A DNA stretch of 40,158 nucleotides from an uncultured Bacilli bacterium (GTDB lineage: Bacteria > Bacillota_I > Bacilli_A > RF39 > UBA660): NCBI GenBank assembly GCA_947630955.1, contig CANRJK010000002.1, forward strand, positions 1-40,158. The letters are read 5' to 3'. The notes beneath the pieces were generated by a model. It saw only the letters and a program-made list of their open reading frames with translations. It was not told where the DNA came from and ran no database searches. Positions within the stretch are counted from its first letter, which is position 1, and each line of letters opens with the position of its first letter. The translations under genes were made by a program, and so were the position numbers. Positions 1 to 40,158 of this stretch are shown here, one piece after another.

Positions 1-1344
1 GAATCCTATGCCCAAAGTTATATATCGTATGGAGCAAGATATAGATTATTTACAAATAAAACTCCAAGTTTAGAGTGCCTACAAGATAATGATAAGTTTA
101 CAGTAGCGAATAAAAAACTAACATATCCCGTAGGACTTATAACTGCAGATGAAGCTGCATATGCGGGAGGAGTATATGCTACTAGTAATGAAAATTATTA
201 TTTGTACACAGGTACTTTGCAATGGACAATGTCGCCATCTGGTGTTTTTGATAAAGTTAATATATGTACATGGTTAATAACATCATCTGGAAATTTTGAT
301 AATTATGGGGTTGAATATAATGGTACGGGTGTACGTCCAGTCATATCTTTAAAACAAGGAATCAAATATTTAAGTGGAAATGGAAGTAAAGAAACGCCTT
401 TTATAATAACGTCAATAACCAAGTCATTATATAATGTAATAACAACAAATTCAGTACTGGATAATATCGAGAGTGAACATGTAGAATCTGAAACAGGAAT
501 AGACTTTTCACAGATTTCATCCGATACGAATGGTAAAGGAATATATGAATTACATACAACCAAGAATGATGAATACCCAATATATTATTATAGGGGCGAA
601 GTAGATAATAATATCATATTTGCAAACTTCTGTTGGAAAATAATCAGAACAACAAGTAGTGGAGGAATAAAGATAATCTATAATGGAAGTCCAACAAGTG
701 ATAATAAATGTACAAACATTACAGGGCCAAACACTCAGATAGGAAGTTCACCATATAATGAAAAATATGATGAAGCAAAATATGTAGGATATAAATATGA
801 TAATGATGAAGTAGATAGTACCATAAAAACGAAAATAGAGTCATGGTATAAAACAAATATCGATGAAAAGAAAGATGCAAATGGAAAAAGCTATACAACG
901 TATATAGAAGATTTAGAATTCTGCAATGATAGAAGTATATCGTGGCAATCAGAAAGTACTATATATCATGGACCAAAATATAGAAATTATGACTATCGGA
1001 ACCCAAGTTTAGAGTGTTTACAGGGGGAAGATAAATTCACAGTAGCAAATAAAAAACTAACATATCCAGTAGGGCTTATAACAGCCGATGAGGTAGCGTA
1101 TGCTGGTGGAATATATGCTGAGGGCAATAATGCTTATTATTTATATACAGGTAATTATTATTGGACGATGTCGCCTTTCGATTTTCATGAAAATTATCCT
1201 TTTGTTTTTGATGTTCATGCAGCTGGTGGACTTAATGGTGATCGTGTTTATCTTAATAATGGCATACGCCCTGTTTTATCACTTAACTATAATATTGAAG
1301 TAATAGGTACTGGTACTTCTAATAATCCATATATGGTAAAATAA
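1..1344 (+). CDS. Secreted/surface multi-module protein, 3' portion (5' end outside window); DUF6273-like modules
   Basis: Frame 1 is open from nt 1 (ESYAQSYISYGARYRLF...), so the TTG at 202 in the ORF track is not the real start. It holds the tail of one module plus one full ~310-aa module with motifs FANFCWKIIRTT, FCNDRS, LTYPVGLITADEVAYAGG, YWTMSP and GIRPVLSL. It is paralogous to 1589..3586 and is followed by a terminator. Confidence 0.85.
   Translation, partial: ESYAQSYISYGARYRLFTNKTPSLECLQDNDKFTVANKKLTYPVGLITADEAAYAGGVYATSNENYYLYTGTLQWTMSPSGVFDKVNICTWLITSSGNFDNYGVEYNGTGVRPVISLKQGIKYLSGNGSKETPFIITSITKSLYNVITTNSVLDNIESEHVESETGIDFSQISSDTNGKGIYELHTTKNDEYPIYYYRGEVDNNIIFANFCWKIIRTTSSGGIKIIYNGSPTSDNKCTNITGPNTQIGSSPYNEKYDEAKYVGYKYDNDEVDSTIKTKIESWYKTNIDEKKDANGKSYTTYIEDLEFCNDRSISWQSESTIYHGPKYRNYDYRNPSLECLQGEDKFTVANKKLTYPVGLITADEVAYAGGIYAEGNNAYYLYTGNYYWTMSPFDFHENYPFVFDVHAAGGLNGDRVYLNNGIRPVLSLNYNIEVIGTGTSNNPYMVK
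424..1344 (+). repeat. Coding module copy (approximate bounds), closest DNA paralog of 2655..3586
   Basis: Long stretches align by eye with 2655..3586. For example, 652-718 versus 2894-2960 is 66/67 identical. Only the loop 1177-1260 versus 3416-3499 is unalignable. Confidence 0.8.
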
Positions 1345-1345
1345 A

Positions 1346-1381
1346 AGTCACATTGAAATAAAAACAATGTGACTCTTTTTG
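1346..1381 (+). terminator. Rho-independent terminator of the first surface-protein gene
   Basis: AGTCACATTG (1346-1355) pairs with CAATGTGACT (1365-1374) around a 9-nt loop, followed by a T-run at 1376-1380. Confidence 0.85.
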
Positions 1382-1394
1382 TATTAAACTGCCC

Positions 1395-1412
1395 CTAAGT
1401 ATCATACTTAAG
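1395..1412. promoter_or_regulatory. Left copy of a palindromic motif, cTAAGTATCATACTTAag
   Basis: A 15-bp perfect palindrome, TAAGTAT-C-ATACTTA, lies at 1396-1410. Its 17-bp core is the reverse complement of the core of the palindrome at 1548-1572. Confidence 0.6.
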
Positions 1413-1547
1413 TCAATTATTACTAATAAAATAATACCATTTTTAGCCTTATAAGTAAAGCTTTTTTTGTTGTTTAAAAGGTTTAATAAAATTAAAAATT
1501 AGAAATATTGAATAGCCAACAACCCCTTTAAAATAAATAAATTGGTT

Positions 1548-1572
1548 GTCCTTAAGTATGATACTTAAGGAC
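1548..1572. promoter_or_regulatory. Perfect 25-bp palindrome GTCCTTAAGTAT-G-ATACTTAAGGAC just upstream of the RBS of the second surface-protein gene
   Basis: Read directly from the sequence. It ends 6 nt before the GGAGGG RBS (1579-1584). Candidate operator, 5'-UTR hairpin or recombination site. Confidence 0.65.
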
Positions 1573-1588
1573 ACAGTTGGAGGGTAAT

Positions 1589-3586
1589 ATGAAGCAAGTA
1601 AAAAATAAAAATATGTTAGTATTAGTAGTAATTGTTATAGTGACATTAACAAGTAGTATCGGATATAGTGCCTTACAGTCAAATTTGAAAATAACGGCTG
1701 ACTTAAGTGTCTTAAAAGACTACATACCAGATGGAACACTATATGATATGATGCATCATATATCGGAGATGGATAATACAAGTAGTAAGTATGTAAGTAG
1801 TCCTAGTGGGATAGATTTTAGTGAGGTATCATCGGATACGAACGGTAAAGGAGTATATGAATTATATACAACCAAAGATGAAAAATATCCTATTCATTAT
1901 TATAGAGGAGAAGTAGATAATAATGTAATATTTGCCAACTTCTGTTGGAAAATAGTAAGAACAACAGAGACTGGTGGTATAAGATTAATCTACAATGGTG
2001 AACCAAGTGGCGATGGTAAATGTGATAATAATGGTGACAAAACAGAAATAGGAACTTTAGCTTATAATGAAAATTCTGATGATGCTAAGTATGTAGGATA
2101 TAAATATGATAATGATACAGTTGACAGCACAGTAAAAGAATACATAGATAGTTGGTATGAAGAGAACATTGAAAATAAAAAGGATAGCAAAGGAGCAAGT
2201 TATAGTACATATTTAGATGATAGCTTTTTTTGTAATGATAGAAGTATATCCAGTAGGTCAGGAAACACTATCTACTATAGTTCATATACTAGAAATGCTG
2301 AAGACCACGCACCAAGTTTAGCATGTGCTGAAGAAGATAAGTTTACAATATCAAGTGGCAAATTAACTTATCCGGTAGGACTAATAACACTAGATGAGTT
2401 AGCATATGCGGGTGGTGAATATAATGATACAACAAGTAAATTTTACTTGAGAACAGGGCGTACTTATTGGACCATGTCGCCTTATTATTTTAATGGTGTT
2501 CATTCTTTTGTGGGATTAATTTCACCAGAAGGAATATTTCACAATCGAGTTGTTTATGATGAACGTGACGTTCGTCCAGTGGTATCCTTAAAACATGACA
2601 CAAAGTATTTAAGTGGTAATGGTACCAAGGATACTCCATTTTTGATAACACCAATAACTAGGTCATTATATAATGTAATAAAAACAAATTCTGTGTTGGA
2701 TAATGCTAAAAGTGAATATGTAGAATCCGAAACAGGAATCGATTTCAGTCAAATATCATCAGATACAAATGGCAAAGGAGTATATGAGTTACATACGACA
2801 GTAACTGATAAATACCCAATATATTATTATCGAGGAGCAGTAACAGATAACAATATAATATTTGCCAATTTTTGTTGGAAAATCATCAGAACGACAAGTA
2901 GTGGAGGAATAAAGATAATCTATACTGGAAGTCCAACAAGTGATAATAAATGTACAAACACTACAGATTCAAATACGCAAATAGGAACCTCTGCATATAA
3001 TAGTGATTATGATGAAGCAAAATATGTAGGATACAAATATGATAATGATGAAGTTGATAGTACGATAAAAACAAAAGTTGATAGTTGGTACAAAACAAAT
3101 ATCGATGAAAAGAAAGATGCAAGTGGAAAAAGTTATACGAATTATATAGAAGACTTAGAATTCTGTAATGATCGGAGTTCAAAAATGTCAGGAAGTAATT
3201 ACTTTTATGGTGCATTTGATAGAAATTATGGGCATAAAACCCCAAGTTTAATATGCCCACAAGATGAAGATAAATTTACCGTAGCAAATGAAAAACTAAC
3301 CTATCCCGTAGGACTTATAACAGTCGATGAGGTAGCATATGCCGGAGGAGTTCATGATACATCAAATAGTACATATTATTTATATACCAATCAATGGCAT
3401 TGGACCATGTCGCCTTCTTACTTCCAAGGCGGCGCTGAAGTGTGGGGCGTCTCTTCGGTTGGTGGCATCAACAACTACTACGTGAACAGCAACAACGGCG
3501 TTCGCCCAATCTTATCACTTATATCTACTACTCAAGTAATAGGAACCGGCACTAGTGACGACCCATATATCGTCGTTGAAAATTAA
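1589..3586 (+). CDS. Secreted/surface protein with an N-terminal signal-anchor and two tandem ~300-aa DUF6273-like modules
   Basis: Start refined to ATG 1589 (MKQVKNKNMLVLVVIVIV...), 4 nt after the GGAGGG RBS; the track start 1577 is a TTG inside the RBS. There are two modules (about 1730-2654 and 2655-3586), each with FANFCWKI(V/I)RTT, FCNDRS, LTYPVGLIT, YWTMSP and VRP(V/I)xSL. No LPXTG-type sorting signal at the C-terminus. Confidence 0.9.
   Translation: MKQVKNKNMLVLVVIVIVTLTSSIGYSALQSNLKITADLSVLKDYIPDGTLYDMMHHISEMDNTSSKYVSSPSGIDFSEVSSDTNGKGVYELYTTKDEKYPIHYYRGEVDNNVIFANFCWKIVRTTETGGIRLIYNGEPSGDGKCDNNGDKTEIGTLAYNENSDDAKYVGYKYDNDTVDSTVKEYIDSWYEENIENKKDSKGASYSTYLDDSFFCNDRSISSRSGNTIYYSSYTRNAEDHAPSLACAEEDKFTISSGKLTYPVGLITLDELAYAGGEYNDTTSKFYLRTGRTYWTMSPYYFNGVHSFVGLISPEGIFHNRVVYDERDVRPVVSLKHDTKYLSGNGTKDTPFLITPITRSLYNVIKTNSVLDNAKSEYVESETGIDFSQISSDTNGKGVYELHTTVTDKYPIYYYRGAVTDNNIIFANFCWKIIRTTSSGGIKIIYTGSPTSDNKCTNTTDSNTQIGTSAYNSDYDEAKYVGYKYDNDEVDSTIKTKVDSWYKTNIDEKKDASGKSYTNYIEDLEFCNDRSSKMSGSNYFYGAFDRNYGHKTPSLICPQDEDKFTVANEKLTYPVGLITVDEVAYAGGVHDTSNSTYYLYTNQWHWTMSPSYFQGGAEVWGVSSVGGINNYYVNSNNGVRPILSLISTTQVIGTGTSDDPYIVVEN
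2655..3586 (+). repeat. Coding module copy (approximate bounds), paralog of 424..1344
   Basis: See 424..1344. The 3' ~190 bp differ sharply in composition from the paralog. Confidence 0.8.
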
Positions 3587-3660
3587 AAAACAGGCAATAA
3601 AAAAAGAAGTATGCAAGATCATACCACTTTAATATTTATTTAAGAACTTATATGAAAAAT

Positions 3661-3864
3661 TTATATGTTCTTTTTTATTGTATTAGCTATCTTATCTTTT
3701 TCTTCATTAGAGCTATTTTGCCATAGTGTTTCAAAGAAGACACCTAAACCAGGTAGAGCCATTTCTTCTTTGTCATTCATTGATTGCTCAATAGCGTTTT
3801 TTATTTCATCTATATCACTATCTTTAAAATTACTTTTAATGCTATTTCTAATACTTATATTCAT
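3661..3864 (-). CDS. sspI: Small acid-soluble spore protein SspI
   Basis: The motif EMALPGLGVFFETLWQNSSNEEKDKI matches my recollection of B. subtilis SspI (KMLPGLGVLFEVIWQ...). Start refined to ATG at 3864 (MNISIRNS) with an AGGAG RBS 7 nt upstream; the track start 3882 is a TTG. Confidence 0.75.
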   Translation of the reverse strand: MNISIRNSIKSNFKDSDIDEIKNAIEQSMNDKEEMALPGLGVFFETLWQNSSNEEKDKIANTIKKNI

Positions 3865-3905
3865 TAAATCATCTCCTAACAATAGTATGTAAGATTTATT
3901 TAATT

Positions 3906-4181
3906 TTATAACATGTAGTAGTTAGAATCACTATATTTGTTATTGTAAGTTGTTGTGTTAGTTTTACTTTCTAATTTTGAAACTCTATTTTCTAAGCTGT
4001 TTATTTGTTGTTGCATGTTATTTATCTGTTGTTCTGTGTTGTTGTAAGCTTGCGTATAGCTTGCATTATATGGTGTATAGTTTTGGGGTGGCATCATAAT
4101 TGGAGTAGGCACTCCCATGATTGGCATTGAACCACTGAAATTAGAATACATTGGATTTCCACAATTTCGATCTTTTTTCAT
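3906..4181 (-). CDS. Hypothetical P/Y/N/Q-rich small protein with a C-terminal coiled-coil (possible spore coat-like protein)
   Basis: Strong RBS (AGGAGGTATTATG on the minus strand). Low-complexity N-terminus (PIMGVPTPIMMPPQNYTPYN) and a heptad-like segment QQINSLENRVSKLESK. Lies directly upstream of sspI on the same strand. Confidence 0.6.
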   Translation of the reverse strand: MKKDRNCGNPMYSNFSGSMPIMGVPTPIMMPPQNYTPYNASYTQAYNNTEQQINNMQQQINSLENRVSKLESKTNTTTYNNKYSDSNYYML

Positions 4182-4246
4182 AATACCTCCTAGTCTAATT
4201 AATTATATGATAGTTAGAAAATTTGTTGACTATTTTAGATAAAACT

Positions 4247-4275
4247 TTGTTAACAAAATATGGTTATGGTATAAT
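4247..4275 (+). promoter_or_regulatory. SigA-type promoter for trmB
   Basis: -35 TTGTTA (4247-4252), 17-nt spacer, extended -10 TGgTATAAT (4267-4275). GGTGG RBS before ATG 4291. Confidence 0.55.
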
Positions 4276-4290
4276 CAAAATGGTGGTAGA

Positions 4291-4929
4291 ATGCGACTAA
4301 GAAATGTTAAAGGTGCGAAAGAAAAAATTGAAAATTCAAAATATATAGTTTTAGATTATTCAAAATATTATGGGAAATTTAAAGAGTTATTTAAAAATAA
4401 TAATCCTATTCATATTGAAATTGGTATGGGAAAAGGAAAATTTATTCGACAACTAGCTTTAAAAAATCCACATATTAATTATCTGGGGATTGAAAAATTT
4501 GATAGTGTAATTGTAAGAGCTTTAGAAAAATTAGAACAAGATGATATTCCCAATTTATATTTAATTAGAATGGATGCAACTGAAATAGATAAAGTTTTTG
4601 ACCATGAAATTGACAAAATATATTTAAATTTTTCTGATCCTTGGCCTAAAGAACGCCATGCTAATCGAAGATTAACTAGTAGTTTATTTTTAAAACGTTA
4701 TGATGCTATCTTTAAAAAAGATAAGGAAATTTGTTTTAAAACAGATAATCGTCATTTATTTGAGTATTCAATTAAATCATTTACTGAATATAGCTATAAA
4801 ATCAAAGATATCTGTTTAGATTTATATGATGAGGATTTAACTGATAATATTTCAACAGAATATGAAGATAAATTTCATGATAAAGGAATGAAAATTTATA
4901 AGATTGAAGTATATAAACAAACAAAATAA
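4291..4929 (+). CDS. trmB: tRNA (guanine46-N7)-methyltransferase
   Basis: GMGKGKF SAM-binding motif, NYLGIE, and the FSDPWPKERHANRRL signature typical of TrmB. Length 212 aa. Confidence 0.9.
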   Translation: MRLRNVKGAKEKIENSKYIVLDYSKYYGKFKELFKNNNPIHIEIGMGKGKFIRQLALKNPHINYLGIEKFDSVIVRALEKLEQDDIPNLYLIRMDATEIDKVFDHEIDKIYLNFSDPWPKERHANRRLTSSLFLKRYDAIFKKDKEICFKTDNRHLFEYSIKSFTEYSYKIKDICLDLYDEDLTDNISTEYEDKFHDKGMKIYKIEVYKQTK

Positions 4930-4994
4930 CTATTATTTTGTAAAATGATAGAAATAATTTCTATTTTTTGATATAATGTGATTGTGAGGTAGAT

Positions 4995-5600
4995 ATGAAA
5001 AAGATCATTATATGTATTCTAGCGCTTTTATTTATTACAGGATGTACAATTGTTAGAATTAATACTAGCAGCATAGATACGATTGTTGATGTCATTCTAT
5101 CTAAAGATAATAACCTTTATAATCGGGTAGGTAGGGGATATAAATATTATGTTCCTCGCGGAGTAACCTATATAGATACTAATGAAAATAATGATAAGTT
5201 GTATTCAAAGGGTGTTTATTATTACCTATATATTGATACAATTAGTTATTATCAACAGATTAAAACTGATTATGAAGAAAATAATAATTTGTATTATTCA
5301 CGAAAACTTACAAAGGATGAAGGATTTAAGTATGATGGCTATTTAGAAATAAAAGAAGAGGATGGATTATATTATATAAACTTCTTTTATAATTATGCGA
5401 AAATTGAAGTCGTTGTAGAAAAAAAAGATATAAATAATGCTGTATTGAACTCTGCATATATTTTATCAACCATTCAGTTCAATCAAGATGTAATTGAATT
5501 GATGATCGATTATGATGATATAAGTAATCGTGAAGAAAAATATGAAACTTTTAAGAATAAAAATGAGGTTGAACAAGACGAGTTACAGGTTTATGAATAG
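4995..5600 (+). CDS. Hypothetical lipoprotein
   Basis: Signal peptide with a lipobox (LLFITGC). Extended -10 TGaTATAAT at 4969-4977 and a GAGG RBS. No recognised domain. Confidence 0.75.
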   Translation: MKKIIICILALLFITGCTIVRINTSSIDTIVDVILSKDNNLYNRVGRGYKYYVPRGVTYIDTNENNDKLYSKGVYYYLYIDTISYYQQIKTDYEENNNLYYSRKLTKDEGFKYDGYLEIKEEDGLYYINFFYNYAKIEVVVEKKDINNAVLNSAYILSTIQFNQDVIELMIDYDDISNREEKYETFKNKNEVEQDELQVYE

Positions 5601-5611
5601 TAGTAAAAGGA

Positions 5612-6544
5612 ATGGGTGAAATTATGGGATTATTTAACAAATTTAAAGATTTATTTACAGAACCAGAAGAAGGTGAGGAAGAAAACGTTAAAGTTGAAAA
5701 AATCAAAAGAGAACCAGTAAGAGCTGTCTCAAGACATGAAGTAAGTAAGACTGAAGAATCAGCTAAGGTTGAAAAAGAAGAGGAAGAAAAGCAACCAAAA
5801 AAGGTTGAAAGTCCTCGTGAAGAAAAAACTAAGACACCAGTATTTTTTACAGAAAATGATTTTGCTGATTTAGAACCAGAAAAACCACATCGTGTAGAAA
5901 AAAGAGAAGATGTTACGAAAAAAGTAAGTAAAAGAGAAAATAAAAAACCATATAATGGTCATTATAGTGGAACTTATACTAGTACATCTATTTTAACTAC
6001 CGAAAAGCCAGTCTTCAAACCAACACCAATTATCTCACCAATTTATGGAATTTTGGATAAAAATTATTCTAAGGATGATATTGTTGAAAGAAAAAGTAGT
6101 GCGCCTACAACTGTAGCTGATGGTATGGTTCATGATAAATTTGATGAGGTTCGTAATAAAGCTTATGGAACTTTGGAAAACGAGTTAGAAGAGACAATTT
6201 ATGATGAAGCAAAAACAAGTAGAGCTGCTAGAAATAAAAAAATTGAAGAAGAAATTGATTTATTTGATGAATTAGAACAACAAGAAGATAAGAGTATCAG
6301 TCTAGAAGATACGGCTGAACTTGCTAAGACGGTTAATGAACAAGAAAAAAATATCCGTGAGTTAGAAGAGGTAACAATGGATTTAACTAAGGAGTTAGAT
6401 AATTTACTTTTAAAGAAAGAATCTTTTAATAGCAAGAAAGAAAAAATTGAAAAACAACATAAAAGCAAAGAGAAAGAAGAGTCTTTAACTGAAAATGAAT
6501 TATTTAATTTAATAGATTCAATGTATGAGGAAGGAAAGGAGTAG
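5612..6544 (+). CDS. Glu/Lys-rich hypothetical protein with an N-terminal amphipathic helix
   Basis: Long ORF. The start may be ATG 5624 (MGLFNKFKDLF). Highly charged and low-complexity apart from a short hydrophobic island, PVFKPTPIISPIYGILDKNY. Confidence 0.7.
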   Translation: MGEIMGLFNKFKDLFTEPEEGEEENVKVEKIKREPVRAVSRHEVSKTEESAKVEKEEEEKQPKKVESPREEKTKTPVFFTENDFADLEPEKPHRVEKREDVTKKVSKRENKKPYNGHYSGTYTSTSILTTEKPVFKPTPIISPIYGILDKNYSKDDIVERKSSAPTTVADGMVHDKFDEVRNKAYGTLENELEETIYDEAKTSRAARNKKIEEEIDLFDELEQQEDKSISLEDTAELAKTVNEQEKNIRELEEVTMDLTKELDNLLLKKESFNSKKEKIEKQHKSKEKEESLTENELFNLIDSMYEEGKE

Positions 6545-6548
6545 TTAA

Positions 6549-6833
6549 ATGGTTATTGATATGGGTGATATGTTAACGTTTTTACTTTATGTAGCTTTAC
6601 TAATTTTAGTTATATCTTTGATTGTTTTTGTCATAAGATTAACTAAGACGTTAAGTAAAGTTGATATACTTCTAGATGATGTTAATCGTAAGATGGTCAA
6701 AGTTGATGGCTTATTTTCTATAATTGATCGTACGACCGATTATGCATCTGCATTTAGTGATAAAGTTATAAGCGCAGTAACGAATGCAATTAACTTTGTA
6801 TTTAGAAGAAAGAGAGGGAATGAAGATGAGTAA
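6549..6833 (+). CDS. DUF948-type membrane protein (YtxG-like)
   Basis: Single N-terminal TM (FLLYVALLILVISLIVFVI) followed by a helical region. AGGAG RBS 7 nt upstream. Its position before a YtxH-like gene mirrors the B. subtilis ytxGH arrangement as I recall it. Confidence 0.7.
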   Translation: MVIDMGDMLTFLLYVALLILVISLIVFVIRLTKTLSKVDILLDDVNRKMVKVDGLFSIIDRTTDYASAFSDKVISAVTNAINFVFRRKRGNEDE

Positions 6834-7296
6834 AGATAAAGAAAAGAAAAATAAATCTAGAAAACATTTAGGAACATTTATTGCGGGAGCAGCAATTGGT
6901 GCAGGTTTAGGTGTGTTATTTGCTCCTAAAAAAGGTAGTGAAACAAGAGCTGAATTAAAAAGTAAATGTGATGAATTAGCTATGAAGGCTAAAGGATTAA
7001 AAGCTAGTGATGTAAAAAAATATATTGATGAGAAGATTGAAGAGATTAAAGAGGCTTTAGCAGATTTAGATAAAGAAAAAGTTTTAAAATATGCTAAAGA
7101 AAAAGCAAAGGAGATTAATAAAAAGACAGAAGAGTTAATGCAATATGTAGTTGAAAAGGGAACTCCTGTTATGAAACAAACAGCAGCAGCAATCAAAGAA
7201 AAGGCATCTATTGTTACTAAAGACGTAATTAATAAATTAGAGAAACAACAGAAAGCCAAAAAAGGACAAAATAAAGAAGAACAGGAAGAAGCTTAG
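6826..7296 (+). CDS. YtxH domain protein
   Basis: The N-terminal GAAIGAGLGVLFAPKKGSETRAELK is the YtxH signature. Start refined to ATG 6826 (MSKDKEKK), overlapping the upstream stop (ATGAGTAA) and preceded by GAGAGGGA. Confidence 0.75.
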   Translation: MSKDKEKKNKSRKHLGTFIAGAAIGAGLGVLFAPKKGSETRAELKSKCDELAMKAKGLKASDVKKYIDEKIEEIKEALADLDKEKVLKYAKEKAKEINKKTEELMQYVVEKGTPVMKQTAAAIKEKASIVTKDVINKLEKQQKAKKGQNKEEQEEA

Positions 7297-7313
7297 TCTT
7301 CTTTTTTCTTGAT

Positions 7314-8342
7314 ATGGTAAAAAAATTTTTCGTTATTTTACTTATTTTTGCTGTTACTGGATGTGGTAGGTCTTCTAATGAAGAAGTAGATCCAACTTAT
7401 TCAATTAAATATAATGATGATTATTACAAAATATATATGCCATATAAAAAGGGTGTTGGCAACAATTATATTATTAATAGTAATGTTGTTGATTTTAATA
7501 TTGAGACGATTGAAAAAGGACTAATTCAACTTTCTAATAATTTTTTTAGTGTTAATGATTGTTACTATCAAGAAGGTCAATATTTAACACAAAATAGGTT
7601 GAAAGAATTACTTGGTAAGGATAAATTAAATAAAATAGAAACACAAACAATCAAGGGTAAAAAGATTAATCCAACGATTATATCAGCTATTTATGAAAAA
7701 AATTTTTTAGATAAGCAAGGAAATATTAAAGGTATATCTTTAGGTATTGTTTTAAATCAATATCAAGCTTATGATCAAAATAATAATTATGTTGTAATGG
7801 ATAAAAATCAAGTTGTTGATTTTGGAAAAAATGCAAGTAATAAATTGATTGATTATATGCGTGATAACTTTAAGTTAGATGAAGTACCTATTATGGTAGC
7901 GCTTTATCTTGAAGCATCACCAGAAAGTAATGTTGGTGGAAATTATTTATATTATGGTGTTTCTGATAAAAATAAAATAACATTTAATTATATTGATCAA
8001 AAAAATTATTATATGAATAGTGACAATGTTAAAAAACTTGATGTTACCAATTATAAAAATTTTGAAAAATTTGAAAATGTCATTCGAAATTATGATAACT
8101 CTATATATGTATCTGGGTTAGGTTTTTATAATGGAAATAGTTTAGCTAAATTGGATATAACAATTACTAAAAGTTATTATAGTTATGGTGATTTACTTTA
8201 TATAAGTCAATTACTTAGTGATAATGTTATCAAGTATTTTAAAGATGTTAAGGTTGTCATTGAAGTAAAAGCGATTAACGATATTAAGTCATATATTGTA
8301 AAGGAAGAGGGAGAAACATCAACTGATATATTTATTTACTGA
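7314..8342 (+). CDS. camS: CamS family sex-pheromone lipoprotein
   Basis: Lipobox LIFAVTGCG. YYQEGQYLTQNRL, NIKGISLGIVLN and EVPIMVALYLEASPESN resemble S. aureus CamS (LYQDGQFL, NIKGMTIGLAMN, DIPIHFAIYKQSSEDS) from memory. Confidence 0.7.
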   Translation: MVKKFFVILLIFAVTGCGRSSNEEVDPTYSIKYNDDYYKIYMPYKKGVGNNYIINSNVVDFNIETIEKGLIQLSNNFFSVNDCYYQEGQYLTQNRLKELLGKDKLNKIETQTIKGKKINPTIISAIYEKNFLDKQGNIKGISLGIVLNQYQAYDQNNNYVVMDKNQVVDFGKNASNKLIDYMRDNFKLDEVPIMVALYLEASPESNVGGNYLYYGVSDKNKITFNYIDQKNYYMNSDNVKKLDVTNYKNFEKFENVIRNYDNSIYVSGLGFYNGNSLAKLDITITKSYYSYGDLLYISQLLSDNVIKYFKDVKVVIEVKAINDIKSYIVKEEGETSTDIFIY

Positions 8343-8375
8343 TAAAAATATTGTATAATGTTAGTGAGGTGTCAT

Positions 8376-8858
8376 ATGAATAATTTAATTAATTTAATAA
8401 AGAAAAATAAGAAAAAATCAACAATTATAGGTGTAGGTTTAGTTGTTTTGATTATTTTTATTGTTATTTTATATTGTACAATATCTTATTTGATTCCTAA
8501 TAGCAAGAAAAGTGTTTATGGTGATCGTTGTGATATTACTGCAGAACATCCTGTGGATTCAAAAAGAAAGAGTTCTATTAAAAAATTCCTTGAAGATTAC
8601 AAAAATTATAATCTAAAAGAATTTGAAGTTAAGTGTAATTTGATTGATATCGTAATTGAAGTTGATGATAGTACTAACTTTTCAAACGTAAAGAAAATGG
8701 GTAAGAGTTTACTTTCTGTTTTTAGTAAAGATGAGGTTAAGTATTATGATATTCAGCTATTAATAAAATCAAAGAAAGATAATAGTGAATATTATCCACA
8801 AATAGGTACACATCACAAACAAATTAATGGTAGTTCAAACGATGATTTCGTTTGGTAG
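8376..8858 (+). CDS. Hypothetical single-pass membrane protein
   Basis: Start refined to ATG 8376 (MNNLINLIKK) after a GAGGTG RBS. TATAAT at 8354-8359. One TM (IIGVGLVVLIIFIVILYC). Confidence 0.65.
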   Translation: MNNLINLIKKNKKKSTIIGVGLVVLIIFIVILYCTISYLIPNSKKSVYGDRCDITAEHPVDSKRKSSIKKFLEDYKNYNLKEFEVKCNLIDIVIEVDDSTNFSNVKKMGKSLLSVFSKDEVKYYDIQLLIKSKKDNSEYYPQIGTHHKQINGSSNDDFVW

Positions 8859-8869
8859 TTGGGAGCTTT

Positions 8870-10903
8870 ATGAAAAAAAGAATATTTATATTAATAGGGG
8901 TTCTTCTAGCCGCTGGTTTAATTGGCGGTGGTATTTATTTATTTTCTAATCAAAATAATAAATATGATTATACTATTGAACAGCAACGTTGGTTAGAAAG
9001 TAATAAAAATAGTGTTATTGATATGTATATGCCTAGTGATATACCCGTTTTAACAATGGCTGGCGAAGGACTGTTCTTTGATTTTATTAATTATTTTACG
9101 AAAAATACAGAGGTTAAAATTAATCCAGTTGCTTACCAACTTAATGAGAATGTTGATAGTGAATATAGTATTTTATTAGTTGCTGATAAAACTGATAATG
9201 ATATTGAAATATTAAAAGATAATTATGTAATTATTACTAAAAATAATGTAATATATAATGATCTTAAACAATTAGCAAGTTTAAAAATAGGATATTTAAA
9301 AGATGATGGTAATGAGATTGCAAGTAGTTTAGGAACTGGCTTTAATTATGTTGCTTATAATGATAAACCGGCGATGTTAAATGCCCTTAAAAGTGGTACA
9401 GTTGACGCTATCATTGGTTTAAAGTCTATATATTTAAATGACATATTAACTAATAATTATCATATTTCTTATCAAATATTGAATATGAAAAGAAGTTATG
9501 TTTTAAGAATCAATGGTTCTAATAAAGATGTTAACGGAATTATTGAAAAAGAATATGCAAAATTTGAGAAAAATGAATTAAAGAAAGATTATAATAAAAA
9601 TTTACTTGATAATTACGTTAAAACACTTAATATATCTGAGAAAGATATGACTGATTTAAATTCTAAAACCTATACTTATGGATATTTAGATAATGGAATA
9701 TATGATAAAACATCACATAATACTTTAACTGGTACTAACTATTTTCTAGTAAAAGATTTTGCATCTTTTGCTAACATTGATATGAAATATGCCGATGCAT
9801 ATGATAGTTTAAGTGCTTTACAAGCCGCTGTTAATGATAATAAAATTGATTTTTATTTTGATACTAGTTCTTTTAATATAGAAAGTGCTAGTACGACTGT
9901 AAGACCAGTTGAAACGCAAGTTGTGCTTGCTGTTAATAATAATAACAAAATAGATATAAAAGAATTTAGTTATCTTAAGGATAAAAAAATAGCTGTTATT
10001 AAAAACAGTAAAATTGAGAAGTATTTTATTGATAATCAAATTAAAGTTAATAGTTATAATAATTATCATGATTTATTTAAAAAAGCTAATAAAGATACTA
10101 TTATAGCTATGGAACTTGGCAATTATGAATATTATAAAATTCGCGATTTATCGAATTTTCATGTTGCTTATATTTTACCTGATAAACAAGATTATGGTTT
10201 TGTTGTTAATGAAAAGAATAAAATATTTATGAATTTATTAAACTTTTATTTAGAATATACCAATGTTAATTCTGTTATTAATATTGAGTATGCTAATTCT
10301 TTTGAATATGAAGGACTTAATATTTTCTTATTTATAGCTGTCTTAATTTTATCATTAATTATTATTATTCAATGTTTCGGTCGTATTAAAAAGACAATTA
10401 AACTTATCTTTAAACGTCGTGGTAAAGCCTTAACAAAAGATGAAAAACTAAAATATATTGATAATTTAACATCCTTAAAAAATCGTGCTTATTTAAATGA
10501 TAATATTGAAAAATGGGACGATTCAGAAATATACCCACAAATAATTATTATTGTTGATTTAAATAATATTGCTTATATTAATGATAACTTTGGACATGAA
10601 GAAGGGGATAAAGTAATTACCGAGGCAGCCAATATTTTAATTCAAACACAGATGCCTAATACAGAAATTATTAGAACAGATGGAAATGAATTCTTAATTT
10701 ATATGGTTGAATATGAAGAAAAGAAAGCTGTTTCTTATATTCGTAAATTAAATAGCGAATTTAAAAATTTATCACATGAATTTGGAGCAGCTATTGGTTA
10801 TAGTATTATCAATGATGCAATCAAGACGATTGACGATGCTGTTAATGAAGCTACGCTTGATATGCGTACCAACAAAGAATTAATGAATGGGGAAAATAAA
10901 TAA
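8870..10903 (+). CDS. Membrane sensor with two extracytoplasmic solute-binding-like domains and a degenerate C-terminal GGDEF domain
   Basis: Start refined to ATG 8870 (MKKRIFILIGV) after GGGAG. TM1 at the N-terminus, then ~450 aa extracellular, then TM2 (IFLFIAVLILSLIIIIQ). The GGDEF fold shows LTSLKNRAYL, VDLNNIAYINDNFGHEEGDKVI and RTDGNEF (DGNEF at 10679-10693 in place of GGDEF). Confidence 0.85.
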   Translation: MKKRIFILIGVLLAAGLIGGGIYLFSNQNNKYDYTIEQQRWLESNKNSVIDMYMPSDIPVLTMAGEGLFFDFINYFTKNTEVKINPVAYQLNENVDSEYSILLVADKTDNDIEILKDNYVIITKNNVIYNDLKQLASLKIGYLKDDGNEIASSLGTGFNYVAYNDKPAMLNALKSGTVDAIIGLKSIYLNDILTNNYHISYQILNMKRSYVLRINGSNKDVNGIIEKEYAKFEKNELKKDYNKNLLDNYVKTLNISEKDMTDLNSKTYTYGYLDNGIYDKTSHNTLTGTNYFLVKDFASFANIDMKYADAYDSLSALQAAVNDNKIDFYFDTSSFNIESASTTVRPVETQVVLAVNNNNKIDIKEFSYLKDKKIAVIKNSKIEKYFIDNQIKVNSYNNYHDLFKKANKDTIIAMELGNYEYYKIRDLSNFHVAYILPDKQDYGFVVNEKNKIFMNLLNFYLEYTNVNSVINIEYANSFEYEGLNIFLFIAVLILSLIIIIQCFGRIKKTIKLIFKRRGKALTKDEKLKYIDNLTSLKNRAYLNDNIEKWDDSEIYPQIIIIVDLNNIAYINDNFGHEEGDKVITEAANILIQTQMPNTEIIRTDGNEFLIYMVEYEEKKAVSYIRKLNSEFKNLSHEFGAAIGYSIINDAIKTIDDAVNEATLDMRTNKELMNGENK

Positions 10904-10916
10904 TTTTCCCTTTTTT
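10890..10916 (+). terminator. Rho-independent terminator overlapping the GGDEF gene stop
   Basis: GGGAAAAT (10890-10897) pairs with ATTTTCCC (10903-10910), 5-nt loop, T6 at 10911-10916. Confidence 0.75.
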
Positions 10917-10948
10917 AAAAACAATTTTATAATTGAGATGGTGATAAA

Positions 10949-11725
10949 ATGCATATTGATGAAATAAAAAAGACGAAAAGTGGTAAATATAAAGTCACAA
11001 TCGATGGTGAAGACATAACTACTTATGATGATGTTATTTTAAAAAATAGTTTATTATATAAAAAAGATATTGATTCTAAAACTTATAATCAGATAAACAA
11101 AGATAATAATTATTATGATGCTTATAATAAGACCATGAATTATCTTCTTAGAAAAGTAAGATGTAATGAAGAGGTAAAAAAATATCTTGATGGCTTTAAT
11201 CTTAAAGAAAGCGAAAAAAAGGAAATTATTAAGCATTTAACACAAATTGGATTATTAAATGATAGAAATTATGTTAGAGCTTATATCTCTGATGCAATAT
11301 ATTTAAGAAGTGAAGGCCCATTTAAAATAAAGGATTATTTAATTAATCAAAAAATAAGTGAAGAGTTGATTGATGAAGAATTAGCAAAGATTGATTGTTC
11401 AATTATCGAAGAAAAGCTAACAAAATTAATAGATAAAAAAGTAAAACTCAATCATAAATATTCTAATTATCAATTAAAACAAAAAATTCTTATGGATATG
11501 GTTAATTTAGGTTACAATCAAGATTTAGTTATATCAATATTGGATAATTATCAATTTGAAGATTCTTCTATTTTAGATAAAGAATATGAAAAGTTATATG
11601 CTAAATTATCTGTTAAATATCATGACCATGAATTATTTAATAAAATAAAACAAAAATTATACGCTAAAGGTTTTGATATTAATGAAATAAACAAGTTTAT
11701 GGCTTCAAAAGAAAATACTATTTAG
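10949..11725 (+). CDS. recX: Recombination regulator RecX
   Basis: Three-repeat helical RecX pattern: YLLRKVRCNEEVKKYL..., IIKHLTQIGLLNDRNYVRAYISD. Confidence 0.85.
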   Translation: MHIDEIKKTKSGKYKVTIDGEDITTYDDVILKNSLLYKKDIDSKTYNQINKDNNYYDAYNKTMNYLLRKVRCNEEVKKYLDGFNLKESEKKEIIKHLTQIGLLNDRNYVRAYISDAIYLRSEGPFKIKDYLINQKISEELIDEELAKIDCSIIEEKLTKLIDKKVKLNHKYSNYQLKQKILMDMVNLGYNQDLVISILDNYQFEDSSILDKEYEKLYAKLSVKYHDHELFNKIKQKLYAKGFDINEINKFMASKENTI

Positions 11726-11730
11726 TAAGA

Positions 11731-11760
11731 TTAAAAGTCTAACGGACTTTTAATTTTTTT
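11731..11760 (+). terminator. Rho-independent terminator of recX
   Basis: TTAAAAGTC (11731-11739) pairs with GACTTTTAA (11745-11753), then T7 at 11754-11760. Confidence 0.8.
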
Positions 11761-11800
11761 ACAAGAAAAAACCTATAAGGTAATTAGTTCTTATAGGTTT
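11761..11800 (-). terminator. Rho-independent terminator of the PrsA-like gene (minus strand)
   Basis: AAACCTATAAG (11769-11779) pairs with CTTATAGGTTT (11790-11800). On the minus strand it is followed by TTTTTTCTTGT. Confidence 0.75.
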
Positions 11801-11808
11801 AAAAATTT

Positions 11809-12810
11809 TTAATCATTAACTTCTGTTTCTGATTTATTTTCTTCGTTGTTATCTTTTTTAGCTTTCTCTAATTCTTTTAGGTAATTGTTATAATCCTCTT
11901 TTAAGTCTTTATCAAAGAAAACTATTTTATATTTATTACGAAGTTCTGTTAAAACATCATATCGTAACATTTGATCATCTTCTAATTTTTGTTGAGCAAT
12001 TAAAGTTTTGATTTCTTCTTTACTGTCATCTAAGCTTTTAGCTTTATCTTTTGATATTCTTAAAACTAAATGTAAGCCATCTTCAGCTTTAACAGTATCT
12101 TTTGAATATTCTTTGTTATCTAATTTTTTGATGACTTTCCAAACTGCTTCATCAACAAGATTTTTAGTTGCCTTTTCGTTCAAACCACCATTACTAGCTG
12201 TTTGAGCAATAGAATGTTCTTTTGCTTGTTTAGCAAATTCTTCAACTAAATCGTCACCTTTTTTATCTTTAAGAGCTTTGTTGATTTCTGATACGGTATC
12301 TTTAGCTGAATCATCATCAGCAATTACAATATCACGATAAGTATAAACTGTTTTATAGTTTTCATTATAGAAACTAACAACATCTTTATCATTTATTTTA
12401 GAAGCTACTTGTTTTTCGATAGCTAAATTAAGTTTACGATCTTTTAAAATGTAAGCTCTTAAACTATCTTCATCAGTAATGCCATTGATACCTAGATATT
12501 GTGCTGAAAAAGTTGCTAGATCAGTACCATAAGCTTCAGCATAATAAGTGTAATAGTCAATAGCTTCATCGACGTAAGAAGTAATTTCATCAGTTGTCTT
12601 AATTTCTTTTTCAGCTATCTGTGAATCTATCCAATTTGTAATGGTACTATAACCATATTGACCCTTTAATTCTTTATATAATTCGTCAGCTGTATATTCT
12701 TTACCTTCAATTTTAGCTACAACTTCTTCACCATTCTTTATTTTAGTTGTGCCACAAGCTGTAGTTAATAATAATGTTAAAACAGCTAACATTAAAAATT
12801 TCTTTTTCAC
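11809..12810 (-). CDS. prsA: PrsA-like foldase lipoprotein (parvulin-type peptidyl-prolyl isomerase)
   Basis: Lipobox LLLTTACG. SurA-N-like helical region, then a parvulin-like segment (HSIAQTASNGGLNEKATKNLVDEAVWKVIKKL...EDGLHLVLRI). Confidence 0.75.
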   Translation of the reverse strand: MKKKFLMLAVLTLLLTTACGTTKIKNGEEVVAKIEGKEYTADELYKELKGQYGYSTITNWIDSQIAEKEIKTTDEITSYVDEAIDYYTYYAEAYGTDLATFSAQYLGINGITDEDSLRAYILKDRKLNLAIEKQVASKINDKDVVSFYNENYKTVYTYRDIVIADDDSAKDTVSEINKALKDKKGDDLVEEFAKQAKEHSIAQTASNGGLNEKATKNLVDEAVWKVIKKLDNKEYSKDTVKAEDGLHLVLRISKDKAKSLDDSKEEIKTLIAQQKLEDDQMLRYDVLTELRNKYKIVFFDKDLKEDYNNYLKELEKAKKDNNEENKSETEVND

Positions 12811-12931
12811 TATATCAATCCTTTCTAAAACTTATAATAGCAAATATTCAAGGAAAATTCAATCATTTAATCACACATTCATAAAAACTTCATAAAATAG
12901 TTTTGAAAAGACAAAAAGGAGGAATGATTTT

Positions 12932-13018
12932 ATGTGTTGTAATTCTGGCGTATCATCAGCTGCAATCGTATTAGTATTATTTATTCTTTTAATAATTATA
13001 CTTGGAGCATGGATTTAA
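12932..13018 (+). CDS. Tiny transmembrane protein, 28 aa (YjcZ / TIGR01732-like sporulation small protein); not in the ORF track
   Basis: AAAGGAGG RBS (12916-12923), then ATG 12932. Translation: MCCNSGVSSAAIVLVLFILLIIILGAWI. The hydrophobic core matches the F-x-LIVVLFILLIIVGA pattern I recall for the YjcZ family. Confidence 0.65.
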   Translation: MCCNSGVSSAAIVLVLFILLIIILGAWI

Positions 13019-13029
13019 GGAGGTAGTTT

Positions 13030-13182
13030 ATGTCTTGTAATGAATCATGTAATAAAGAAGTGACGCAATGCAAGAAAAATACTAATAATTGTGAACGAAA
13101 TGGCGGAGGAGTTTCTAACTTCGTTATTGTAATCGTATTATATATTCTTTTAGCAATTATAATTGGGTCATGTCTTATATAA
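13030..13182 (+). CDS. Tiny transmembrane protein, 50 aa, YjcZ-like with a Cys-rich N-terminal extension; not in the ORF track
   Basis: AAGGAGG RBS (13017-13023), 6-nt spacer, ATG 13030. Translation: MSCNESCNKEVTQCKKNTNNCERNGGGVSNFVIVIVLYILLAIIIGSCLI. Followed by a terminator. Confidence 0.65.
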   Translation: MSCNESCNKEVTQCKKNTNNCERNGGGVSNFVIVIVLYILLAIIIGSCLI

Positions 13183-13207
13183 AGAGGTTAACCTCTTTAT
13201 TTTTTTA
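13182..13207 (+). terminator. Rho-independent terminator after the tiny-ORF pair
   Basis: Palindrome AAGAGGTTAACCTCTT followed by a T-rich tail (ATTTTTTT). Confidence 0.7.
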
Positions 13208-13249
13208 CACCTTTTGACAAAATAAATATATAAATATTGCGAAAATCTA

Positions 13250-13278
13250 TTTACAAAAAAAAATATTTATTATACAAT
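13250..13278 (+). promoter_or_regulatory. SigA-type promoter of the mraZ (dcw) operon
   Basis: -35 TTTACA (13250-13255), 17-nt spacer, -10 TACAAT (13273-13278). Confidence 0.6.
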
Positions 13279-13313
13279 AGTGGTACATAGTGGAACAAAG
13301 TGGAGCTAAGTGG
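13279..13313 (+). promoter_or_regulatory. MraZ operator: four direct AGTGG repeats at exact 10-bp phasing
   Basis: AGTGG occurs at 13279, 13289, 13299 and 13309, immediately downstream of the -10 element and upstream of mraZ. Confidence 0.75.
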
Positions 13314-13322
13314 GTGGTTTTT

Positions 13323-13748
13323 ATGTTTATGGGGGAATATCACCATACAATTGATAGTAAGGGTCGAATGACAATTCCAGCTAAATTACGTGATGATTTA
13401 GGTAATGACTTTTTTATGACACGTGGTTTAGAAGGTTGCCTTTATGTCTATCCAAGAAGTAATTGGGATAGCATTATCGCTAAATACAAGGAAATACCTG
13501 ATACAAAAGATAAACGTTATTTCATGCGTATTTTCTTATCAGGCGCTGTCAATTGTGAACTTGATGCTCAAGGACGAGTTAATATTCCAATTCCACTAGT
13601 AGAATATGCAAAATTAGCAAAAGAATGTTTAATAATTGGCGTTGATGACCGTTTGGAAATATGGAGTAAAGAAGAATGGGATATCTTTATTAGTGCCAAT
13701 GAAAATAATTTGTCTGACTTAGCTGATACACTATTTACTATTAATTAA
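13323..13748 (+). CDS. mraZ: Transcriptional regulator MraZ
   Basis: Canonical MFMGEYHHTIDSKGRMTIPAKLR N-terminus and a second SpoVT/AbrB-like repeat (DAQGRVNIP). Start refined from 13290 to ATG 13323. Confidence 0.95.
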   Translation: MFMGEYHHTIDSKGRMTIPAKLRDDLGNDFFMTRGLEGCLYVYPRSNWDSIIAKYKEIPDTKDKRYFMRIFLSGAVNCELDAQGRVNIPIPLVEYAKLAKECLIIGVDDRLEIWSKEEWDIFISANENNLSDLADTLFTIN

Positions 13749-13765
13749 GCATAGGGGGTATGCTG

Positions 13766-14674
13766 ATGCATAAAAGTGTTTTGTTAGAAGAATGTATTCA
13801 TTACTTAAATTTACATCATGATTCTATTATTGTCGATTGTACCTTAGGTTATGGTGGACATAGTAGTGAGATTTTAAAAAAGATAAAAGATGGATATTTA
13901 TATTCTTTTGATCAAGATAAAGATGCGATTAATTATAGTAAAAATAGATTAGATGCAATAGCTTCAAATTACAAGATAATAAATAGTAATTTTGTTAATT
14001 TGAAAGAACAATTAAATAAATTAAAGGTAAATGAAGTTGATGGTATTTTATATGATTTAGGCGTATCAAGTCCACAACTTGATAATGATGAACGTGGTTT
14101 TAGTTTTCATCATGATGGTATTTTAGATATGCGCATGAATCAATCACAAACACTAAGTGCTTACGAAGTTGTCAACGGCTATACCTATGAACAATTAGTA
14201 GATATTTTATATAAATATGGTGAGGAAAAGTTTTCACGCAGTATTGCTTCAGCTATTGTAAGTAATAGACCAATTAAAACAACTTTACAATTAGCGGAAA
14301 TTGTAAAAAATAGTGTCCCTTTAAGGTATCGTCGTGATAAACATCCAGCTCGTAAAACTTTTCAAGCGATTCGTATTGAAGTTAACGATGAATTAAATGT
14401 TTTTGAGAAAAGTTTAAAGGATGCCTTATCATTACTCAAAGTAGGTGGACGAATTTGTGTCATTACTTTTCATTCATTAGAAGATAAGATATGTAAAAGA
14501 ATATTTAAGGAAGTTACTGAGATAGATCAGCAATTAAAACAATTACCAGTTGTACCAAGTGAATATTTACCAAATTATAAGGTAGTTAAAGTTTTAGAAC
14601 CAACGAAAGAAGAAATATTAGATAATACACGAGCAAGAAGTGCAAAGTTACGTGTTGTAGAAAGGATAAAGTAG
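13766..14674 (+). CDS. rsmH: 16S rRNA (cytosine1402-N4)-methyltransferase RsmH
   Basis: HKSVLLEE, DCTLGYGGHS, DLGVSSPQLD, RGFSF and FHSLEDK motifs. Start refined to ATG 13766 (AGGGGG RBS 7 nt upstream). Confidence 0.95.
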   Translation: MHKSVLLEECIHYLNLHHDSIIVDCTLGYGGHSSEILKKIKDGYLYSFDQDKDAINYSKNRLDAIASNYKIINSNFVNLKEQLNKLKVNEVDGILYDLGVSSPQLDNDERGFSFHHDGILDMRMNQSQTLSAYEVVNGYTYEQLVDILYKYGEEKFSRSIASAIVSNRPIKTTLQLAEIVKNSVPLRYRRDKHPARKTFQAIRIEVNDELNVFEKSLKDALSLLKVGGRICVITFHSLEDKICKRIFKEVTEIDQQLKQLPVVPSEYLPNYKVVKVLEPTKEEILDNTRARSAKLRVVERIK

Positions 14675-14675
14675 T

Positions 14676-14969
14676 ATGAAGAAAAAACAACGAAAAATGA
14701 AAATAACAGGTGAGGAAAAGTTTTTATTATTTATATCTATATCATGTATTGTTTGTCTTTTTGCTACCCAAATATTTTTTGGCGCTCAAATAAGTAATAC
14801 AAAAATGAATATTGAGAAAGTTGAATATCGTATCGAAAATCAAGCTAAGAAAAATGAATCTTTAACCATGCAGGTAAATGAATTAACTTCTTATGAAAAT
14901 GTCAGTGATGTTATTGAGGGGATGGGTCTAGCTTATAACAACAAAAATATTGTTGTTATCGGTAAATAA
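14676..14969 (+). CDS. ftsL: Cell division protein FtsL
   Basis: 97 aa with a single TM then a coiled-coil. Canonical position between rsmH and the PBP gene. Confidence 0.8.
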   Translation: MKKKQRKMKITGEEKFLLFISISCIVCLFATQIFFGAQISNTKMNIEKVEYRIENQAKKNESLTMQVNELTSYENVSDVIEGMGLAYNNKNIVVIGK

Positions 14970-14997
14970 ATTGTGCTATAATTGGTATGGTGATAAT

Positions 14998-17409
14998 ATG
15001 AAACAAGGAAAAAAGAATGGTATAACAGTTACAAACAACTGGGTAGTACCAAAAAAAATACTTCTTATTTACTTGTTTATTTTGTTTGCTCTTTTAATAC
15101 AGTTTGCTTATATATCATTATCACCTCGTGTCTATGGCGATAATTTAAAACAAATAGCCGCCAATCGAACTACTGTTTCTAAAGATCTTATTGCTAATCG
15201 TGGAACTATTTTTGATAGTGATGGCAATATTTTAGCGACCAATGTTACTTCTTATACTTTGATTGCTTATTTAAAAGCTTCAAGAACAACTGATAAAAAT
15301 GATCCTAAACATGTAGTTGACAAGAAAAAAACAGCTGAAGCTTTATCTAAGGTTTTAGAAGCACCTTATGATTATATATATAAACGGTTAAACGAAGATC
15401 GTTATCAAGTTGAATTTGGATCATATGGTTCTAAGTTAACAGAACTAAATAAAATTGCTATTGAAAACTTAGAATTACCAGGTATTGATTTTATCGAGTC
15501 AACCAAACGTTTTTATCCTAATGGACAGTTTGCTTCTTATATTGTTGGTTATGCTAAAGAATACACAAGAATCAATTTAAAATTAAAAGAAGATTTTAGT
15601 TTTAAAGACTATTATCAGAATTATTATAATAAATATGATAATGTTGTTTTAAAAATTTATGATGAGAAGATAGTTGCTGATAATGGTAATACTGTAAAAG
15701 CTATTAAAGTTGGAACAACTTTTTATCGTCTTACTATTGGAAATTCAGATAAAGTTCTTGCAACGGGTATTTTAAATGTTATTACTAATGATGTATCTTC
15801 ACAAACGGATGTTGTAACTGAAGGAGAATTAGGTGTTGAAAGTAAATTTAATGATATTTTAAAAGGTACTAATGGAAGTATAACTTATCAAAGAGATCCA
15901 TATGGATATAAAATTCCTGATACACCTGAAACTAAAATTGAAGCTGTTAATGGTAAAGATATTTATTTAACTATTGATTCGAGTATTCAACGCTTTTTGG
16001 AGACAGCCGTTAAAAAGGAAGTAGAAGATTGGGATTCAGAATGGATGATTATGGTAGCGATGGATGCTAAAACGGGTGATATCTTAGGTAGTGCTACAAG
16101 TCCTAATTTTGATCCTAATAATTTATCAAGTGATATGAGTTATCAAAATCCTCTTGTTTCATATGGTTATGAACCGGGGTCTGTTATGAAAATTTACACA
16201 TATTTGTGTGCGGCTGATACAGGTAATTTTGATGGTGAGAAAAAATATCGTTCTGGTAATATTAAGATTGGTGATGTTACTGTTAACGATTGGAATAAAT
16301 ATGGTTGGGGAAATATATCTTATAATGTCGGATTTACTTATTCTAGTAATGTCGGTGCTATTCATGTAGCTCGTGATTATTTATCACCTAGTAAATTAAA
16401 AGCTTGCTTGAAGTCATATGGTTTTGGTTCAAAGACAGGTATTGAACTTAGTGGTGAACTAGCTGGTGATGTTGACTTCCGTGAGGAAATTGATTTAGAT
16501 TGGTTATCTGTTAGTTTTGGTCAAGGTCTATCAACTACAGCTATTCAACAGTTACAAGCTTTAAGTATTTTAGCTAATGATGGTCACATTGTAAAACCAC
16601 ATATCATTAAAAAAGTTGTCGATAATGATACTTTAAAAGAAACTAAGACGAAAGTTGAGGTTGGAGAAAAAGTAGCCAGTACAGAAGCTGTCAATACGGT
16701 TAAAAAACTAATGTATAATAATGTTCATACTAAAGGCGCAACAGGTCAATATTACTATATCAAAGGCTATGATATCATCGGTAAAACTGGAACCGCCCAA
16801 ATTTATGAAAATGGTCATTATTTAGATGGTAATGGTAATTACATTGTTTCTTTTGCCGGTATGTTTCCTTATGAAGATCCTGAGATAATTATTTATACAG
16901 CTATTAAAAAACCTAGAACTTATTTATCTTACGTTACAGCTCCTTATGTTACTGAAGTTATAAGTAATATTGCAAAATACCGTAATATGTATTCAAAAAT
17001 TGATCAATCAAGTACTAAAATAAAAAAATATGATTTAAAATCATATGTAAGTTTAACAACAGTAACTTCTAAAAATGAGTTGACGAAAATGGGAATTATT
17101 CCAGTTTTAATTGGTGATGGTGATAAAGTTATTGCGCAATATCCTACTCCAAGGACGACACTTGTAACAGGTGATAAAGTCTTCCTTTTGACTAATGGTA
17201 AAAATGTCAAAATGCCAGATATGAAAGACTGGGCGCGAAGTGATGTCATTAAATTTGCCAATTTAGCTAATGTTGAATATAATATAAGTGGTTATGGTTA
17301 TGTTACAAAGCAAAATCTAAAGAAAGGCAGTATTATTGGTAAAAATACTATAAAAGTTGAACTAAAGGAAAAAAATAATAAAGATACAAAAAAGAAAACA
17401 ACTAAATAG
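14998..17409 (+). CDS. pbpB: Penicillin-binding protein 2B / FtsI-type class B PBP with C-terminal PASTA domains and an internal insertion
   Basis: Start refined to ATG 14998 (MKQGKKNG). Transpeptidase motifs: YEPGSVMK (SxxK), YSSN (SxN), GKTGTA (KTG). Two PASTA-like repeats at the C-terminus. There is an extra ~86 aa between GYAKEY and GELGVES. Confidence 0.9.
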   Translation: MKQGKKNGITVTNNWVVPKKILLIYLFILFALLIQFAYISLSPRVYGDNLKQIAANRTTVSKDLIANRGTIFDSDGNILATNVTSYTLIAYLKASRTTDKNDPKHVVDKKKTAEALSKVLEAPYDYIYKRLNEDRYQVEFGSYGSKLTELNKIAIENLELPGIDFIESTKRFYPNGQFASYIVGYAKEYTRINLKLKEDFSFKDYYQNYYNKYDNVVLKIYDEKIVADNGNTVKAIKVGTTFYRLTIGNSDKVLATGILNVITNDVSSQTDVVTEGELGVESKFNDILKGTNGSITYQRDPYGYKIPDTPETKIEAVNGKDIYLTIDSSIQRFLETAVKKEVEDWDSEWMIMVAMDAKTGDILGSATSPNFDPNNLSSDMSYQNPLVSYGYEPGSVMKIYTYLCAADTGNFDGEKKYRSGNIKIGDVTVNDWNKYGWGNISYNVGFTYSSNVGAIHVARDYLSPSKLKACLKSYGFGSKTGIELSGELAGDVDFREEIDLDWLSVSFGQGLSTTAIQQLQALSILANDGHIVKPHIIKKVVDNDTLKETKTKVEVGEKVASTEAVNTVKKLMYNNVHTKGATGQYYYIKGYDIIGKTGTAQIYENGHYLDGNGNYIVSFAGMFPYEDPEIIIYTAIKKPRTYLSYVTAPYVTEVISNIAKYRNMYSKIDQSSTKIKKYDLKSYVSLTTVTSKNELTKMGIIPVLIGDGDKVIAQYPTPRTTLVTGDKVFLLTNGKNVKMPDMKDWARSDVIKFANLANVEYNISGYGYVTKQNLKKGSIIGKNTIKVELKEKNNKDTKKKTTK

Positions 17410-17419
17410 AGGGTGAAAA

Positions 17420-18235
17420 ATGAATAAGAAGAAAAAAATCTTAAAAAGTATTTTAATCATTATTGTTCTTTTAGCGTTACTATTATTAATTTATTCTGGA
17501 TATCAAATTTTCCTTTGGCACCACAATAATCAAATGATTGAAAATCAACTTAGTGAAATAAAAGAAGTCACACCTATTACCGAGGAAGAGGATAGTGAAA
17601 AAACACAGTTAGTTAATCCAACACCTCCTAAAGAAGATCCTTATTGGGATTATATTAAATTAAAATTAATTAATGTTGATTTTTCTAAATTAGCGAAAAT
17701 AAATTCTGATGTTGTAGGTTGGGTTCAAGTAAATGGAACTAACATTAATTATCCGTTTGTCCAAACAAACAACAATAAATACTATTTAAGCCATCAGTTT
17801 GATAAAAAATATAATCTGGCTGGTTGGGTTTTCATGGATTATCGTAATCAAAAAAATGATTATGATAAAAATACTATTTTATATGCTCATGGTAGGCTAG
17901 ATCAGACGATGTTTGGTTCACTTAGAAAAGTTGTCAAAAAAAATTGGTATCAAAATAAAGACAATTATATTGTTCGAATATCTAATCAAAAGGAAAATAC
18001 TTTGTGGCAAGTTTTTAGTACTTACCAAATAAAAACAACAAATGATTATCTACAAATTTCTTTTTCCAATGATTCTAGTTATTTAAAATTTTTAAATAAA
18101 TTAAAAAAACGTAGTATATATGATTATGGTGTTAATTTAACAGCTGATGATAAAATTATTACTTTATCGACTTGTCATAATGATACTGATAAGATCGTTT
18201 TACATGCTAAATTAATTAAAAGACAATTAAGATAA
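17420..18235 (+). CDS. srtB: Class B sortase
   Basis: N-terminal TM, INYPFVQTNNNKYYLSHQFD, NTILYAHG (catalytic His) and ITLSTCH (catalytic Cys). Confidence 0.8.
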   Translation: MNKKKKILKSILIIIVLLALLLLIYSGYQIFLWHHNNQMIENQLSEIKEVTPITEEEDSEKTQLVNPTPPKEDPYWDYIKLKLINVDFSKLAKINSDVVGWVQVNGTNINYPFVQTNNNKYYLSHQFDKKYNLAGWVFMDYRNQKNDYDKNTILYAHGRLDQTMFGSLRKVVKKNWYQNKDNYIVRISNQKENTLWQVFSTYQIKTTNDYLQISFSNDSSYLKFLNKLKKRSIYDYGVNLTADDKIITLSTCHNDTDKIVLHAKLIKRQLR

Positions 18236-18241
18236 ATTTAA

Positions 18242-18277
18242 AACTTATAATCTCAATCGTTGATTATAAGTTTTTTC
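18242..18277 (+). terminator. Rho-independent terminator after srtB
   Basis: CTTATAATC (18244-18252) pairs with GATTATAAG (18262-18270), T6 at 18271-18276. Confidence 0.75.
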
Positions 18278-18351
18278 TTGGTAAAAAGGTTATCTTTTTA
18301 TGAAAAATTTAATTAAAAAGAAAAAAAGTGCTATAATATTGGCTCAAGGCA

Positions 18352-19134
18352 GTGATGTTAATGGAAAGTTATAATGAACTTTTTATAAATGAATTTCATA
18401 AAAGTCAAGAAATTGATGAAAAGTTTTCCCAACTTAATAATACTATTGGTTTAAAAAAAGCGATGAGTTATCTAGAAGAAATGGGAGCTTTTACTTTAGA
18501 TATTAATGATTATATTAGTAATTATCAAATTAAGTATCGAATTAGTGAGTGGACAAAAGATACGTTATCAGATAATGAAAAATTAGAATTTTTAAATGAA
18601 TTAAAAGCACTAAAAAGATATATTATAGATATAAGTATAAAGATAAACTCTAAACTAAATTTACCAGAACTTATAATAAAAACAATGATGGGTGATATAA
18701 GAGTTATTCAATATTCGAAAATTAACCCTGCTATTAAAGATTTGTTTCCTTTTATCTTAGATAATCGAAGATATGGAAAATGTTACGACTTTGCTTATGA
18801 AATTTCTTCAAATTTAAATATACCAAATAAAATTGTAACAGGATACATATATGGATATAGCGTTAAATCACAATTTCTTCATAGTTGGGTAGAAGTTAAT
18901 ATAAAAGGGGAAGAATATGTAATTGATGGTACATTAAATGCTGTAATAAATAAAAGGGGCTACTATTTACTTGAACATGCTAAACCAATTTCTATCATTA
19001 GTAGTTTAACCTTAAAGAATGATTTAGAAACATATGCGGAAAAGATAAATTTAGTGCCTTTAGATGTTTATTTGGTATTTAGAGATGAAATAGTTAAAGA
19101 TTTAGAAAGAAATAAAATAATGTTTAAAAAATAA
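18352..19134 (+). CDS. Transglutaminase-like (Cys-His-Asp) superfamily protein
   Basis: GKCYDFAYEISSNLNIPNKIVTGYIY...FLHSWVEVNIKGEEYVIDGT fits the transglutaminase-core pattern C...IPxRxVxGY...HxWxEV...xxD. Start uncertain (GTG 18352, ATG 18355 or ATG 18364). Extended -10 TGcTATAAT at 18329-18337. Confidence 0.6.
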   Translation: MMLMESYNELFINEFHKSQEIDEKFSQLNNTIGLKKAMSYLEEMGAFTLDINDYISNYQIKYRISEWTKDTLSDNEKLEFLNELKALKRYIIDISIKINSKLNLPELIIKTMMGDIRVIQYSKINPAIKDLFPFILDNRRYGKCYDFAYEISSNLNIPNKIVTGYIYGYSVKSQFLHSWVEVNIKGEEYVIDGTLNAVINKRGYYLLEHAKPISIISSLTLKNDLETYAEKINLVPLDVYLVFRDEIVKDLERNKIMFKK

Positions 19135-19170
19135 AAATTTTGAAAGGAAATAATTATTTTGATATTTTTT

Positions 19171-19207
19171 ACTACTATGTATGGTTCATAGTAGTTTTTC
19201 TTTTTTT
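19171..19207 (+). terminator. Rho-independent terminator
   Basis: ACTACTATG (19171-19179) pairs with CATAGTAGT (19187-19195), then TTTTCTTTTTTT. Confidence 0.8.
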
Positions 19208-19274
19208 ATATAAAAATGTAATTGTTAAAAGGAAATTTAGAAGTAATCAATAATAATTAGATAGGGGGTGATTT

Positions 19275-19934
19275 ATGAAAAATAAAATTATTATTGTGGT
19301 TCTTATTTTAATCATGGGGATAGTGGCAACTATTTTTGTTAATACAGATCTAAAAAGTGAAGTATTAGCTGAAGAAAAAAGTACACTTGAAATAGAAAAA
19401 CCTCAAAAAGAAGAACCTAGTAAAGTTAAAGTTGATATTAAAGGAGCTGTTAAAAAAGCTGGCGTTTATGAAGTAGATACTGAACAAAGAGTTAATGATG
19501 TTATCAAATTAGCTGGTGGACTTAATCGTGATGCTAATACTAATTATGTCAATTTAAGTGCTAAAGTAACTGATGAAATGGTTATTTGGATTTATACGAA
19601 TAAAGAAATAAAGGAACTGAAACTTGAACAATCATCAGCTAAGTACATGGTAAAACAATGTAATTGTCCAATGGTTGATAACACAGCTTGTCTTAATAAC
19701 AAGGATACTACTAATGGTAATGCTGATAGTAATAATCAATCTGGTATTATTAATATTAATAATGCTACTACTGAACAGTTAATGACATTAGAAGGCGTTG
19801 GTGAATCTAAGGCTAAGAGTATTATTGAATATCGTGAGAAAAATGGTCAATTTAACAAAATAGAAGATATTATGAATGTCGATGGAATAGGGGAAGCACT
19901 TTATAATAAGATTAAAAATCATATTACAGTCTAA
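19275..19934 (+). CDS. comEA: Competence DNA receptor ComEA (helix-hairpin-helix)
   Basis: N-terminal TM, SLBB-like VDIKGAVKKAGVYEV and a C-terminal HhH pair (NINNATTEQLMTLEGVGESKAKSIIEYREKNGQFNKIEDIMNVDGIG). Confidence 0.9.
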   Translation: MKNKIIIVVLILIMGIVATIFVNTDLKSEVLAEEKSTLEIEKPQKEEPSKVKVDIKGAVKKAGVYEVDTEQRVNDVIKLAGGLNRDANTNYVNLSAKVTDEMVIWIYTNKEIKELKLEQSSAKYMVKQCNCPMVDNTACLNNKDTTNGNADSNNQSGIININNATTEQLMTLEGVGESKAKSIIEYREKNGQFNKIEDIMNVDGIGEALYNKIKNHITV

Positions 19935-19938
19935 GTAT

Positions 19939-21981
19939 TTGATTTACTTCTTTTTGTTTGGAGTTGCGGTTTATTGTCTTTTTTGTTTACGAAATAATTT
20001 TTATCAAACTAAATATAGTGAAGATGATACTTATCTAAAAGGGGTTATTCAAAATATTGTATTAGATGATAAACAAATGAAAATTTATTTAGATGAAGTA
20101 TTAATAAATTACTATATTAATGAAAAGACACCAACTATTGATTTGCAAGTTGGTGATGAGATAAAAGTTACAGGTTCTTTTAGTAAACCTAAAGAAGAAG
20201 ATAATTTTAATTTATTTAACTATAGAAATTACTTACTTAGTAAAAAAATTTATTATATTGTTTTAGCTGATAAAATTGAAGTTTTAGACAGAAGTCATAA
20301 TTGGTTTTATATATTAAAACGAAAAATTCTTACGAAAATACGTGGTAGGCAAACAGAAACTTATTTAAGAACTTTTATACTAGGTGATAGTAGTAAAATA
20401 GATAAATCGGTTATGGAAAGTTATCAAAGTAATGGTATAAGTCATTTATTTGCTGTATCCGGAATGCACGTTTCATTAATTACAACCTTACTGATTTTTT
20501 TTCTTGATAAACTTATTAACAGTAAAATATTAAAATATGGATTTATCTTTACTTTTTTAATTATTTATATTTTTCTGACTAATTTTTCACCATCAATTAT
20601 TCGTGCCTCTTGTCTTTTTATCTGCTGCGTTTTGAATAAGAGTCTAAAACTTGGAATAAAAACGGAATATATACTTTTATATATTTTTGGCTGTTCCATG
20701 CTATATAATCCTTTTTATATTTATAATAATGGCTTTTTATTTAGTTACGTTATTTCTTATTTTCTAATCAAATTTGGGCATATTAGTAATAATTATTCTA
20801 ATTATTTTCTAAAACTATTTATTACATCTTTTATTTCTTTTTTAGCTGGCTTACCAATTTTGATTAATAGTTATTTTAACATTAATCTTCTAACACCGAT
20901 TTTTAATTTATTTTTTGTTCCTTTGGTATCATTTGTTATTTTTCCATTATCACTCCTCACTTTTTTCTTTCCATTTCTCGATAAATTGTTTTCAATATGC
21001 ATATCTTTAATGGAAAGTTTATCGTTATTAATGGAACGCGTAACACTTTTTAAAATAAACTTATCACATCTTTCTTATATTGGTATTATTTTATATTATC
21101 TTTTAATTCTTTTTATTATTAACAAAATAAAAAGAAAAGAATATAAATATATTGTAACTTTATTTATAGTTTTGTTTTTTCATCACTATATTAGGTTTTT
21201 TGATATTTATCCAACTTTATCATTTATAAATGTTGGGCAGGGTGATAGTATCTTACTCACTTTACCACATGGCCAAGGGAACTTTCTTATTGATTGTGCT
21301 GATATAAAAAAATATAGCGGTAAAGATGAAGTACGGGGTGAGGTAGCTAATAATATTATTATTCCTTATTTAAATTCTTTAGGAATAAATAAATTAAATT
21401 ATGTAATTGTTACTCATGGAGATTACGATCACATTGGTTCTTTAACAACAATAATAGATAAAATTAAAATAAATCAAGTTATTTTTAACAGTGGTTCTAT
21501 TAATTATAATGAAAAAGAAGCAATAAAAAAATTAAAGACTAAGAAAATAAAATATAATTTTTTTAGTCATAATATGTTTAAAATTGGAAATGATGAAATA
21601 ATGTTTTTAAATGATATCGATAAACAAAACGAAAATGAAGATAGTCTTATCATTTATGCCAAAATAAATGGTAAAACAATTTTATTAATGGGTGATGCTG
21701 GTTTCGAAACTGAGCAATATTTACTTAATGAATATAATATTAAGAATGTGGATATATTAAAGGTAGGACATCATGGTTCAAAATATTCCACTAGTACGCA
21801 GTTTTTAAAACAAGTTAATCCTAAATATGCAGTTATATCTGTAGGTCTTAATAATAAATTTAATCATCCAGATTCTCAAGTATTAAAAAAATTAGCTAAT
21901 CGTAGGTTATACCTAACAAGTATTAATGGTAGTATTAAAATGACTTTAAAACCATCAATACTTGTTCAAACGGTACGCTAA
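19939..21981 (+). CDS. comEC: DNA internalisation competence protein ComEC/Rec2
   Basis: DUF4131-like N-terminus, a polytopic competence domain (GISHLFAVSGMHVSL) and a C-terminal metallo-beta-lactamase (VGQGDSILL, THGDYDHIG, VGHHGS). The TTG start at 19939 has no clear RBS, so the start is uncertain. Confidence 0.85.
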   Translation: MIYFFLFGVAVYCLFCLRNNFYQTKYSEDDTYLKGVIQNIVLDDKQMKIYLDEVLINYYINEKTPTIDLQVGDEIKVTGSFSKPKEEDNFNLFNYRNYLLSKKIYYIVLADKIEVLDRSHNWFYILKRKILTKIRGRQTETYLRTFILGDSSKIDKSVMESYQSNGISHLFAVSGMHVSLITTLLIFFLDKLINSKILKYGFIFTFLIIYIFLTNFSPSIIRASCLFICCVLNKSLKLGIKTEYILLYIFGCSMLYNPFYIYNNGFLFSYVISYFLIKFGHISNNYSNYFLKLFITSFISFLAGLPILINSYFNINLLTPIFNLFFVPLVSFVIFPLSLLTFFFPFLDKLFSICISLMESLSLLMERVTLFKINLSHLSYIGIILYYLLILFIINKIKRKEYKYIVTLFIVLFFHHYIRFFDIYPTLSFINVGQGDSILLTLPHGQGNFLIDCADIKKYSGKDEVRGEVANNIIIPYLNSLGINKLNYVIVTHGDYDHIGSLTTIIDKIKINQVIFNSGSINYNEKEAIKKLKTKKIKYNFFSHNMFKIGNDEIMFLNDIDKQNENEDSLIIYAKINGKTILLMGDAGFETEQYLLNEYNIKNVDILKVGHHGSKYSTSTQFLKQVNPKYAVISVGLNNKFNHPDSQVLKKLANRRLYLTSINGSIKMTLKPSILVQTVR

Positions 21982-21997
21982 TCGCATTAGCGTTTTT
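21975..21997 (+). terminator. Terminator hairpin overlapping the comEC stop
   Basis: ACGCTAAT pairs with ATTAGCGT (3-nt loop), then TTTT. A second hairpin, GAGAAC/GTTCTC plus a T-run, lies at 22007-22029. Confidence 0.6.
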
Positions 21998-22061
21998 ATA
22001 TAGATGGAGAACATAAAGTTCTCTTTTTTATCCGTTTTTTAGTTATAAATTTAAAAAATTA

Positions 22062-22070
22062 TGATATAAT
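22062..22070 (+). promoter_or_regulatory. Extended -10 promoter element upstream of dnaG
   Basis: TGaTATAAT. The -35 is weak. Confidence 0.45.
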
Positions 22071-22193
22071 AACGTCTAAATTTTGATAAATATCGCTAAA
22101 AATTAAAAAAATGCAAAAAAATGTACCATAAAAAAAGGAATACTTTCTTTTTTGTCGTATATTATTATTGGAGTATTAATTAGGAAGTGGTTT

Positions 22194-23933
22194 ATGAAAA
22201 TAGATAGTGAGCTAATTAATGAAATTAGAAATAAAGTTGATATTGTCGAAATAATTTCTAGTTATTTACCACTTACAACTAGAGGAAAAAATTATTTTGG
22301 TGTTTGTCCTTTTCACGATGACCATTCACCTAGTATGAGTGTGTCAAAAGAAAAACAGATATATACATGTTTTTCGTGTGGCGCAACAGGTAATGTCTTT
22401 AACTTTATTCAAGACTATGAACATATAACTTTTGTTGAAGCAGTTAAAAAATGCGCTGATATGTGTGGAATTGATTTAAAAATAAAAACATCTAGTGATG
22501 ATAAGATTATTAAAAAATATAAAACTATTTATGATATATACGAAATAAGTCAAAAATTTTATCAAAATAATATCAATAGTAGTTTAGGTAAAAAAGCTAA
22601 AGAGTATTTATATTCACGTTCTTTAACGGACCTAGAAATTAAACACTTTGATATTGGGCTTTCTTTAAATGAAAATGATATGTTAGTTAAATTATTAAAA
22701 CAAAAAAAATTTACTGATAAAGACCTATTAAAAAGTGGCCTAGCGAACGCTAATGAAAATGATATTTACGATGTATATCGTAATCGAATTATGTTTCCAC
22801 TTCATGATTTAGTTGGACATGTTATCGGTTATAATGGACGAGCCTATGATGATGAGACAACTAACCGATATGTTAATTCTAAAGAAACCGATTTGTTTAA
22901 AAAAAGAGATTTTTTATATAATTATCATCGCGCTAAAGAATCAGCACGTTCTAAAAAACAAATTATTATCATGGAAGGACCCATGGATGTTATTAGAGCC
23001 TATACTATAGGTATTGAAAATGTTGTAGCGACTTTAGGAACATCTTTTAGTGCATCTCAAAGTAATTTAATTAGAAGATTATCTGATAATGTCATTTTAT
23101 GTTTTGATGGTGATGCAGCCGGTTTAAAAGCAACAAAGTTAGCTATTACAGAATTGGGAAAAGTTGGTATTTTGCCTAAAATTGTTTTAATTCCTGATAA
23201 TGCTGATCCTGATGAATATATTAAAAATAATGGATCAGAAGCTTTTCAAAATCTTTTAAACAAAGCTATCGACATTATGGAATTTAAAACTATTCTTTTA
23301 AAAAAAGAAACTAATTTAAATAGTCCAGAGGGAGTAGCTAATTATGTTAAAGCTATGATTTCGGAAATTAATAAAATAGATGATGATATTTTAAAAGAAG
23401 TAACTATTAACCGATTAGTAGATGAAACTAAAGTTAGTAAAGATGTAATTATGAGTAAATTAGATAATAAGAAAAAAGAATTAGTAATTACTCCCAAAAA
23501 GAAACAAACTAAAAAAAACAAGTATGAAAAATCAGTTCAATGTTTAATTTACTATATGCTTTATAATGAAGAAGTAATTAAAATGTATGACCGAAAAATA
23601 ACGCATATTAAAGATGATAACTATCGTCATTTAGCTTTTCAAATAAGTGCTTTTTACAAGAAACATGGTTATATAAAGGTAGCTGATTTACTAAGCGAAG
23701 TTGACGATGTCAATACTACTAAAACAATCGGCTCTATTGTCGCATTAGAACTTAAAGATGATTATACTAAAGAAGAAATAGATGATTATTTAAATAATAT
23801 TAAAGAATTTAATGATTTAGAAAAAATAGATAAATACAAAAGCGAATTAGCGCAGGCTAATGACATTAATGAAAAAATACAACTAGCTAATAAATTAATT
23901 GCGTATAAACTAAGGAGTGAAGAAAATGATTGA
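22194..23933 (+). CDS. dnaG: DNA primase DnaG
   Basis: Start refined to ATG 22194 ([22 protein letters not shown]). Zinc ribbon [14 protein letters not shown]...CFSCG, and a TOPRIM domain ([17 protein letters not shown]). Confidence 0.95.
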
Positions 23934-25005
23934 TGAAATAAAAACATTTGAACAACGAAAAGAAGAACTAGTAAAAATAGGTAAAGAAAAAGGCTTTATT
24001 ACATATGAAGAATTAGCTAAAGCTTTAAAAGGACTAGAACTTGATGCTGATTCTTTGGATGACTTATATAATACTTTTAGTCAAAATAATATTGCCATTG
24101 TATCTGAAGAAGATGACCAAGAAAGTGGCGAAGAAAAATTACTTTTAGATGATTCAACATTAACTAAAGACTTAACTATTAATGACCCTGTTAGGATGTA
24201 TCTAAAAGAAATTGGACAGATAAAGTTATTAACTTTAGAAGAAGAATCAGCTTTAGCTGATCGAATTATGGCTGGGGATGTTGAAGCTAAAAATATCTTA
24301 GCTGAAGCTAACTTACGTTTAGTCGTTAGTATCGCTAAAAGATACGTTGGACGTGGAATGTTATTTCTTGATTTAATTCAAGAAGGAAATATTGGTTTAA
24401 TGAAAGCCGTTGATAAGTTTGATGTATCTAAAGGATATAAATTTTCAACATATGCAACATGGTGGATAAGACAAGCTATTACAAGAGCTATTGCTGATCA
24501 GGCTAGAACAATTCGTGTTCCCGTTCATATGGTTGAAACAATTAATAAATTAGCTCGTGTTCAAAGACAATTGACTCTAGAACTAAATCGTGAACCTTCG
24601 GAAGAAGAATTAGCTAAAAAAATGAATACAAGTGTCGAAAAAATCAGAGAAATTTATAAAATTAGTCAAGATCCTGTTAGCCTTGAAACGCCAATTGGTG
24701 AAGAAGATGATTCTCACTTAGGTGATTTTATCAAAGATGAACGTAGTTTAAGCCCTGAGGAATTTGCTACCAATGAAATGTTAAAGGATGAAATAAGTCA
24801 AGTTCTAGAAACTTTAACTGAAAGAGAAGAAAAAGTCGTTCGTTTACGTTTTGGCTTAGAAGATGGTAAGCCACGTACTCTAGAAGAAGTAGGGCAAATG
24901 TTTGGTGTAACAAGAGAAAGAATTCGTCAGATTGAAGCCAAAGCACTTCGTAAATTAAGACATCCTTCTCGTAGCCGTAAATTACGTGATTATATAGGCG
25001 AATAA
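23926..25005 (+). CDS. sigA: Primary RNA polymerase sigma factor SigA/RpoD
   Basis: Start refined to ATG 23926 (AGGAG RBS 8 nt upstream), overlapping the dnaG stop. Region 2 ([40 protein letters not shown]) and region 4 ([30 protein letters not shown]). Confidence 0.95.
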
Positions 25006-25643
25006 TGAAAATATCTAAAAGACTTGGAACAATCGCTTCGATGATTCCAGATAAAGCTAACGTTGTCGATGTTGGCTGTGATCATGGCTTGTTATCAATT
25101 TATTTAGCTAGTGAAAAAGATTGTCATCTTATCGCAACTGATATCAACCCTAAAGCTTTAGATAATGCTCGTTATAACATTAAAAAATATCATGCTTCTA
25201 ATATTGATACTATTTTAACGGATGGACTTAATAGTATCTCTTTAAAAAAAGAAGATTATATTGTAATTGCTGGTATGGGAACTAAGAGAATTAAGCATAT
25301 TTTGAGTAACCAAAAATTGAGTGATAATCTAGTTATTTCATCTAATAATCAACTTTATCAATTACGAAAATTTATGATGAAACTAGGTTATATGATCACT
25401 GATGAAAAATTTATTACTGATCAAAATAAAAAATATATTATTATCAAATTCCATAAAGCAAAGAAACACTACTTTAAAACTGACTTAGAATATGGACCAA
25501 TTAGTAGGTATGATAAAGATTATTTAATATATGAATTAGCTAAGTTATTTGAAATAAAAAAACAAGTTACCAATAGCAACTTTATTGTGCGTCTTAAAAA
25601 TAAAAGAAAAATAAATAAATTAAAAAGAATGTTAAAAAATTAG
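25005..25643 (+). CDS. trmK: tRNA (adenine22-N1)-methyltransferase TrmK
   Basis: N-terminus [15 protein letters not shown]...VVDVGCDHGLLSIYL, then IAGMG. TAATG overlap with sigA. The sigA-trmK synteny matches Bacillus. Confidence 0.85.
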   Translation: MKISKRLGTIASMIPDKANVVDVGCDHGLLSIYLASEKDCHLIATDINPKALDNARYNIKKYHASNIDTILTDGLNSISLKKEDYIVIAGMGTKRIKHILSNQKLSDNLVISSNNQLYQLRKFMMKLGYMITDEKFITDQNKKYIIIKFHKAKKHYFKTDLEYGPISRYDKDYLIYELAKLFEIKKQVTNSNFIVRLKNKRKINKLKRMLKN

Positions 25644-25673
25644 GGAAATAAAGTATAAATTATTTCCCTTTTT
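25643..25673. terminator. Bidirectional rho-independent terminator between convergent trmK and the yqfQ-like gene
   Basis: GGGAAATAA (25643-25651) pairs with TTATTTCCC (25660-25668), with T-runs on both strands. Confidence 0.8.
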
Positions 25674-25965
25674 AGATGAAGAAAGTAGGTCCTTCATTAC
25701 TATTTATTAAAGTTTCATTTAAAGCTAAATCATTGGTTGTTGTATTTTCAATATCAGCTTTTTTAAATTCATTCATAACATTAAACATTGTTTTTAGATT
25801 TTTCATAATCGGAGACATTTGTTTTACCACTGGAATAGTTTGATTAACAAGATTTAATGTTTTTGATGCTCCATTTATAATCGAACTAAAACTTATTCTA
25901 CTTAGTAAACTTGGTGCTGCTGTTTCAACTGGTATTGAATATAAATAAGGATTGTAAAAATTCAT
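25672..25965 (-). CDS. VrrA/YqfQ family protein
   Basis: The core TLNLVNQTIPVVKQMSPIMKNLKTMFNVM resembles B. subtilis YqfQ (VLNTAQQVGPMIQQYGPLVKNLPSLWKLY) from memory. AAGGGGG RBS. Synteny next to sigA/trmK. Confidence 0.6.
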   Translation of the reverse strand: MNFYNPYLYSIPVETAAPSLLSRISFSSIINGASKTLNLVNQTIPVVKQMSPIMKNLKTMFNVMNEFKKADIENTTTNDLALNETLINSNEGPTFFI

Positions 25966-26019
25966 ATGTAGCCCCCTTGTATCATAGTATATGATATTTA
26001 TCTAAAAAAGTTTATGTTA

Positions 26020-26880
26020 TTAATAAAAAATAATGATAATTAAAACTGTCAATAAAGCATGAAAAAGTCTTGAAAATAAATAGGGTATATAGCGGATATT
26101 TAACTTATTTAAAATACCATATACTTGAAAATGAATACATATTCCTCCAAAGGATAAAAGAAATCCACTTATTAAAGTTTTAAGTTTTAAACTTAAATTT
26201 AACGTATTAAGATAATTTAGTCCTTGTGATAACTCTAAAATAACATTAAAAAAGGGGATATTAATTATTGATGAGATAATAAAAAAAGTTACAATTGTTC
26301 CTAAAATAAATAAAAGAGTTGATATAGCTGAATTGATTGAAGTTGTAAGAGCTTCTGCTAACTTAATATTTGGAGGATTAACTTCTTTTTGAACTTTCTG
26401 ACTGATATATTTATTTCGAATAATAATTCCAATAATAACATTACTGATATAATGCGCAAATAAAACTAATAATGTATGGTCTTTAATCATTCCCATGATA
26501 AATAAAGGATTAGAAAAATGGGAGAAAAGAATAATTTTTTGAACATCATTTATATCAATTAGATGCATATCATACATTTCCATCGCGATTTTAGCGTTAC
26601 TTGGAAATCCAGAAATAATACTCATAAAAAAGATATAAGATGTATTGTTATTTAATCTAAATAATTTTATGCATAATTTGCCAAAGAAAAAATTAACATA
26701 TTTAATGAAATTGAGATTTATTAACATTGATGATATAATGAACATAGGAAATAAAGATGGAAATATTTTGTTTAAAAATAAATCGCAAGCTTTAATGATA
26801 TTAACACTTACTAAAGGATAATTTTTAAATAGTGAAAATGTTAGTAGTAAAACAGCTAAAAGAGTTATTTTTTTAATCAT
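26020..26880 (-). CDS. YlbJ-like sporulation integral membrane protein (nucleoside-recognition/Gate domain)
   Basis: Polytopic membrane protein. The N-terminal motif ACDLFLNKIFPSLFPMFIISSML matches the YlbJ-type opening. Shorter (286 aa) than B. subtilis YlbJ as I recall it. Lies near a ylbL-like gene. Confidence 0.55.
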   Translation of the reverse strand: MIKKITLLAVLLLTFSLFKNYPLVSVNIIKACDLFLNKIFPSLFPMFIISSMLINLNFIKYVNFFFGKLCIKLFRLNNNTSYIFFMSIISGFPSNAKIAMEMYDMHLIDINDVQKIILFSHFSNPLFIMGMIKDHTLLVLFAHYISNVIIGIIIRNKYISQKVQKEVNPPNIKLAEALTTSINSAISTLLFILGTIVTFFIISSIINIPFFNVILELSQGLNYLNTLNLSLKLKTLISGFLLSFGGICIHFQVYGILNKLNIRYIPYLFSRLFHALLTVLIIIIFY

Positions 26881-26910
26881 AGTAAATTATATTTATTTCC
26901 TAAGAAAAAT

Positions 26911-26939
26911 TTGACAAATGTTATAAAACGTGCTATGAT
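26911..26939 (+). promoter_or_regulatory. Near-consensus SigA promoter for the repeat lipoprotein gene
   Basis: -35 TTGACA (26911-26916), 17-nt spacer, extended -10 TGcTATGAT (26931-26939). Confidence 0.65.
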
Positions 26940-26969
26940 AACTCACATCTCATAAGGAAGGGGGATTAT

Positions 26970-28070
26970 ATGCTAGAGTTAAATAGAAAAGCATTAAAAA
27001 AAGTTTTTAGTGGTAAATTTAAATTAACTAATTTTGTTAAAAGAAGAGCTTCTAAAATAATTTTAACTTCAGCCGTTGCCTTAACAATGTTAACCGGTTG
27101 TGGTGATAAGAAGAGTACGGAAACTAATGAACCACCAAAAGAGCCAAAAGTAAAAACAGAAAGTAGTACTCCAGACGAAAAAGAAGTTAAAGAAACTAAG
27201 AAAGATTTAGAAAAAGAAAAAAAGACTATTGCTTTCTTATCTGATTCTTTAAAAATATCTGATTTAAAAGTTAAAAATGGATTAGATACGGCTAAAGAGG
27301 CTGCTAATATCGATGTTGCTGGTATTGCTATGGCTGTTGATGAACAAGGTAATATTATTAGTGATAAAGCATCTGGTAGTGAAATTTTAGTTTCTGAGGT
27401 CTATGATAGAGATGTTCATGTAGCTAGCGATGGCGATTTATATGTTAATAGTCCATCCGCACCAGATGAAATATCAGATGAATTAGATGGTAAATACCTT
27501 GCTCCAGATGGTTCATATTGGGAATCAGAACAAGATTATTTAAATCAAATAAATGGTGATGAGGTTGTCACTGTAGAAGGTACTGGTACTACCGAAGATG
27601 TTATTGTTGCTGAAGGAGATAGTTACCGAGCTCCAGATGGTTCATATTGGGAATCAAAGCAAGAATATGATGAATGGGCAAGATATAATAGTGACGTTGC
27701 AACAAACGATAGTTTAGTTGATGGTGAAGCTAATTATTATACAGCTCCAGACGGAAGTATTTGGGAGAGTGAACAAACTTATAACGAATATATTGGTAGT
27801 GTTAATGAACAAACACCAGAATCTGATAATAATTATTCTCAAGATGAAAACTATGGTTATGAAGCTCCAGATGGCAGTATTTGGGAAAGTGAACAATCTT
27901 ACAATGAATATATAAATGGTATTGATGAACAAGTAACAGAATCTGATAGTAACTATGATGAAAGTGTTCAAGATGACAATAATTACTATACAGCTCCAGA
28001 TGGAAGCTTATGGGCCAGTGAATCAGACTATAATGATAGTTTAAGTGGTGAAGCTAGTTATACAAGATAG
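26970..28070 (+). CDS. Acidic lipoprotein with five APDGSxWESEQxY repeats
   Basis: Strong RBS AAGGAAGGGGG. Lipobox LTMLTGCG. The C-terminal half carries Y(L/R/T/E)APDGS(Y/I/L)W(E/A)SE(Q/S)xY five times. Confidence 0.8.
   Translation: MLELNRKALKKVFSGKFKLTNFVKRRASKIILTSAVALTMLTGCGDKKSTETNEPPKEPKVKTESSTPDEKEVKETKKDLEKEKKTIAFLSDSLKISDLKVKNGLDTAKEAANIDVAGIAMAVDEQGNIISDKASGSEILVSEVYDRDVHVASDGDLYVNSPSAPDEISDELDGKYLAPDGSYWESEQDYLNQINGDEVVTVEGTGTTEDVIVAEGDSYRAPDGSYWESKQEYDEWARYNSDVATNDSLVDGEANYYTAPDGSIWESEQTYNEYIGSVNEQTPESDNNYSQDENYGYEAPDGSIWESEQSYNEYINGIDEQVTESDSNYDESVQDDNNYYTAPDGSLWASESDYNDSLSGEASYTR
27495..28040 (+). repeat. Five in-frame tandem-like repeats with a 114-129 bp period
   Basis: GCTCCAGA(T/C)GG begins at 27501, 27630, 27744, 27864 and 27993. 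Units 3 and 4 (about 27740-27835 and 27860-27955) are alignable along their whole length. Confidence 0.8.
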
Positions 28071-28090
28071 TAGAAATACTATCTTTTTTT
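28066..28090 (+). terminator. Rho-independent terminator of the repeat lipoprotein gene
   Basis: GATAGTA (28066-28072) pairs with TACTATC (28077-28083), then T7. Confidence 0.7.
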
Positions 28091-28127
28091 GGCGTTTTGT
28101 GTTATCATTTTTATGGTGTTGAAACTT

Positions 28128-29171
28128 ATGAAAAAGATAGAAATTTTTGAACTTGTAGAAGAGCCAAAAGAAAAAAGAACAACTTTAAAAAGGTTTATTG
28201 TAAATTTTATTATTATTTTTATCGTTGTTTTTTTAAGTTTTTATGAATTTCCTTATTATATTAGTAAACCAGGTGGTTTAGATAATATTAATAATAGAAT
28301 TGAAATTGAAAACGCTAAAGAAGCCCAAGGAAGTATCAATTTAACATACGTAAGTGAATTAAAAGGAACATTACCTTTACTCCTTTTAGCGTATTTAATT
28401 CCTGATTGGGATATTGTTTCTAAAGAAGAAGAAAATATTGGAACTTTAGATTATGATACAATGTTGATTAGAGAAAAAGAATTACTGAAACAATCTTACA
28501 TGGATTCTATCAAATATGCCTATGAAAAAGCTCATAAAAAAGTTATTGTGACAAAAGAAAATTGTTATGTTGCGTATGTCGATGAGAAAACTAAAAGCGA
28601 CTTTAAAGTAGGCGATCAACTAATTGAAATAGATGGTGTAAACATTAATAAATTAGATGATTTTATTAATGTTACAGCAAACAAAAAAAGTGGAGATAGT
28701 TCTAAAGTAGTGGTTTTAAATAATAAGAAAAAATATACACGTCAAGCTGAATATTATGCTGATTCTGATGGTAGGCCAATTATTGGAATTGGGATTGCTT
28801 CAGAATATGAATTAGAAACTGATCCTAAATATAAATTTACTTACAGTAAAAATGAATATGGACCAAGTGGTGGCTTAATGATTGCTTTAGCGGTTTATAA
28901 TAGTTTAACTGAACAAGACATTACTGCAGGTAAAAAAATAGCTGGTACAGGAACACTTGACTCTTCAGGAAATGTAGGATTAGTAGGTGGTATTGAGTAT
29001 AAACTTAAAGGCGCTAATAAAAATCATGCTGATGTTTTCCTTGTACCTTTTGGTGAAAATTATGATGAAGCTATGAAAATTAAAAAGAAAAATAATTATA
29101 AAATAGAAATAGTTGGTGTTAAAACCTTTGATGAAGCTTTAGAATATCTAGAAAAAAATCTTCAAAAATAG
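28128..29171 (+). CDS. YlbL/SepM-type membrane-anchored PDZ plus Lon-like (S16) serine protease
   Basis: TM near the N-terminus, a PDZ-like segment (FKVGDQLIEIDGVNI) and a Lon-protease C-terminal domain (GPSGGLMIALAVYNSL...IAGTGTLDSSGNVGLVGGIEYKLKGA). The start is ATG 28128 or ATG 28113; the track start 28089 is unlikely. Confidence 0.85.
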   Translation: MKKIEIFELVEEPKEKRTTLKRFIVNFIIIFIVVFLSFYEFPYYISKPGGLDNINNRIEIENAKEAQGSINLTYVSELKGTLPLLLLAYLIPDWDIVSKEEENIGTLDYDTMLIREKELLKQSYMDSIKYAYEKAHKKVIVTKENCYVAYVDEKTKSDFKVGDQLIEIDGVNINKLDDFINVTANKKSGDSSKVVVLNNKKKYTRQAEYYADSDGRPIIGIGIASEYELETDPKYKFTYSKNEYGPSGGLMIALAVYNSLTEQDITAGKKIAGTGTLDSSGNVGLVGGIEYKLKGANKNHADVFLVPFGENYDEAMKIKKKNNYKIEIVGVKTFDEALEYLEKNLQK

Positions 29172-29213
29172 ACTTTGGTCTATTTTTTGTGTTAAAATGA
29201 AGTTGGTGATATT

Positions 29214-31754
29214 ATGAAGATGTCGGATGTAGATTTAAATAAAATAACGCCAATGATGCGTCAATATATAGATATAAAAAATAAAAATAAAGATATTATT
29301 ATTATGTTTCGTTTAGGGGACTTTTACGAAGTTTTTTTTGAAGATGCTATTTTAGTATCAAGAGAATTAGAACTAACGCTAACAGGTCGAAGTGCTGGTT
29401 TAGAAGAAAGAGTTCCCATGTGTGGAGTGCCTCATCATGCCGCTGATGTCTATATTGAAAAATTAGTTGATAAAGGTTATAAAGTTGGAATTTGTGAACA
29501 ATTAGAAGACCCAGCTACTGCTAAAGGAATTGTTGAACGTGGCCTTATTCAAATTATTAGTAAGGGAACAGTAACAAGTTTAGAAGCCTTAAAAGAAAAT
29601 GATTTTAATTATATTGGAAGTATCTTGGAATTTCCTAATGCTTATGGACTATGTTATACCGATATAACAACTGGTATCATTTATGTTACTTTACTTAATC
29701 ATCATGCTAGTAATTTAGTTAGTGAAATTGTTTCTTTAAATTTAAAAGAAGTTATAACAACTTCTAAATTAGATTCACAGATAATTAATATTTTAGAAAA
29801 ACAATTTAAAATTGTTATAAGTATAAGTGATGATATTAATGAAATTAGTGAATATAAATACGTCTATGAAGATCTTAGTGATGAACGTATGGTTAGAGTA
29901 GTAAAACATTTACTAACCTATATAACAGCTACTCAAATGCGTTCTTTATCACATATTCAAAAAGCTATTATTAAAGAAAACAAAAATGTCTTAAAAATGG
30001 ATATTCATACTAAAAGAAATTTAGAGTTAACAGAAACATTGAGACTAAAACAACGAAATTATTCTTTAATATGGGTTCTTGATAAAACTAAAACGGCGAT
30101 GGGAGCTCGTTTACTTAAAACTTATATTGAAAACCCTTTAATTGATAAAGATGAAATTAATAAACGTTATGATATTGTTGAAAAATTATTGAAAGAATTT
30201 ATCTTACGTGAAGATTTAAAAAATTATCTTTTTGATGTTTATGATATTGAAAGATTATTAGGTCGAATTGCTTTTGGTAATGCTAATGCGAGAGATTTAC
30301 TTCAATTAAAAGCTAGTTTAAAAGTTTTACCAGCCATTAACAAAATATTAGAACAAATTAATTATACAACTTATGATTCATTAGATGATTTATATGTACT
30401 ATTAGAAAAAGCTATTTATGAAAATCCTCCTATTGGTGTTAAGGAAGGTTATTTAATCAAAGATGGTTATGACGAACAATTAGATGAATTAAAACAACTT
30501 CGTAAGGGTGGAAAAGATTTTGTTGCCAACTTTGAAAAAGAGGAAAAAGAGCGAACGGGTATTAAAAATTTACGTGTTGGATATAATAAAGTTTTTGGAT
30601 ATTATATTGAAGTATCCAAAGGCTCTATTAGTCAAGTAAAAGAAGAATATGGCTATGAAAGAAAACAAACCTTAACGAATTGTGAACGTTATATTAGTCC
30701 TATTTTAAAAGAAAAAGAAGCTTTAATTTTAAATGCTGAAGAAAGAATTATTGACATTGAGTACCAATTATTTACACAAATTAGAGATGAAATAAAAAAA
30801 TATATTCCTAAATTACAGGAAGTATCGAGAATTATTAGTGAAATAGATGTTCTTCAATCTTTCGCGACGGTAGCTGAAGAAAATAATTATATTAGACCAA
30901 CTTTAGTTTCGAAACGTAATATTTATTTAGTTTCTAATCGCCATGCTGTTGTTGAAAAGGTCTTAGATAGTGAGTATGTATGTAATGATATTATAATGGA
31001 TGAAAAAACTAATATCGAACTCATAACAGGTCCTAATATGGCTGGTAAAAGTACTTATATGCGTCAACTTGCTATTACTGTTATTATGGCTCAAATAGGT
31101 TGTTTTGTTCCTGCTAAAGAGGCTAGCTTACCTATTTTTGATGCTATTTATACACGTATAGGGGCAAGTGATGATTTAGTTAGTGGGGAATCAACTTTTA
31201 TGGTTGAAATGAAAGAAGCTAATAATGCGATAAGTAATGCAACTAGTAATAGTTTAATCTTATTTGATGAATTAGGTCGTGGAACTGCTACTTTTGATGG
31301 TATGGCTTTAGCGCAAGCTATTATTGAATATATTCATGACCATATTAAATGTAAAACATTATTTTCAACACATTATCATGAATTAACTGACTTAGAAAAT
31401 AACTTAGAAAATTTAAAAAATATTCATGTAAGTGCTTATGAAGAAAATGGCAATATAACTTTCTTACATAAGATTGAAGCTGGTAGTATTGATAAAAGTT
31501 ATGGTATCCATGTAGCTAAATTAGCTGAATTGCCAATTAAATTAATTAATCGAGCAGCTGATATTTTAAAAGTATATGAGGCTAAAGAAGAAAAAAGAGA
31601 TATTAAAATTCAAGAATCTTTGCCTTTAGATGAATTATATGATGAAAAATCACCTGTTTTAGAAAAATTAGATACAATTGACCCTTTAATGACAACACCA
31701 ATGGAAGCTTTAACGCTTTTAACAGAACTTAAAGAATTAGCTAGTAAAAACTAA
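29214..31754 (+). CDS. mutS: DNA mismatch repair protein MutS
   Basis: TPMMRQY...GDFYE mismatch-binding motif, Walker A GPNMAGKST, DELGRGT and STHYHEL. Confidence 0.95.
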   Translation: MKMSDVDLNKITPMMRQYIDIKNKNKDIIIMFRLGDFYEVFFEDAILVSRELELTLTGRSAGLEERVPMCGVPHHAADVYIEKLVDKGYKVGICEQLEDPATAKGIVERGLIQIISKGTVTSLEALKENDFNYIGSILEFPNAYGLCYTDITTGIIYVTLLNHHASNLVSEIVSLNLKEVITTSKLDSQIINILEKQFKIVISISDDINEISEYKYVYEDLSDERMVRVVKHLLTYITATQMRSLSHIQKAIIKENKNVLKMDIHTKRNLELTETLRLKQRNYSLIWVLDKTKTAMGARLLKTYIENPLIDKDEINKRYDIVEKLLKEFILREDLKNYLFDVYDIERLLGRIAFGNANARDLLQLKASLKVLPAINKILEQINYTTYDSLDDLYVLLEKAIYENPPIGVKEGYLIKDGYDEQLDELKQLRKGGKDFVANFEKEEKERTGIKNLRVGYNKVFGYYIEVSKGSISQVKEEYGYERKQTLTNCERYISPILKEKEALILNAEERIIDIEYQLFTQIRDEIKKYIPKLQEVSRIISEIDVLQSFATVAEENNYIRPTLVSKRNIYLVSNRHAVVEKVLDSEYVCNDIIMDEKTNIELITGPNMAGKSTYMRQLAITVIMAQIGCFVPAKEASLPIFDAIYTRIGASDDLVSGESTFMVEMKEANNAISNATSNSLILFDELGRGTATFDGMALAQAIIEYIHDHIKCKTLFSTHYHELTDLENNLENLKNIHVSAYEENGNITFLHKIEAGSIDKSYGIHVAKLAELPIKLINRAADILKVYEAKEEKRDIKIQESLPLDELYDEKSPVLEKLDTIDPLMTTPMEALTLLTELKELASKN

Positions 31755-31794
31755 TTCTTTTTTGCTTATAAATCAAGCTAAAAACGCGTTTTGT

Positions 31795-31823
31795 TTGTCA
31801 AACTTTTTTTTTTCTGTTATAAT
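31795..31823 (+). promoter_or_regulatory. Near-consensus SigA promoter for parE-parC
   Basis: -35 TTGTCA (31795-31800), a 17-nt spacer containing T10, extended -10 TGtTATAAT (31815-31823). AAGGTGG RBS before ATG 31839. Confidence 0.65.
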
Positions 31824-31838
31824 GATTAAGGTGGTAAT

Positions 31839-33749
31839 ATGGCAAAATATGATGAGTCTTCAATTAAAATACTAGAAGGTTTAGAAGCAGTAAGAAAAAG
31901 ACCTGGTATGTATATTGGCTCAACCGATAAAAAAGGGTTACATCATTTAGTATGGGAAATCGTTGATAATTCTATTGATGAAGTCATAAATGGTTTTGGT
32001 AAAAAAATAAAAATAATTTTACATGCTGATCATAGTGTTAGTGTCGAAGATGAGGGTCGTGGTATTCCAGTTGGAAAGCACGCTAATGGAATGGACACTC
32101 CTGAAGTTATCTATACTATTTTACACGCAGGTGGCAAATTTGAAACTAGTGGTTATAAAGTTTCTGGTGGCCTACATGGTGTTGGTGCTTCTGTTGTTAA
32201 TGCTCTATCTAAATGGATGGAAGTAACTATTCGTAAAGATGGTTATGAATATTTTATATCATTTAAAAATGGTGGTAAAGTCAATCAAAAATTAACCCGT
32301 GGTAGTAAAACATCTAAAACAGGAACGAAAGTTCGTTTTATGCCTGATGATGAAATCTTTTCAACAACTAATTTTTCTTTCACAACTGTGTGTGAAAGAA
32401 TGCAAGAATGTGCTTTTTTACTTCGTGATTTAACGGTTGAAGTTATTGATGAAGAAGATAAAAAGCAAGAAGTGTATCACTATGAAAATGGCTTACAATC
32501 TTTTGTTGAATATATAAATGATGATCGTAAAGTATTACATAAAGTCGTTGAATTTAATGGTTTAAAAGATAAAATTGATGTAGCAATTGCTTTTCAATAT
32601 ACTGAAGCTTATAGTGAAAACATTGTATCATTCGTTAATAATGTTAAAACAAGTGATGGTGGTTCTCATGAAGTTGGTTTTAAAACTGCCTTAACGCGTG
32701 TTTTTAATGACTATGCTAGAACGAATGGTTATCTAAAAGCTAAAGATAAGAATTTAGAAGGACCAGACACAAGAGAGGGATTAACAGCTGTTATAAGTTT
32801 ACAAATTCCTGAATCTTTGTTGCAGTTTGAAGGTCAAACTAAATCTAAATTAGGTACACCTTCTGCTAGGACAGTTGTCGAAAGTATTGTTACAGAAAAA
32901 CTACAATATTTTTTAGAAGAGAATAAAGACGTTGCAACCAAAATCTTAGAGAAAATGGTTAAAAGCAAAAATGTTCGTGAGGCTGCTAGAAAAGCTAGAG
33001 ATGAAGCTCGTAATGGTAAAGATAAAGGTAAAAAAGAAAGAATTATTAATGGTAAATTAACACCAGCTCAAACACGTAACCCAAAAGTTAATGAACTTTT
33101 TTTAGTGGAAGGAGATTCAGCTGGTGGTAGCGCGAAAACAGGTCGTGATCGTAAATACCAAGCTATTTTACCTTTACGTGGAAAAGTTTTAAATACTGAA
33201 AAAGCTAGTTTAGAAGAAGCTTACAAAAATGAAGAAATTAATACAATGATTCATGCAATCGGAGCTGGAGCTGGAAGTGATTTTGATATCAATGATAGTA
33301 ATTATGATAAAGTTATTATTATGACTGATGCCGATGTTGATGGTTCACATATTCAAATTTTATTACTTACTTTTTTCTATCGTTATATGAAACCTTTAAT
33401 TGAGACAGGGCATCTTTACATTGCTATGCCTCCTTTATATAAAATAGAATGTGGTAAAGAAGGCGAATATGCTTGGACTGAAGAAGATCGTAAATTACTT
33501 TTAGAAAAATTTAAAGGTAAGCAAACTAAAACACAACGTTATAAAGGTTTAGGAGAAATGGATGCTACTCAATTGTGGGAAACAACAATGGATCCTAAAA
33601 CCCGCAGTTTGATTAAAGTTAGTATCAGTGATGCGGCTTTAGCCGAGAAAAGAGTTTCTGTTTTGATGGGTGATAAAGTTGATCCTAGAAAAGATTGGAT
33701 TGAAGAGAATGTCGAATTCTCACTAGAGGATAATTATAAAATTAATTAG
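31839..33749 (+). CDS. parE: DNA topoisomerase IV subunit B (ParE)
   Basis: GHKL ATPase (LEGLEAVRKRPGMYIGST, GLHHLVWEIVDNSIDE), TOPRIM (LVEGDSAGGSAK, IMTDADVDGSHI). Called ParE rather than GyrB because it sits with a ParC-type A subunit. Confidence 0.8.
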   Translation: MAKYDESSIKILEGLEAVRKRPGMYIGSTDKKGLHHLVWEIVDNSIDEVINGFGKKIKIILHADHSVSVEDEGRGIPVGKHANGMDTPEVIYTILHAGGKFETSGYKVSGGLHGVGASVVNALSKWMEVTIRKDGYEYFISFKNGGKVNQKLTRGSKTSKTGTKVRFMPDDEIFSTTNFSFTTVCERMQECAFLLRDLTVEVIDEEDKKQEVYHYENGLQSFVEYINDDRKVLHKVVEFNGLKDKIDVAIAFQYTEAYSENIVSFVNNVKTSDGGSHEVGFKTALTRVFNDYARTNGYLKAKDKNLEGPDTREGLTAVISLQIPESLLQFEGQTKSKLGTPSARTVVESIVTEKLQYFLEENKDVATKILEKMVKSKNVREAARKARDEARNGKDKGKKERIINGKLTPAQTRNPKVNELFLVEGDSAGGSAKTGRDRKYQAILPLRGKVLNTEKASLEEAYKNEEINTMIHAIGAGAGSDFDINDSNYDKVIIMTDADVDGSHIQILLLTFFYRYMKPLIETGHLYIAMPPLYKIECGKEGEYAWTEEDRKLLLEKFKGKQTKTQRYKGLGEMDATQLWETTMDPKTRSLIKVSISDAALAEKRVSVLMGDKVDPRKDWIEENVEFSLEDNYKIN

Positions 33750-33758
33750 GAGTGAAAT

Positions 33759-36305
33759 ATGAAAAAGAATCAAGATGAAACACAAGTTGTATTAGGAAAA
33801 ATTTATGATTATACTTTGGAAGAAATTATGGGTGAACGTTTTGGAGAATATGCTAAAGATATTATTCAAAACCGTGCTATACCTGATGTTCGTGATGGTT
33901 TAAAACCAGTTCAAAGACGTATCTTATATGCTATGTTTCGTGATAAAAATACCTATGATAAAGCTCATAAAAAATCAGCTACAGCGGTTGGTAATGTAAT
34001 GGGACATTATCACCCACATGGCGATTCATCTATTTATGAAGCTATGGTACATATGAGCCAGTGGTGGAAACAAAATGAATGTTATATTGACATGCATGGA
34101 AATAATGGTTCAATGGATGGTGATGGCGCTGCCGCAATGCGTTATACGGAAGCAAGGCTATCTAAAATAAGCGGAGAGTTATTAAAAGATATTGATAAAG
34201 ATACTATTGAATGGACTCCTAATTTCGATGATACTTTATATGAACCAACTGTTTTACCAGCTAAATATCCTAATTTATTAGTTAATGGTTCTAAGGGAAT
34301 AAGTGCTGGATATGCAACTGAAATACCTCCTCATAACTTAGGTGAAGTAATTGATGCTACAATTAAACGTATTGATAGTCCAAACTGTCGTCTTGAAACA
34401 ATCTTAGATATTATTAAAGGACCAGATTTTCCAACTGGGGCAATTGTTGAAGGTAAAAAACAAATTACCGACGCTTTAACTACTGGTCGTGGTCGTATTG
34501 TTATTCGTGCTAAATATGATATTATTGAAGAAAAAAGTAAGAAGCAAGTTGTCATTCATAATATTCCTTTTGAAGTTAATAAAGCCTTACTTGTTAAGAA
34601 AATATCTGATATTATTTATGATAAAAAACTTGATGGTTTAATCGAAGTAAGAGATGAATCTGATCGTGAGGAATCAGTTCGTATAGTATTAGATTTAAAG
34701 AAAAATGCTGATACTGATAATATCTTAAATTATTTATTTAAAAATACAGAATTACAAATTAACTACTCATATAATATGGTTGCGATTGTCAACAGAAGAC
34801 CAATGGTTGTTGGCGTTTTACAAATTTTAGATGCCTATATAAGTCATCAAAAAGAAGTAATTACTCGTCGAACTAAATTCGATTTAGAACATGCGAAAGC
34901 TCGTATGCATATTGTCGAAGGTTTAATTAAAGCCCTAGATATTTTAGATGATGTGATAAAAACTATTCGTCAAAGTAAAAATAAAGGTGACGCTATTGAT
35001 AATCTTGTTTCAAAATATGAATTTTCTAAACTTCAAGCTGAAGCTATTGTTAACTTACAATTATATCGTTTAACAAATACTGATGTTAAAGTCTTAGAAG
35101 ATGAACATGCTAATCTTTTGTTAATTATTCGTGGCTTAGAAGAAATTTTAGCGAACGAAGACCGTTTAAAAGGTGTTATGAAAGAAGAACTACGTAAAAT
35201 TAAGAATGAATATGCAACAGCTAGAAAAACAGAAATAAAAGATGAAATTACAGAAATTAAAATTGATACTAACGCTATGATACCAAAAGAAGATTGTATT
35301 GTGGCTATAACCCATGAAGGATATGTTAAACGTGTCTCTTTAAGAAGTTATTCTGCTAGTGATGATGAAACAAACCTAAAAGATGGTGATTACTTAATTG
35401 GTTTATATCAGATGAATACCATGGATACTCTTTTATTATTTACTTCTTTAGGTAATTATCTTTATGTACCAATTCATGAATTACCAGATTTAAAATGGAA
35501 AGATATGGGTAAACATATAAGTAATATTATTAAAATTACATCAGATGATAATATTATTGCTTGCTTACCAGTTAATAATTTTGATGAACAACGTCATATA
35601 ACAATCTTTACTGCTAATGGAATGGTTAAAAGAACGTCATTATCTGATTTTAAAGTTCAACGTTATTCAAAACCTATAACTTGTATGAAATTAAAAGATA
35701 ATGATTATGTTGTTAGTATTGATACGAATAGCTATGATAACTTATTTATCGTAACGCATAATGGTTATGGCTTAAAATATAAAACTGATGAAGTACCTAT
35801 TACTGGTCTTAGAAGTTCTGGTGTTAAAGCTATAACACTTAAAAATGATTATGTAATGAGTGCTAGTACTTATAGTGATGAAGATATGATTGCGATTATT
35901 ACTGATAAGGGTACAGGTAAAAGAGTTCGTCTAAGTGAATTTGAATTTACTACCCGAGCAAGAAAAGGCGTTTTAGTTATTAGAGATGTTAAAACTAACC
36001 CATATCATATTTTTAAAGCCTTTATTATGACAAGTCATGACTGTTTAGTTTATAAAGTTAAAGATGACTTTATAAAAATGAAAATAACAGAATTACCAAT
36101 TTCTGATCGTTATAGTACTGGTACCCAATTTACTAAGCAAAAATTATTAGATATGTTTGTTAAAAAAGAATTAGAAATAGTTGGATTAAATCCTACGCCA
36201 TCACCTAAACCAGCCGAAGAATTACCTGAAATATCTTTAGATAAGATAGATGAGCGGATTATGACTATTGATGATTTCCTTGATAATTTTGAAATTGAAA
36301 AGTGA
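33759..36305 (+). CDS. parC: DNA topoisomerase IV subunit A (ParC)
   Basis: The Gram-positive ParC-type N-terminus LEEIMGERFGEYAKDIIQNRAIPDVRDGLKPVQRRILYAM (GyrA has VHRR and a different leader), plus AAMRYTE with the catalytic Tyr. Confidence 0.85.
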   Translation: MKKNQDETQVVLGKIYDYTLEEIMGERFGEYAKDIIQNRAIPDVRDGLKPVQRRILYAMFRDKNTYDKAHKKSATAVGNVMGHYHPHGDSSIYEAMVHMSQWWKQNECYIDMHGNNGSMDGDGAAAMRYTEARLSKISGELLKDIDKDTIEWTPNFDDTLYEPTVLPAKYPNLLVNGSKGISAGYATEIPPHNLGEVIDATIKRIDSPNCRLETILDIIKGPDFPTGAIVEGKKQITDALTTGRGRIVIRAKYDIIEEKSKKQVVIHNIPFEVNKALLVKKISDIIYDKKLDGLIEVRDESDREESVRIVLDLKKNADTDNILNYLFKNTELQINYSYNMVAIVNRRPMVVGVLQILDAYISHQKEVITRRTKFDLEHAKARMHIVEGLIKALDILDDVIKTIRQSKNKGDAIDNLVSKYEFSKLQAEAIVNLQLYRLTNTDVKVLEDEHANLLLIIRGLEEILANEDRLKGVMKEELRKIKNEYATARKTEIKDEITEIKIDTNAMIPKEDCIVAITHEGYVKRVSLRSYSASDDETNLKDGDYLIGLYQMNTMDTLLLFTSLGNYLYVPIHELPDLKWKDMGKHISNIIKITSDDNIIACLPVNNFDEQRHITIFTANGMVKRTSLSDFKVQRYSKPITCMKLKDNDYVVSIDTNSYDNLFIVTHNGYGLKYKTDEVPITGLRSSGVKAITLKNDYVMSASTYSDEDMIAIITDKGTGKRVRLSEFEFTTRARKGVLVIRDVKTNPYHIFKAFIMTSHDCLVYKVKDDFIKMKITELPISDRYSTGTQFTKQKLLDMFVKKELEIVGLNPTPSPKPAEELPEISLDKIDERIMTIDDFLDNFEIEK

Positions 36306-36323
36306 TTGCATATCACTTTTTTT
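36301..36323 (+). terminator. Rho-independent terminator overlapping the parC stop
   Basis: AGTGAT (36301-36306) pairs with ATCACT (36312-36317), then T7. An extended -10 TGaTATACT follows at 36331-36339. Confidence 0.6.
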
Positions 36324-36358
36324 GATTTTATGATATACTACTAATGGCGGTGGGGTAG

Positions 36359-38521
36359 ATGAAACAAGATAAAACAACCAAATTAGTTGATATAATGCAT
36401 TACTATCAGTTTAATAAACTTGATATCTCTACTTTAACGGATGAACAAATAAAATATTTAATTACCGAACGAAAAAAGCAAATTTTTGATGCCGTTTCGA
36501 ACTTTATTAATGGCAAAACAAATTTTAATTTATTTTTAGATTCTCTATCCGAAGAAAATCTTTATCTTTTTTTAAGTTACGATACAATTGAAGCAATTAA
36601 AACATCCAAAAAAAGAGATATAATCATTAAAGCAATTGTTTTTTCACACAATAAATATTTAATTGAAGTTCTAAAAGAATCTCTTTTTTTAGACTATATT
36701 ATTCAAAATTTTGACTATTTAAGCGCTATAATTGAAAATATGCCTAATGAAATAGCTATAACAATCTTTGATAGTATCTTAAAAAAATATCCTCGTAAAA
36801 TTAAAGCTATCATCCAATTTAATGCTGTTAACCAATCGGCTATCATTGAACATATTGGACTAGATAAATTTTACTTAATTACCAAAAAAGAACAACTATT
36901 AATCTATTTAGCTGATGATGTAATATCTAATTTAATCATGTTAAAGCCTTTTTGTGATTTATTTTTACAACTTCCAACCGAACAAATAATTGAAGTTTTA
37001 GAAAGAATTATTGTTCCTAATTCTTTCAGTTATAATAAAGAATTTATTAGAAAAATTGCGACCTTAAAAGACCCTAACCAATATCGTTTTTTGGTTGATA
37101 CAATAATGGATCGTTCCTATAACAATATTAGAAGAGTAAAAACTAGAAAGTTAAAAAATATGAACGATTATTTCGTACATAAAAAAATGAAAGAAGATCT
37201 TTTAATTACAAAGCAACATTTAAGAATAAATGATATTGTTTTATCTAATAAATCCAAATATCGTTTCGATCCTTTCCCACTAGAAGAAGCTAGAGAAAAA
37301 TATTATGATTACCAAGTTGAACAGATAAAGGCTTGTGATGGCCTTTTAGCTGAATATTATGACTTTTATTGTAATCCAAGATATAATCATAGTATTTTTA
37401 ATGAAAAAAATATCTTTTGGCGAACAAAAATTAATGATTGGTTAAAGAGTAATGAAGATAAAAGTTTTTTATATGAAATATTAAGTCTAATGACAACAAA
37501 AAAACTTTTTGAAATTTTAATTGACCGCTATTATAAAGATGTTGCTTATAATTTCCTTCTTAACTTACAAAAAATGGTTACTTTTTTTGATAGTATAGAT
37601 ATAGATAAAATAGAAAATATCAGTCTTGAATTTAAAGAAAGATTAAAAAAATATAAACTTATTTTGAAATTTGATTATTTAACTAGAGATGAACAAATTG
37701 CTTTTTATAATAGTTTTGATAAAAAAACAAGTTATAGTGCTATTTTCTATGACGACTATAATTTAGCTAAAAGAATGTTTTATGAAAATATGAATAATTC
37801 TGTTTTCCATCCAAATCAGAAATCTTCATTATTAATAGATGAAAATACTAGTAATAATGAGGTTAAAATCTATGAATTAAAAGGAGAGCCATTTTATACT
37901 TATACACATATAACACCGATTAAAAGAAGAGAAGCTCATAAAACATCTGAATTATGGAATAATTATATTTTTGATTATTTAACAAACCCGCTAGGTGCAT
38001 CTGAAAAAAAATTAACTACGCATATAACTTTTGCTAGTAGTTATAAATTAGAATCATTTAAACTAATTAAAGAATTCGTTACTTTTGGTTTTTATGATTT
38101 AGATATAAAAAGAATTATTAGAACTTTTAGTTGTTCTTCTAGTTATCCATCTGACTGTTATGGATTAGGTATAGATAAAGTTAATGAAATATTACCAACC
38201 TTAGATAAAAATAATTTAATGAAAGATTATAATGGTATAATTTATCAAAACGTATCTAGTATTATCTTAGATGATGTTATTTTACAAAAATATCGTGATT
38301 TTAAACCAGACTTTTTATATTGTTATGATAAAGTAACAATGTGGGATATTAATATCGCTAAAAGAATGGGAATTGATATTTTAGTTGTTTATACTGATAA
38401 TTATCTTTGTCAAATAGGAAATTATAGTCATTATGATTTCGATGATGAATATATGATGAGATTAAGTCAAACACAAAAAATATGTACATATCAAAAAAAG
38501 AAAATAGATAGTGGGTGTTAA
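36359..38521 (+). CDS. Large (720 aa) hypothetical cytoplasmic protein with no recognisable domain
   Basis: Uninterrupted 2.16-kb ORF with its own promoter-like element and a GGTGGGG RBS. No TM or signal peptide. Helical-repeat-like N-terminal half. I recognise no catalytic motif. Confidence 0.8.
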   Translation: MKQDKTTKLVDIMHYYQFNKLDISTLTDEQIKYLITERKKQIFDAVSNFINGKTNFNLFLDSLSEENLYLFLSYDTIEAIKTSKKRDIIIKAIVFSHNKYLIEVLKESLFLDYIIQNFDYLSAIIENMPNEIAITIFDSILKKYPRKIKAIIQFNAVNQSAIIEHIGLDKFYLITKKEQLLIYLADDVISNLIMLKPFCDLFLQLPTEQIIEVLERIIVPNSFSYNKEFIRKIATLKDPNQYRFLVDTIMDRSYNNIRRVKTRKLKNMNDYFVHKKMKEDLLITKQHLRINDIVLSNKSKYRFDPFPLEEAREKYYDYQVEQIKACDGLLAEYYDFYCNPRYNHSIFNEKNIFWRTKINDWLKSNEDKSFLYEILSLMTTKKLFEILIDRYYKDVAYNFLLNLQKMVTFFDSIDIDKIENISLEFKERLKKYKLILKFDYLTRDEQIAFYNSFDKKTSYSAIFYDDYNLAKRMFYENMNNSVFHPNQKSSLLIDENTSNNEVKIYELKGEPFYTYTHITPIKRREAHKTSELWNNYIFDYLTNPLGASEKKLTTHITFASSYKLESFKLIKEFVTFGFYDLDIKRIIRTFSCSSSYPSDCYGLGIDKVNEILPTLDKNNLMKDYNGIIYQNVSSIILDDVILQKYRDFKPDFLYCYDKVTMWDINIAKRMGIDILVVYTDNYLCQIGNYSHYDFDDEYMMRLSQTQKICTYQKKKIDSGC

Positions 38522-38522
38522 G

Positions 38523-39755
38523 ATGAAGGTTTTAATCATTGGTGGAGGAGCCTCTGGATTAGTCGCAGCTATTAGTGCAGCTTGTAGTGGATTTGATGTT
38601 ACTATCTTAGAAAAAAATGATAAATGTGGCAAAAAAATATTACTTACGGGTAATGGCCGTTGTAATTATTTTAATGACGATTTTCGTATTGATAAATTTA
38701 ATAGTCAAAATCTCGAAATACTAAAAAAAATTATTAATGCGGAAAATAAGCAAAAAATATTAACTTTTTTTGATGAATTAGGAATAGTACCTAAAAAACA
38801 AAATGGCTATTATTATCCTTTTTCAAATCAAGCAATAACGATTCGTGAATCACTTGTTACGGAAGCCAAATTAAAGGGTGTTAAAATTAAAACAAACATA
38901 ACTGTTGATGATATTACTTATCAAGATAAATTTCATGTTAAAACGAAAGAAGAAGAATTAGTGGCTGATATCGTTGTTTTAGCTACTGGTTCTAAGGCTT
39001 GTCCTAAAACAGGTTCTGATGGATTGGGTTACATTTTAGCAACTAATTTTAATCATCATATCGTAAATGTCTTACCAGCTCTTGTTCAATTAAAAAGTAA
39101 TCTTCCCTTTATGTCTAAATGGGATAAAATTAGAAGTGATGTCGAAGTAAAATTATATGAAGATAATCAGTTAGTTAAAGAAGAAGTAGGGGAGATACAA
39201 TTTACAAATTATGGGGTTAGTGGCATCTGTATTTTTCAATTGAGTAGTATGGCCATTAAAGGACTTCAAAATAACAAAAAAGAAGAAATTGTGATTAATT
39301 TTATGCCATGGTTAAAAGACAGCCTTATTACTTATTTAGATAACAAAATAAAGAAAATGCATAAAAGAAAAATATCAGATCTTTTAGATGGTATGTTAAA
39401 TTATAAAATAGTTAACTTAATTTTACAGAAAAATCATATTAATCAAGATTGTTTATATAATAATCTTTCTTTTAATCAAAAACAACAGTTAGCGCTTGAC
39501 CTTCAAAGTTTTAAAGTTCCAATAACAGGTTTTAATGGTTTTGATAAAGCTCAAGTTTGTTCAGGTGGCGTTTGTTTAAGTGAAATAAATATTTCAACAA
39601 TGGAATCATTAAAACAAAAAAATCTCTATATAATAGGTGAATTACTAGATGTTGATGGCCTTTGTGGAGGATACAATTTATCTTTTGCTTGGTTATCTGC
39701 TCTTCTAGCAGGTGAAGATATAAGGAGAAAAAATGATAAGATTAAGACAAATTAA
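38523..39755 (+). CDS. HI0933/YhiN (BaiN-type, aminoacetone-oxidase family) FAD flavoprotein
   Basis: Start refined to ATG 38523 (MKVLIIGGGASGLVAAISAA dinucleotide-binding motif). KILLTGNGRCNYFN and the C-terminal GELLDVDGLCGGYNL are family signatures. Confidence 0.85.
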   Translation: MKVLIIGGGASGLVAAISAACSGFDVTILEKNDKCGKKILLTGNGRCNYFNDDFRIDKFNSQNLEILKKIINAENKQKILTFFDELGIVPKKQNGYYYPFSNQAITIRESLVTEAKLKGVKIKTNITVDDITYQDKFHVKTKEEELVADIVVLATGSKACPKTGSDGLGYILATNFNHHIVNVLPALVQLKSNLPFMSKWDKIRSDVEVKLYEDNQLVKEEVGEIQFTNYGVSGICIFQLSSMAIKGLQNNKKEEIVINFMPWLKDSLITYLDNKIKKMHKRKISDLLDGMLNYKIVNLILQKNHINQDCLYNNLSFNQKQQLALDLQSFKVPITGFNGFDKAQVCSGGVCLSEINISTMESLKQKNLYIIGELLDVDGLCGGYNLSFAWLSALLAGEDIRRKNDKIKTN

Positions 39756-40158
39756 ATTAGCTATCGATGAAGATGAACAAAAACTAAAAGATAAATGCGC
39801 TAAAGTGTTACATATTGATAAAAAACAAATTAAAGAAATAACTATTCATGCTAGATTTAAACCTCGTCTTTACTTTTCTTACATTCTAGATATTGTCGTA
39901 GAAAAGGAAGATGAAATTTTAAAACATAATAAAAATAAAGATGTTTTAAAAATTTTTAAGGAAGAATATCTTTTTCCACCAACAGGTACTCGGAAATTAA
40001 CTTTTAGACCTATTATTGTTGGTAGTGGACCAGCTGGATTATTATGTGGTTATCTTCTTGCTGAACATGGTTATAAACCTATTATTATAGAACGTGGTGA
40101 TAAAGTAGAAAACCGTTTAGAAAGTGTTAAACAATTTTGGGAGACAGGGACTTTTAAT
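39733..40158 (+). CDS. FAD-dependent protein (COG2509-like), 5' portion; runs off the window end; not in the ORF track
   Basis: AGGAG RBS (39723-39727), ATG 39733, 23-nt overlap with the upstream gene. Translation MIRLRQIKLAIDEDEQKLKDKCAKVLHI...RPIIVGSGPAGLLCGYLLAEHGYKPIIIERGDKVENR, open to nt 40158. Confidence 0.75.
   Translation, partial: MIRLRQIKLAIDEDEQKLKDKCAKVLHIDKKQIKEITIHARFKPRLYFSYILDIVVEKEDEILKHNKNKDVLKIFKEEYLFPPTGTRKLTFRPIIVGSGPAGLLCGYLLAEHGYKPIIIERGDKVENRLESVKQFWETGTFN

Follow-up and report, generated by a model that had tools for sequence, protein, structure and literature searches.

Positions ~3416-3508 of the window, the entire 40,158-base contig that was analysed, are predicted to be the variable region (VR) of a chromosomal gene targeted by a diversity-generating retroelement (DGR). 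The cassette of template repeat (TR), reverse transcriptase (RT) and Avd would act at a distance, from another part of the genome, and we assign this reading a probability of about 0.8. Most probably the gene is a remote DGR target that is active or was so until recently.

The predicted target would be a secreted or surface protein of two DUF6273 (C-type-lectin-like) modules. Under the proposed mechanism, an error-prone RT would copy the TR RNA, randomising template adenines only, and the resulting DNA would encode the last β-hairpin loops of the second module. Constant residues would be kept by adenine-free codons (GGC, GCT, GTG, TGG, GTC, TCG, GGT and CGC), while diversified residues would arise from AAC-type codons in which the first two bases may become any base and the C is retained. 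Because they are read as NNC, the diversified codons could not turn into stops. The combination of adenine-free scaffold codons and AAC-derived NNC codons would also explain mechanically the island of high G+C that marks the region. The features referred to below are listed by position.

1..1344, + strand: upstream tandem paralogue, truncated by the contig start
1589..3586, + strand: target gene, 665 aa (ORF list and translation)
2483..2566, + strand: loop of module 1 of the target gene, non-canonical, 30% G+C, without a DGR footprint
2621..3583, + strand: second module, DUF6273-like, C-type-lectin-like domain (AlphaFold2, Foldseek, Pfam)
3401..3415, + strand: 5′ flank TGG ACC ATG TCG CCT (WTMSP), conserved and common to the paralogous modules
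3416..3508, + strand: candidate DGR VR (codon-by-codon alignment with the relative L001, 7707-7850)
3470..3496, + strand: AAC/TAC/AGC run encoding NNYYVNSNN, the stretch nearest to the inferred AAC-run template
[quoted passage not shown]
3541..3583, + strand: second, weaker GC-rich patch, 47% G+C, with the conserved C-terminal motif GTGTSDDPYIVVE; outside the VR

The annotated ORFs of the contig are housekeeping genes, and nothing lies 5′ of nucleotide 1. The target gene is preceded by the RBS GGAGGG (1578-1583) and encodes an N-terminal signal/anchor segment followed by two modules of ~320 aa. Its family comprised 4529 homologues at E<=1e-5, chiefly from metagenome assemblies of gut Bacilli; the nearest relative was 71% identical, and the window protein was the only member of its own cluster (n=1). 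Pfam returned 0 matches on the upstream paralogue (1..1344), as did Rfam and tRNA scans of the 40-kb window.

The G+C content of 3401-3500 was 0.56, compared with 0.25-0.42 in the adjacent 100-nt windows. Over the whole contig, 90-nt windows averaged 0.276 (sd 0.060) and reached their maximum of 0.567 in the window beginning at 3411 (z ~4.9); 3375-3444 was the sole cluster of 90-nt windows with at least 48% G+C in the 40,158 bases. The first-pass annotation had counted by hand 51 G or C in 3421-3510 and, in 3419-3511, five AAC to no AAT codons, three TAC to no TAT and 19 C-ending codons out of 31, all of which proved exact on recount. Its remark that Asn and Tyr codons elsewhere follow an AT-rich style also held, as the remainder of the two paralogous genes contained 22 C-ending and 160 T-ending codons for these residues (Fisher p = 1.6e-7). 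Among all codons of that remainder, 97 of 1057 ended in C, a proportion far below that of the island (p = 4e-12). The three paralogous loops said to use AAT/TAT/GGT/GGA codons (238-327 and 1177-1260 in the upstream paralogue, 2483-2566 in module 1) were 28-31% G+C, and the loop at 2483-2566 was without the A-x-V-W-x-V-xxx-G scaffold. The island was thus anomalous in both the sliding-window GC and the codon-usage checks that had been proposed.

A second GC-rich patch had been described at 3541-3583. Its G+C was elevated, but at 47% the patch was weaker than the first, and it was rejected as part of the VR: it has adenines and is ~72% identical to L001, like ordinary flank. This patch encodes GTGTSDDPY, which is conserved at the C-terminus, and formed no stable hairpin.

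Within the VR, adenine-free scaffold codons (GGC, GCT, GTG TGG, GTC, TCG, GGT, GTG and GGC GTT CGC CC) alternate with variable codons, and the sites differing from L001 span 3425-3495. On the 5′ side, the WTMSP flank had self-blastn matches at 2466-2490, 1160-1177 and 219-240. The run at 3470-3496 carries A at 7 of its 9 variable sites. Variation ends at GGC GTT CGC CCA in the window and L001, and at the equivalent GGC GTT CGG CCT in a pair of loci from a human-gut species (L013 and L020). By position, 3497-3508 is a candidate IMH, the IMH proper being defined against the IMH* of the template. The stop codon follows 78 nt after the end of the island, which lies at the 3′ end of the target gene. 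No GC-rich inverted repeat (hairpin or cruciform) was found after the IMH position in 3380-3680, and folding the 3′ stretches of four species as DNA gave z-scores of -0.4 to +2.8, with no hairpin conserved after the loop. Such a hairpin is not required for a DGR, since a downstream inverted repeat occurs in only 34% of surveyed DGRs (PMC5758913).

The candidate VR had been placed in a ligand-binding type of fold, and structure prediction was consistent with this. The AlphaFold2 model of the second module was confident (mean pLDDT 94.6, pTM 0.92) and matched DUF6273 proteins, with the island lying in β-hairpins (module residues 266-292, pLDDT 97-98). DUF6273 is described in the literature as C-type-lectin-like, with DGR variable regions at its C-terminus. 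Consistent with this, Pfam PF19789 (DUF6273) matched residues 596-644 at 29.2 bits (cut-off 23.5); the match was restricted to the island loop and covered positions 126-170 of 172, only the C-terminal part of the profile and reaching its C-terminal end. The top Foldseek matches were gut-phage DUF6273 proteins (E 8e-6 to 1e-4; 250-317 aligned columns; TM 0.35-0.40 on the query). A further match (E 1.2e-4) was to PDB 9qa6, the IgA peptidase of T. ramosa, the N-terminal domain of which is DUF6273 (PMC12402451). The likeness of the last module to C-type lectins is taken from the literature on DUF6273; direct matches to solved C-type lectin domains were weak, at E 2.6 for the C-terminal domain of Legionella Lcl and E 6-9 for CD23 and CD94/NKG2A.

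Adenine specificity was tested by VR-to-VR comparison, for which the window's own scaffold type provided two DNA sequences (n=2). The nearest relative with DNA, L001, belongs to a rabbit-gut Bacilli MAG and has a loop of 63% G+C with the same adenine-free scaffold codons. Window and L001 were 80-95% identical in flanking DNA but only 63% identical in the loop, and the silent sites of the scaffold codons were identical. Within the loop, mismatches occupied 19 of 26 A-containing columns (73%) and 5 of 67 A-free columns (7%), so that A was present in one copy at 19 of the 24 mismatches; the odds ratio for A-containing columns was 34 in the loop and 3.1 in the flanks. Identical columns were 10% A in the loop compared with 42% in the flanks (p = 6e-9). 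At the protein level, the 11 canonical loops of the window's subfamily carried K, E, Q, M or W at 3 of their 258 non-anchor residues, where the background was 16.8% (p = 6e-17). Because the window and L001 loops also differ by two codon indels, they did not come from one identical template.

Three further low-GC gut species had GC islands at the equivalent loop. In the human-gut alleles P0018 and P0019, the loops were the sole G+C outliers (>3 sd) over 22 kb, and their 62 invariant columns contained 0 adenines compared with 37% in the flanks (p = 4e-13). In a third human-gut species, L013 and L020 were compared: an 82-nt block within the loop contained 20 mismatches, and the ~1,400 nt of gene beyond the loop contained 3 (Fisher p = 9e-24). 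The 20 fell exclusively at the first and second codon positions, and identical columns were 9.6% A compared with 40% gene-wide. P0144 and P0135 had 2 differences outside the loop and 15/30 inside. In clusters at >=90% identity, the density of variable columns was 0.28-0.62 in the loop and 0.01-0.16 elsewhere, and loop-restricted hypervariability was seen in the relatives' clusters 3, 4 and 6. The fold position, the adenine-free scaffold, the NNC repertoire and the hypervariation of the relatives' loops lend indirect support to the proposal of the first-pass annotation that 3401-3586 contains a candidate DGR VR. The relatives' exact alleles recurred in 8-18 contigs of different samples, and diversification is therefore occasional at most.

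An abrupt jump in composition over ~100 nt could also result if horizontal transfer had put a short piece of a higher-GC homologue into the loop. Such a patch would not, however, yield adenine-free invariant columns or confine differences to codon positions 1-2, and four low-GC species carry the island at the equivalent loop, each on a scaffold sequence of its own. A scan of 185,579 species genomes matched only the rabbit MAG, blastn against phages and plasmids was empty, and no contiguous higher-GC homologue was found. This donor patch, which had been offered as the alternative to a VR, is disfavoured, and we give it next to no probability.

Reverse transcription would not be needed either if paralogous loops had undergone gene conversion, perhaps with a GC bias, or if selection had acted on codons or on the structure of the DNA. 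In favour of this account, the family has many copies, including tandem paralogues whose genes each hold two modules, and loop lengths vary among paralogues, which a single template does not explain. Gene conversion makes copies more alike, however, and would not yield a pair of alleles with 20 differences in 82 nt confined to the first two codon positions. It also leaves the adenine-free invariant columns and the exclusion of K/E/Q/M/W unexplained, and no donor copy was present in the related loci scanned. We regard this account as very improbable.

If the loop is the VR of a remote DGR target, a cassette would be expected elsewhere in the genome. The first-pass annotation had reported no RT, avd or TR in the 40 kb, and the outcome here was the same: no TR was found in the 40-kb contig, and Pfam on 30 window ORFs gave 0 matches to RVT_1 or an Avd-like family. 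Precomputed Pfam assignments for the genes within ±10 kb of the relatives' loci in four species likewise included no RVT_1. When 20 related loci were scanned on both strands for a template copy, the A-rich scaffold matches were only the loops themselves, and the contigs of the rabbit MAG (the species representative) yielded no template, although one built on the shared scaffold ought to have been caught by the pattern.

Broader searches used scaffold patterns and exact template strings. A degenerate pattern (each VR base or A) had 0 matches in a genome-contig collection that did not include the source genome. The window-type scaffold with N at the variable sites had 0 matches in viral contigs and 0 in metagenomes, and in genomes matched only P0002's own loop. 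The human-gut-type scaffold pattern gave 0 matches in viral contigs and, in metagenomes, one further loop allele (L012) and no template. In viral contigs there were also 0 matches to the cluster-4-type scaffold pattern and to the window-type and human-gut-type exact template strings. Neither the island nor the inferred template had a relevant blastn match among GenBank phages or PLSDB plasmids, and a protein-based search of IMG/VR detected no family members. Because no cognate TR, RT or Avd was found in the data searched (IMG/VR, JGI metagenomes, GenBank phages and PLSDB plasmids), the DGR itself, and with it the existence, location and present activity of a cassette in the source genome, is something that we infer. 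Any such cassette would be remote, since it is not on the contig and was never within 10 kb in relatives. Remote DGR targets are documented: 73 are non-adjacent, 29 of them >100 kb away (PMC5758913).

Placing A at the 20 sites that distinguish L013 from L020 produced an AAC-rich inferred template. Its 35-nt core, GGC AAC CTC AAC AAC AAC AAC GTC AAC AAC ACG AA (encoding G-N-L-N-N-N-N-V-N-N-T-N), was identical to the template repeats of cassettes in IMG/VR contigs L021-L025, found with the cluster-4 exact template string. These cassettes were confirmed as DGRs by an RVT_1 reverse transcriptase and by TR-to-VR differences that were A-to-N only, giving five real, non-cognate DGR templates. The layout of the region of the window run at 3470-3496, G-x-[IL]-N-N-x-x-V-N-x-x-N, matches this core. 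Unlike the window, L021-L025 are viral contigs of 52-60% G+C, and their template ends in N-R-C-Q-A rather than G-V-R-P. Since no protein-level homology was detected between the window module and the confirmed DGR target in L022, the identity of the core could be convergent.

The loop might instead be a relic, written by an ancestral DGR whose cassette was lost from the lineage, with the island now decaying towards an AT-rich composition. The failure to find a TR or RT on the contig, or a shared-scaffold match in the MAG contigs assembled for the nearest relative, would agree with such a loss. In P0002 the same scaffold occurs in module 1, where G+C is only 43% and changes of GTG to GTA and TCG to TCT look like decay; the window's remaining three loops lie at 28-31% G+C, and phages are reported to keep DUF6273 targets after DGR loss (bioRxiv 10.1101/2024.10.15.618418). 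The scaffold codons of the window, however, are still adenine-free and silently identical to those of the relative, against mismatch rates of 10-26% per column class in the flanking module, so any loss of the cassette would be recent. Against a relic also stand the loop turnover in a related species, which is far faster than the divergence of the remaining gene, and the frequent absence of mobile or atypical contigs from MAGs. A relic is possible, but we consider it unlikely.

A variant in which the loop is still rewritten places the DGR on a phage, prophage or plasmid, acting in trans on chromosomal loops, rather than making it a stable chromosomal resident. This would fit the lack of a cassette within 10 kb of the target in four species, the lack of a scaffold match in the sole relative's MAG scanned, and the persistence of exact alleles in many hosts with occasional wholesale loop replacement. 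Phage-borne DGRs are not expected to serve remote cellular targets (Wu et al. 2018, PMC5758913), an expectation that action in trans, if true, would contradict. We judge this variant improbable, and a remote cassette in the source genome remains our preferred reading.

DGR surveys begin from the RT and look nearby, missing distant targets (Roux et al. 2021), and far targets go uncounted for that reason. In AT-rich genomes the footprint is readable from the VR alone, as a sharp GC island of adenine-free and NNC codons, and such a VR-only footprint offers a cassette-independent route to remote or orphan DGR targets. The case described here is a large secreted two-module DUF6273 family of low-GC gut Bacilli, in which an adenine-specific footprint was observed with no cassette in view. 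As read from sequence, the footprint would mean that the family proteins bind ligands at the surface of rabbit and human gut bacteria and are under pressure to diversify.

The DUF6273 targets of gut-phage DGRs include tentaclins and Mtd-like proteins, with examples in the Faecalibacterium prophages Lelie, CP11, Roos and Pioen and in Toutatisvirus. The window gene resembles them in Pfam domain, C-terminal VR, fold (Foldseek) and AAC-based codon design. In these phages the template can be distant (17.5 kb in Toutatisvirus) and the target can outlast the DGR. Those targets, however, are structural proteins of phages whose own genomes carry the cassette, whereas the window gene sits in a chromosome among housekeeping genes, encodes a tandem pair of modules and lacks a cassette within reach. 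With Mtd/Brt/Avd of Bordetella phage BPP-1, the reference DGR, the window shares the footprint of adenine-specific mutagenesis, the use of AAC codons, a constant scaffold that presents the variable residues and a GC-rich 3′ boundary of the VR. In BPP-1 the cassette lies next to the target and a GC-rich inverted repeat follows the IMH, while the window is without the repeat, as are 66% of surveyed DGRs.

In Treponema denticola, unlike the window family, both TR and RT have been identified, and every VR departs from the TR by A-to-N differences alone; in the window family, paralogue loop lengths differ and no TR was found in the data searched. Otherwise TvpA and its seven scattered paralogues (Wu et al. 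2018, PMC5758913) are similar to the window family, being surface proteins with a C-terminal VR. Their lectin-fold VRs are scattered on the chromosome, and one distant cassette serves all (PMC5758913). DGRs that rewrite ligand-binding loops are already known, and on the reading preferred here the window gene adds a further target.

The GC-rich island at about 3401-3511 is read, with a probability of about 0.8, as the variable region (VR) of a chromosomal DUF6273 target gene, written by a diversity-generating retroelement (DGR). Mean G+C of the window was 27.6% (sd 6%, 90-nt windows); across its 40,158 bases the highest 90-nt value, 56.7%, started at 3411, and windows of at least 48% G+C formed one cluster only (3375-3444). 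Indeed, the composition anomaly described in the first-pass annotation was borne out on recount (51 G/C in the 90 nt of 3421-3510), and its codon tallies were exact (AAC 5, AAT 0; TAC 3, TAT 0; C in third position in 19 of 31 codons). In the remainder of the two paralogous genes, Asn/Tyr codons ended in C in 22 cases vs 160 in T (p = 1.6e-7); codons of all kinds had a third-position C in 97 of 1057 cases (p = 4e-12). The window's other three loops had 28-31% G+C. Upstream of the target gene is a tandem paralogue in truncated form. Gene conversion among paralogues is a very unlikely source of the island. The same annotation had included a second patch, 3541-3583, which was GC-richer but only 47%, and which was rejected as part of the element: it contains adenines and encodes the conserved C-terminal motif.

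The gene carrying the island is as follows.

1589-3586, + strand: target gene, 665 aa, with a hydrophobic segment at its N-terminus, then two modules of ~320 aa each

Pfam matched the target protein in this loop only. The match is to the last part of the DUF6273 profile (positions 126-170 of 172; 29.2 bits, cut-off 23.5); DUF6273 is described as a C-type-lectin-like DGR target domain with a C-terminal VR (PMC10743442, PMC11792537, bioRxiv 10.1101/2024.10.15.618418). The AlphaFold2 model of the last module was confident (pLDDT 94.6). Its top structural matches were gut-phage DUF6273 proteins and the Thomasclavelia ramosa IgA peptidase, the N-terminal domain of which is annotated DUF6273; classical C-type lectins matched weakly.

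Constant residues of a DGR target require adenine-free encoding, and diversified residues arise from AAC-type codons with both adenines swapped for random bases, as is established (PMC5758913); in a 27% G+C genome, such a scaffold and such codons inevitably produce a conspicuous GC-rich, NNC-biased stretch, which would account for the island. The predicted VR extends from about 3416 to 3508, with differing sites within 3425-3495 and GGC GTT CGC CCA as its GC-rich 3′ boundary. In the stretch NNYYVNSNN (3470-3496), which appears close to the presumed template, A was kept at 7 of 9 variable sites. The residues K, E, Q, M and W cannot be encoded by NNC codons, and they occupied 3 of 258 positions in 11 canonical loops of the window's subfamily, against a background of 16.8% (p = 6e-17).

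The closest relative of the target protein, P0002 (71% identity), is encoded on L001, a rabbit-gut locus in an "uncultured Bacilli bacterium" MAG. The corresponding loop carries an island of 63% G+C, the sole one in 18 kb. The two loops align by codon: scaffold codons are equal, silent sites included, and variable codons change at positions 1-2 with third-position C kept. A patch from a higher-GC donor is, like gene conversion, very unlikely. Mismatches fell in 19 of 26 A-containing columns vs 5 of 67 A-free columns, an odds ratio of 34 in the loop and 3.1 in the flanks, and the A content of identical columns was 10% in the loop vs 42% in the flanks (p = 6e-9). As a limit on the DGR reading, two codon indels separate the loops, so that the templates of both genomes must differ, although DGRs are known to show indels opposite AAC (PMC5758913). 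The module 1 loop of P0002 (L001 6789-6899) has a scaffold like that of the GC-rich loops, but 43% G+C and drifted scaffold codons (GTG to GTA, TCG to TCT). This loop resembles a VR no longer rewritten, which suggests that loop G+C could act as a rough clock since last rewriting.

In a human-gut species of 27.5% G+C, P0018 and P0019 are two alleles of a single locus; both loops of each allele had 54-58% G+C, and nothing else in 22 kb deviated by more than 3 sd. In three aligned loops of this type, the 62 invariant columns held no adenine (p = 4e-13), and 59% of variable columns held at least one A, as expected for randomised sites. Within clusters of ≥90% identity from a third species, the scaffold stays constant while the loops of individual proteins diverge strongly: of the residues outside the loop, P0144 and P0135 share all but 2, yet within it 15 of 30 differ. 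In DNA (loci L020 and L013), about 1,400 nt of the gene beyond the loop held 3 mismatches, against 20 in an 82-nt block within it (Fisher p = 9e-24); all 20 affected the first or second codon position, never the third. Placing A at these 20 sites gave the putative template ATC TAC TTC AAT GGT AGT ATT GCG AGC GTG TTC AAC GTG AAC TCG ACT GGC AAC CTC AAC AAC AAC AAC GTC AAC AAC ACG AAC GGC GTT CGG. Exact alleles of relatives recurred in 8-18 contigs from different samples, and therefore loop turnover is occasional, not continuous, a further limit on the reading. The adenine-linked loop differences in relatives and the position in DUF6273 support the candidate VR proposed at first pass.

Some samples of one human-gut species, but not others, have a gene for a serine recombinase (Resolvase/Recombinase), variable in length (L013 3134-5075, L014 1535-2974, L015 1634-2980; absent from L016), at 5-8 kb upstream from the target gene; it represents a polymorphic mobile-element insertion near the locus.

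Five IMG/VR contigs matched a 27-nt stretch of the L013/L020-derived template. These are genuine DGR cassettes, comprising a target with a 3′ VR, a small ORF, a template repeat (TR) and an RVT_1 reverse transcriptase (RT; E = 6e-10), with TR-to-VR differences at template adenines only. Complete cassettes, on contigs of 52-60% G+C, are:

L022, 5692-9041
L025, 4514-5305
L021, 3833-4664

The templates of the five contigs share 35 identical nt with the derived one. They were rejected as its cognate: flanks differ and the target protein showed no detectable homology to the window module. The template of these three encodes A-W-I-F-N-G-N-N-G-N-L-N-N-N-N-V-N-N-T-N-R-C-Q-A; Pfam gave no match for the 439-aa target or for the 183-aa ORF at the position of the accessory gene Avd.

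Further features of the window, the last four being sizeable ORFs without a Pfam family above threshold, are:

3661-3882, − strand: sspI, small acid-soluble spore protein (Pfam E = 3e-20; TIGR03092 above cut-off)
3906-4181, − strand: 91-aa Q/N-rich coiled-coil protein beside sspI, no assigned function
36359-38521, + strand
26020-26880, − strand
26970-28070, + strand
8358-8858, + strand

The biggest of these ORFs (720 aa) is downstream of gyrA. L001 encodes SpoVG, YabP and GerQ, which, with sspI, suggests a spore former of very low G+C within the Bacilli. N-termini in the family (window 1589-1700; P0017-P0019, L012, L013) resemble camelysin/TasA-type signal peptides, e.g. GKETYALFTNE and GGTLAAFTAS, and several relatives match Pfam Peptidase_M73; secretion of the family may depend on a SipW-type signal peptidase, and its members could form fibres. 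The perfect palindrome CTTAAGTATGATACTTAAG, 19 nt long, adjoins the target gene's ribosome-binding site (1548-1572), with a near-copy ~155 nt upstream (1394-1412), directly past the upstream paralogue's terminator (4 strand-matches vs 0.03 expected). L001 has the same arrangement (about 5725 and 5890), outer arms conserved and centre different. The pair could be an operator pair, a 5′-UTR hairpin or the inverted repeats bounding an invertible promoter segment. Where the target gene and sspI converge, an 11-nt inverted repeat (3642-3672; 91% complementary, arms 9 nt apart, A/T runs either side) is probably a bidirectional terminator; a comparable hairpin with a T-run lies at about 1345-1380, 3′ of the upstream paralogue.

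As the first-pass annotation had it, the 40 kb held no RT or Avd (gene annotation and Pfam) and no template-like copy (self-blastn and scaffold scan). The window is the entire contig, the longest listed for its own protein being 40,158 bp, with no sequence 5′ of nt 1, and its remaining genes are housekeeping (sspI, trmB-like, camS, recX, mraZ/mraW, PBP, sortase, comEC, dnaG, sigA, mutS, gyrB, gyrA). No TR, RT or Avd was found within ±10 kb of relatives in four species, where the surroundings were housekeeping in character, nor any belonging to the target in viral, metagenome, phage and plasmid collections; in the rabbit MAG, the scaffold pattern matched the loop itself only, with no TR. No conserved hairpin was found 3′ of the loop, a feature present in only 34% of DGRs (PMC5758913). 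The template that would define the window's VR was not seen; the DGR call, drawn from the VR side, is considered sound. The loop may be a relic, DGR-written with the cassette since lost, although this is the lesser possibility; the source genome has roughly even odds of retaining an active cassette.

A DGR-written VR distant from its cassette has precedent. Non-adjacent targets were found in 45 of 372 DGRs, 29 targets lying >100 kb away (Wu et al., PMC5758913), and remote targets are invisible to metagenome surveys (Roux et al. 2021). A detection signature using the VR only is useful, and remote DGR targets are an already established type of biology.
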